This document shows, piece by piece, positions 1-64,000 of a DNA stretch of 64,000 nucleotides. A program made the translations under genes and the position numbers. Position 1 is the first letter of the stretch. Each line of letters starts with the position of its first letter. Source of the DNA: Bigelowiella natans CCMP2755 (lineage: Eukaryota > Protista > Cercozoa); NCBI GenBank assembly GCA_000320545.1, contig ADNK01000313.1, forward strand, positions 62,001 through 126,000, given 5' to 3'. Below the pieces are notes generated by a model, which ran no database searches, was not told where the DNA came from, and saw only the letters and a list, made by a program, of their open reading frames with translations.

Positions 1-330
1 TAGTACGTGGCAATCTCCTTTGCTTGAAGCGCAACCCACCGGAAAAAGGACGGACTGGTTAAAATTAAATAAAACGAGCGTGATATTATGAGAGAAGTAG
101 TAGATTGAACTTTAGATTAACTATCAAAGAGGAAGGCCCCCAGGGAGGGAAAGGGGTTGGGGGGGGGGGGTGCGGGTCGAAGGAAGGAACCGTTTGGCAA
201 AATGCCATGATCAATTCTTGAAAGAGGAAAGGAAAAGTAACGAACACAAATATATACGTACAGAGCAGAAAAAAAAAACATTATTATTAGCATCCATCCC
301 ATCCCATATAATGTAGACCTCATACTTACG

Positions 331-370
<40 letters not shown>

Positions 371-1833
371 CCATTCATTAGTACCCCACCCACCTAATGT
401 CGATCTCCGACATGCGGTTCCTAAAGTATTTGCTGTTGCTGTTGCTGCTGCTGCTGCTGCTGATATTAACGCTATTTTTACTTCCTGCTTCTACTTTGCC
501 ATTGTTATAAATATCTTCTGATTTCACTGATGCGTCATTCACTCCTTCATCATTTTTCTTCTCGTGCTCATCCTCCTCCTGCTCCTCCTCTTTTTCCTCT
601 TCATCCCAGTCGTCCAGTCCAATGTCCTCCTCCTCCTCCTCCTCCTCCTCCTCCTCCTCCATGGCTTCTCCCTCTTCTTGTCTGTGCAAATCTTCAGCAT
701 CATTATTAGAAACAGGCAGGGATTGTAGTATTGCACCCTCTTCAGTACCAAAATTTTCTTCTAAAATTCTGCTGACGTCTTGCTCGGGGTGAGCAGCTAC
801 GTTATTATTATTATTATAAGGATCCGAACGAGGAGGAGGAGGAGGAAGAACATCGTCGTCGTGTCTAGCAATGATGTCCTCATCATCAACAGCGTAGGTT
901 GGTGCATCTGGTGGAATCATTGATTGTTGTTCCGTAGGATCCTGGTCAGAATGTTGTTCCCTCTCTAGCATGTAGTTCGGATATTGCATGACGTTACGAT
1001 AACTTTCCTCGACGACGCCCTTATTATTCGCCGCCATCATCCGAGTAGCAGGATGATCATCATTACCGCCATGAACCTCGGTGGTACCTAGCTGGTCATA
1101 CGATGAGGAAGGAGCCTCCCTGCCTATGGCTAGCTGGTTGTACGGTGAGGAGGAAGCCTCAGCCTCAGCCTCAGCCTCAGCCTCTGGGGGTAGTGGATCT
1201 GGTGCCTGGTAAAGGGTGCTATGATCCTCCAAATTGATATTAGCTTCATCATAATGAAATTGAGAATCTCCCCCTGAAATAACATCAAACGACAGGGGGA
1301 TTAGAAGAAGTCCTCCTCATATCAAACGACAAGCCGATGATGCTTTTACAGATCTCCTCATCATCATCCGCATCTTTAATCCTTTGTGTGTTCAGGAACT
1401 ACTACGACTATTACTACTACTACTACTACTACTACAACATCAAGCTGGAACTAAACTGTGATAACTATCGCCGTCTATTCAAATGAATCTAATGCGAGTC
1501 AGAAAAACAGCCTACAATCAAAGTAGTTTAAAAACTACTAGTAAGGTTAGTAGGCGAGAAAGTGCCTCTCGCATGCTGTATTTCCAGCCCTTACATCTAC
1601 AAAAACATCGAATATAGTTCAAAAAATGATAATAACAATACCTCGGAGCCTTCGGGAGAGAGTTTGGAAGAATGAGAAATCGTAGCAGCTATTGTCAGCA
1701 GCCCTTTGTCGTCCACCATTATCATTACCGTAGCGTGGTCGCTTGATATCCTCTCGCCTGTCCCCAATAGGAAAAAAGGTGGTAAATTTTAGCAAAGTCC
1801 AAGTTCTACACGCACACGCTTACACTTACACAT

Positions 1834-1871
<38 letters not shown>

Positions 1872-2101
1872 AAAGACACACGCAAACACGCATGCCTGCG
1901 CACGCACTACCATCTGAGGATGCTACTTCGACGCTGCTCAGTCCATCTTGTTCCATGACCTAGCCACATCCCAGTCAGCGTTGTCAACACAACCATCATG
2001 GCTATTCTGCGCGATCGAAGACGATGGGAGTATCCAAGACGAGTGGGGGCCGTCGCCAAGAGGGGGGGCCAATGCATCAGCCTTCTGCTGCCTTCACCCA
2101 T
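1..2101 (-). CDS. Multi-exon gene of unknown function with a long acidic low-complexity exon; continues off the left edge
   Basis: Large exon ~394-1274 (ORF 378..1232, poly-E/D/P/N) is bounded by an AG acceptor (~1274) and a GT donor (~393). Further exon-like segments lie at ~1641-1780 and 1911-2101, the latter with a hydrophobic leader (IAMMVVLTTLTGMWLG). No domain recognised. Confidence 0.45.
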
Positions 2102-2294
2102 TGGGAATCGAAATCCTAAATGCGCGCCCTTCCGATCGATGTTAGTTTCCAGGTGCACAGCTCAGGAAACACTTCTTCTCATTCAAATGTTGAGCAGTGA
2201 AATCAATCAATGGGGATTTATTTGTTTACTGCCGTAATTTGTACCTAGAAATGTCTGTTTTGTCATGTCGCAAGGTGAAATTCTATGCGTTTAC

Positions 2295-3408
2295 TGTCAT
2301 TGGCGTCACTTCTGATGATCATCGACCGCTCACATGAACCGCTGCATTCATTCTTGCAACACTTTGCCTTCGTGATGGGCGTGCTGCTTCGTTCGTTCAC
2401 TCGTTCACTCGCTCATTCTCCAAAAATCTTCCTTTGCGGTGTTGTCGCAGGGTTCGCTGATGGAGGTCTGTGTCGGCAATCACCAAACTCCACAAAGTCC
2501 TTTGGCTTCATTGCTTCGCACACTTCTTGTGATCTTTTTCTTCTTTTTCTTCTGTCGTTCGTGCGTTGCCATGTTGCACGTCCAGACACATTCGTGTGTT
2601 CTGCTCGACGCTGTCTGCGATGGCAAGATCGTGTCGTGCGGGTACCACAGCACTGGCGGACGGGTGATCCTTGTTTCTTCTCGATGGCCTTGCGTTCAAC
2701 GGTTCCACATCGGAAACACTGCACTTCAGTTCGTTCACTCGCTCACATGCGTCACGCGTGATGACGTGATCACGTGCACAGCTAGACATCTGTGCATCTG
2801 AAAACACTTCGTTCGTGCGTGCCCAGCACCCACTTGCTGTTCTGGTGAGCAGTGACGGCGTGCACGCACAAGCGCGTGCGGCATCACGTGCAGGACCACA
2901 ACCACCCGAGCTCCACGGTGTGCTGCGCAGCAAGGTCGCGCCGTGCAGCAGCGTTCAGTGTGCCACCGCATGCACAAGCTGGAAAGCTCAGATTGCCTGC
3001 GCTGCACCATGCGATGTTCAGATGATTTGCATTGCACTTTGTCTGTGTGTGTCACCTGCACTGGTGCAGTGCGCGCGTGTTCAGCGCATGTGTGCACGGC
3101 GAGCGCGGGCCACGGCGGATGGTGCAAAGCTAGAAAGCTGCGCGGCTGCCAGCGCTTGCACACACTGCATTTCATCCATCAGTCTCAACTACCGTGCTAG
3201 CATGTGTCGCAACGCAAGCACGTTTTGTGCAACTGATCCCTAATCCATGGCTAGCTCTAGCTAGCTAGCAGAGCTACTAGACATCATGCACATGCGCACA
3301 CTCACATCCCGCCACATGCTAGCATGCGTGCATGTGAGCAGACGCATCATTTCATCATTTGACGTAGACGCATCTAGGTGCCATGCATTGCTGCTTGCGC
3401 GCCGACTT
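2295..3408. other. TpA-depleted, TG/CA-rich degenerate sequence flanking the DIRS element
   Basis: Remaining TpA are almost only in CTAG, CTAC/GTAG or GTAC. A short direct repeat (GTTCGTTCACTCG) occurs at ~2390 and ~2729. The ORFs here are rich in Cys/His and nearly lack Tyr. Confidence 0.75.
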
Positions 3409-3574
3409 CTTGTCCTCGCTTGGCCCGTTGGGCCGCGCTCGGCCAAACTGCGACAAGCAGCGCTGCTGCAGCTCAGCAATTGAACGTCACTGATGATCAC
3501 GACTTCCCATTTTTGACATTTCATGCTCAAGATCGCGCGCAAAATTGACAAATTGTTTTCTTCAGATTTCCCGC
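3409..3574 (+). repeat. DIRS left inverted terminal repeat
   Basis: 3477-3574 is the reverse complement of 7707-7804. 3409-3496 is the reverse complement of 7563-7652 (ICR). Confidence 0.92.
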
Positions 3575-3618
3575 GCTCAAGGTCGTGCCAGCCCCGCGCA
3601 GTGGATGTCCGCCCCGGA

Positions 3619-4914
3619 ATGAAGCAAGCAACAAGAACCCAATCTGCAAGGAAACCAACTCCTTTCTCTCCTAGCAGAGTCAGAAACCGAACGCCGCCAT
3701 TGATCCTGTGCATCCCATTGGCAGGCGTTCTGGCTGGCAACACACCGACCCTGCCACAAAACGGAAGCATTTGCGATGCTGTGGATGCATTGGTGCATTG
3801 AAACATCCATCGGATGAGTCGTGTGTGATGTGCTTGCACATCACACACACGCGTCCACGGTGAGCAGCCATTGATCAGGTTGCAGGTTGTTCAGGAAATT
3901 GTCCAGTGTTCTGAACTTCTGATGCACGTGAAGTGCGCATTTGTTGAGCTGACGCACATCCGACACGAGGCGATGTTCGCCCTTTTTCTTTTCAGGAATC
4001 AGGAAAGAGGGGGAGATGAACCCCTCAGAGTCGTTTGTTGCCATTGTCGCTTTGCCCTCCTCGATGAGGGTTTTGCAGCCTTCGCGTGTGGGTTGGCGTC
4101 GTCGCTGCTGCTTCGGTTCTGACAAGCAGACGGGCGGACAAGTTTCGGTTCGGTTGTGAACGGCATCTTGCAGCCTGAGTTGTGCACCTGTTGCGTCAGG
4201 GATGATCCTGATTTGAGCACGAGACGAAACAGGGCAAGTGGTTCCGATTGGGACGTCATCGGCGGCCTCGACGGTTCCGTCCTCCTCGGAAAGTGCGGCC
4301 CCTGCCGCGGCCCCTTTGGCCACGTCCGGTTGGATTGCATTGGAACGGACTGAAGTTGAGCCATTTGTCACGTCTCGGTTTGCGTCGGTGAGTTCCTGGG
4401 AGTTGGCTGCATTTTTGAAGTTTTTTGTCAGCGTCGAGTTCCGCGTTGAGTGTTTTCGTTTCTTCTGCGGATGGCACGTTGTCTCTGGAAGTGCCCGGCT
4501 TCGGAGTGGATTTGAGCGCTTGTTTTTTGGCGATGTGTTTGCATTGTTGCAGAGCTCTGGCAGGGACGTTGCTTGTTGCGAGTGATGAACGCCGGGCTTT
4601 TGTGAAAATTTCTTCTTCTCTTTCGAGCTTGCCTTCATTGAGCAATCTCGCCAATTCAACGTGAATTTCTGCGGCAGCTGCGCAAGCCAAGTTGGATGCC
4701 GACCAGCAGTCTTCGAACAGTTCGCGGATGTCAGCGGCTCCTTGTTTGATGAGAAATGACGCCAGGGTGGGTGGTTTCGGCAGCGTGCTGAGCAGCTTGA
4801 GTTGCGCGCAGAGTTTTTTGCAGTCCGCTGTCTGCAGTGGGATGTGATCTTGGGCGCTGTTGATGCGCAGACCTCAAAATTTGTCGAGGCCCTCTTCGTC
4901 CTCTCTTTGTTGGG
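3619..4914. pseudogene. DIRS gag-like ORF1, split by the inversion
   Basis: N-terminus MKQATRTQSARKPTPFSPSRVRN is on + (3619-3688). The continuation is on - from ~4912 (QQREDEEGLDKF*, internal TGA) to 4256, ending in a basic RGRGRGR tail. Assignment is positional. Confidence 0.6.
3689..4130 (-). pseudogene. N-terminal half of DIRS reverse transcriptase (in the inverted segment)
   Basis: GFISPSFLIPEKKKGEHRLVSDVRQLNK...LQPDQWLLTVD, then after a 32-bp insertion SSDGCFNAPMHPQHRKCFRFVAGSVCCQPERLPMGCTGS. This matches RT motifs D-L-x-D-x-Y-F-x-V-P-I-H-P...Y-F-R-F...Y-Q...LP-x-G with Y->C/H, L->S/P, V->A and I->M changes. Confidence 0.88.
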
Positions 4915-6265
4915 AAGCGTGGTCAGCACCCTGCCTCACCACCCTGCGAACCTGCTTTCCACAGGTCGACTTCTTCTCGCATGTCGACGACGTTTGCATG
5001 CAACTTCCTAGATGCAGACCACAGGTGGCAAACTCGTGGACACAAGCGCTGCGATGGGCCTTCCGAATCCTCAACGCACCCCTCAAAAACCACAAATCAC
5101 CTTGGAAGCCATCTCGCACCATCACCCACCTGGGATTCACGATCAACACCAACACTTTGAGCACGTCCATGCCAAAAGCAAAGGCTGAGAAAGTGACCAA
5201 ACAAGTGCGCAAGTGCCTCATCAACAAAAACGCCGCCAACACACTGAGACTCAATGCACTCGCGTCAACAATCGGGCAAGTGATCGCTTCATTGCCCGCA
5301 GTCAAAGAAGGACGCCTGCACGCAGCTCACCTTTGCCACACACAAACACAGGTGATCCGCAAGGCGGGATGGAACCACGCGGCAAGAGCGACACTGACCC
5401 CACGAGCTCAGGCGGAGCTCACATGGTGGCTGGCATGCCCATCCTGCATCCGCGCCAGACCAGTGTCCGCCAGGTGCACCCACCACGAAATCACCGCCAT
5501 GGCACCCGATGCATCTGATCTGATGATGGCTGGGGTACCATTGTCTGATGCTCGTCCACCGCACTGGCACAGACACTCATCCCGCCGCGAACGGCGGAAA
5601 GGGATCGCCTGCAAAGAATTGCTTGCGGTTTGGGAGTCAATTCAACGATGCCAACACAAGGTCAAAAGTTCCCACCTCAACGTTCGGTGCAACAACTCCG
5701 TGGCAGCAGCGGCGCTCAACAAGTGGGGTTCACGTGATGAATCCCTGCGCCACCTGTCACTTCAAGTGTTCTCATGGGCTGTGTCCACCGACACACTGCT
5801 GACCGCCACCTGCGTTGCGTGCCACCTCACAGCAACTCTTTGTCAGACCGACTGTCACGAGGTCTGCCCACATCCCCCTCCGTCCTCGCGGAAACGAAAA
5901 CGCTGGCATCAGGTGTCCGAGCGGCAAGAGGCCGCTTGCGGTGGACCATTGCCCACAAAACATTCCGCACCATGCGCAAACATCTCGGCGTCACAAACTT
6001 CACCAACGATTTCATCACACACCCCAAGACGCTCATCGTGCTCAACCTCAATCAGACCAACTCCCTGCTCAACAAAATCGAACAGACGAAAGAGACAGCG
6101 ATGGTGCTCGCACCGCTGTGGCCCAGCGTGGAATGGTTCAACAGAATCACTCGCCTGTCAACGTCTCTGCCTCACATCCTTCACCCACGCACAGTGAAAG
6201 CAATGAACCAATCCAAAAAGTCTTGTCCCGGCTGGAGTTGGATTTCAGTGAGGCCATCCGGGAAG
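4915..6265 (+). pseudogene. C-terminal DIRS RT, RNase H and degenerate methyltransferase-like domain
   Basis: FFSHVDD (YxDD), KS...PSRTITHLGFTINT, RNaseH motifs PDAS, KELLAV, NNSVAAAALNKWGSR and NSLSDRLSR (frameshift ~5820), then the DIRS MT-like tail LLNKIEQ...AMVLAPLWPSVEWF. Confidence 0.88.
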
Positions 6266-7572
6266 CGGAAATTGCGCGCAAAGTTCCGCACGAGGCTCAA
6301 CTCCTCCAACGGATCGCAGCGTCCATTGTGTCCAATCACAATGCTGCATGGAAGGCCCTCCGACAGTGCACTTCGGAGAATCCGGCTGCACTGCGAACGA
6401 CACCTCCGAATTCTTCAGAAGACCAGATGCCAGCTCTTCTTCTCGCGGCGTTCGGGACCCACACACGTCGCACACGTGGAAGCGGTTCACGCTTCCAACA
6501 AACGGCCGCTGCGGTCGGCCATTGCCTTCAGACCTTGCACGCCACACCCACGGACATCATCCGAAACACCTCCAAACCTGTGGCCCGCAAACTGCAAGGT
6601 TCCACACCACGTGAAGACGTCCCAAACGTCCACGACGCACTGCGACAGACGTGCGCACTGCACCGCCAGGACACTGCGAAGGCCCGACGAGCACGTCTCA
6701 TCGCAGCGATGATGCTGCTCGGCACTGAGCGCTTCTCTGACCTCGCCAGACACTTCAGAGACGACAGATCCTTGCAATTCACGGTGCATCGACTCGATGC
6801 ACCGGAATGGGCCCGCAAACACAGGTTCACGGACCTGGACACGTTCCACCGATGTGGCTACCTGCGTCAGCATCAGACCCTGCACGAGCACGACTTCATC
6901 GTGCTGAAGCCACGACCGTTTCACGCCAAAACGGCCTTGGCCAAGGGCCGCCTGTGCGGCAACTGGATTCGCCTCACCGAAAACAGATTCGCAGAAGCGC
7001 CATGCCCGGTGCTCGCAACCATTGGCTGCATCGACGAGACTCGCACACTCCGCATTTCATCCCGCGCACCCATCGGGAATGCGGACAAAGCCGGGTCACC
7101 GGATGACACCGGAAGGAATCACAGACCCGCCAAACCATTGTTCACACAACTCAACCGCAGCCTCCGTGAACCCCTGCAACCGGACACCCTTTCCGGAATC
7201 ATCGCCCGAGAGACACTCAAGCCCTTGGACCTGCACGGCCGGTTCGTCCCGTTCTCGCACTCACTCAAAGCAACTTCGGCGTCTTGCAAGATGGCGCACG
7301 GCGTTCCACTGCCACAGGTCTTGAAAATGGGTGACTGGTCCTCACATCATGCCTTCTTCAAACACCACTGCTGTCAACCAATGACCGAGGTCAACCCGGG
7401 AAGATTGCGTGATGCTTTGCTCCACGACTGGCGCCTCAGTCGAGCACACGTGCTTCTGCATTCGGTGCGACCACCACTGCAACGGCTAGACACCAACAAC
7501 GACGAGGCGATGGCTCACGCATTGGCTCTCCAACGGGCTGGCTCTGTCTCTCGACGACGTGGTCATCAGTGA
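5815..7572 (+). pseudogene. DIRS tyrosine recombinase (catalytic Tyr region reads HHCC)
   Basis: Motifs GTERFSDL, HAKT, CPV, LF, SHSLKATSAS and MGDWSSHHAFFKHHCC follow the DIRS YR R...H-x-x-R...W...Y layout. Only 1 Tyr in 585 codons. The true start is probably downstream of 5815. Confidence 0.88.
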
Positions 7573-7689
7573 CGTTCAATTGCTGAGCGCTGCAGCAGCG
7601 CCGCTTGTCGCAGTTTGGCCGAGCGCGGCCCAACGGGCCAAGCGAGGACAAGCGTAGACAGGCAAGCTGCTGCAGCGAGGCAATTGAAC
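7563..7689 (+). repeat. DIRS internal complementary region (ICR)
   Basis: First part is complementary to the element's 5' end (3409-3496). Second part (7651-7689) is complementary to its 3' end (7796-7834). They join at GAGGACA-AG-CGTAGAC. Confidence 0.92.
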
Positions 7690-7706
7690 CCACCCGACCC
7701 ACCCTT

Positions 7707-7834
7707 GCGGAAAATCCGAAGAAAACAATTTGTCAATTTTGCGCGCGATCTTGAGCATGAAATGTCAAAAATGGGAAGTCGTAATCATCAGCAACGTTCA
7801 ATTGCCTCGCTGCAGCAGCTTGCCTGTTTACGCT
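7707..7834 (+). repeat. DIRS right inverted terminal repeat plus 3' extension
   Basis: 7707-7804 is an inverted copy of 3477-3574. 7805-7834 is a unique extension matched by the ICR. Confidence 0.92.
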
Positions 7835-8363
7835 GTGATGTGTGCACGACGTGTGCGACACGATGCATTCACATGCAATGAGTAGACATGATGGTGGAGA
7901 CAAAGCAAATCATCTTGAGCGCTGTGGCTGATGTGCTTTGCAAAGCTACATCAGGATGACAATAAAAAAAAATCACATTTGTTACATCCGTCTCTAGCTC
8001 ATAGTGTGACACACTTGTCATCGACGATGTACATTTAGCACGTGACGCGGGCGTAACAACAACTAGACAATGCTAAAAGGCCACAAACGTGAATGCTGAA
8101 ATACAAAATCGCAGAATCAAACAATCAAATCTTAGTGCTGTATCCGCCGTATTGCACAGCTCTAGAGCTACATGATTAGGACTAGAGGATGACGATTGAA
8201 AAAATGTAATCTTTTCATTGCCATCCATCTCATATGACACAGGGTAGCGCATGTGCTATGAGAGCGGATCATGCAATGATGCACTGCTGCATACAGAGTT
8301 ACACATTAGGATATATAATAAATAATAAGATCTTGCACAGTAGTAGTTGCATTAGCCGTGATA

Positions 8364-8559
8364 CTAGGCGATATTGTCTTTGAAGGGGTCAAATGTAGAA
8401 CGCCCGTCCTCCGTGAGCAAGTTCAGCTTCATTAGTCTTCTTTTTTGATAAAACCTATAGTGTATTTGGTTGGATGTATAAAATTGCCCGAATAATACGC
8501 TTACAGCGTAGATCATCGCCTATAATATAAAAGTATCTACTCGTTGTACATGCCCACTC

Positions 8560-8596
<37 letters not shown>

Positions 8597-10133
8597 TATC
8601 TCACCGACATTTACAATTATTTTTATGTGCGTGCGTGCGTGCGTGCGTGTGTTTATCTTTGTTTAAATAGGTGGCAAATAATATTTCATTTATAAATAAA
8701 TATGATGATAGATATCCTCGTTACTGAATCTGTTCGAATGAGCTTTTCCTTCTCTGGAATATGCTAATTGTATGCTTCAATGCCTTATATTACCCAAAAA
8801 AATGCTTAATATCAGCTTGGAGAGGGAAATTTGGTACACAAATACAAACACACTGACATACACACAAATACTACAAAAATTTTGATATTTCACACATCGC
8901 ACAAATATACACCTATAATATTATCTGACCAAGTATATTAATACAAAAGTATACACATATATACATATATGTATAAATATTAGTTTTTACCACTACCACT
9001 GCTACTACTAATACTGCTATATATATTACTACTACTATACGACTGCTAGTACTGGTGCTTCTACTACTTTCTGCTCGCCTATGCGGATTGCAAGTGCTTC
9101 TTCCTCTCGTGATCCCGGAAATAGTCTCCCAGACCTTATTAGGTGATCATAATTATAATGATAATAATAATGATATTAACAATCAGTTTGAAGATTGTGT
9201 AGCAAACAAAGAAGATCTAAAGTGAGGAGATATATATAGTAGTAGTAGGCCACCATCTACGTATCATCAACAACAATACCATCACCATCATCACCATCAT
9301 CACCAAAAATATGAGGATGATATCATTATGACTTATGATGAGAACTAACGAGAATGCATGCCATGATGATATGTGACACATACTCGCGTACAGCTAGATT
9401 TTCTTCCAATGGGCTACTGAACCCTGCTAGCCTATATTGTTGTTACGACGTCGTGTGATTTTTTAATTATTATTATTATTATTTCGTCAGTCAGTATATA
9501 GCACAAAAAAATAGTAGTAAGTGAACGTGGAAGTACCTATTTTGCGCCCATTGGATCATTGCATTGCACATTTCTTCCTCATTGTTTTCACTGAAAGGCA
9601 GTGTCATATGTTCCTTCCACAAATCATCGCGAAATATAGGCTCCAAAATGAAGGCATCCTACGCGACGACATGAGAATAAATATTAATAACATTTTGAAT
9701 ATATGTTTATAAAAAAATGGTTAACTAACGACGTATTAATGACACCCTCCTTACGTAGAAATAACAAGATGATGGATGGATGATACTTAGGAGGAGAAGG
9801 GCTATAATTAAATCGCGAGTGTAATGACAACAAACTATAACAATATACATTGCACCTTGTCTTTAAGCAAACAAAGTCTCATAAATGCTTGCATGGTCTC
9901 GGTTGGATCTTCATCAGATTTCATCAAAAAAGACTGTAAAGAATAAAAACATATGTAAAATGTTGCTAACAAAATAATAAATGAAGTTAAGATGTAGTCG
10001 TCGTAAGAATGAAGCATCATGAAAATACAAACGACGACCGCAGAATGGTACATCAGGTGATAGTGCCCCCTCCCCCCATTTTGCGGCATCATTCAACTAC
10101 TCCACTTTGTGATTAACTAGCTATGAAATAATG

Positions 10134-10170
<37 letters not shown>

Positions 10171-10269
10171 ATTAGTTTCCTATGCTTTTCGGATGGCTGG
10201 AAGTTGTTAAACTCCCCGTCCTCAACTACTACTTGTTATTATTTTCTGTCTCGAGGAATAACCAAAATT

Positions 10270-10307
<38 letters not shown>

Positions 10308-11082
10308 TTGGGAAAGAGCCATTCCTTCTTGCTCCAGAGTATCAGCCTTATCTCCAAAAAATCGATCCTGAAAAATAAGTCATTTTTTTTATTTGCTATT
10401 TATTGTTACTATCTGCTGCTGCTGCTGCTGCTGCTGCTGTTATTGCGAGTTGAGGGTACAATGATGTACCATATTGACATATTTCCTATAAATGTTCTCC
10501 TTTTAGTTGAGACAAGAAGAGAATATTAGGCACAGTGAAAGTGTGATATCTGGAAACATCAATTGATTGCAACCGTCTCCATCTCATCATTGTTATCATC
10601 ATCACAACTAGTAGCACAAAACGAAATCCATCAGTATCATTATCATCATCGTCATCATCATTAACACACATCCTCCGTTATTGAAAGCTTAAGTTCGACT
10701 GCTTCCACTCCTAATACAACAGAATAGAGTAGAATTGATGATGATGATGATGATGATGATCATGATGATAAAAGATGTACGATGTATGATTTCTTATGGA
10801 GAAATAATAATAGCAAGATAAGACCGTAGTTAGGATCGGATACTCCATAATTCACTAGAAGCTGAGACCTGTGGTGTTTTATCGAAACAAATAATAGCGA
10901 TAAACAACGGCCATGATGCACCAGAGTACTGCTACTACTACTACTACTACTACTACTTTGAAACTATGTATATCTCAATCTGATCTCCATCACATATATT
11001 GTTGCTTGTCTTGCTACTACTTACTCGGTTAATGAAGGTGCGAAGTTCAACTTCACAAGTTCTCCCTCGGTGAAACTATAGC

Positions 11083-11118
<36 letters not shown>

Positions 11119-11307
11119 TGTCGTTACATAGTAGCAAGTACAGAACATTAAACCAATAATGATCATGTAAAAGTGATATCATGAGCTACAAGACGACGAG
11201 GACGACGACGCCATAGTAATATAGTATCATCTAGTCAAGGAGCCCAAGGGAAGTGGGGGGGGAAACAATTTAGTCCGACACACACACATACACACACACA
11301 CACACAA

Positions 11308-11344
<37 letters not shown>

Positions 11345-11882
11345 GAGATAGAGAGAAAGCAAGAGAGAGATGAGAGAAAGAAAGATTATGCAATATAATA
11401 CTTAAATATTACACTGATTCACCACCACCAGCACTACCTGCTATACCACTACTTAGAAGAAAACAATCATGCTATTATTATCATTATTTTTATTACAGTC
11501 TCAACTTACAATCTTCTCTTCATTATTAACTATCATTATGTTATGATCGCAACCACTCCCCCCTCCCCCTGTCACTTACTCAGCATTAGAAACTATAGAG
11601 ACTTTCGAGCCCGCATTTCCCCCAATTCCAAAGATGTTGCCACCCGATTTGACCTTAAAATTTACGATGCGAGCCGTAACGACGGTGAAAATCATCATCG
11701 TCATCATTGCATTGATTCTTGAGAATATAGTTAATAATGTAGCAGGTGGTTTAAGTAGTAAATACTACCACTTGTTATTTATCTTGTAGTTTCATATTAT
11801 GTCTGCTTACTGCAGCAGCATGAAATTGTGTGTGTGGTTACATACACACATCCCAACACACACACACACACACATAAACACG

Positions 11883-11924
<42 letters not shown>

Positions 11925-12297
11925 CATTATACTTATTTTTAAAAAGTATTATGCATACTCGTAAATGGTTTGCTTTAGTTGTGTGTATACGTATTTGTAG
12001 TAGTTTTACTTTCAGCGAGGCACTGTTTGTCCTAGAATGTTCGAATAATCCAGCTAATCCAACCATTGTCCTTGTTGATAATAAGGACACCATCACCACC
12101 ACCAACAACAATAACAACAACAAGAGCGATAATGAAGGAAAAGAAATAAAACAAATAGTAAATTTAGCAGCCCTGAGCATATACAGCAACAGTATGTCTC
12201 CGCTGCTCCCTCCTCATACGCTCTCGATCCATCAGTGTTTGCAAGATCACGTGTCACTCACTCACTCAATCAATCTATGATAAACTTACCCTCTAGT

Positions 12298-12332
<35 letters not shown>

Positions 12333-15041
12333 TTTCTACAATGTTTCTTGAGTATCAAGTGGTGCAAAAGAATTTGCTCTTGTGACGCAAAAAGCCCATT
12401 TCAGGTCTTCAAATTCAACACCTGTAATATCGATAATGATAGTAATAATAACAATAGTAATAATATTCAATTTAGCAGGTAATACTACAAACATGGCCCG
12501 CACTACTACTTCTCTCAAGCGTAATGAATAATAACACTCTTCATTCAATGGCTAACATTAATAATAGAGGATGATCAATAAAGCACAATTTGGGAGGAAT
12601 ATGCTGTCTTCTTCTTCTTCTTCTTCCTACTGCTGCTACTACTACTATGTCTTCTTGGATGGGATACGATGGAATGAATGGGATGGACAAAATGATGGTA
12701 ACATGCAGCAGGTAGCTGGATTTATTGTATATATGATGAAGATGATGATCCCTTAATAAAATGTTGCTGCTGTTATTGCTGGTGCGTATTCGTTGTTCTC
12801 AATATAAGAAAAACTACTACTACCATTAGGTAGAAGTGACTTTGGGATCTTCTGAACGACGGCTTGTATGCTCATCTCCCACTCAGCCTTAAGGTATGAC
12901 AGATACCCCTCAGCTACTTCCAATGCCTTTCAACACAACATAAACAACAACATTGATCAAAATAAGGATGACAACGAAAATAATTATGATTGTTTGGATA
13001 TATGCTGGGCATAAGAAAGTTATACAACAAAAAATCATCAAACACCACAATGACGAACGACCTGCGTCCCCTGTAATAGATCGGTTCTGATGTCGTCGTC
13101 CCAGAGTAAAGGGCTATTCGGCTGCAAGTTCAACGTGGACAAAGTCCCTAAGACATCAACAATCAACAAGCAAGATAGAGAGATTTAATGTAAATATGTT
13201 GTCGTACCATCGACTTTTGGTATGGAACGTAAAGATTATGAACCGATTTATGCAACAAAATTATCGTAAGAATTAAGCTTAACAATGTTGAAGCCATAGC
13301 TAGATTTCAAAGTAATACTTTGCAGAAATGTGAAATCATCATCTTCATTGTCAATCTTCGGTTGTTCCTGTAGCTGCTTTGCATAAAGGAGTAGCAACGA
13401 GAGCTGCGCCCAGGAAGGAAGTTCTGATACGTATTGTCCGATTTTGGAGTTCCGTACCTACCAATGAGAGACAGCACCAGCACCCATTTATTAATATTAA
13501 TACTTTTGAGGTCATCACCTACCAATGAGAGACAGCACCCACGAATCTAGAATTAATAATACTTTTGTCGTACTCACTCATGACGGTAGATTGGCAAAGT
13601 AAATGACTATCACTTACTTTCTCAAGATTAAGACATAACACTCCCATGGTGTCTATGGATAGGATCTCATCGCCTATTATATTGTATCAGTAGTAGTGGT
13701 AGTAGTAGAAGTGGCAGTAGTAGAAGAGTAGCAGTAATAGGAGGAGGAAGAGGAGGAGGAGGAGGAGGAGGAGGAGGAGGAGGAGAGTAGTGCAAAAATT
13801 AAAACATGTGGTGCAGCACTGGACAACAATGTAATGAACACATCATCATTGAACACATCAACAATGTAATGAACATATCATCATTGTAAAGCTGCTAATA
13901 ATGTATACACCCTTGCGAATGTCTTTGCTCGCATAGATGCCCACACTGCCATCGATTTTCTCGCCAGCACGGAGAAATGAATTAGTTCCTAATAGTAGCC
14001 TAGGTAGAGCAAACGCTTCATTATGAATAATATATTAGAGAATCTAAATATCATTGCATTTCAGAAAGCGGAGAAACTCAATCATGCAATATAATTCCTA
14101 TCTCTATATGTGTTCGTCGTTGAATCATTCTCTACTGCTACTACTGCTACTACAATTATTGTACTACTACCCTTTCTTAGAGTCTGCTGCCAGGACGGCA
14201 TCAATATCACGGATGGTGATGGTATTATCTGCCATTTAAGAATCAATCATCGATCGCAGCAACCATTGGATCTCAACTTGTCGCATAATCTCAAAAACCA
14301 AGGTATTGTGACTTTTTTAAATTTTGAACACTACCACTCATACTGCTGGAACTTTTCATACTACTGCATCGCTGATGATGACAGCGATGTCTTCGGTGAC
14401 TATTTTGTCGTCTTGCAGTATGTGGCCGCAGCGGGGTATCGCTCATCATCATCATTTTGTATGAAGAAGATTGACGAACTAGAGGTCTAGAAAGACGAGA
14501 AGAAGAAGGAGAAACCACCTGTGCAAAGCCGTTTACTAATTATTGCTGAACGGAAATTTTTTAAAAATGTTCCTTGCAATAATGTGCCGAATAAATTCGT
14601 TAACAATATAAAAAAGTATTTCAATCGAAGATGAATTGTTTTGTCATTTACTATTTACCGTAAAGGAGGATTTCAGGATCACCACCGAATCGTCCTTCAT
14701 GCCTAATTCAGATTCCAATCAGTGCGGATGCTTCAATAGTTTAACTTAATATTGCAACCTGTTATCCAATAGCAAGTACCCAGCAGAAATATAAGGCTAA
14801 TTGCTGTGCTAACCATCATCATCATCATGCAGCCAGAACGGGAGGAGGAGGAGGAGGAAATCTGCATAATGAGAGAAATCAGTTTCGAGATACAATTCTT
14901 GGCATAATACTGCTCCGAAAAAAAATGATTAAAGCATAGAATATAACCCGGTTTTGTATAAAGTCGCGAAAAAGCACGATCGTCGTCTGTGACACAATCA
15001 TAGACGACGGACGGTGTTGTCGCGGACATTCTTTTCGACAT
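8364..15041 (-). CDS. LSMT: Rubisco large subunit / fructose-bisphosphate aldolase lysine N-methyltransferase (SET domain, LSMT family), probably plastid-targeted, >15 exons
   Basis: Manually spliced exons give GIYASKDIRKGDEIL, SPLLWDDDIRTDLLQGTQ, LKWAFCVTRANSF, QLLVNYG, DRFFGDKADTLE, DAFILEPIFRDDLW...LPFSENNEE, AIRIGEQK and FYQKRRLMKLNL, collinear with plant LSMT. Hydrophobic leader ~14760-14860 followed by an S/R-rich segment. Start uncertain. Confidence 0.88.
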
Positions 15042-15900
15042 ACTAATAATGAGGCCATCTAACATGCATGATGATACTCTCTAACAAGCATGACATCCTC
15101 TGCTATTATAACATCATCCGAGGCTTTAAGTACCCCCCTCCTCGTCTTAGCCTTCTCCGGCTGCCCACGTGTAGAAGGGCCCATTCGATAAAATCTGGAG
15201 ATTTGTAGAGATTATTCGGATGAAGCTCGGAATGAATTCCTATCTTCCTGGTACATATAGGATATCTTGATATTGGTGATTTCAACAATTCTCATCAACC
15301 TTTGTTGTCGTCGATTCTATTCTGCATGTAATTGTTAGCATGGATATTAATTTCGTGCACCCAATCCGTATTATTACATTTATTCATTGTATTTCACGCT
15401 CAAGAACTCATAACTTCAAAAGAAGGGGGAGGAGGAGAGATCAAACAAAACCTAACCAAATCAAGCAATACACCCACCGGCCGCCAGACAGACAAACAAC
15501 AGATACCAGACGCCTGTATCTTGCTTGCTTGCTTGGGAAGAAGTACTGCACTGGAATCATTGTTTATTGTTCACACTGCATCAGGTTCGACGAGTTTTAA
15601 CTGTGCATTGAGCATTACCAAGTGACTACTTCACGCCGCCTTCTTTCAATTGCTAAAATCACTAATATTGTTTTTGCTCGCTGACATTCAATCGATATGT
15701 TTTTGTGTATCGGGGCGAGACGACATGATTGAGAACTCAATGCAATGTTGTGTAATGAGATTACAATGTTGAGTAGTCTGCCCCCGATTTTAAAAGCATT
15801 CCTTGATATCAAAGGCTAATGCACAAACTTCATTAGGCTCTGACGAGAAAGGAATCTTGCGACAGCCCTTGGCTCCCAAACTTGAAATATATATATAAGG

Positions 15901-17610
15901 ATGGAGAAGAAAGAAAATGGTCAGCAGAAGCCGCCAAATCAGCAGCCAGGCCTAACCATTAAGACCAAAGGGGTGCTAAAGCCTGACGCCCCGCAGGACG
16001 ATGGAAGCCCAAAGTCCCCTCTCCCGGCCCATGTTAGACAAGCATGTGAGGCAGCAAAGGTTCTCCATTGATGGAAAAACGCAGCTGATATGATAGTAGC
16101 ATCGGGCAATATCATGGCAAATATGCATTGTTACTTATAAAAATGATGTATTCTCGTATCTTGGCTAGAGTTCAGGGCTAAAATTATATGAAAACTACCG
16201 TGTTAGGTTGCTCCAATATCAAATCCCTTCCCACAAATTTTGAAGAGGCCAGTGTACACAAATGGAGATAGATTCTTGCTCTGTCTTGTAGGTCTTCCTG
16301 GCAGGTACGTTAAGATATTATATGGTGGGAAAGACTGAGACAAAGTTTATTATTGAGAACGTTGGTGATTTGTAAAATTAGAGGCAAGACTTTCATATCT
16401 TATCGTGTGAAGCATTGGCTCACATACTTCCATGATATCCCAACCCAGTAAGACCACTTTTCATCAATGAAACTCTAAACCGAAATGCAATTCCGACCTG
16501 AAAAATAAAACATTATAGTTATTCTGTGTTTCAATCCGTATTATAGGGTTGTAAACTTGGGTAATGCGAGAAGGAAGCTCATAGGCAGACAAAAATCCCA
16601 TCAATTTTTCACAAAAAGCAACGAAGAGGTACAGAGCAACAAAGTAGATAAATACCACTCCGATTTTCATTTTGACTATTTGCAGGCGAAGAAAATTCTA
16701 GACAAAGCGCGAAAGACATGTTTAGATGATATCAAAAAATTCTTGCTTGAGGATGAGGAGGGAAAACACGTCGGAAGAGTAGCCATTTACGATGCTGCTA
16801 ATATTACGGTGGTTATGATTTTCGAATCACAAATGTATAAAATGCAGCGGCATTGATAGGAAAGGAACTGTTGGAATGCTATTGTGATGCGTCGCTTCTT
16901 TGTTTAGTTTGAGAATCGGCAGCAAGTAGTGAAGGAGATGGATGGTATACTTCCTCTGGCGCACATCATCTTTGTAGAAATTATTCAGACCGATCCGGAG
17001 AAGATTTTGGTGTGTTGTTGAAAGAAATAAAGAGGAATATTATGATGATCATGATAATCTGGGTTACTGTACATCCATTTTGAATTTATGAACAACACGA
17101 AGAGAAATAAGAGTAGTACATAATGAAATTTTACATGTTGTATGAGTATGGTGTAAAGGAAAATGCCTAACGTGCACGTATGCATGTGTGCGTGTGCTCT
17201 TTTTGGGTATTATGTGCATCAACAAGAGGCAAAGAAATATAAAACATCACTAGAAAAATGACTCGAATCTTTCTTTTATTTGGATCCTACTAGAACCACA
17301 TTCGAAGCATCAAAGTCCACGTTGGTATGCCGGACTACAGAGATGAACATGACAAGGAAAAGGTGATAGTAGCGAATAGTTATTAGGTAGTGGTGCATAT
17401 ATAATAACCCTTCGAAAGAAAGAACTCCTGTTTACATTATCGTCAACTTTCATCGTCCCTTCGTTTTTCCTACTACTAATCCTACGCTCTCTTCAGGCAG
17501 TAGAAGACTATTTGGAGCGCGTGAAGCACTACCAGACAGAGTATGTAACCATGAAGGACAAATCAAAGAGCTACATCAAAATTGTGGATGATGGTCGTCA
17601 AGGTGATGGC

Positions 17611-17648
<38 letters not shown>

Positions 17649-18435
17649 AAGTAGTGCTAATAGAAGAAGAAGAAGAAGAAGAAGAAGAAGAAGATGGAAG
17701 TGGAAAAAGGGAAGTCGCGTTCCTAGGTTATCTTCTTCGAGGTTATTCTCATAGTGTCTGTCTATTACGTTCCTATTTATGAGATCATCTTTGAGGTCAT
17801 TATTTGTAGCCATGAAAGAAGTTAACGACGAGTTAGTTTTAATTTGTTACTACTCTCCTCCTCCTCCCCCCTGTCGGTCACATACTGCTAACACTACTCT
17901 ACAGTGAGTGTCAATCGGATAAAGGGTTTCTTGCCAGGCCAAATAGTAAATTATCTGATGAATCTCCATTCGCAACCAAGGCCTCTGTAAGATTATCCGA
18001 ACACATGAGAAAATATATGACAACTAGGGTACAACTAATGCCTTTATTGTATTGATTGTTAGATATTTATCACGGCATGGAGAGAGCCAGTACAACGTGC
18101 TCAAAAAGATCGGCGGAAACTCACCTCTATCCACACGGGTAGTGCTTGTTAATTGATAGTTTGCTTGGGTATATGCATGCATATACCTGTTCTCTCCCAG
18201 AAGTAGTAGTCGGCAGTCAGATAACTTTATGGCTGTGTAATCATGTAGGGCGAAAAATACGCTGTCGCATTGTCAAAATGGGTGAAGGATAACGTTCTTA
18301 ATCCAAAGGTGCTGATTCTCTTACTTAAAACGACGACGATTACGATGATAGTTATGATTAAAACAATTATGATAGACTAGAGAGAAAGTTTAGAGAAGGC
18401 TACTACTACCATTAGGAACCTCCAAGTGTGGATCA

Positions 18436-18525
<90 letters not shown>

Positions 18526-18909
18526 TGTGTGTGTGTGGTGCTAGGACGCACATGTAAACAAATTCTATGCATGATATATATTTCGTATTTTTCCACCGAG
18601 CGTAATTACCATGTTTGTGGTGTGAAGGAGCCAATGACAAAGAATTCCAAGCATGCACGTCTGTATACATCATCCTTGCGCCGTACGATTGATACGGTAG
18701 TTATGCTGCTGCTGCTGTTGCTTCTGCTGCTGCTACTTCTACATATGTACCGCTTGTTGTGATGATGATGATGATGATGATGATTGATGATAATGCAAGT
18801 TGCCATAATTTTAATAATATGTTCAAACAATAAATCAACAGCCTGGATTTCTCTATTCATATATAACTATATAGCTTGCTAGAAGAATAAGAATACTTTT
18901 ATTACTCGT

Positions 18910-18953
<44 letters not shown>

Positions 18954-20471
18954 ATTTTTGGATGGATGGATGGGTAGATGATGTTGGTGGTACTGCATGC
19001 AGGTGCGACATTTTGATCATTCAGTTCAAGAAGATGGATGGGTCACGATGCGGCGAAGAGAGTGGAGAGCCCTGGATGAAATTTTTGCTGGAGTCTTCGA
19101 TGGAATGGTTGTAACAGATATAGAAGAGTAACAACAATATGAAGAAGCACTACATTGGTCCGTTGTATTCTCATCTTTAAATTGTCTTCTGTTCCTTTTG
19201 CTTTCGTTAGACATACGAGGAAGTAAAGCGAAAGGCGCCACAGCAGTTCGAAATGCGCTGCAAGAATAAGCTGGATTACAGATATCCTGTAATAACCACT
19301 ATGCGTCTTCTTCTTCGAACAATAGTTGTTGCAAATACTACGTTGAATACTAGATTGATAGAGTTTCCATAAATGAATGTTATCATGCTTACTATCAGCC
19401 AGGAGAATTTCAGTCGAGGATATCCCCCCTCTGAAAATTCTTCTGAGTAGTTGCCATTCTTTTGAGTAGTTGCCATTCTTCGAGTAGTTTGCCGCCTTGT
19501 CTCTTTCCCATTATTATTATTATTATTATTAATATTATTATTATTAATATTAGTATTATTTTCACGACAGTCGACACTACAACTAAGCTTACTTATTTGT
19601 ACTTTTCGTCCGTTATCTCATTGTCTGTAATATATTTCATTGATTGAGGTAAAAAATAATTGGTAATTAGCGAGGAGAAAGCTACCAAGATGTAATCAAG
19701 CGTGTGGAGCAAGCAGTACTCAGCATGGAAGGCACTACCTAGCAAGATTTACTAGAGCAATGCTACATAGTCAATATTATTACCACTTCATCGTCAGTCA
19801 TCACACCATAAAAATGGCGGCATGTTCATTATTTTATTCATTACTTTCATTGTTTGTTTTCTGTTTTTCGTTGTTGTATAAGTTCTAAACCACCGCTCAT
19901 TTTCCTCATTGCATTCATTCGCTGGGATATTATGGGATATATTTCCTGTCTACTTACCCACCAACCAATCACTATTAACTTAAGTTTCACTCGAAGGAAT
20001 GTATTTCCCTTATTGCTGAAACTACTGCTTATTCGTAGGTCTTCAAGATCCCGTGGTGGTTGTCGCTCATCAAGTATTATTATTACTACACTTAGTTGAT
20101 GATGATAATGATGATGATCATGGTGATGGTGATGATGATTTTTTCATCGTAGAGCAATAGTAGAGCAATAGCAAGCCAACTAAAGCGGTTTTCAAATAGT
20201 TGTATTATTAGTTTTGAAGACATCAATGCCTACTGTATATCACAACAACAACAATAATAATAATAATAATAATACACGGTTGCAATCTGACCTCTAAAAT
20301 TGTTATTCATTGGTTCTCGACAGGCTGTTCTGAGAATAGTATACGCTTATTTCATGATGATGGACAAGACGAAGGTAACAGAGTAGTAGTAGTACTACGT
20401 GTAACATCGATACTAATCGATAGGAGGATGGTCTTAATAATTTCATTTCGAGCATAAACAAAGACATAGCT

Positions 20472-20555
<84 letters not shown>

Positions 20556-21019
20556 ATATATATATATATATATATATATATTCTTTATTAAGTAGTTTAC
20601 TGTTTGATTTTGTTATTAATACTATATGTAACAAAGTAGCCAAAACGTTAGTAGTAGTAGTAGTAGTGGTAGTAGTAGTAGTAGGTGCGCAACACCAATA
20701 CCGTTATCACTCCTGACTCAGCCACTGAATCCATCATTCGTTTGCTAATTTCCTTCTCCTTTTCTTCTCAGGCCCCGACAATAAGTATACCCCTCAACAC
20801 AGTCATAAAACTTGTGCCCAAAAATCATGGCTGTGACGAAGGTCCTCCGTATTTTTTTAATTTAAAGGACAGCATTGAGAATAATAGTTGTTTCACTCTA
20901 GTTGATGCTGATTACAATGGATAATAATCTCTATTTTCTACTGTTTAATTGGTTTAGAACGTTTCGTTCTTGTCAACGAGGAGAACAAAGACAATTCAAA
21001 CAATGCTCCCTCACACTAG
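15901..21019 (+). CDS. PFKFB: 6-phosphofructo-2-kinase/fructose-2,6-bisphosphatase, multi-exon
   Basis: LVGLPGRGKT P-loop (16285-16390), VAIYDAAN, RHGESQYNVLKKIGGNSPLS (18072-18135), TSSLRRT and WRALDEIFAGVFDGM. Last exon RFVLVNEENKDNSNNAPSH*. Confidence 0.92.
18438..18536. repeat. Compound (TG)n(TA)n microsatellite, representative of the many intronic simple repeats in the window
   Basis: Directly visible. Similar (TA)n, (CA)n, (GA)n, (CAT)n, (TAG)n and (GAG)n tracts occur in most introns. Confidence 0.95.
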
Positions 21020-21099
21020 CAGTCAAATTATGGCACTGACAGATGCTGTCACATTAATCGCTGCAATTAAATGTTAACGAATGAAAGCAGAAATAGATC

Positions 21100-22270
21100 A
21101 ACAGCAATTTTTATACGTAAATTGTTCAGATGAAGAATGAGAATGGTGACCATTAATGACAGTGCAATTTTCAAATTCATCATGGTGTTGTGCATGAAAT
21201 CTCATGTGATGACGGGTTTTCATGCAATTTGTGTTTGCGAGCGAACTTGTGAACTGTTTTGACGTTGAATTGTCGCATCAAAAATGCACATCCAATTGCA
21301 TGACAACAAATCACTAATCTAGTCAACCATAACATTGGCATTTTAGTGTTTTCTGAGTTCGATCGCATGCATGCAGGCAGGATCGAAAGTTTTTGTGGCT
21401 GCTACATGCGTGCATTGCCTAGATAGATTTAGCGATGGCTGCGCCTCTCTTGCTACGGTCCGCAATGGAAAGTCCATCCGCAAACAATTCGATTTTTGAT
21501 GGTTGATGTGCACAGCGAGCTAGCGAAAGCTAGAGTTCTGATGCAAAGCAAACGGCAAATGACATTGTGCGTAGAGATGTGTCCATTTTTCTGATCCATG
21601 TGCATTTCATGACACCGCACACGTGTCAAATGTGGCATTTGCTTCCTCACATTGTCCTCGGGACAACATGGATTTTCCAAGCTGGCATAGATTGCCCACC
21701 CCACAGATGGCATACATTCAGAATTCATGCTAGCATGCGTGATAGCAATGCTTGGCAATTTCAATTTGACACCGCCAGTGACACGAGAGGATGGAAGGAA
21801 GCCAAGATGAGACAGCTGCACAGCTCTTGTCAAATTATTGTGACCATTTTTCTTCAAAATCAGACAAAGCAGCAGTGATTGTATCGTAGTTGGGAATGTA
21901 GAATTGGGGTCAGGTTGTGACCCCTAGACCCAGCAGCTAGAGCAGGTGCAGTGTACCGTACCCAAAAATTGCGTCAACAATAAAGCCATGCACAGCACGC
22001 AGCACGTATTTGCATCCATGACAGAGCGGCTCAATTGTGCACTTACAAGTTGCTACTCAACTAGTCCTGCATGCATGCACATCATGGGACGGATGCAATG
22101 ACTAATTTAAATTTTGTCAATGGTAATCCTAATGTAGCTATGCAAAGTATTATTAGTTGTAGACTCATCATGGAACTGAATTGAACCATGAGCATGACGA
22201 ATCCAGAAGCTAAGGAGTTTGTACTCGCTTTCGTTGATTTGTCATGCAACAACAACGTCAGCACGGCGCG
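21100..22270. other. Partially TpA-depleted intergenic block (degenerate repeat remnant)
   Basis: AT-rich yet TpA-poor, with TG/CA excess and survivors often in CTAG. Lies between the converging PFKFB and DedA 3' ends. Confidence 0.6.
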
Positions 22271-22281
22271 AATGCTTCATC

Positions 22282-23374
22282 TTAGCTAAAAGAGGGATCA
22301 GTCGTTTCATTTCTTGGTCCTGCAACATTGTTAGAGTTCTGTAGTCTATAAACTATGGCGGGCACCCCGATTCCTAGAGAGAATCCAAACCCGTAAAGTA
22401 CAGCCGTTGCCCCACTAAGCAGAGCCATAGGAGGCCCGGATTGCGCTGCCAGCCAGGATCCTATCGAAAGCTGTACAAGCAAAGTGATAGAAGCTCCAAT
22501 GGCATCACCAGCACAAAATTTAACCGGGTTTATCCGCATAAAACCTGCAGCTAAGAACAGTGGAGTGCGGAGCCCTGGGGAGAATCGAGCTACAATTCCG
22601 ACCCATCGACCAGATAACCTTATGATTTCTGCCGCTCGTGCCAAAGCTGATCTCGGATTGTTGCCTGCTTCTACTTCCTTTATGTTTGCCATTGTTGTGA
22701 ACCTTGATTGTTTCAAGACGCCTTTGCTAACCAATGTTGCCATGAAGAAAGGAATCCTAAATATGGTAGGAAATATGCACTAAAAAGTGAGACAATTATG
22801 CACACGTTTGTGAAATGTGATTCTTTACCAATCTGAAATAACAACTCCGAGATAGATGTATAAAAGTGTCTTGAAGGTTTCTTGCTGAACTCCGTTTGCA
22901 ATTTTCATTCCAACCCACATGACCAGTGAGTCCTCTGGAAAGGGAAATCCGCATCCTGCCGCGATTAGATACCTGTACGAAAGTATATTTTTTTACCAAA
23001 AAGAGTTGTCATACCGCTTAATCTTCTAACCAGAAGTATAGAGCCGTCGGTGGATGTTCTGCGGACGCTACAAGATCTTGGAGTTGAGATATAGGTAAAG
23101 CATTACACGTAAGATTTCTTGGTGACGTCTGTCTTTCTGGGGAAATAGAATACTGGCGGGTTGTTTTCCAACATCCTGCCGAAAGCAAAGAGACCCGAGG
23201 TTTCATTTGAATGGCCTGCAATGACCTCGTTTTGACCATCTTTAAGGAAGGAAATGAATAATGTCCTCCCCTTGATATCGATCCCTTAAATACATGGGGA
23301 GTCCATTTTGACACAAAAGCTTCCCCTCTCTCAATGATAAGTGTATCAAGCAAGAAAATTAACAAATGCCACAT
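22282..23374 (-). CDS. DedA/VTT (SNARE-associated Golgi protein family) membrane protein with N-terminal targeting leader
   Basis: Spliced motifs AAGCGFPFPEDSLVMWVG, YLGVVISDW and VARFSPGLRTPLFLAAG. Two short introns. Leader MWHLLIFLLDTLIIERGEAFV. Confidence 0.88.
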
Positions 23375-24090
23375 ACAACTCTGCTGGTAATTCGCAAAAT
23401 TGGCCAGAGGAATTTGAAACAGTAGTAACAGAGGTCAGAGGGGGAACTTGAAGGGGAAGTTAGTGGGGTAGTAGTGAGTGCATTTGCATGTTATTATGTT
23501 CCGTTTCTGTTTATGATTTCTGTTCTTTGTGTTGTAGCTATTTCTGATTTGGTAAAGGCTCTGTCACAAATATTTCGATGATCTTTTATTGATAAAAAGG
23601 GTTAAAAGTAAATTATGCGACAATGACATTACACAGATTATTGTACAAAAAGAAGCGGCGTACACCTTTCAACGAAGACACGAAGACTACGTCAACAGGA
23701 TGGGTAGTAGAAGCAAGCACACCAAGCACACATTTTTTGTTAGCATATTCGAGATGGAGGAGCAGTCCTTTCCTTTTACATTACAAGTGTTTTGACATTT
23801 TTCTGGTAGTAATCCAAGATACTTCATTATTGCATATTGACTGAATATGGATAACTTATGCTGCCTCGTGGAACTTTCACCTCATGTTCTGATCGAGGTG
23901 TTAGCGAAGACATTCAATTTCATATGATTTATATTCGCACATAGTTGATTGCATAGATGGTATTATCACGTGACTAGACTGACGGAAATTCAGCCTCATA
24001 GACAGTGTCCGTCTTGTAAGATTTAGTAGTGCAGCGTGAACTTTTTGACTCTGTAAATTGACAGAATAATAGCTTATTTGTTTATCAGCG

Positions 24091-24975
24091 TTGCTTATCG
24101 TTACGATACTGGTGGCGATGGTATGCTGTTCGATGACAGCACCTCTTACTGCATCATACCGAAGTGGTGACATTAGTCGTCACCTCCTCCCATCGCAGAA
24201 ACAAACGAGAATGGAGAATTCGGGAAGGTGTTCAGTTGTTTATTCCATCTTTCGTACTCATCCTCATTTTTTTTGTAGGTTTCTCTTTTTGCTATCTACG
24301 ATAACAAGATAACTTTTTACATTATTTCTGTAGAATTATTGGAAGCGCTTATTCGATGAGACAGCCAGTGAAAATTTCGCAACATGTGAAGTTTGGAAAT
24401 CGAGCATTGCCTTATTTTCATCGGAATAGATTGATACAGATGGCTGCAGAAGTTGACGAAGTTCCTGGTGCGAAAATGTTTTGTGATAGTTTTTTTATAT
24501 AACATGTGGTAGAATGTTTTATTCCGAAAGAATAAATAGTGAACCGATAAACTCCAAGGTTATTATATTCAATAGTGGCACTCTCCTCCTGCAGCCCTTT
24601 GTGAATTGTCAAATATTTCTTTGTTTTCGATTGTTTCAGGAGAAGGTTTTGGAAGAAGAGGGAAAAAACGCAGAAGGAGAGAAGCACAGGACAATGAAGA
24701 CAGGGCAAAAACATCCGATGAAATGATCGCAGAAAATCCATTGTCAGTTTTACATCTGTTGCTTGACCCCTAATGTACTAAAAACTATTCCAGGACTAGG
24801 ATTAATTTTTAAGTATGGCATTTATATTTACAGTTTTTACGACTATAAGAAGGATGATATGGAAGGAGGGGGTTGGAATGTATTGGGATTCTTTCTGGAA
24901 AATTCTGTTGCAGTCTTTGCAGTGGCGTTTCTTATAACTGCTGGTACTATTTTCACAATAAATAATGTACTGTAA
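24091..24975 (+). CDS. Small multi-exon protein with hydrophobic leader and C-terminal transmembrane segment, function unknown
   Basis: Exon-like segments LIVTILVAMVCCS..., ...LIQMAAEVDEVP, GEGFGRRGKKRRRR and ...VAVFAVAFLITAGTIFTINNVL*, separated by GT-AG-like introns. Start probably further upstream. Confidence 0.45.
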
Positions 24976-25329
24976 TTTCTACAAAAGCGATTTCGATTGT
25001 GCTCAAATTATGATTAGCCAGCATGACCAGAAGTGCAGCACTGTTTGAATAAAGACTAGCGATCTCCATATCCTGTCATCAAATGATAGGCTTTATCTCA
25101 CAATTTATTCCTGTAGGGCTTGCGGCCTACTTCTTCCAGGTCACAGGCGGCATGGAGTTCGGACTTTAAACTCACGGCATAATGCATGTTCAAGCGACAG
25201 ATTACGTTCAACAAGCACATATTTAGGCAGAAATCGAAACCCACATGTTCGTTATCGTCATATTTATTTCACTCGCCCCTTGCTGCTTGTGTTTTGCGTT
25301 CGCCTGTGCTGCCTCGCGGCTTAAGCGGT

Positions 25330-27560
25330 GTGGATGATGCTGCAAAAGCCGTGTCATTGGTGCACACAGGTGATGGATGAAAGGTCAATGCTGTGTGTTT
25401 CAAGCATGCAATCACATGTAGCTGGACATGTGCACATGCATCTCACCATGCCCGCGCTGTCTAGCCATGTCAGTGCATTGTTGTGTGTGCGCTTTCTCAA
25501 ACACAACGCACGAAAGCGCGCTGGCTACATGGCGTCGACTGGGGCTGTCACCGAATGCACAACGAGGACAATGTGGGCTGCAGTCGTGCAACAAGCCATG
25601 GCAAGCAGCAATGCCAACAGATTTCGACAGATTTTCGGCTCATGCAACTGAGATCGACGTGATGTCACCACGTTGCACGCAACTGCGAAGTGAACAGCAC
25701 AGGTGCGCACGACCATGCAGGTGTAGCAAACCAGTGTGCCACTTGGGACAGAGGCGCTGTGACGCACTTTCCAACACTATGTGTCTTTGGCAATTTGTCA
25801 ATTCGGCAAATTGCAACATGCAATTGCAGTGCTAGTCACCATGAGTCATGGAGGCTGCATTGTCGCACGCAAGCAAAATCCCCGATGTTGTCAACAATGT
25901 GTTCAAATTGTCTCTGCTGCCTAGCAACATGTCAACGACAATGTGACTTGTGTTCACAATGTCAATGACAATGCAACTTGCATTTGTGCGACGTGTGTTT
26001 CAAAATCAATTGGTTCATCAAAGCACATTTTTGCAGGTGCATGCTGATGATGTTGAACAGACAGTGTCAATGAGAATCTCATGTTGTCAACAGCTAACAA
26101 TGTGTCATGTTGTTGACAACACATGTTCAGAACACATGCTGCTGCAATGCAACTGTGCAACACAGTGTCGACAGTGTGTGTTTTGAACTCATGGTGCACT
26201 CACGAAAACGACAAAATGTCAAATTGTCATGATGTTGTCACGACGCACGCATGGACATTGATGTCCATGTGCGTGTGAGCCGTCTACGACATGTGTGTCA
26301 CCCACTTCACATGTGCCTGCAGCCACACGTGTGCCAAACAATGGCGCCCACGTGTGCATGCATGCATCCATGTGTGCCATGTGTTGCTTGTCGTAGCAAC
26401 AGCTGAACCACGTGTGAACTGCATGCATTGCAGCTGCACTTGGCAATTTTCGGCACGTGTGTAGTGGCTTGTTTGGTGCATGTGTGGATGCGAACAGAGC
26501 ATGTGTGCTTTTCAAGTGCATGTGGTGTGCATGGGCACGTGTGTTCTTTGCGCGCACACGCACATGGACATTGATGTCCATGCACGCGTCAGCGTGCCCA
26601 GGTCACGCAGAAGGTGCAGCAAAAACGCACAGTGTGACCACAACCATGCAGAGCAGTGATGAACGAGGTGTGTCCACACTTCCCAGCTCCAGAGCTTTGA
26701 AGCCAGCTTGCGTGTTGCACTCGTCAGCAAACTGCAACGGCTTGCTAGCTTGGGCACCACTGGACCACAAAGAGCACAAGTTCAAAAGGAAGGAAACAGG
26801 TTGTGAGTTCTGGCCCAGTGTTCTTCAACGTCGCACGTCCTGCTCGCAATTGCGCTTTCAGGTTCACTTCCTGTCACCATCGCAATCATCGCAACGTGAT
26901 GGACACCACGCATCACTGTGTCCATTGAGTGTGACAAGCAATGAGCAAACGTTGTGAACAAACGTGATGGCCAACGGTGGACCACAAACAAACAAACATG
27001 GTGACACGATGAAAAACTGCACTTCCAAAAACGTTGGTGAACCAGCAGGATTCGAGAAAGAAAGAAACTTGACGATGGACAAGAGCGTGCTGATTTGATT
27101 GGAACAAGAACAAGAACAAGAACAAGAACAATGATGATGAACTGCACTTCCAAACGATGAACAATGAACAATGAACACTGGTGATGAACCAATCTTCCAA
27201 AGTGTTGCAAGACGTTTGCAGTGTGCGAACTGCAGTGCCTCGAACGCACTGGCTCGTGTGAGGACTGACTGGAGAACCAGAAGGTTTTTTTTCAAATGGG
27301 CGTCTAGCCATCACGGAACAACACAACTGATGGCGATCACGGAACAGCACAACTAACAGCGATGTGGCGGCGGCGCAAAGCGTCCACTCTGAGCAGGAAC
27401 TTCCTGAAGGCTGCAATGAACAATGAACAATGATGGCAAACTGCATTTCCAAAACGCTACGGTGATCCACGAACCCACTTTTGATCACCAAACTGACTAA
27501 ATGTGTTGACAATGTTGTGCTGTTTGTGAGCCACATCTGACGACGAATGAAAACGTGTTC
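25330..27560. repeat. Strongly TpA-depleted degenerate repeat block with internal palindromes and imperfect tandem units
   Basis: Very few TpA, nearly all in CTA/TAG context. CATGGACATTGATGTCCATG occurs at 26250 and 26563. AACTGCA(C/T)TTCCAAA units occur at ~27016, ~27140 and ~27439. (ACAAGA)n at ~27104. Confidence 0.8.
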
Positions 27561-27698
27561 TTTGAAAAAAATGATGAGGACATATCTTGAATTATTTGTC
27601 TAAATACGTGATCCCAAACACTCTCAGACACGATCAATCCAAGAAGAAAGGGGGCTGGGAAGGGGAGGACAAGCACAGCGTCATCGTTGTCATCATCA

Positions 27699-28946
27699 AT
27701 GTCAATAGCCACCTGCCTACCTCTACTTGTCATCTCGCTTCTGCAGACCATCTCACACGCGAGAACGGACACGATGATGGCTTGCCAGGCTCCGGGGCAA
27801 TGTAGTGTCGACGAACCCGAAACAACCCATCTCTCACCACCTCAAGCCTCTCCATATGCAGATTATATCCTTAAACAGCCAAGAGAAAACGCACGAGAGA
27901 GGCCTATGTCAGCAAAGTTCGTGAATCTTCTCGATGAGCCAGTCCACCAGTACTGGGATGATGGGTCACAAGAGGGAAAGTTTCAGGGGGGCATTATGCC
28001 TGGGGAGACAACACACGGGACCTACAGCACTCATGTATTTTTCTTCAAGCGGAAATCAAGTGGAGAGGAAGTTGCTCGGTACGCGATGAATTATGACATC
28101 CCAATGTATATAATACATGGAAATGACCCAAAGATCCTAAACTCGGAAAAGTATGAGGCGTACCAAAAGGAACTCCAATTTCTCCTCAAGTATCGAAAAG
28201 AAAAGGGGCAGCCTTGGCTATCTATTTACCCGCGAGATCCACCAGTTCTGAAAATTTGGGAAGCAATTTCTGTAGGACAGCAGCACGCGGTCGAATCTAA
28301 TTGGGGCCATTGGGATGGCTCTACATTCAAAGATCACTTCGATGCTAAGTTGGTGGCATTGGCACAAAAACCAAAGGTATTTCTGATCGAGAATCTCATC
28401 TCAGAGGCTGAGTGTGAGCACATCATTGATCTAGCTCGAAGTCGTGTTGCGAAGTCGGTAATTGGAGTCTCCGCTGAGGCTTTCACAGATGAAACACGGA
28501 CGAGTAGAACAGGGTGGATTTACAGGCACGAATCACCCTATATGGAACGCATGTTTAAACGTTTTGCTGACGTTCTTGGCATGACCTCTGAGCAGCTACA
28601 GACAACCAGAAATGCGGAGCCTTTGCAGGTGGTACATTATGCCACGAACCAGCACTACTACAACCACTTCGACTTCTTTGCCACAGGCTCGAATAAGTAT
28701 CGCTTTTCCACTCTCCTTATGTACCTCAACAATGCTACGAGTCCTAAAGCTGGGGGTGGGACTGGATTCCCGAAGGCTTTCGGAGGTAAAGGGCTCAAGG
28801 TGCGACCACCACGTGGATCTGGACTTCTCTTCTATTCAATGCTTGAGGATGGCAACTGTGATGAATATTCTGAGCATACTGGTCTCCATGTGCTGGAAGG
28901 TGAGAAATGGGTAGCGAACTTATGGATATGGGACCCCAACCGATGA
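27699..28946 (+). CDS. Secretory prolyl 4-hydroxylase (2OG-Fe(II) oxygenase) with N-terminal VHL-beta-like domain; intronless
   Basis: Signal peptide MSIATCLPLLVISLLQTISHA, FVNLLDEPVHQYWDDG...TYSTHVF, and P4H motifs EAECEHII, RTS, EPLQVVHY, HFD, TLLMYLN, GGGTGFP, EHTG and GEKWVANLWI. Confidence 0.92.
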   Translation: MSIATCLPLLVISLLQTISHARTDTMMACQAPGQCSVDEPETTHLSPPQASPYADYILKQPRENARERPMSAKFVNLLDEPVHQYWDDGSQEGKFQGGIMPGETTHGTYSTHVFFFKRKSSGEEVARYAMNYDIPMYIIHGNDPKILNSEKYEAYQKELQFLLKYRKEKGQPWLSIYPRDPPVLKIWEAISVGQQHAVESNWGHWDGSTFKDHFDAKLVALAQKPKVFLIENLISEAECEHIIDLARSRVAKSVIGVSAEAFTDETRTSRTGWIYRHESPYMERMFKRFADVLGMTSEQLQTTRNAEPLQVVHYATNQHYYNHFDFFATGSNKYRFSTLLMYLNNATSPKAGGGTGFPKAFGGKGLKVRPPRGSGLLFYSMLEDGNCDEYSEHTGLHVLEGEKWVANLWIWDPNR

Positions 28947-29199
28947 TGAACACTGAAGAAATGAAGGCAGAATACGTCTCCATAAAATTGGAATCACATT
29001 TTTACTTGACATTATTGTTGTTACTTTTAAGTACACTGAAGGAAAACAAATGTACATGCTTGTTTGATGATGTCGGATGCTTGATAGGATGAGCAGAGTA
29101 GTAGCTAAAGAACAACTGCTATGAATTACTACAAATTCATCTCAGAAATGAAGTGAATGGTGCTTCCATGCTATCGTGTAGAAGATAATTAAACACAAC

Positions 29200-30110
29200 T
29201 CTAGAACTGTGTGATCGCCATTGATCCAGACATGCGACACATGCTGGTCGCCGCTCAACAATTGTAGCACACATTATGTCAAATGACACATCGACGCCAG
29301 CGTGCGCATGCGTGATGCATCATGCACTAGTATTGCATTTACAGTGCATCGTGCGCAACCATGCATGGGCAGTATTATGCGCATGGATCGACTAGCTAGA
29401 TTACTGCGTTTACACCACAAATTATGGATTATCCAAAATTTAGGATCCTGAATAGGAAGAAGCTAATAGGATTTTCGACGTGATGATTTTGGAACGGGAA
29501 ATTGCAAAAGCAGCACAATGAAGACTTGTCGCAGTGTGAGGGAGGAGCCAGAGCCTTGTTTATTCAGCAATTTGTGTGTCAGACAATCATCCGAGAAACA
29601 TCATGCAAGGACGTTTTTCTTCACATGCCACCTCGATGCGATTCTCAGCGATGCCGCAAATCGTTCAGAACTAGCTAGCTAGAGCAGGCATGCTCACAAC
29701 TGTGCTAGCATGTGTCTGTATGGGGCGGTGCCTTGCCTGATGTGCGTGCACAAAAGGATGGACGAATGTGCAAATGGACACTAGCTCGCGGTGTGCATGA
29801 TCAGGCGTGCACTATGCACGATCGAACATGCCTGACACTTGCCCCGCTAGCACGTCCACTACTGAGTCCAGAAGTCCATGCATGGAGCTTGCACACCTCT
29901 TGAACCTTGCACCTGGTCGTTTCCGTGCGCACACGTGCTTGAGCTAGCATGCACGCTGCGTGCACGTTTGAACATGGTTTGTGATCCCATCTTGCTGGCA
30001 TGCATCGCGCTTGCTTGCTGCTTGCGTTACGCTATTTTAAACAAATCACATACCTTGCTGCTGCCATGCTTGCTTGCTGTATGACGCAGGAGATGCATGT
30101 AATAAGCATG
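29200..30110. other. Partially TpA-depleted, TGCA/CATG-rich intergenic block
   Basis: TpA is scarce, especially in 29480-30020 where survivors are mostly CTAG. Lies between the converging P4H and STI1 ends. Confidence 0.65.
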
Positions 30111-30220
30111 ATTCTCATCATCTATATGAATAACTCACTCGTTCCATCTAGCATTCCTAACTAATCGGTGAATTTATGCCTGTCGTCTCGCGTAGAAAAT
30201 GCGGTGCCTCTATCTATCTT

Positions 30221-30798
30221 TTATCCTGTCCTGAGTATGCCAGCTGCCATGAGCATCTCAAGTTTCTCTGCGATTCCAGGGTCTGCAAGCGCTCTCTGCG
30301 TGGCTGAAGGATCGTCCTTCATTTGGCTGAGGACTTTCTGGATAATGGGGTCGCTCGTAATGGCTCGGATTTCGGGGTCCTTCTGAGCCTCCTCGATGCG
30401 TTTTTTGTCCACCTCTCCACTGTTGCCCATCTTTGTATTATTATTAATATTAATAATAATAAATAATAATAATAATTAATAATAATAATATTTGTAAGGA
30501 TGATGATGATGATTATCAGGATTAGGAGGAATAGGGTGATGATTGGGGTGATGATGCATACGCAGGAGAAGAACAAGGATAGTGGTTATTCTTCAACAAC
30601 ACAACCTGCACTGCATACATAACTTGACGCTTGAGATCTGAAAGTTCCTTCAGCTCCTTCTCACCGGGATTTTTCTTCAACCCTGTGTTGACAGCCTTTA
30701 GAGCCTTATGGTAGCGCTTTAAGAACATCTCAATTTTCGCCTGTTAGGAGGGAGAGGGCAAGAGAATGAATTCACTCCAGAGTTTATGTGCGCTTTTA

Positions 30799-30832
<34 letters not shown>

Positions 30833-32628
30833 ATCTCCCATTCTCTCTCGACTTCACCTTACGGATGTAGATCTTAACAAAGTCAGGAGCCATAGCCATG
30901 CACACTTCGCAATCGCTGACGGCATTGTTCCAGTCCATGATCTTGGAGTATGTGAATGCGCGGTTGCTGTAAGCCTTGTAGTTTTTGGGGTCTCGTTTGA
31001 GCGCCTCCGAGAACTCTTCTATTGCACCACGCCACTTCTTCTCGCCAAATAGCTGCCTCCCTTTCGCCATATGTTCCTGGGACTTCTCGGGATCGATGTA
31101 GTTCTTTTTCTTGACCTTCTCCATGTATTCCTTGGTCTGTCGGAGCAGTCGGTCCGCTAGTGCGGAGTAGTCTTCCATCAACGACTTTTGGTAGTAGTCG
31201 CACGCCTTCGCGTGATCACCCTTCTTGCTGTAGCACTTGCCGGTTTTGGTGAGGATCTTTGCCTTTTCTTTGTAGTCAGCATTGTGCGCGTCGGCAAGCT
31301 TGAACGCTTCCTCACATATCTTAGCGAATAAAACAGGGGAAGGGGGGGAGAGCATAAATTGCGGGGGAGGATGAGGAGGATGAGGAGGATGAGGAGGAGT
31401 ACGAGCGGGGATGATGAAGGAAGCAGAGGAAAGCAGCATGGAGGAGGCGATGACTGCTTCGACTCGATGTCTACGGCGAATTAGTTACACTCCCTACAGA
31501 ATCCTAACCCCACGCCCTTTCTCTTTCTCTACCCCTCATAACGATTACTTTACCTTGAGGGCTTGATCGAAGTCCTTCATCGTCATGTACACGGATGCCT
31601 TATTGCTCAAATATGTGCAATTTGTCGGATCGATTTCAAGAGCTTTCTCGTAGCAACCGAGCGCTTCCTCATATCTAATAAAACGAGGCAGTGTGAGGCA
31701 TTATTTATACAATGAGACGAGAGGCGGAGGAGCTACGATTGCAAGCGGATGGGGTGGGGGGGGGGCAATAAAGATGAATCAATCAGACTACTTTCGCTTT
31801 TTGTAGAACTCATTTCCTTTTTTCTTTTCCTCATCTGCCTGCTTCTTAATTTCTTGCGATTTCTTCTCATTTTCAGTGAGTTCTGGCTCTGGCTCTGGCT
31901 CTGGCTCTGGCTTGGCAGCAGGTTTGGGTTGTTCACTGGGAACCTCGGCCGACGAGGACGACGGGGCCGATCTGCAGATCTGCAAACAGAAGTTGTGGAT
32001 CAGAATTTATAGTATTTCTACAGCATCTCTACCGTTCTCCCCCCCCCCCCCCAATTCCTTTTCTCTGGTGAAAGCTAGTGTATCATACCCATCTTCTGGC
32101 GCTCCCTCCGGGCCACCAAAGTTCATCCCCCCCCCGAGCAGAACGTTGAGGCACTTGCTAATTTTTGGGTCTTTGAGTAGCGATGGGTCGGAGAAGGGAT
32201 TTGGACTGTTCTGTAGGCGTTGAAGCTTTTCTCGTGTCTCCGGCTCGTCAATGTAAGCCTTTGTCTCAGGATTCATTGCAAGTTTCGCCCACATGCCATC
32301 AAATATCTTTGCGAACATATTTTGCATATTTGCCATTGGATTTCCCATTGCTGGTTCTGACGGTTTTGAACAATAGCACAGCATCAGCGGTAGCAGCAGC
32401 TAACGGGAAAAACACCTCACGTCACACACAACGACTCATGGTTTTTAATATCTCTTTCATCGCCCCACAGGCCGCAAGACGGGTGTTACATGAGTTCAGA
32501 GTATCGATTCAATATCATCGCCGTCGATCAACCTTTTCTGCTCTCCACAACTCTCAGGCCTGCCTCGAGCTGTTTCTTCGTAGAAGCGTCAGGATTCTTT
32601 GAGAGACCTTGAGTGTATGTGCGTGCGT

Positions 32629-32687
<59 letters not shown>

Positions 32688-33243
32688 GGGGGGGGGGGGG
32701 GGGACTAGCGTTCGCTGCCGCGTGCCTGCAGAATGTGCTACGATGTATCATATACCGTCTGAGTACGCCTTATGGGCCTCGTCAAGGCTCGATTGCTCAA
32801 GAAGAGCATTACCCTTTCGTACGTAGCCCTTTGCCCAGTCAGGCTGTAGCTTAATGCAAGTTTCCGCATCCTCGATGGCCTGAGAAGGGGTGAGAATTGC
32901 TTTACTAAGGTGGGTTTTACCGATGCCACTTCCATGAAGTATATGAATTTGACCCTCCGTTAAACCTTATCCATAGCCTTCTCCCCACCCCCGAGACCAA
33001 ACTTCCATCTACCTTGGAATAATCCTTGCATTTCAGGTATGCAACCGAACGGTTCCTACCAATAAGAATTATTTGTACGTACAGATGACGTTTACATAGT
33101 TGACTTGTTTTCAACTCATTCAACTACCCGTATAGAGAGGTATTTTTCGAATCTAGTTCGATCGCCTTCGTGAACATTTTCACGGCCTCTTTGAAGTCCT
33201 TTTTCTTGAAGGCCAAACCACCAGCTTTCTTAAACGCTTCCAT
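30221..33243 (-). CDS. STI1: Hsp70-Hsp90 organising protein (TPR1-DP1-TPR2A-TPR2B-DP2), multi-exon
   Basis: MEAFKKAGGLAFKKKDFKEA, PDWAKGYVRKG, KLAMNPETKAY, ADEEKKKGNEFYKKR, YIDPEKSQEHMAKG...YSNRAFTY and DPEIRAITSDPIIQKVLSQMKDDP...LMAAGILRTG*. Confidence 0.95.
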
Positions 33244-34160
33244 TGTCTATCAAGTTTTAGCCGTCTGGACAATGAAAGAGAGACGATAAACAAGACGTCG
33301 TAGCAAAACGGAGGGGGATGATGAGTGAAACATATCGTGTAGTGAAGAAGAATCCATTGGAGGTGGAGAAAATCGAAAGAAGGGCGAGGAAAATAAGTAA
33401 AGAGCACGTTTTAAAATTTGTTGGAAAATGTGTTGACATATTCGTTGGAAACGTGTTGAGACGGAAACCTAGATCCGAGTCTTTACCATGTGAATCATGC
33501 CGCACAGGACTAGCAATGATTCGGTCAAAGGTCGGATCAATAACGTTCCATACCAATCACAACATAAAGCCCAATTTCTGCAAAAAAATTGCATAGATGC
33601 TTGCAGATCTGCGCGCATATTTTATCCTTTTGTGAGGCCCCTCCTGCCCAACCCCGTTGCGCTCTTAACGAAGAAGCAAACCTATCGGATTCTGTGAGTG
33701 CGCCTGCGCTAGACCTACGACAACGCATCGCGAATTCGCAGCTTGAGCCCATTAGCGGTCATTCCAATTTTGCGACATAGAATATTACAATTTTTATATC
33801 GAAAGTAAACGGCGTCCAGAGGTAGGATCTCCGCGGTGTTTCGCGCAGGCGGAAGTTGGCCAGTTTTTTTCGAGAAACATTTCTCTTTCGAGAAGATTTC
33901 GGGAATTTCCATGAATTACCAATTTCCTGATTTCCTGTCCTGATTTCCAGGATTTCCTTCGGACAGCCAGAAGCTATGTCAGGAGCCTTTAAGACTTCCA
34001 GCTTCAAGTCGTACTTATATAACGGATCAAAGATCCGTCTCCTGATTGTCTGTCGTCGTACGGAAATGCCATGCCATTGCAGCATCTTGTCGCTCGTGGA
34101 TATATTTTCCACAAATCAAAGTTGGAGAGGGGGAGCCAGCCCCTGCTTTGGTTGCCTAGC
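33244..34160. promoter_or_regulatory. Divergent promoter region between STI1 and the CDF transporter, with clustered TTCnnGAA motifs
   Basis: Head-to-head starts at 33243 (-) and 34161 (+). TTCGAGAA at 33869 and 33887, TTCGGGAA at 33898. Confidence 0.45.
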
Positions 34161-36094
34161 ATGTCAGAGGAAAGTAAAGACGTGCAGATGCAAAATCTTG
34201 GGCTCATTCAAGCTAGCCAAGATGCTAGCCAAGATGTGAAGGACGGTACAGGAGGAACTATGGAAGCGAAACGGCGCACCCCGGCTGAGAGCAAGAATGC
34301 ACCAACGCCTTCCAGTATCGAGTTCAAGTCGCAGGGGGGAGGTACCTGGGCTCTCGACTACGAGAAAATAAAATCTGTCCGTGTTGCCAACAAAAACATG
34401 AAAAACATAAAAAGCAAGAAGCTGCGAAACTTCTACAAGAACCAAAACACATTGATTGACAATATGATGAGCAACCTCCAATCTAGTTACCGAGACTTGG
34501 ACGACGCGACAAATAATGATGAAAAAAAGGGCATCATTGCATCATCACCTGACCCTGAAGCTTCCGAACAGTACCATCATACTGAAGAAACTAGTCAATT
34601 GGAGCAATTTGGGGTGACGGGGTCTCTCGTTCTTAATATCATTTTGTTCGTTTTGAAGCTCTTTGCTGCTGTGGCCACGGGATCTTTAACGATCATTGCT
34701 TCCGCAATTGACTCCGCTCTTGATCTGGCCTCGGGATATGTCCTTTATCTCGTGCATAAGCTCATCTCCAGCTCCGACCCGTACAAGTATCCTCAAGGTG
34801 TGTGAAATGAAAAAATCCACAACTGTATGCGCCTTATTGGTACGACGAACCGAGAGATGTCCAATCATGTGCAGCAGCAGCAGCATCACCGTTACTGAAG
34901 CAATTGATTATTTTTCAAGGAAGGAAACGTTTGGAGCCTGTAGGAATCGTGATATTCGCTTGCATCATGAGCCTTGCTGCAGTGCAGGTTGTAGTCTGTC
35001 AAGATTTAGCGATGATGGCATAAGAACAACAAAGAGGAGGATGATGACGCTCATGCAACGATGATATTTTTTGGGGTGGCACAAACACACCTACCGCTTC
35101 TGACGTATACAGGTTGTTCTCGAGGGATTTCGAGTAATAGTTGAGGGTTTTTTATCGGAGCCACCGGAGATCGAGATCGGGGCGTTTGGATTCAGCGTAT
35201 TGACCGTGACAATTGTGACCAAAGTTCTCATGTAGGTGGCCCGTTTCTCTGAATGGAAGAAGGGGGGGAGTGGGGGGAGTTTGGGAGATGATGTGAGATG
35301 AAAATGCATGATTAAATAGCTTAAATGGGGAGATATTCAATTCCACGAGGATGTTGTCTCTGCGATACGTACTTGTAAAGCCGCAAGGCAACCAGTTAAA
35401 AGCATTATCATGTCAGAATTTCCTGAAATATTCCTCTTCCATGTTGAACATATAATGCCAAACGCACAATCGAAGGAGGTAGGGGGATAGAGTGGAGGCA
35501 GTCTCTGTTTTTCTGTTGGTGGTGGTGATGCTGTACATACGCATATGACTTGGATCCACACCATCATCATCATCCATCATCATCATCATCGTCATCATCA
35601 TCATCATTATCATCTACAACAACTCCTTCGTCGTGATCGAACCATTTTCATGCTTATCATTTTCTTACTTACCACCATGCAGGTACTTGATATGCAAGTG
35701 GATTTCACAACAAGTGAATTCAGCTTCAGTAGAAACGTACGGTCAGGATCATCTCAATGATTCCCTGACCAATACGGTGGGGATTGTGGCGGTGATCTTT
35801 GCCACGTTGTTTCCGGTTGGTTCAATTTTCGCTTTCCCCCGCTTCTAGAGAAAATCGCGTGAATGATGGCCAGAGATTGTGAGAATATTCAATACGACAA
35901 CGCCGATTACTTGTGCTCTTCTGCGAAATTTGTTGGCCACGTCGAGGGGCAGAAGTGTGTCATTGCGACATCTGCTGCGTCCTCTGACCTATCGAAAGCA
36001 TAGATTGTAGTGTGATACCAACTTCGAGCTACAGAGCAAGACGTTTCTTTTTTTGAACAGTGATGCGTATGCGTGCGTTTGTATATTTGTGTAT

Positions 36095-36164
<70 letters not shown>

Positions 36165-36887
36165 GGGGGGTGGGGGGGGAAAGGGGATATTTATTAATTA
36201 ATTTTAAGTTTAGCATCCATACGCCGCTTCATCCTATTTTTCCAAAGCACAAAAAAAATACACGAAACAACGACCGATTATGGTGGTCACGTAGACATTG
36301 TGGTTCTTGGACGCTCTGGGGGGAATCCTCATCTCCCTATGGGTCATTTATTCATGGTCGGATGCGGTGAGTAAGCAAATACAACAGCAACTGCGCTATT
36401 TTCAGCTACACGTCCGAACACACGAGCGTACTGCCAACTGATCGCACTCACTCGATGTTGCACGTTCTTTCTCTCCTTCACCCTCCCCGCCCCTTCACCA
36501 TTGGTGATCCGAAATCCAACTACAACAAAAAGGCAAAGGAGCAAATCCAACATCTGACCGGCAAGACGGCCGACCCCCTCCTCTTACAGCATATAACACA
36601 CAGAGCGTTCTGCCACCACACCAGCATTGAGAAGGTGGACACTGTGCGGGCCTATCACTTCGGAGAAGGGTTCCTTGTGGAGGTAGTACTACTAGCGCAG
36701 ACATCGGAAGACAATCGATACAAATGGAAGAAGAAGGAAAAAAAGTCGGAGAGAGACTTAGCGCCACGCCTTCGAACATCGATGATGCGCTGAAACAGTG
36801 GAAGGGGGATTTAGTAGTCAGTCAGCGTCAGTCGGTGAGGATAATTGGTGGATGGCATGGATGAGTTGTAGGAAGCCGTCCGAAGAA

Positions 36888-36928
<41 letters not shown>

Positions 36929-37213
36929 ATTGTTACGTATTGAATTGTGCTGCTTGCACACACTACAGGTCGACATTGTCATGGATAAGAACACCCCTCT
37001 TCAGGTGATAGCAACACCAATACGAAAACAAAGACACATGCTTTCGTTGGTACGCCATTGAAGTTGCTACTGTACATATTTTGTGCCCCATATCTGATTT
37101 AGGAGTCCCACGACGTTGGCGAGGCGTTGCAGATCAAGCTGGAAGAGATGGAGGAGGTGGAACGTGCGTTCGTGCACATTGACTACGAATGGGATCACTC
37201 GCCTGAGCACTAG
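34161..37213 (+). CDS. Cation diffusion facilitator, Mn-CDF/MTP8-11-like metal tolerance protein, multi-exon
   Basis: [73 protein letters not shown] and [36 protein letters not shown]. Confidence 0.93.
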
Positions 37214-38667
37214 GCATGGATGTCTCTGGGGACAATGAACGTTATAGTACGCGGCATAACCAATTCGAGCTTTAAGTTGTTGTTGCAACTACTCGTCGCG
37301 CTCACCGTCAATGTCATGCATTGCATTACATATATGTAAAGTCTTCATGTGCCGCAGATGCGTCCGATCATTATCGCCAGTCCCATCCTGTTACTATTGC
37401 TTTCAATGCTCCCCGCCTTGTGAGTAGACCTATTAGACGGACCTGTCTAGCTGTGTGATAGCGACATCCAGATGTGTCACGATGCACACTCGCGACAGCA
37501 GTATTCATAGCTTTGTAACCGAAGCTGCTACAGACTAACGCACACAATCTAAGCGCTGTGGTCGCAGCTTTGTACAGCCTACATTGATACGACGTAGGTG
37601 ACTAGATGACGGTGCTCAGCATATATATATTAGCTGTGATGTTATATGGTTAACATTGGCTGCTGCTATAGCATATACTGCTAGACTGTATAACAATGGC
37701 CATCAGTGCGCCGAAGCCATAAAAGAACAATACAGTATAGCGCCACATCATACGTGACCTGCTATAGCACAGCATTAGTCCATAATCAGCTCGCATAGTA
37801 GCGGCAGCTGTATGTACATAACCGAATCTAGCTAGACGGCCTAAAGTATATAATGCATCACGTGCGGTAGTCGCGAACATACTACATACCTAGCTAGATA
37901 CATCACGCGCGCGAGCCTAGTTTACAAGCAGTAGTAAGCAGTTACGTATTTTGTATGTGCACAACATTTCATTATTTGCATCCGTCTTATATTTTGTTAT
38001 GCTAAGCATTGTTTGTCTTTTACACCGCTAGCACCGTGCAATTCTACAATTTCTCAATTTGCCTGACGCATCGCGCGCACATTTTAAGCGCATGTTAACT
38101 GCGATGTGTGGTTGGTAGATAAGCATTGCCATGCGATACTTAAGGTCCAGAATAAGTCAATACGATCGCGATCATGCAGTCGGTAATGCGTCATCATAGA
38201 TGTGCTCTTACTTGTACACGAAAGAATAACAACAACAATAACGCACGACCTACAACGTATACACCACGCATACACCCTTTGGAGCTTTAGTGCACGAAAT
38301 TTGTGGTACCAACAGCAATCGGGTCGAAAAGATTGCATTTCAGATGCCCGAAGGTTTCCTAAAATTATCAACCATATATCCGAAGTTGCACAATTAGCCC
38401 ACGTACGCATGCGGAAAAATACAGCAAACAGGAGACTTCGCTTTGCGACAAGAAGCCTGAGAAAGAGTCGCTGAACATACCCAGGCTTATATGCCTGATG
38501 TTATTCGTTATCGACAACACATCAACGACGCACCTGCGTTATCGCTATCACTGTTTCATTCAAGAACCCAAAGCGTTCGTACCCATTGATCTGTTCAGGA
38601 GTTGGGGGAAATACGAGAAAGTTTGGGGGGGGGGAGTAAGAAAGTCCGTATTGAAGAGGGGAGGTAG

Positions 38668-39072
38668 CTAGCAACAATTTTGTAAAATCACTCCACGCCG
38701 CTGCGACTTAATTGGCGGTTGCATCACAGGCTGCAAGAAATCAAAAACCGACATAACACGCAGCCAACGGCGAAACTTCGGCAAGAAATTATCATCTGAT
38801 CTGGGTAGCCACTCCCTATTCAGGAGTAGCTTCGACTTGCGACAGATCTTCAGACACAGTGCCACGGAATTAGGCGTCGCGCATAGCAGCGGTAGCAGCA
38901 TTACAAGCGAGTGAGTGGGTGCAATAACAGCGAACGAAGGAGCACACGCCAGCATCAATCCGCAGCAAGCGAGCAGCACCTTTTGTTTCCTGTCGCTAAG
39001 AGGGGCGTTGCTGACTAGGTAAATCTCGTTTGCGACCTGTTGGATAAATGTTGTTATCATCTTTTATCATTG

Positions 39073-39103
<31 letters not shown>

Positions 39104-39382
39104 ATCACCATCATCATCCTTCTTCTCATCATCAATGCTATCACCCCTCGCCCATACACACCTCTTGCCAGACATCGTCAGCACACGCGCCACTAATGGG
39201 CTCGTTTGGGGCGTCCTGTTTGTGTTGTGGGAGTAGTTATATAGGTAGCGGATGGTGATGATAACACGCAGAGAGAGAGAGAGGCAAAGAACGAGAGAGA
39301 GAGAGAGAGAGAGAGAGCAGCAGCAGCAGCAGCAGCATATGATAAAGCACTGGCATCATTGAGCGGAATATCATTCGCATAC

Positions 39383-39425
<43 letters not shown>

Positions 39426-39456
39426 CAGCGGATTACATAGGTGAGTTCATGTGTGA

Positions 39457-39495
<39 letters not shown>

Positions 39496-39710
39496 AATAG
39501 ATAAATACATCTATGCGTATTATTATCATCAGTAATTATTCCAGGAGGATGGACGTATGTACACGACTCTTTAACCACAACATTGAGAGATAGAGGCATA
39601 TACAGACAGGGAGAGGGAGGGAGAACGAACAGTCGCATATCACCTCACACGTCACTTTGAAAATTGGCTTGTTGTCCTTTTCGCCAACAAGAACCTGATA
39701 AGAGAATACG

Positions 39711-39747
<37 letters not shown>

Positions 39748-40167
39748 AGTGGAGTGAGCAAATATGAAGTCTTTAGCCTTTTTTCTTCTCCCTCCTCCTC
39801 CCCCTTTTTTTTTATCCACCTCCTTCACTGCCCCCCCCCCCCTCCTCTATCTCTCTCTCATCACGCACCTCACACTTGTACTTGCACATGTGGTCAGGAT
39901 TGACCATACTCTGCCAACAGCACGCAACAACTTAGTAGTCCGTTCAACAAGCGAGTGATAGCAGGGAAGAAAAACAGAAAAATAGGAGGAGGGGGAGAAG
40001 ATATGGGAAATAGAGGGAGAATACTGTACGACTACAATCTAGGGCTACCATATCTTCGACTAAGAGGCAATGCTAATACGCACAACACACACACACACCT
40101 GGTGCTCGCGTACTGAGGCATACCCCGGGAAGAACACGTAATCGCGACAGTGAAAGTCGCCCACTAA

Positions 40168-40206
<39 letters not shown>

Positions 40207-40508
40207 AGCAAAGAGGAGGAGGAGGAGGACATCTTCACTGGGAATTAGGGAAAAACCAGGGAGGAAAGGATCATCCAGTCCCATGGCCACCCCCCCCCTC
40301 TATTTCTCTCTCACTCTATCTTTCTCTCTCTCCCTCGGAAACAACACCGCCCTTGCCCGTCGCCGTTGTCTTCCTTATCTACATAGTATCTAACGTTGAT
40401 TGCGGCATGGGATGGAGAACGAAGACAAAGACATGATAGAGCGTATGGATACGCGCTCTATTTTGCCGAGGGCCAATACAATACACACACACACACACAC
40501 ACACACAC

Positions 40509-40550
<42 letters not shown>

Positions 40551-40551
40551 C

Positions 40552-40591
<40 letters not shown>

Positions 40592-41200
40592 GTCATTCAT
40601 ATCACACTTATAAATTTGAATTCTATTCGTGTTTGCGTGTGTTCGTTGCTGCTGCTGCTGCTGATGATGATCATGATGGTGGTGGTAGTTACGCTTCTCA
40701 TCAGGGGGGGGGACTCCGGTGGAGATAAGACAGAGGTTTTTCTGAGTGAAATTAGTCACGACGGCAGCAGTAGCAGCAGCAGCAGGAGGAGGAGGAGGAG
40801 GAGGAGGACGGTCAGTCTCTGTGCATGGAGGGTGAGGTTCTATGGTTGGTTGGGGGATTAGAGGCAAGTAGTCTTACTCCTACACGCATCGGGAACTGTG
40901 GCTGGCCATCTGCATCCCTACGGGAAGGGGAAGAGGAAGAAGAAGAAGAAGAAGAAGAAGAATATGATGATGATGAAGGAAGAGGGTGAGCACAGAGCAG
41001 GAGGAAGGGGGGGAAAGAGAAGTAGGGGAGGAGGGATGTGTTGTGTGTGTGTGTGTGTGTGTGTTCGTGTATATATATATAGTACTACCGGTAAACGACA
41101 GCGGTCGGGTTGCGCTCCGCATACGCGACCAAGCCGATTTTCTTCGCAACAGCAAACAACAACAACAACAATATATCATATCATCATATACACATCTCAT
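38668..41200 (-). CDS. Coding exons of unknown function (either the 3' part of the FHA/CHD-like gene or a separate gene)
   Basis: Exon-like segments with splice signals at ~38680-39036, ~39880-39960, ~40098-40165 and ~41090-41145, set among microsatellite introns. No domain recognised. Confidence 0.4.
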
Positions 41201-42098
41201 CGGCGGCTGCTTCGATAAATCACTCTCCGATCGAGGATTAGATCTACTTCTTCATACACTTCTTCATCTACTTCAAACAACGCACATACGACCCTCGCCA
41301 CCCCCCCCACAACCCGCATTCTTACGTCACGCAGCGAGCTTCTTAAACCGGCAATATAATCGTCAATAGCACACCATTGTTATCATCATCACCCCTCTCA
41401 TCACCACCACCACCTTCAGATTGAGAGGGCCTGTCGCCACGCACAACGGTGTGGGGACTTTCTCCCTCAGTGTGAAGCCTTGTCCCCACCCCAAGCACCC
41501 ACCGACGTACTGCCCGTCGCGTAGACGCTTCACCCCCGCCATGGGAGAGGAGGAGGACGACGACCCATTCTACTCAAGGGAAGGGGGGGGGGCAAAGGCC
41601 TTCCTCACTTAGTTGAAACCAATATGCTTTCTCTCTACATTTCACAGACGGCGTGGACGGATGGTACTAGCAGTAGCAGCAGTAGCAGTAGCCGCAGTAG
41701 TAGTAGTAGTAGTAGTAGTAGCTAGTAGTATACACAAGCTGCAACTACCACCGTCGGGAACAACACGAGAAGAAGAAGAAGAAGAGTACCCTCTTTGTAT
41801 CTCCCATCTCCCGCCAACCTTCTCCCCCTCACCCCTCCCTCTCCTACCCGCAATCACGACCTACCGAGTAGTGGTGGGCAGCAGCAGAAGCAGCAGCAGC
41901 TGCGGTTGCTAGTTGGTACTGATGTTGCTGATGATGATACGAATAGTGCTGCTGCTGCTGCATCATCATCCCAGGAGAAGAAGAATAATAATAAGCTTGC
42001 TGCTCAGGCGACAACGACGAAGGACCACCCAGCAGCGACGGCTCGCCCGCTGGCCGAAGAAAGGGGGCAAACTAACGTAGAACATATATAAATAAATA

Positions 42099-42164
<66 letters not shown>

Positions 42165-42799
42165 TTCCAGAGTTGTTGTTGGGAGCATGGTCTTTGAGGA
42201 GAAACACATTGCTTTTCATGCAAAGCAACGAGAAGGAGAGTCAAACAAATCGTCGAGCAAAGATAATCATAAGCTCAACGATTTCGAGGCCTCTCCCCTC
42301 CTCCTCCACCACTAGCAACAACAACAATGACAACGATAACAACAACAACAACAACAACAACCCTAATGCCCGCCAAACTACTGAATAAATGATAATAGAT
42401 GGGGGTAGTAGTTAGTAGGTAGTTGCAGAGAGGGGGGGGGCAAGAATTAGCTTCTGGTGCTGGCGGTGCTATATACTACCGGTGTATTTCTGGCCTTTCT
42501 CGCCAGTGCAGGGTCCAGGGGGAGGGGGGGGAAGATGAAGAACATATCGACACGGTTGTAGCGATAATACCTCCTACATGTGAGTGATAACTGTTTTGCT
42601 ACTTTTATTGCATTGCAGGGAAAATTGCAGCAGCAGCAGCAGCAGCAGCACATGTCTGTTTAGTGTATGCTCCTGCATATTATCGTGAATCTAAGGCAGG
42701 AAAATCTCGGTGCGAACATGCCGATGATTGTAGAAGTAATATGGAAAAACACAATCTGGCATCCGCGTGTATGATCTATGATGTACTCACCCAACCCCC

Positions 42800-43495
42800 C
42801 CCCCCCTCTCCTCTCCTCTCCTCTCCTCTCCCCTCCCCTCCTTCAGTTTCTCGCGCATCGAAACCGACCTGGCGTTCTCGAAGCTGTTGGTGACGCCATA
42901 GTCAACGACGTTATCCTTTGCGGCTACAGCTGCGGCTGCCTTTGCCGCCGCCTCGCATATGGAGGGGGGGGGGCATGGCGTGGGGTGTAGCAAGGACAGG
43001 ACCCCGAGCAACGCCGTGGCTCGCTTCTCCAGGTGTGCCAATCTGCAGAGATGAAGAGGGCGCAAACATATTACATCTTAACCTTTGAGAAAGTAGTAAG
43101 GGTTGCTGCTTCTTCGCTGTGTGTGATGAGGCTACAAGTGGACAACGACGGCTTGCTTGGTGAGAGCGACGACGAGACAGGATACAAGCCACCCAGCATG
43201 AGCCTTGGGTAAGTACTTACGTGCGCACGTACGACGCGTGTATGTACTGCCAAAATTCTTCTCTTCTTCTTTCGTTCTTCGTCTTCTATTACTATTGCTA
43301 CAAACTATTGCTACTACTCACTGAGAGGCGTGCATCTGGGGCGCCATGGCACCGCTGTGGAAATCGGTGGCATCGGCATCGGCCCCTCCACCGTTGTCGT
43401 CTGTTGTGGACGTTGGTGTTTCAACGAACACGCACGCTGATACCGAGAGGGGCTCATCCTCCATTCTGACATCATCGGTTGTAGGAATGGTAGAC

Positions 43496-43528
<33 letters not shown>

Positions 43529-45865
43529 GAGGAGGAGGAGAAGAAATATGAGCCAAATATATCAGTGTTGTTTGTCAGAAGAATGTCGATAGTAAGGTCG
43601 TTCCTCTCTTCCATAGATCGGTGGTGGCAGTGGTTACTCATAACATTGATTTGACTACACATGGATGGGGGGCACTGGCATCGAATCACCATCATCATCA
43701 TCATCATCTTCTTCTTCTTCTTCTTCTTCTTCACACTAATGTCTTCTTCCGACTCTCCCAATTACGTATTGCACTCTCCCGCTGCCTCCTTTTTCTTCTT
43801 CTTCTTCTTCTTCTTCTTCTTCTTCTTCTCTCCAGTCTCTCTCTCTCTTCCCCCACCCCCCCTCTATCTCTATGAAAACTGACTCCTCATCGTCCAGCTG
43901 ATTCTCCTCCTTCTGCTCGTCCCTCTTACCCTCCCCTGCTGTCGTATTATTAGCATTCGTTGCTGCCGTTGTTTTTTGTGCATCCTTCACGTCGCTGCCT
44001 CCTACCCCCTCCCCCCCCTCCCCCCCTGTGCTTGCAGACACAGCGCCAGCATCTTGGTTATTGGTATGTTTGGCGTTAGTACTATCGCTGTGGGCACTAT
44101 TACTAGCGCTGCTGCTGCTACTACGAAGCTGATCAGGACGAGGGTCTCCCTGCCCCCCACCATCTCCACCACCACCACCGCCGCTCGCCGGCTCCTCCTG
44201 CTGCTTTGTGGTGGTGGGTGAAGATGAAGGGGGTAACTCCTTCTGCTCTTTCTTCTCCTTTCTCTTCTTTTTTCTCCTCCAGCCGAGAGAAGCATCGGCG
44301 ATGATGTCGCCCCAGGCTCCCCATCCGTGCTTGCTCACACCTGGTTGGTGCCGGTTGTGTGTGTGGTGGGGGGGGGGGGGAGGGAGGGTCACGCAACCCA
44401 TGTATTTTCACTATCTATGCTGTGGCTTTGCATCTCGTTGCACAGTGCTAATTTTTGCGTTTTCGCGATGTACATAGCCATCTCTCATTGGTAGTGTTCC
44501 CGCTCCTTCGCTCCCCCCCCCACCCTCCCTTTCCTCCTCCTCTTCTTTATCTTCTCCGCTACTCTGAATCGTACGTGATGGGTGGATCACCTTTCACGAG
44601 ACAGCTGTCATGATAGCCGACTTGCCACCACCCTGGCAACGCCACGTCGCCCAGCTGCAAGATTGTGTGCGTGTTTGTGTGTGTGTGAGTGTGTGTGAGT
44701 GTGAAACAAAACAGTGGAGAGAACAGAAACAATCATATTTGGAATTGGAGAGGCATCGAAGACGAGGTGCCACGGAGCTGCAAAAAAGAGCCTGAGAGGC
44801 ACCGATGATTCTTGTCGTGCGGCACCCAACAGGCCAAGTATCACCGGTTATTGCTTTTCGTTATGATCTTCTGCGAGTCTGACTCTTCTATCGCTAAGAT
44901 GGCCACTGCGAATACTAATACTAACACTGCTGCCGCTGCCCCTCATACCTCAGGAGCATGCGCGTTGAGTGTGCACAGTAGCGACGGATGATCGGCGCTC
45001 TTTCCAATATGACAGAGAATGGGTACCTACGGGGGGGGGAGGCAAAAAGTTGATTATATGCTCGATCGCGGCGATGACAATGAGAGCGAGAGGAAAGCTA
45101 CAACTAATAATGATGATGGTAATAATAATAATAACGGCGATGGTGGTAATGATGATGATGATGATGATCGATGCTTTGATATGTCGTGATTCCGAATCGG
45201 AGCTTCATGACCCTCTCCGCGAGAGCCTCAAGTTCCGCAGTATTCCAGCGAGATGCCGGCAAGCGCAGGTATCCCCTGCAATGAACACCAAGCAAGGCAT
45301 TGCCAGCGGCATTGGATTGTATGAGGCCATTAAGCAAACCGAAGTTATGTAAGAGCGATCATGCCGTCGTCACCACCACCACCATCGTCGCCACCATCGT
45401 ATACGAACAAGCACAACATGGCTCCTCGTCACCACGCCCCACCACCACATAGGCGTACCCTTCCCACGTCGACTTCCGTTTCTTGTCAGCTGTGTAATTG
45501 CACATCTCCCGTAGCACGGATGACACCCCCGACTTAATGTCCTGGCCATCGAAGAAGAAGGAGAAGAAGAAGAAGAAGAAGAAGAAGAAGAAGGAGGAAG
45601 AGGGCGAGGAGGACGAAACATATTATAAGGAGGAGGACGCGTGCATGCTTCACAGAGAAAGTGATAGAGGATTGATCATAACGTGTGCATGCCTGTGCGC
45701 GCGTGTATGCGGCATGAGAACAATAAAACAAGCATATGCACCTCATGTTGGGAATGAAAACGGGGGTATCAGAGTTCTATCGAAGTTTCCCGACGAGGGG
45801 AGGGGGGTAGGTATTTATTCATTGGTTGTGTCTCCTTTTTGGAGTCATCACGTCTGCGTTGTCCT

Positions 45866-45900
<35 letters not shown>

Positions 45901-46966
45901 TGTTAATCCTTGCGGACCTCGTCGCTTAAGTTTGGAAGGCCTGCAGCCGCCCTGAGTTTCTCGGTCTTGGTTATTATAGGAAAGAAGAGGGAGGGGAGGG
46001 GGGGGGGGGGGGGGAGCGAGGCGTTGGAAGAATTCACACCAAAGGTTGTAGTATTCCTTCGAATAGCGATAACAATACCAGCAGACGTCCAGTTGGATCG
46101 ACCCGCAAAGGGTGCAGCATCATAGCTCGGGTAACAGCCCGTCGCTCGGTTGAGGTCCAATATCTGCACACAGACGCGAGAAACACTCTCAAGATTGTGG
46201 ACGACACGCAAGCGCGGAAACGCACGCATCTACAGATGGCGAGTCGTGGCGGTGGTGATAACGCTGTGAGGAGAGGGGGGGGGGGGGGGGGGCAGGAGGG
46301 GTGCGTAGCGACGTCGATGTCTATAATGTGTTATGAAGACTCGTTGTGCTGTTGGGTCGTTTCATCTTCTTCTGCCGTAACTCATAGCATTCAGAGCGGT
46401 GAAGAAATGGTGGCGACGGGCTGCTCTTGCCATTGCTGCATTGCTAAATCAAGCGGTAGGAGTAGTTACCTTCCGGAGACTTTCCTTCTCCGCTTGTGGA
46501 GGTACCGCACGGCTGCGGCTGCTGCCGCCGCTACTTCTGCTGCATTTTTGCCATCGCCGTCGCCCATGACCGGAAATACCCGTCGCTTGAACTTGGGCAC
46601 TATACGAAGACACGCGCGAGTGAGCAGCGAGCCAGGGGTGCACATGCGTTGAAAGAGGAGAGGAAGAGGGAATAAGATATATACAGCAGCCGAGCGGGGA
46701 AGGGCGAAAACAGTAAGATACCTGTGAGCTTCATCTCGATGCTGCCTGTGGCCGACGCACCTCCAGCTCTCCCCCCCCCTGCCTTGTTGCTGGGAAGACG
46801 CTTCCGCCAGTGTTTTCTGGCCACGTCGATCAGGCGCTTAAGCCGTCGCGTCAGTACGTCTGCGGAGGGCCAACCTGAGGAGGGAGGAGAGGGGAGAGGG
46901 CGAGGAGGAAAATGAATCATATTCACGTTTTTTATCCTCATCATCGTCGTCATTCCTACCATCATC

Positions 46967-47000
<34 letters not shown>

Positions 47001-48868
47001 TCATCGTTGTCACGTCGTTTTTCTTTGACGACCATTGGTGGTGGCAGCAGATCCTGGCTTGTGGCCTGCATTTGCCTTGGCCTCCTTGGACGTGAACCCG
47101 AGAGAATCGTCTCCTTTGATGTGGTCGTAGCGCGCGTAGCCGTACGTGTAAGTGCCCTCCAAGAGCCCCTTGTCGTCGTTCCTCCCCCACCACGCCGTAG
47201 GCTTGGGGCCTGAGAAGAACGACGTGGGGATGAGGGCGAGCCAATCGCCGTCACCGCGTGCCATCTCCCCTAAGAAATGCAGATTGCACAGCCTCCGTCC
47301 CCAGACGCTGGAGCTTCGCTTCATTTTATCCCAATTGATCAGGGTCGGGTGCGGCTCGGAGGGGCCAATCTGCATATCGCGTCGTCGATTATGAATGCCA
47401 ACGGCAGTAGGCAGAAGCGGCGCGGCGAGGATAGCACAGAGCAGTGCGACAGCAGTGTGCGGGAATCAATCAAAAAGGAGCTGGACGATGCGGTAAGAGA
47501 AAAAATGGAAAAGAGAGAGAGATAGAGAGAGAGTCAAAGAGATGATGATTATTAGATCTTGACCGTGGAGCTGGTGATCATGGAGAGGTATTCTTTCGGT
47601 TCTCCGCTCACGTGTTCGAGCAGCGCCAGGATGAATGCATGTGTATAGTCGGTGATTTCTTCCTCGGTGTGCTGGTTCAGGTGTGCGACCCGCTTGATCA
47701 GTGTGGGGCGCGGGAATCCATACCTGAAGGAGTGTGTGTTGTGTTGTGTGTGTGTGTATGTTTGTGTGAGTGTGTGCTAATGAATATTGCTGCTCCTGCT
47801 GCTGCTCCTGCTACTGTGTGTGCAGAGATGGGATGTAGATTTTCACTAGAGGACTACTCCTCACTGCTATATCCTTTCTTTATGTGCATACATGTATATG
47901 TACACATCAATATCCTGTACATATATTTAAATCCCACGTCGACTTCTGCGATGCCAAAACGTATTCACGTGCGTTTTTCATGGTTTGTCATACGTGAGGA
48001 GGACGCGTTGGAATCGCTCGCGCTCGGTAGGGGTCCACTAATCGACAGAGAAAAGGGGCAAGTTTTGGCGATCAGAGCTCTTAAGGAATCAAACATATCA
48101 GCTCTATGTCGGGCGGGAAGCTGTTGCATTCACGATGACGTAGTACCTTCACCTCCGACAGGGATTGTGTCCGGCGGCGCTGTATGGTGTCCGAATCGTC
48201 GCTCTCCGTGTTGTCAGACCGATCTCCATCCTGGAATCGATTCATTTTTAAAAAGAAAGAGAGTTTTGAGGTGGTGGGTCCGGTCTCATTCAGGATCACT
48301 GTTTCCTATTCTCTCCCAAATAAATTCGTACCGTAGCAGCAGTTTTTTTATCCCTTCCATCTGCCCCAGCCTTCGAATTGGGGGAAGCCAGCTTGCGTCC
48401 TTTGGTGCTCACTTTGGCATTTGCCCCGGTTTTCTTTTTCTTCTCGGACCGGGGCAAGAGGAAATGAAAGCTGCAACTACTTCCAGGGATGGCGATTTCA
48501 TCTCTAGATTTCAGGGCCACCGTGTCCCATTGTTCGTATTTGCGGCCGTTAACCGAGAACCCAGAGGAACTTAAGCAGTAGAGCTCAAAGCAGCTCATCT
48601 GCGGGTTGTAGTTCAACTCGAGATGCTTGTTCGCGATGGCCCTGTCGTCGCCTATTTTGACTCTTGGGCGTCTCCTTTTCATGATTTCTTGGGGACGCGT
48701 AGTCTCAGCTCGGCCCAGGGTGACGTGTGTTGATGTCATGACGTGGTTGACGCCATTACCGAAAAGCTTTGCGTACCCAGCCCTTTTGCCCGCCTCGCAC
48801 CGCTCTTCCTTCATCCTTCGACTGATTTCTTTCTCCAACTCAAGAACTGACATTGATTCGATGCTCAT
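42800..48868 (-). CDS. FHA-domain protein with tandem CHD6-9/Kismet-like SANT-SLIDE modules, multi-exon; 3' end uncertain
   Basis: FHA: GYAKLFG...VTLGR...IANKHLELNYN...FELYCLSSSGFSVNG...LKSRDEIAI. SANT-like: WTPTERERFQRVLLTYG...HTEEEITDY. SLIDE-like: WWGRNDDKGLLEGTYTYGYARYDHIKGDDSLGF and WPSADVLTRRLKRLI. Second module: WTSTERRAVTRAM...GVSKHGWGAWGDIIADASLG. Confidence 0.75.
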
Positions 48869-49612
48869 GCTCCTACGGGAAGAAGGCAGCACAGACATAC
48901 GCATGAAACATATGCAACACATACAAAAGGACGCACACACACAAACCCACACACACGAAAGAGTCCGTCAAACAGAAGCCACTCTCTGCAACGTAAAATA
49001 CTTCGAAAGCTTACCTCTTGGACGCTAACGGGGGTTTGATCTAGGGTTGTACACCTCTGGTGCGCACAAAGGGGGGCGGGAATCACCGGCTGGCCTCAAC
49101 TGGTTGGCCGGGCCGCCATCGCTCGAGTTGGACTCCGAGAATTTGGAGTTTGGCCGAAGCCTACAAAATTAAAGAATCTAACCACCTTTATTTTCATTGT
49201 CGCATCGATAAAATCACCTCCATTATTGTAAGAAATTTTCTTATCTTGAGGCAGCCGGAGGGAGGGGGGCTGGACGAAGGAAAATATCCGGAAGACTATT
49301 CCTGCGCTGGCTGCCATCCGCTGAGAAACACACAAAATCGAGCAACGCCACGAACCGAAGCGAAGCCTTAGGCTCTGGCAAATCCAAACCTGCTCGAAGG
49401 CGATAGGCTTCGATTAGGAGAACATGGAGAGCTTGCAGGACACGGCCAAGAATTCTTCCTCCCTTAGGTGATGACCTGAAACTCCACCTCGTCATCATCA
49501 TTGCTATCGTCCTTCTTCTTCTTTTCTTTCTTTTCAATTTGTCCCTCCGACCTCTCAACACGAGTTGTCAACGAACCGCCTTTGACTACCGCCAACACTC
49601 CCCAAACCATGG

Positions 49613-50907
49613 ATGCATGCCGTGCCCAAGGAGCCGTCGTCCACTAACGCCCACACCCACTGTATCATCCATCATATGTTCTCAAGGTACCGGGTCGGCC
49701 CGACAAATATTAGACGCGCCCTGCATCTGCAAGAAAAAGGCGAAGAAGGCCGCTCCCCCTCGCGAGGCCCAGAGAGTACGAAAAAGGAGGATAATCTCTC
49801 ATGGGCGACTACAATTATGCTGAACATTTACTATTATTATCGAGCCCTACTGAGCGATTCAGAGGTGTGGGGGCCCTCCGTCGAGATTCGCAATAAAACC
49901 TTCCTTCAAAGGTGATTGAGACCTTTTTTGTCGCAATTGAAAAAGTGTGCTGCCGCTTCGTGGCGCGGAAGCTGATAGTGATATTCATGACAATGGCGTG
50001 TGGTCAATCGATCGATCGATCGATCGATACCAACCAATATCTCATCATCAGGTTGAGTGGTGTGACCCTATCGTTTCTCCTCTGCATCGGACTCTGGTTC
50101 ACTCTTTGGGGACACTTTCTCTCTCCATCACTCGTCGCTTGGGCTTCGGTCGTGGTACCATACTCCGTACATGTGTGCATGCAGTGTGTCTGCAAGGGAG
50201 AGAGGTCTCCCCCTCGCATATTTTTTGCGTTCCTCATTGCTATGACCACCATCATCATCACCTCGTTACTACTATCCAACATAACAGAGTCTCCTGGCGG
50301 TGCCGCTGATTTATTGGGTGCTCGGGCGTGCATGGGTGAGATTCTGCAAGGCCATTACCAAACGGACATGCCTCGCCGCCCAGCCCCCACATTTAAAGGA
50401 TAAGCGGTGGAGGAAGCGCGATTTGTTTTTCGTCAGCTTCATCGGTTTGCAGATTGGATTGTCGGTGGTCTCGTTGTGCGCCTCGCTGCTGAACGCCATA
50501 AGCGAAAGCAAAGTGCTGTCACTGCTCACGGGCATGGGTTGTTTCGTGAGCCTATCTTTGGTGTCGTTCGGTACGCACGGCGTCGGCGGCAAGCTACGGC
50601 ACAATAAGCTGTATCGGTTTTATCAGCCTTTTGAGGGGGGCACCTTGTACTGCATTCTGCAAGCGTCGAGCTGGATTCTGTTTTCCTTGAGTTTCCTCCT
50701 CATCGGTCTCCACAGCTCTTGCACGTTGCTGTGTCTCATGGGCCGTTGTAGCCTCAATGCTGTGGGTACCTTCTCTTCGATACCAATTCCCTCTGTCGTT
50801 GGTAGTAGCAGCGGAAGGATTGTGGCGAGGTTGGTGACGGCGACTGATGGCATCTTGATTCCTGCCACTTCCGCGGTTGGACCAAAGCTTCTTCCCCCCC
50901 CCATCGA

Positions 50908-50938
<31 letters not shown>

Positions 50939-53264
50939 ACTGCTACTGCCGCATTACTGTCGTCTCGTTGAATGGCGTGCAAGTGCTGCGGTTGCATTGT
51001 TCCTAATTCGTCATGACTATTTTTGTGTCACTCATCATCAGGCGGTCGTGGCAGAGATCCTCTTGGTCATTTCCCTCACGGTGTTTGAAGCACGATACCG
51101 GCCATCGGCGACAGGTCTCAACTCGTGCATGTGTGTTTGCATGTGCGGTCCGTGGGTATGACTATCCTGCTGTTGCCCCCCCCGTCTGATTCCCCATGGC
51201 TATGTTCACCGCGTATCATTGCAGATCATCGGGAGGAGGAGGGAACACAAGAGGCGTTGTCCTCACTACCATCACCCTCGCTACCGCCACTACCAAAATC
51301 ATCCTCATCTCCGGCCCAGGTGCGCTTTTCACCAGCGGAGAAGGAAGAGGCTGAGGAAGACAGGAAGGGGGGGCACGCTCTGCGTTCTGCTCCTCACGGA
51401 GGTGGCGGCTGCTGCGACGACGACGACACACAACCTGACCCCAGCATGAGTTGTAGCAGCACGACTCGCAGGTGGTACCACGGGCTGGTCATCATGGCTT
51501 TCGCGATCTGCCTCTTCAAACCGGAGGTCGGTCGGTCATGTCGGTCATGTCACTCACACGCACTGCTACCACCACTCACCACTGCCACACAGATATCTCG
51601 CAGCCCGAGTAACAAGCTATCGTTGTCAGATGGTGATCTTCGGCGTCGCGTACGGCGCGCTGACCGCATGGGCCCCAAACTACAAGTGGGTGGTCATTGG
51701 CTGGGTATTCGCTAGCGCCATCTACGTGATGACGTACAGAGGGCGTCCTGCAGCGACGGGGGAGAGAACCTGGCCACTTTTTCAAAGAGTATCGCAATTG
51801 GTAGGATTTAGTACGTGGAGAGGAAGACACTAGTACTACCGTGAATCACGAACCCAACAACATGCTAGAACCCCCTCCCCATCCCACCACCACTGCTACT
51901 TCTTACAACTGTCATGCTATAGGTCTTCGACAATGTGTTTGTGCCTTACTTCGAGTTGGAGATAATCCGCGGCACACCGGAGCCCTTCGAGGTTGGGGGG
52001 GATCACAAGTACATCTTCGGTAATGCATGCATATTTAATGCTCAATGCTAGGTGACGGAATAGGGCTGGTTATGGAAGTACTGCCGTCGCCTCTTTTTGC
52101 TTCTGTGTGCATCTACATTGCGTGATAAGCACTTCCTAATCATGCCAATTGTCATCTGTAATTTTTTAGTATTATCATCACAATGGTTTTTTTTTAGCCT
52201 TCTTCCTACTCTCCCCCCCCCCCCCCACCTACCTAATCCTTCGTCTCCTCCTCCCTTCTCAGGATACCATCCCCATGGCATCATCCCGATTGCGTGCCAG
52301 TGGACTTCTCTGACCTCGAAGTGGAGCGAGAAGTTCCCCGGGCTGCAGCCCGCCGTGCTGGTGTCGACCATCGTCCACAACGTGCCGATCATGCGCGACG
52401 TGGCGCAGTGGAACGGCAGCTTCGAGGTCACGAGACATGGCTTCCTCAGCGCGCTCCGCAGCCGCGGGTCAGTCCTGCTGGTGCCGGGCGGGCAGGAGGA
52501 GATGATAGGGTCGCGGTCCGACTCCCACGACGTCCCCATCGTCACAAGCCACAGGGGCTTCATCCGACTGGCGCTGATGTCCGGTGCCAAGCTCGTCCCC
52601 GTGTACGCCTTTGGAGAGACCCAGACGTTCGATAACGTCTCCGTCCCGGCGTCGTGGCAGCGGTGGTGCGTCAAGACGTTCCGAGCCAACCTCATATGCT
52701 ACCCGTACGGCGTGGCCCCGATGCTGCCGCGCCCTCACAGGTTTACGACTGGCGGTCGGAAGGCCCATCTCTGTGCCCAGGCTGCAGCGGGAACCCTCCG
52801 AGGAGCAGCTAGCCTACTTCCATCACAAGTACTTCACGGCCCTCCGCGCCCTCTTCAATCGGTACAAACAGAGGGCGGGGAGGGGGAGGGACAAGCTCGT
52901 GTTCACACCGGCGCTCTCGCAACCGCCGCCGCCGTTCCCGAGAGGCTTCTCCGCCCCGCCCGATCTATTCGGGACAAAAGGGGACAGGAAGCAAGAGGAG
53001 GGCGATGATAGTGGCAAGCCCACCATTGCCAAGGGCAATCAGCATAACCATCAAAAGGAGGCGTCGACGGGTTCTGTCGATGAGGGCAAGAACAGCCATC
53101 AGGAAGAGGAGAAAAGAGGCCAAGGACACCACAGAAATGGAAAAGAGAGCAAAATTAAGAAAAAACCGTCCAGTGCACCGAAGCTTAACGAGTTTCTTCT
53201 CATCATGCTTATGTGCGCTGGCATTTTTGGTTCGGCCCTCCAGTTGAAGCTGTTAGGATGGTAA
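49613..53264 (+). CDS. DGAT2: Diacylglycerol acyltransferase type 2 with long multi-TM N-terminal extension; apparent 1-nt frameshift near 52745
   Basis: YIFGYHPHGIIP, LLVPGGQEEM, HRGFIRLAL...LVPVYAFGE and AVGRPI...FHHKYFTALRALFNRYK. Start approximate. Confidence 0.88.
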
Positions 53265-54222
53265 CTGATATGGTGGAATGATGTACGAAAGGATGGATAG
53301 GTGATCGCAATGAAGTATAGAAGAATGACACATGAGCACCTGATGCGCTGCAAATCGATATTGTTATGTATCGTGAGTTATGATTGTCACGCTCGGACAT
53401 TTTTTGAGATTTATCTACTCATGACATTGCTAGATTGGCTCACAACATGCACAATATGTACTAGGCTACTTGCATAGCGCCATACATGCGCACTGGTTGT
53501 TGATCCTTGTTAAATGTCTGCTTTTTGGCTAATAGGCATGTCTAGATATGTCTCTTAGCTGCGGATGCTGAAGCGATGTGCTCATGCCGTAGCAAGTATA
53601 GAATTTGCGCGCTGATTGTTGGCTTGTGGTCTATTGAAGCGTGTTACGCACATTTACAACAATGACAGCTGCAAAACTAGCTGCTATCATGCTGCATGCT
53701 TAAATGCTTGAATACAACCTCTAGTCTATGCACAATCAACCACGAGGCACGCATGAGCGAGGCGTGGCGACTGGTGAGGCTTTTAAGTTATTAGATAGGT
53801 ATATGGTTCGCGATTTCAGGGAAATTATAGAATGATCGCTTCCTAGCACTATAGACAATCTAGCAATATAAATATGATATTTGTTAGCTTCCCCCGACAC
53901 GATATATGTGGTTAGGCGATGCTTCTGTAAGTCGTATATAGCATGCCTAGATATGTATAGCTACAGGCCCTAGCGCTGATCCATGACCAGGATCTCAACA
54001 CAGGAAAGTCTCGTCTGTGCGTACGCGAAGCTATGAGCGTGCATGCGTGTGTGTGACAGGTATCTACGCTCGAGTATCAGTTGGGTTGCTTTGATCATTC
54101 TTTCCAGTCATCATTCAAACGTTAGGTATGATGTTACATGCGTCATTTACATATAAATATATATGTATATCGGAGCTGAAACGGTTCGGCGCCTTGGTCA
54201 GTTATCTTCGGTGGTAATAGGT

Positions 54223-54743
54223 TTACAACTTGTGTTTGAGGTGCGGGTTGGTATGGCCGACTTTGGCTTTTTTAATGCGCCAGATGGGTGATCCGAAGCC
54301 ACGAGCACTTGGGGCTCGTTCTCTTTGCCTTCTCTTGCTCTCTCTTTCATCACTACTGTTCACATCGCTTTGCTGTCCCCGCCTCGGTTTCCTAGCTAAT
54401 ACAATCTTGGTATCGTTTGCAGAGATTACGGACATGGAGAAACAACCCTCTTTGGGCACTGTGGTGACAGTGGTGGCGGCGGTGGTGGTAGTGCTGCTAC
54501 TGCTGTTGGTAGCTGTGCTGGGTAGTACAGCCACTGGTCCAGGGGACAAACGTCGTCCGATGAGAAAGAAGCGTTTCGAAGCGAAGTTGGAGGCACCGAA
54601 GAGAACCGCCGTGCGTAAAGAGACATGAAAATATTCGTTTTATTTCGTTACGGAGAGAAACGTAAATATGGGGAAGATATCGCCATGAGGGTGTTAAGGA
54701 ATAAAGGCGGATCTTTCCCTAATCCCCACACCCCCCTTCTCTC

Positions 54744-54787
<44 letters not shown>

Positions 54788-54935
54788 TCCCAGTTTTCGT
54801 ATTCCTTCAGCTGCTCACCGGCCCTCAGTCGCCTTGCGTGATCATACGCTCTCTGCAGCTTCACAGTTGGCACCTTCGTAAGAGTGAATACTTACAAACA
54901 TACGACACACCGTTTTCTGTTTGTGCGCGAGGGTA

Positions 54936-54973
<38 letters not shown>

Positions 54974-56270
54974 GGTTGACGCTTATTAAGATTGTTCAAT
55001 AGTAACGATTTTCCTCTCACTTGAGTCTCTCCCGCTCTTCCGTCTCCCCTGGCATATTCCTCCCTGAAAGCGAAGACGTCCTTGTCCTGCACCCACCCAA
55101 ACTGTCGATTGTCGCCGATGAATCGGACTGAGATTTTCTCCTTTCCTGCAGCAGATAAAGGTGTGCGAGTACACCACAGAGCTTTTAATGAGCTCTTGTC
55201 TACCCCCAGCTGAACCCAACATTCTATCTTCACTCTCCCTTCCCCCCCCTCCCGCCCCTCCTCGCATTGCTTCCGCCATCCATCACGTGCATGCGCTTAC
55301 CGTTTTTCCCTCTGGCATTCAGAACTTCATCGCATAGAATGTCTTCATCCCATATCTACGAACAAGAAGTACAATGAGAGAGCCAAGTAAGTGGCGAGCA
55401 ATTCCTCAATTGAGGAGTTAGATTGACCATGGGATTCGGAAGGAACAACGAAATTGCACTGAATCTCAGGAGAAAATGTAAGAGGGGGGGGGATATGGAA
55501 AAGGACGACAAAATGCTGTGGATTCTCGGAATTGTTCTACTCGCTTATACTGTATGGATTGCTTAGATCTCTCTTCGGTTTCCTTCTTCAGATATCTATC
55601 ATCACGGATATAATCTGCGCGATGGCTATACCAGCGCAGGCCACTTTATCCCTCTCCCCGCGCCGGAGCCATACTTGACAACTACGATCCTCCCCACGGA
55701 CCATACCTTCGGCATGACCCTGAATATTGATGTGGCGGCGGTGGAAAGAGATGATGATTCAAAGGGACGAACAGAATGCAGAAGCAACGCTGTACACGCG
55801 AAGATACTGACCAATCCCCAGCGAATGAACGCGTGCTTACATAGCGTAATAATGCAGAACGTCATAATCACATAAGCACCGGGAAAGGGGCGTGTGGGCA
55901 CGGCATTGTGGTGCTGCTGAGATGGTGTGAATGTACATCTTGTTTCCCGGCTCGCACGGGCTATGTGCTGGCTGCTCGGACGACTTTCGTCCTTTCTTAT
56001 CCTCCTCATTCAACACTGCGGTAGGTGTCAGCGATACCACAGCCGCCGACGCCACAGCCGCCGACGCTTTTTCTAGCATTTGGACGATATACTCGTCACG
56101 CTTCGACCTGTGGTTAAATACACACTCAATTCACGGAGTGAAAAATGTGCGCACACGCAACCACCCCCAGCGCATATGCACACAGGGAGTTGTGATCTAG
56201 GTTTGAACGGGTGATGAAGGTTTTCGAGACTGACGAATTCTCCCGGGCACCCCCATCCTCATCGTCATCG

Positions 56271-56305
<35 letters not shown>

Positions 56306-57544
56306 GGGTGTGTCCACAAGGTCATGCTCATCGTCGCGATAACGATAGCTCTGGCAAGCCAGCCCCCTCTTTTGCAGGCAGGCAGGCAGGCTACTACCCT
56401 GTAATCGCCAATGCTGCTCGGGCCCATCCGAGAGCGTCGTATTCACCTTTCCCCCATCCAGCAGTATCGTCACATGGCACGTACAGATTCAATCAGAGGA
56501 GGGAGAGGAGGAGCGCTCACGTAGCAGCAGTAGCAGCAGTAGCAGTAGCAGCAGCAGCCCGCAGCAAATAATGGCTCGACTTATAGCGGTAGTCGAAACA
56601 ATAATGGCACCTGTAACTATTGTTCCCTTTATTTTGATGGATCCTCGGCCTTTCACCGTAGGGTCCGCTCCGAGCTCCAAAAAGAATTTGATCAAGTTCG
56701 GAAACCCTCTAGCCGCAGCAAGGCAAAGGGGTGAGAAATCAGGAGCCACGTTGACGTCTGCACCCATCGTACGCACTAGATATCTGCATGGGGTGGAATG
56801 GAAGGCGGGGGTAAAAATGTGTTTGAGAGATTGACAAGTAGAGGGTATTTCGTGCGAGGAGCTCATTCTTAATATCCCGCGCTCAGTGGGGGGGGAGGTA
56901 GAAGAAGCCGGACACCTGACCCGTCAGGTCAACACTGGATGTCATATTGTGTTTGCATGTTTACCTAACACTTGCGATGATTGTGGCCTCGCTCGTGTCC
57001 CAGTTGCAAACTGTGGTCAAGAAGGTGTCGATGTGGTTGGTGTAGTTGATGAGCACGGGACCCCATCTCTTCAGAATCCTTCGCAGCTTCGCTCCTAGCT
57101 TGACCTGGCGAGCGGATTCCGCGATCGAATTCACTTCGAGCAGAGCATTTATCGTTCGCTCCACCGTCTTTTTCCCGTGGGCAAGGAAGCTCTTCTTCCC
57201 CATCATAGGGTTTCTCTCGACTAGTCGTGAAGATCGCCGTCGGCTCAAGTTGCTACTGGGCGCGGGTAGCTTAGCCGTCGCCACAGCCACTGATTCCTGC
57301 GACGTTTAGGTTAGTTCCTCGTTCAGAAAGCAGCACAAGCGTGTCGAACACATACATGCTGTCATCTCCTCACCGGTTGTGGGCCGCAAGCGATTCGTGC
57401 CGTCGCGGCCTGCCATGCTACTCCTTGATCCAAGTCTTCTCTGAGCCGCCTGCACGTGATCTCGAGCCGGCAGAGGCTGTGGACGTCAAGATACGTCGCA
57501 ATGGAAGACAACAAGCCCGGGCCCAGCGACCTCAACGTCGGCAT
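54223..57544 (-). CDS. F-box + ankyrin-repeat + PWWP-like domain protein, multi-exon
   Basis: F-box: LRSLGPGLLSSIATYLDVHSLCRLEITCRRL. Ankyrin: GADVNVAPDFSPLCLAAARGFPNLIKFFLELGADPT. PWWP-like: WSVGRIVVVKYG...KWPALV and ISVRFIGDNRQFGWV...VFAF. 3' end approximate. Confidence 0.72.
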
Positions 57545-57832
57545 GCTGCTCTACTACCCACCACCATCGACCGGTTGTTCGTTGTCGGGGTGCCCCGGCC
57601 GTCGTGTCGGAAATGGATGGCCCGTTTTGGCAGATACATTATTCTTACGATAAATCCAGTGTAAATTGCGTTCGTAATCAGCGGGAAGAGTGGCCTCTCT
57701 GCTGAACTACGCCCAGAGTCAGAATCGGGTTCATCATATCAACGTGTTACGATATACGTGGTATATTTCTCATTCGCTGCGGAGTTTTGAGATATTTTTT
57801 CGGAAGGCTGACAACTCGAGATAAGCACCGCG

Positions 57833-59567
57833 ATGGCCCTGAGACGCTGGAGCACCCATGCTCGTTTCCTCCCTGCAGGCTTCTTCCCTCGTAAATCGAC
57901 ACCGAATTCGTGGAACAGCTCCTGCTCAAACCGAATTTCGAAAGCGTTCAGTACTGATAATGGGGAGAATAAGCTGTGTATGGTCTACGGCGGCGCCGGA
58001 GGCCTCGGCTCCGGAATCGTAGACACGTTTTCGCAGGCCGGTTGGCAAACTGCGAGCGTCGATCTTATTGGGAACCAAGCGGCTGATCATTCACTTCTTA
58101 TTCCCTCTGGTGATGCATGGGGTGTTGCATCGAAGAAGATCTCTGACCAGCTCACGGTTCTGTCTTCTTCTTCTTCTTCTTCTTCTTCTTCTTCTTCTTC
58201 CGAAACTTACCGGAAATAATATCTATTCCTTGCACTCTCAATCTCCTGTATAATAGAAGATTGATTGCCTGAATCTACGCTCGTTTTTGGCCACTTTACT
58301 CACAAGCCAGCAGCTCCTCTCAAGGACATCGTATGCTAAGCACCTATTGCAAAAATGTCAGGAAATGAAAATCGTTCCGGACGTCATAGTCAACGCAGCT
58401 GGAGGATGGGGTGGAGGAAGTGTATGTGACGAGAAGGTAGTAGTCCATCTGAATTCTAAGAACATAAAATAGGGAGAGATTTACGAATATGGTGCAATGT
58501 CGACTAACTTCCGTATCGGGCGCCATTCCTAAAAATGGATTGAAATTAGATCTTCGAGACGGTGGATGTCATGCTATCCCAAAATCTTCTCTCAGCATTT
58601 GCGTCGGGTTTGTTTATCTGTGAACTACTGGCACTGAGAAAAATATGCATCGTCACGCTATGCGCAAATTACAACGCAGTTTCCTCCAACTCGGATTTGA
58701 AATACGCTAGGTTATCTTGCTAGCAACCACCTTGCAAAGAATGGACTACTAGTACTCGTTGGAGCTGCAGCGGTACGCCTTTTCTCTTTATATCGTACTA
58801 CCAGATGTTAAATGGGAAAAGCGGCTGAATGTGTGCTGTACTAAAGGTCGCTTCAGGAGGTTCCTCCAGCGGTATGGCAGGATACGCCGCGGCCAAAGCT
58901 GGTGTTCACAACCTCGTGAGCACCCTTGCGGAAGAAGGTAAAAAATAGAAAGGGATCACACCTTGCCACTCACCCGTTCAAACCACCAATCGTTGTCTTG
59001 GTTGGCAACAGAGGGATTGGGAGCTAAGGCCACTGTGATCGGAATCATGCCCAATGTCATTGATACCCCTGGAAACCGTCAAGCAATGCCGAACGCGGTG
59101 ATGTGCGATTGTCAACTATATCTCGTGTAGATTGGTTCTTCTGCTGTTGTGAGAAATGATTAGAATTGAACTATTATTATCTCCCTTTGAGACCTTATTT
59201 GCCTCAGGATCACGATAAATGGACCAAACCGAGCGTCTTTGCCAAAGCGGTGATAATAGTAAAGAAAAGAATTCAATCTGGAATTGCAATAGAGATGTAT
59301 AGGCGCATGTTGGTGGGGAGACAGACAAATGTTTCCTTTTTAAACATAGATTCTTCACTGGGCATCTGATGGATCTGCAACCGAGAAGTTTCCAAAATTA
59401 GAAAACGGTCAATTTTACACTTTTGAGGTAAATTGGCACGCTTTAAGAACTTGTCCTGCCACATGCTGAGATACATCATTTATTTTTACCAGACCCTGAA
59501 GAGCGGTAAGAGCATAGCAGACTATATTAATGGAGTCGAGACGGCGTATTTATATAAATCCGAGTAG
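57833..59567 (+). CDS. QDPR: Dihydropteridine reductase (SDR family) with N-terminal presequence, multi-exon
   Basis: VYGGAGGLGS, VNAAGGWGGGS, GMAGYAAAKAGVHNLVSTLA, MPNVIDTPGNRQAMPNA and DHDKWTKP. Confidence 0.92.
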
Positions 59568-60665
59568 ACAACCGAAGAAAAGTGTCTGTGTTACAAAAAG
59601 CAGTTCCTCTTGCAGTATATATTCGGAGCTCTCATGCATTGTCATCTTACTCTGATTGATAATATGAGGCGGTTGCCGTATGTGATTGTCACCGTCATTG
59701 TATGCAGCCTACATGATAGTCGCAATTCTACAGTTGCGGTGGCACCTGCCGACCGGACTAAAACTTGCCTGAAATCGTTTTGCGCGATGCAGCTATCATA
59801 GTCATTATGTATGTGTCAGCTAGTGGCTCTAGCCACAAGCTGCGTGTTCATGTCATTATCCGCATATAGCCATTGCACTCGTCGACTATGTGCATTATTC
59901 TACGTAGCGTGCATGCATATTCACCAGCACACCCCCCTGCACGACGACGCGCATGCTCTAGCAAGCAGTTGCGATGCACCCATCATCATCATCTTGCTAG
60001 CTAGCTAGCTAGCTGTGATGGGCTGTACTGCATCAATGCAACATATATGCATCTAGACATAGTCTATTCAAGAAGAGCTATGTATAGCTCCCCCATTATT
60101 GTAATTAGTCACCTCAATGCTAACAGCAGCCCTGCTGCTGTACGAGTTGTATTATTGGTACGGCTTCGCCATATCTAGACTAGTAGATTATAAGATATGA
60201 GAGTGTATGCCTTGATCTACGCCGTTAACGACTTACACAGCTAATACATGCACGTATGCTAGATCGTTGCGTATCTGCATCGTACGCCATTTTTTGCTAT
60301 GTATATTGTGTCGTAGTGCATGATGTTACGATCGACCCGATCTTACTTATTATACGGATATCTAAATATTCAAAGCGAACGCGCATCGTGTAGTATAGCA
60401 TTGGATATGCGAAGTATAATATATCATTTTGTTTTGTCCGCGGCCAGTATGACACAATATCAACACAGCTAGTGGCATTATTATCAGCTTAGCATCAGCA
60501 AGCAGTGAATATTTGATTTAATCTTTGTCATTTTATATTAACTACATTATTCGCGGTTCTACTGCTAGTGGTGGAATTTTTCAATATTGCATCTGATGTC
60601 CCTGCGCCAGTTCACCACTAGCAAAACTCACGCGTTTTCATTCCCTATATCCTCATCTTCCCTAT

Positions 60666-62063
60666 TTATCTATCTTTCTCCTTAAATGCTTTACTATTAT
60701 TCCTGTCCTCTCCTCCTTCAGAGATATCCCCTCCGACTTCAGGTTCAATTTCAGATTCGACATCAAGGCAGTCCTCATCCTCATCGCCATCTTGGCCGTC
60801 CTCATCGTCGTCCTCCTCGACGATCCTTTCCGAGACTATGATCTCAAAAGTGTTGGCCTCGCAACTAAATATGCACTTGCCGTCCTTTATCTCAATCGCA
60901 TCATCGACATTCCCCTCTCCATCGCCAAAGATATTAACTTTGTTACAGTGTTCTAAATGAATTCTTTCTAACGATGGAAACTTGTGCTCGTGGAATGTCT
61001 TCCAAATACCAGCGTCCAGCTTTGCAAGCGAACTCTGATATATTGTAGGGAAAACGGTATAGAAACTGTTGGAGGGAGAAATCCGATATGATGACAAAAT
61101 TTGAGTGTTTCCTACAAAATCACAGAATAACAAAGTGAAATCATGCATATCATCCCCTCTCTGGACTCACCATTTCCAGATCTTTCAGATGCTTGAGTTT
61201 CCTGAGGTGCTCCAGTGACCTATTGTCTACCTCCGTGCAATGGCTCAGCACGAGATGGCGTAGATTGGGGCAAAACTCCAAGATGTGCGCAACTCCAGTG
61301 GAGGTGAGTTTGAAACAGTAGAAGAGGTCCAAAATCTCCAGCTGCCCTCTTGATTTTTCTAAGATCAACCGTAGTGCATCATCTGTAATCTGGTTGCAGT
61401 AGCCTAACTTCAGACACGTGGTGTTTGGGAACAGCGTCTGTAGCTGCAGCATCCGCTCATTGAACTCCGGCCGCCCTACAATGTGCCAGAAGGATCCTAG
61501 ATTCAGAGTCATCAGGGAGCTAACGGATCTTTTCCAGTTCTTGCAAACCTATCACGTTACGCCGAATTTAGTAATTGTTCATTATTCAGTTGTTAATCAA
61601 TAATTAATGCTTGCTTGCAACTACTATGCCGGGGTTATGTTTCTACCCTCCGATATGTTAGCAGTTCCATAAGAGTTGATAGTTCAAACACGGGCCTCAA
61701 CCAGCTCTCCAGCCATTGATGTCGCTTACTCGCACCATCGCTACTATTCTGTTTGGCATCCAATGACAGGGCGTTCTTGTAGTAGCTTCCTCCCCCCCAA
61801 TCCACCTTCAGAGTCAGCCATTTGTCTTCTCCCCAAACTCTGATCCCCGCCTGGCGTTCATTTGTTAAGTCCATCTTACTTTTTCTGCGGCTGCCGTTCA
61901 TCTTAAAACGGGAACGAGAACGCTCTATGGGTGCTGGTATTGTATCGTGGCCTGTTACAGCTTGGTGTGGTTGCACGACGGGGTGGGGAGTTGCATGGGA
62001 GCTGGAGTCATGCTTGTAGCTACTGTGCGCGTGAGATGAGCTTGCTGTTGATTGCCGCATCAT
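60666..62063 (-). CDS. Cysteine-containing leucine-rich repeat (FBXL/AMN1-like) protein with acidic tail
   Basis: LRR_CC repeats CLKLGYCNQITDDAL, LEILDLFYCFKLTSTGV and LRHLVLSHCTEVDNRSL. At least three exons. Confidence 0.7.
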
Positions 62064-62292
62064 CCTACTATGCTCCCTGTCCAACTACGAACCCAAACTT
62101 CTCTATTATCTTAAGCAACTGTCGTTTCCGGTCGAGTATCTATCTCTGTGTATGGAGAATAGTGTTTGAGTGCTAATAGTCTTAAGATTTACGACGAGAA
62201 CATTCAAAGAACTCTCCCAGTCTACAAGATCTACTATTGACTGTATGTAGAGAGCAACTACAACATATGGTTATGTTGGTCCCAAAAACCGG

Positions 62293-62356
<64 letters not shown>

Positions 62357-63464
62357 TCACAACATCCATGCTAATCCAATTAATTCCCTCGGGAGATGGA
62401 TCAGTCAAAGTATAGTTTCTTTTTCATCGCAAAACAGCACACGTATTCTCAATCATTAAAATTCCCAAATATATTTCTCACATACATGTATTACGGTGGT
62501 CTGGACTAATATGCACCTCTACATAAATAATCTCTGAATTGTTTTTTTGATCATTCGTGCAGGAAGTAATCATTTTCCATCAGTTTTAGCTCATTTCAAA
62601 AATGGAAAACAATTGAATCTTACATATAATAAGTCCCCCTTCATCTGAAGAGGACACTTTCACAAATGGGGGCAAGGGAAGTTTGAAAGCCCATGCTTTA
62701 CTCCCTCACAACTCATTACCTGCTCGTACTTAATTTTGTTCAGATCACGCATCGCGACTGTATCATAAACTTGGTTGATATTTCCCGATAAATACACATT
62801 TATTTATTGTCGTATATATATCTATGTCCTATATTCAGCTATATATCCTCATCCGAGAAGAATCTCTGGGACCCCAACTCTCTGATTATTTATCTCAGAA
62901 TAGCAACCTAAAAAGGAAAGGATTTCGCTCGGAAAAAATGTCTGATTTCAAGGCTAGATCTAGATCTACGTCATGCTCAAAAAGTTCAAAACGCAGATGA
63001 AACTCGAAACAATCTCTCAGGGTTTCCGTTGCCAACTGGATTTTTCGAACTTCGGCGAGATTGCTTTCAATTGTCATGTGTTCGATGTAAAACCACTTCA
63101 CGACGGTGATCCCCTGCAGCCCCGGTACAAATATGTTCATATGACAGAATATGAAGAGAGACAGTTATGTTTTCATGACGAGGGTGTAAAATAGGACAAT
63201 TCTCAACATTTATTTTATTATTAAAAAATATGACTTTTAAACATGTAAACGACAATAAAATAATAAGGAGAATTTTCAAATATCCGCACTAAGTCTATAA
63301 AAATAATTCGGGCTTCGGCGATTTTGGTCTCAGACTCTATTCACCGACGCAAGGTTCCCCCACCGCAATGGCGTCTCTGCCCTTGACAAACTCTGTCAAA
63401 CTTTCCTCGAATTGTGATCAATCAGTTGACACAGAGCCCGTATTTATTATATTATTTAGGAATC

Positions 63465-63773
63465 ATGTCGGAGGGAAAGAAGCGCGTGTTCAGAAGATTC
63501 TTCTACCGTGGATACGAAGTGGAGAAGCTCCTGGACCTCCAAAATGAAGAGTTCATTGCACTCTTGCACTCGCGTGCTCGTCGCCGCTTCTCCAGATTTG
63601 GCGTCAAGACAAAGCTTGTAAACAAGATTAAAAACGCTATCAAAAAGTCTGAGCCTGGGAAGAAGCCAGAAATCATTAAAACCCACCTTCGTAACATGAT
63701 TATCGTCCCTACCATGGTCGGTGGTCTCCTTGGTGTTTACAACGGAAAGGGTTACATTCTTGTAGAAGTAAAG
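63465..63773 (+). CDS. RPS15: 40S ribosomal protein S15 (uS19), first coding exon; gene continues beyond the window
   Basis: FRRFFYRGYEVEKLLDL...RARRRFSR...IKTHLRNMIIVPTMVG...GVYNGK, followed by a GT donor at 63774. Confidence 0.96.
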
Positions 63774-64000
63774 GTAACAACCACCTATATTTATGTCTGA
63801 TGAGAACGGAAAGCAAAATATATTAAGAGAAGTTTGTCTGGGGGGTTGGGGTTTAGAAGTTAATAAGTAGTACTGGGAGCGTGCGTGACTGTGCGATTTC
63901 GAGATTTCCCGGTTTGTAGCGAGATTATAAACGTAGATATCATTTCTCTTATGAAACCATTTTTATCTTGGTTGCACTCACAGTTTTTTAAAAATTTTTG

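What the first reader, a model, noticed from the sequence alone, without database searches (positions are those of the whole stretch)
2295..7900. Repeat-targeted TpA->TpG/CpA hypermutation: a candidate inverse-RIP (A-to-G) genome defence system
Seen: by manual count the 4,426-bp DIRS element has only about 8 TpA (3672, 5009, 5536, 6859, 7487, 7655, 7782, 7829), where roughly 200 would be expected from base composition. CpG remains abundant. The ~1,400 codons of its three long ORFs contain 1 Tyr. Conserved residues change as TA loss predicts: RT YVDD->HVDD, GYF->GCF, KYF->KCF, YQ->CQ, YRL->HRL, L->S/P (TTA->TCA, CTA->CCA), V->A (GTA->GCA), I->M (ATA->ATG), and the YR catalytic Tyr region reads HHCC. 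Both Y->C and Y->H occur in the same ORF, so both strands were hit. Established: fungal RIP and 5mC decay are C->T processes that create rather than remove TpA. Inference: a DNA-level, near-saturating A:T->G:C mutator is directed at transposon/repeat chromatin and destroys catalytic Tyr residues. Candidate mechanisms are a TadA/ADAT-like DNA adenine deaminase, deamination of modified adenine, or Pol-eta-like WA->WG error-prone synthesis. I know of no characterised pathway of this kind, but cannot search the literature.
Basis: partly seen in the sequence, partly recalled or inferred. Interest (0 to 1): 0.95.

Follow-up and report, generated by a model that had tools for sequence, protein, structure and literature searches.

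The report
TpA-erased DIRS retrotransposon in Bigelowiella
A dead retrotransposon in the alga Bigelowiella natans has had almost every TA pair of bases changed to TG or CA, which removed the tyrosines its enzymes need; the process is real, but a 2026 preprint already measured it in this alga, so this is a clean fossil example and not a new system.

Summary
Of 44 Tyr in an intact marine relative, the window has 17 Cys, 12 His, 1 Tyr. The genome is the Bigelowiella natans reference. Mettrop et al. (bioRxiv 10.64898/2026.01.13.699255) already measured this TpA->TpG/CpA hypermutation de novo, proposed ADAT2/3, and list this locus's gene model as TpA-poor. The scan also noted it on many other stretches of this genome. 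Added here: (1) de novo rates by flanking base (CTAG 0 of 190; W-TA-W fastest; no detectable strand bias) predict which TAs survive; (2) 'repeat-targeted' is not supported as copy-number sensing: the element is single-copy, the loss runs 1.1 kb beyond it, and at least 40 identical copies of a young retroelement keep their TAs; (3) related DIRS from marine metagenomes of unknown host carry the same signature, in three separate places on the tree; (4) the change cannot create stop codons, so frames stay open. The element also has an internal inversion. The enzyme is unidentified; adenine deamination on genomic DNA is most likely (~50%).

The parts
2292..7946 (.). TpA-erased domain (change-point boundaries); wider than the element
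   Evidence: change-point fit on non-CTAG TA; segment counts
2292..3408 (.). single-copy non-element flank that is also TpA-poor; 3131-3408 keeps 13 TA, 8 of them in CTAG
   Evidence: (matches only itself)
3409..7834 (+). DIRS1-like tyrosine-recombinase retrotransposon, 4,426 bp, single copy, dead; 8 TpA vs 210 expected
3409..3574 (+). left inverted terminal repeat
   Evidence: self-BLAST; the repeat finder I1/I8
3689..4915 (-). internal inversion carrying gag and the N-terminal half of RT; both breakpoints are spanned by Illumina contigs
   Evidence: tblastx/tblastn against L032; contig pieces
4268..4915 (-). gag-like ORF1 remnant (44% identical to ORF1 of L032)
3689..4253 (-). RT N-terminal part, in three frames (GCF, KCF, CQ motifs)
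4899..5825 (+). RT C-terminal part and RNase H; YxDD motif reads HVDD at 4980-4991
5819..6427 (+). C-terminal pol region at the position of the DIRS methyltransferase domain, frameshifted from RT/RH
   Evidence: pairwise match E=2e-8 to P0078, which carries PF05869
5881..7557 (+). tyrosine recombinase ORF; both candidate catalytic Tyr lost (His at 7366, Cys at 7369); the Arg of HxxR reads Lys at 7267, a non-TpA change; only Tyr left at 6859
7558..7689 (+). internal complementary region: complement of the left end (3409-3501) followed by complement of the right end (7796-7834)
   Evidence: same layout in intact L032
7707..7834 (+). right inverted terminal repeat plus right extension; against the left ITR one site reads CA vs TG and one CA vs retained TA
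25266..27353 (.). second, non-coding TpA-erased tract with the same survivor contexts

Best explanation
This is a dead DIRS1-like retrotransposon in Bigelowiella natans that sat in a locally targeted, transcriptionally silent domain where a host mutator changes TpA to TpG or CpA on chromosomal DNA until almost none is left. Shown: the spectrum, both strands hit equally, action on genomic DNA, spreading past the element, loss of catalytic Tyr, flank-dependent rate (5' C / 3' G protect, CTAG about 15-fold slower than average), no stop codons created. At the per-site rates measured in the NCLDV region, about 5e5 generations of exposure would give the 5 non-CTAG survivors (rough). Inferred: the target is chosen by a chromatin or silencing state that can spread, not by pairing of repeats. 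Inferred and untested: the chemistry is adenine deamination to hypoxanthine, read as G at the next replication, by a TadA/ADAT2-3-type enzyme or an unrecognised relative (about 50%). Confidence given is for the phenomenon plus domain-type targeting, not for the enzyme.
For: TA o/e 0.04, TG=CA excess, CG and AA untouched. TA in L032 becomes TG 44 / CA 21 / TA 1 of 103 in the window, against 27 of 52 kept in an intact control. 190 of 195 preprint mutations fall on TpA at one offset, proving G000 is the B. natans reference. De novo rate by site class predicts survival in fossil tracts (Spearman -0.75 to -0.88); CTAG 0 of 190, 7.2 expected, p=7e-4. No orientation bias (chi2 4.7, df 6, p=0.58). Single copy by search and read depth, RNA depth near zero in 624 million letters read. 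TA loss in 1.1 kb of unique flank. Six PF00383 deaminase-fold matches in the genome; the preprint names Bn78255/Bn77986.
Against: No enzyme is shown; ADAT2/3 is a housekeeping tRNA editor found in nearly all eukaryotes (own knowledge). The lack of strand bias and the dislike of TAG are unlike ADAR and fungal Tad2/3 mRNA editing, which favour UAG (own knowledge, not checked here); power is limited (190 events). No de novo TpA change at this locus is listed in the preprint, as expected for a saturated site, so present-day targeting of this element is not shown. No intact copy of this family exists in the assembly, so direction rests on relatives about 40% identical. The ICR/terminus pairs show no TG-vs-CA discordance (few informative sites). 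A defence role is not shown: the element also carries an inversion, frameshifts and an R->K change, any of which could have killed it first.
Confidence: 0.8

Rival explanations
1. Thymine-side chemistry: a TET/JBP-like enzyme oxidises T at TpA in silenced DNA (5hmU, then 5-formyl-U), which mispairs with G and gives T->C; on the palindromic TpA this looks identical to A->G.
For: In dinoflagellates 5hmU marks and silences transposons and prefers TA and TC (PMC11572971). TpA is palindromic, so sequence cannot tell which base is hit. A site-level, strand-symmetric context effect fits a duplex-acting enzyme.
Against: PF12851 finds nothing in G000 (weak: intron-rich genome, control rang nowhere). 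TC/GA are not depleted. 5hmU itself pairs with A (own knowledge).
Confidence: 0.2
2. Error-prone synthesis or base loss: a Y-family polymerase working in silenced domains (Pol-eta-like WA->WG), or an adenine glycosylase followed by Rev1 inserting C opposite the abasic site, which also gives A->G.
For: W flanks raise the rate; glycosylase plus Rev1 gives pure A->G in principle (own knowledge).
Against: AA/TT o/e 1.2-1.35 and AA kept as in controls; one AA-type change in 195; no indels or transversions in the hypermutable regions of the preprint. Y-family genes were not searched here.
Confidence: 0.15
3. True inverse RIP: duplicated sequences are recognised by homology and mutated.
For: Targets are transposons and viral inserts; two metagenomic assemblies of one DIRS family differ mostly by TG/CA/TA at shared sites (18 of 32 differences), so multi-copy families do get hit; young copies may be too recent.
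Against: Element, left flank and NCLDV region are single-copy; >=40 copies of a young retroelement are 100% identical over 889 nt with TA o/e 1.0, one of them next to an erased DIRS remnant (best-scoring copies only, so mutated ones may exist among the 689 candidates); MA lines are clonal, with no sexual stage reported.
Confidence: 0.12
4. Editing of the RNA or single-stranded cDNA intermediate before insertion (ADAR- or APOBEC-like).
For: DIRS elements move through RNA and single-stranded cDNA; ADAR prefers a 5' U.
Against: Both Y->C and Y->H in one frame and TG=CA excess; loss extends into non-element flanks; DNA-virus inserts mutate de novo in place.
Confidence: 0.03
5. Ancestral composition of this DIRS lineage, or an assembly artefact.
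For: No intact copy in the assembly; TpA is mildly avoided in host coding DNA (o/e 0.6-0.8).
Against: Most relatives have TA o/e 0.8-0.9 and YxDD; TA-poor members need three separate changes on the tree; Illumina contigs agree base for base.
Confidence: 0.01

Closest known systems
TpA hypermutation of integrated viral sequences in Bigelowiella natans (Mettrop et al., bioRxiv 10.64898/2026.01.13.699255)
   Same: Same organism and assembly, same TpA->TpG/CpA spectrum on both strands, silent single-copy targets, TpA-poor RT/DDE genes; this locus's gene model Bigna1|68151 is in their Table S6.
   Different: They did not annotate the locus as DIRS, and text searches of paper and supplements find no CTAG or flanking-base analysis (supplement file cut when stored), no account of untouched high-copy elements and no other organisms. 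Here the process is at saturation (o/e 0.04 against 0.45 in their NCLDV region).
Fungal repeat-induced point mutation (RIP; RID/DIM-2)
   Same: Dinucleotide-specific transitions on both strands of genomic DNA that destroy transposons and leak into flanks.
   Different: RIP is C->T, makes TpA and stop codons, needs duplicated sequence and a sexual cycle. This removes TpA, cannot make a stop, hits single-copy DNA in clonal culture and leaves identical multi-copy elements alone.
DIRS1-like retrotransposons (PMC3266345)
   Same: gag, RT/RH/MT pol, overlapping YR, ITRs, ICR complementary to both ends.
   Different: Inactive: internal inversion, frameshifts, catalytic Tyr of RT and YR lost.
TadA/ADAT2-3, ADAR and APOBEC editing
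   Same: Deamination-type transitions with a 5' T/U preference (TadA, ADAR); anti-retroelement hypermutation (APOBEC3).
   Different: Those act on RNA or single-stranded DNA with strand-oriented context; here chromosomal DNA, no strand bias seen, TAG disfavoured.
Dinoflagellate TET/JBP 5hmU on transposons (PMC11572971)
   Same: Transposon-directed base modification with a TA preference.
   Different: A silencing mark, not shown to be mutagenic; no TET/JBP match found in this genome.

Membership tests
B. natans TpA hypermutation (Mettrop 2026) | Organism is Bigelowiella natans | tested here: met
   190/195 published mutation positions land on TpA at one offset in G000; JGI model Bigna1|68151 matches the window
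B. natans TpA hypermutation (Mettrop 2026) | TpA lost, TpG and CpA gained equally, other dinucleotides spared | tested here: met
B. natans TpA hypermutation (Mettrop 2026) | Same context dependence as the de novo mutations | tested here: met
   Spearman -0.75 to -0.88 over 10 site classes
B. natans TpA hypermutation (Mettrop 2026) | Ongoing de novo TpA mutation at this locus | tested here: inconclusive
   no differences in X2 and X20; only 8 targets are left
DIRS1-like retrotransposon | ITRs plus ICR complementary to both ends | tested here: met
DIRS1-like retrotransposon | gag, RT and RNase H | tested here: met
   tblastn to L032 ORFs, which hit PF00078 and PF17917
DIRS1-like retrotransposon | Tyrosine recombinase ORF overlapping pol | tested here: met
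   35% identity to L032 YR over 570 aa; relative L048 hits PF00589 at E=5e-6
DIRS1-like retrotransposon | Methyltransferase domain after RNase H | tested here: inconclusive
   right position and a pairwise match to a PF05869-bearing relative, but no direct Pfam hit in the window or its close relatives
Fungal RIP | C:G->T:A transitions that create TpA | tested here: not met
   opposite direction
Fungal RIP | Triggered by sequence duplication | tested here: not met
   single-copy targets; identical multi-copy element untouched; caveat of copy age
Pol eta WA->WG mutagenesis | AA mutated as well as TA | tested here: not met
TadA/ADAT-type DNA adenine deamination | Enzyme that deaminates A in genomic DNA at TpA | not testable with these tools
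   six PF00383 matches exist; activity needs experiment
TET/JBP thymine oxidation | TET/JBP gene in the genome | tested here: inconclusive
   no PF12851 match, but the control rang nowhere and genes are intron-rich

The most novel reading that the evidence does not exclude
The TpA mutator is not a B. natans oddity but a wider host system of marine chlorarachniophyte-like algae: it reads the TpA step in duplex chromosomal DNA within silenced domains, spares C-TA-G, ignores copy number, and kills retroelements by Tyr loss without making stop codons. TA-erased DIRS families in three marine metagenome assemblies plus one JGI contig (L039/L050, L040, L051), with survivors in CTA/TAG context and independent TG/CA outcomes, would be its traces in other hosts.
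Probability: 0.5. Interest if true: 0.7.

Novelty: already known. Interest (0 to 1): 0.4.

Why it matters
A natural, programmable-looking A:T->G:C mutator on chromosomal DNA would be a new kind of eukaryotic genome defence and a possible source of a native DNA adenine editor. That claim belongs to the 2026 preprint. This locus adds a saturated end state with an intact relative for comparison, a context rule checked against measured mutations that any candidate enzyme must reproduce in vitro (TA only; CTAG nearly immune; W-TA-W fastest), evidence against homology sensing, and signs of the process in wild marine samples. In practice, TA-erased elements keep long open frames, escape Pfam and get annotated as unknown genes.

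Tried and rejected
Pfam on the window ORFs: only a weak RNase H hit. Host of L039/L040/L050 not identified. 33 kb of Amorphochlora amoebiformis showed no TA-erased tract; its one 772-bp TA-free gap is a (CT)n microsatellite: uninformative. ITR/ICR pairs gave too few sites. ChlorV methylation motifs do not include CTAG. Paper searches found no report of the CTAG exception or of a like process elsewhere. Rejected: assembly artefact, ancestral composition, RNA/cDNA editing, Pol eta, 5mC decay. The tree used one single-frame segment of the window (4899-5825), without joining pieces.
Full report
Observation. In 2295-7900 there are 24 TpA against 271 expected; inside the element (3409-7834) 8 against 210, at the eight positions listed, with TG and CA each at o/e 1.4, CG at 0.97 and AA/TT above 1. 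Two independent Illumina DNA assemblies cover the stretch with no differing letter in the listed pieces and at the depth of the flanks; an RNA run gives near-zero depth. The sequence is real, single-copy and close to silent in that run.

The element. Self-comparison gives the DIRS1 layout (PMC3266345): ITRs at 3409-3574 and 7707-7834 and an internal complementary region at 7558-7689 that pairs with both ends. Protein searches found intact relatives in marine metagenomes; L032 is a full element with TA o/e 0.91, YSDD and a Tyr-rich recombinase. Against L032 the window has gag, RT, RNase H, a C-terminal pol region and YR, but gag and the first half of RT are inverted onto the minus strand (about 3689-4915) and pol is frameshifted; contigs span both breakpoints. 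Of 44 aligned Tyr the window has 17 Cys, 12 His and 1 Tyr, while an intact control keeps 15 of 22 and has one His (p=1e-6). At codon-aligned TA sites the window reads TG 44, CA 21, TA 1 of 103. RT reads HVDD; both candidate catalytic Tyr of YR are gone; the HxxR Arg is Lys through a non-TpA change. TA->TG/CA cannot create a stop codon in any codon position, which explains the long open frames and the JGI gene model over this dead element.

Organism and prior work. The genome is 91.4 Mb in 3,736 contigs, the nearest named homologue of a neighbouring gene is from Amorphochlora, and the locus equals JGI model Bigna1|68151. A 2026 preprint (10.64898/2026.01.13.699255) reports from mutation-accumulation lines of Bigelowiella natans a 1000-fold raised rate of TpA->TpG/CpA in integrated NCLDV and virophage DNA, TpA-poor genes enriched for RT and DDE domains, and ADAT2/3 as candidate. 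Model 68151 is in its list of 324 low-TpA genes. Of its 211 NCLDV mutations, 195 fall in the part of contig C3187 I fetched, and 190 land on TpA at a single offset, which proves the identity of the genome. Earlier agents of this scan reached the same paper and noted the CTAG exception on other stretches.

Context rule. Survivors in the window are almost all S-TA-S. With the published positions mapped, relative de novo rates are CTAG 0 (0 of 190, 7.2 expected, p=7e-4), CTAC/GTAG 0.36, CTAA/TTAG 0.48, GTAC 0.62, up to 1.9 for ATAT. These rates predict survival in pooled erased tracts (Spearman -0.75 and -0.88 with two references), and three classes agree on a CTAG rate near 0.06 of the mean. For asymmetric sites the two outcomes are equally frequent (p=0.58), so the rate looks like a property of the duplex site; power is modest. 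At the measured per-site rates, about 5e5 generations reduce an L032-like element to the five non-CTAG survivors seen (assumes constant exposure and L032-like starting content).

Targeting. The erased domain runs 2292-7946, 1.1 kb past the left ITR into sequence that matches nothing else in the genome. The element is single-copy, as is the NCLDV region per the preprint. In contrast an RT family has over 100 matches with identical score, and at least 40 copies are 100% identical over 889 nt with TA o/e 1.0, including one that abuts a second erased DIRS remnant on C265. Only the best of 689 candidates were scored and the copies may be very young, so this shows that high copy number is not sufficient, not that the family is immune. 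A spreading silenced-chromatin domain fits better than RIP-like homology sensing (inference).

Beyond this strain. Among the relatives, L039/L050, L040 and L051 are partly erased (TA o/e 0.18-0.38) with survivors in CTA/TAG context; 11 of 12 Tyr codons left in L039 follow a C. L039 and L050, one family from two samples, differ at 32 places: 10 are TG versus CA and 8 are TA versus TG/CA, the mark of independent hits on a shared TA. On a tree of the RT/RNase H segment, TA-poor members need three separate changes among TA-normal ones. These families are not in the reference assembly; their hosts are unknown and could be wild Bigelowiella or relatives.

Mechanism. Shown: DNA-level, two-strand, TpA-only transitions in local domains. 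AA is spared, which argues against Pol eta. Editing of RNA or cDNA before insertion is excluded by flank spreading and by de novo change in DNA-virus inserts. Because TpA is palindromic, sequence cannot say whether A or T is attacked. I favour adenine deamination (about 50%; deaminase-fold genes are present), ahead of thymine oxidation (20%; precedent in dinoflagellates, but no TET/JBP match) and glycosylase or error-prone synthesis (15%). A defence role is plausible but unproven here, since inversion and frameshifts may have come first.

Verdict. Real and well supported, already known as a phenomenon, with useful additions: DIRS as a saturated target, a context rule checked on measured mutations, evidence against copy-number sensing, and traces in environmental DIRS. 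Interest 0.4.

Noticed in passing
window 25266-27353; weaker at 21100-21830 and 29200-30000: Further non-coding TpA-poor tracts with the same survivor contexts; the two weaker ones look partly converted.
   Followed up: partly
window 3190-3375, 21520-21535, 29670-29690: Clusters of tandem CTAG inside TA-poor DNA; could be insertion or excision scars that persist because CTAG is nearly immune.
   Followed up: no
L042:3089-4188 (G000:C265, from about 38527): Young high-copy retroelement (RT in a 1659-aa frame; 689 DNA candidates, at least 40 identical) beside an erased DIRS remnant, with normal TA content; probably active or very recent.
   Followed up: partly
L039 and L050 (marine metagenomes): TA-poor DIRS family that still has an open pol with YADD and a Tyr near the YR catalytic position, nearly all Tyr codons in the protected C-TAC context; either partly mutated copies or an element that survives the mutator.
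   Followed up: partly
L006:750-2200 (G000:C214): TA-erased island holding short DIRS-terminus-like sequences related to this element's ends.
   Followed up: partly
window 7935-7973: Short sequence present in many other places of the genome and in RNA reads (raised depth, many loose ends), right at the edge of the erased domain.
   Followed up: no
L027-L028 (G000:C3187, about 184,000-190,000): The right end of the published NCLDV region contains a fully TA-erased block next to still-mutating sequence.
   Followed up: no
preprint Table S2: Four T->C changes in the NCLDV list are not on TpA (ATG x3, ATT) although the text says all are; many short de novo insertions end in ACA.
   Followed up: no
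window 27687-28946 (+): Intronless prolyl 4-hydroxylase-like gene with normal TA content directly beside the second erased tract; its Amorphochlora orthologue spans 12.8 kb with introns.
   Followed up: partly
G000:C1391:110667-111599: Intronless full-length C5 DNA methyltransferase match (PF00145, E=2e-76) in an intron-rich genome; four partial matches elsewhere.
   Followed up: no
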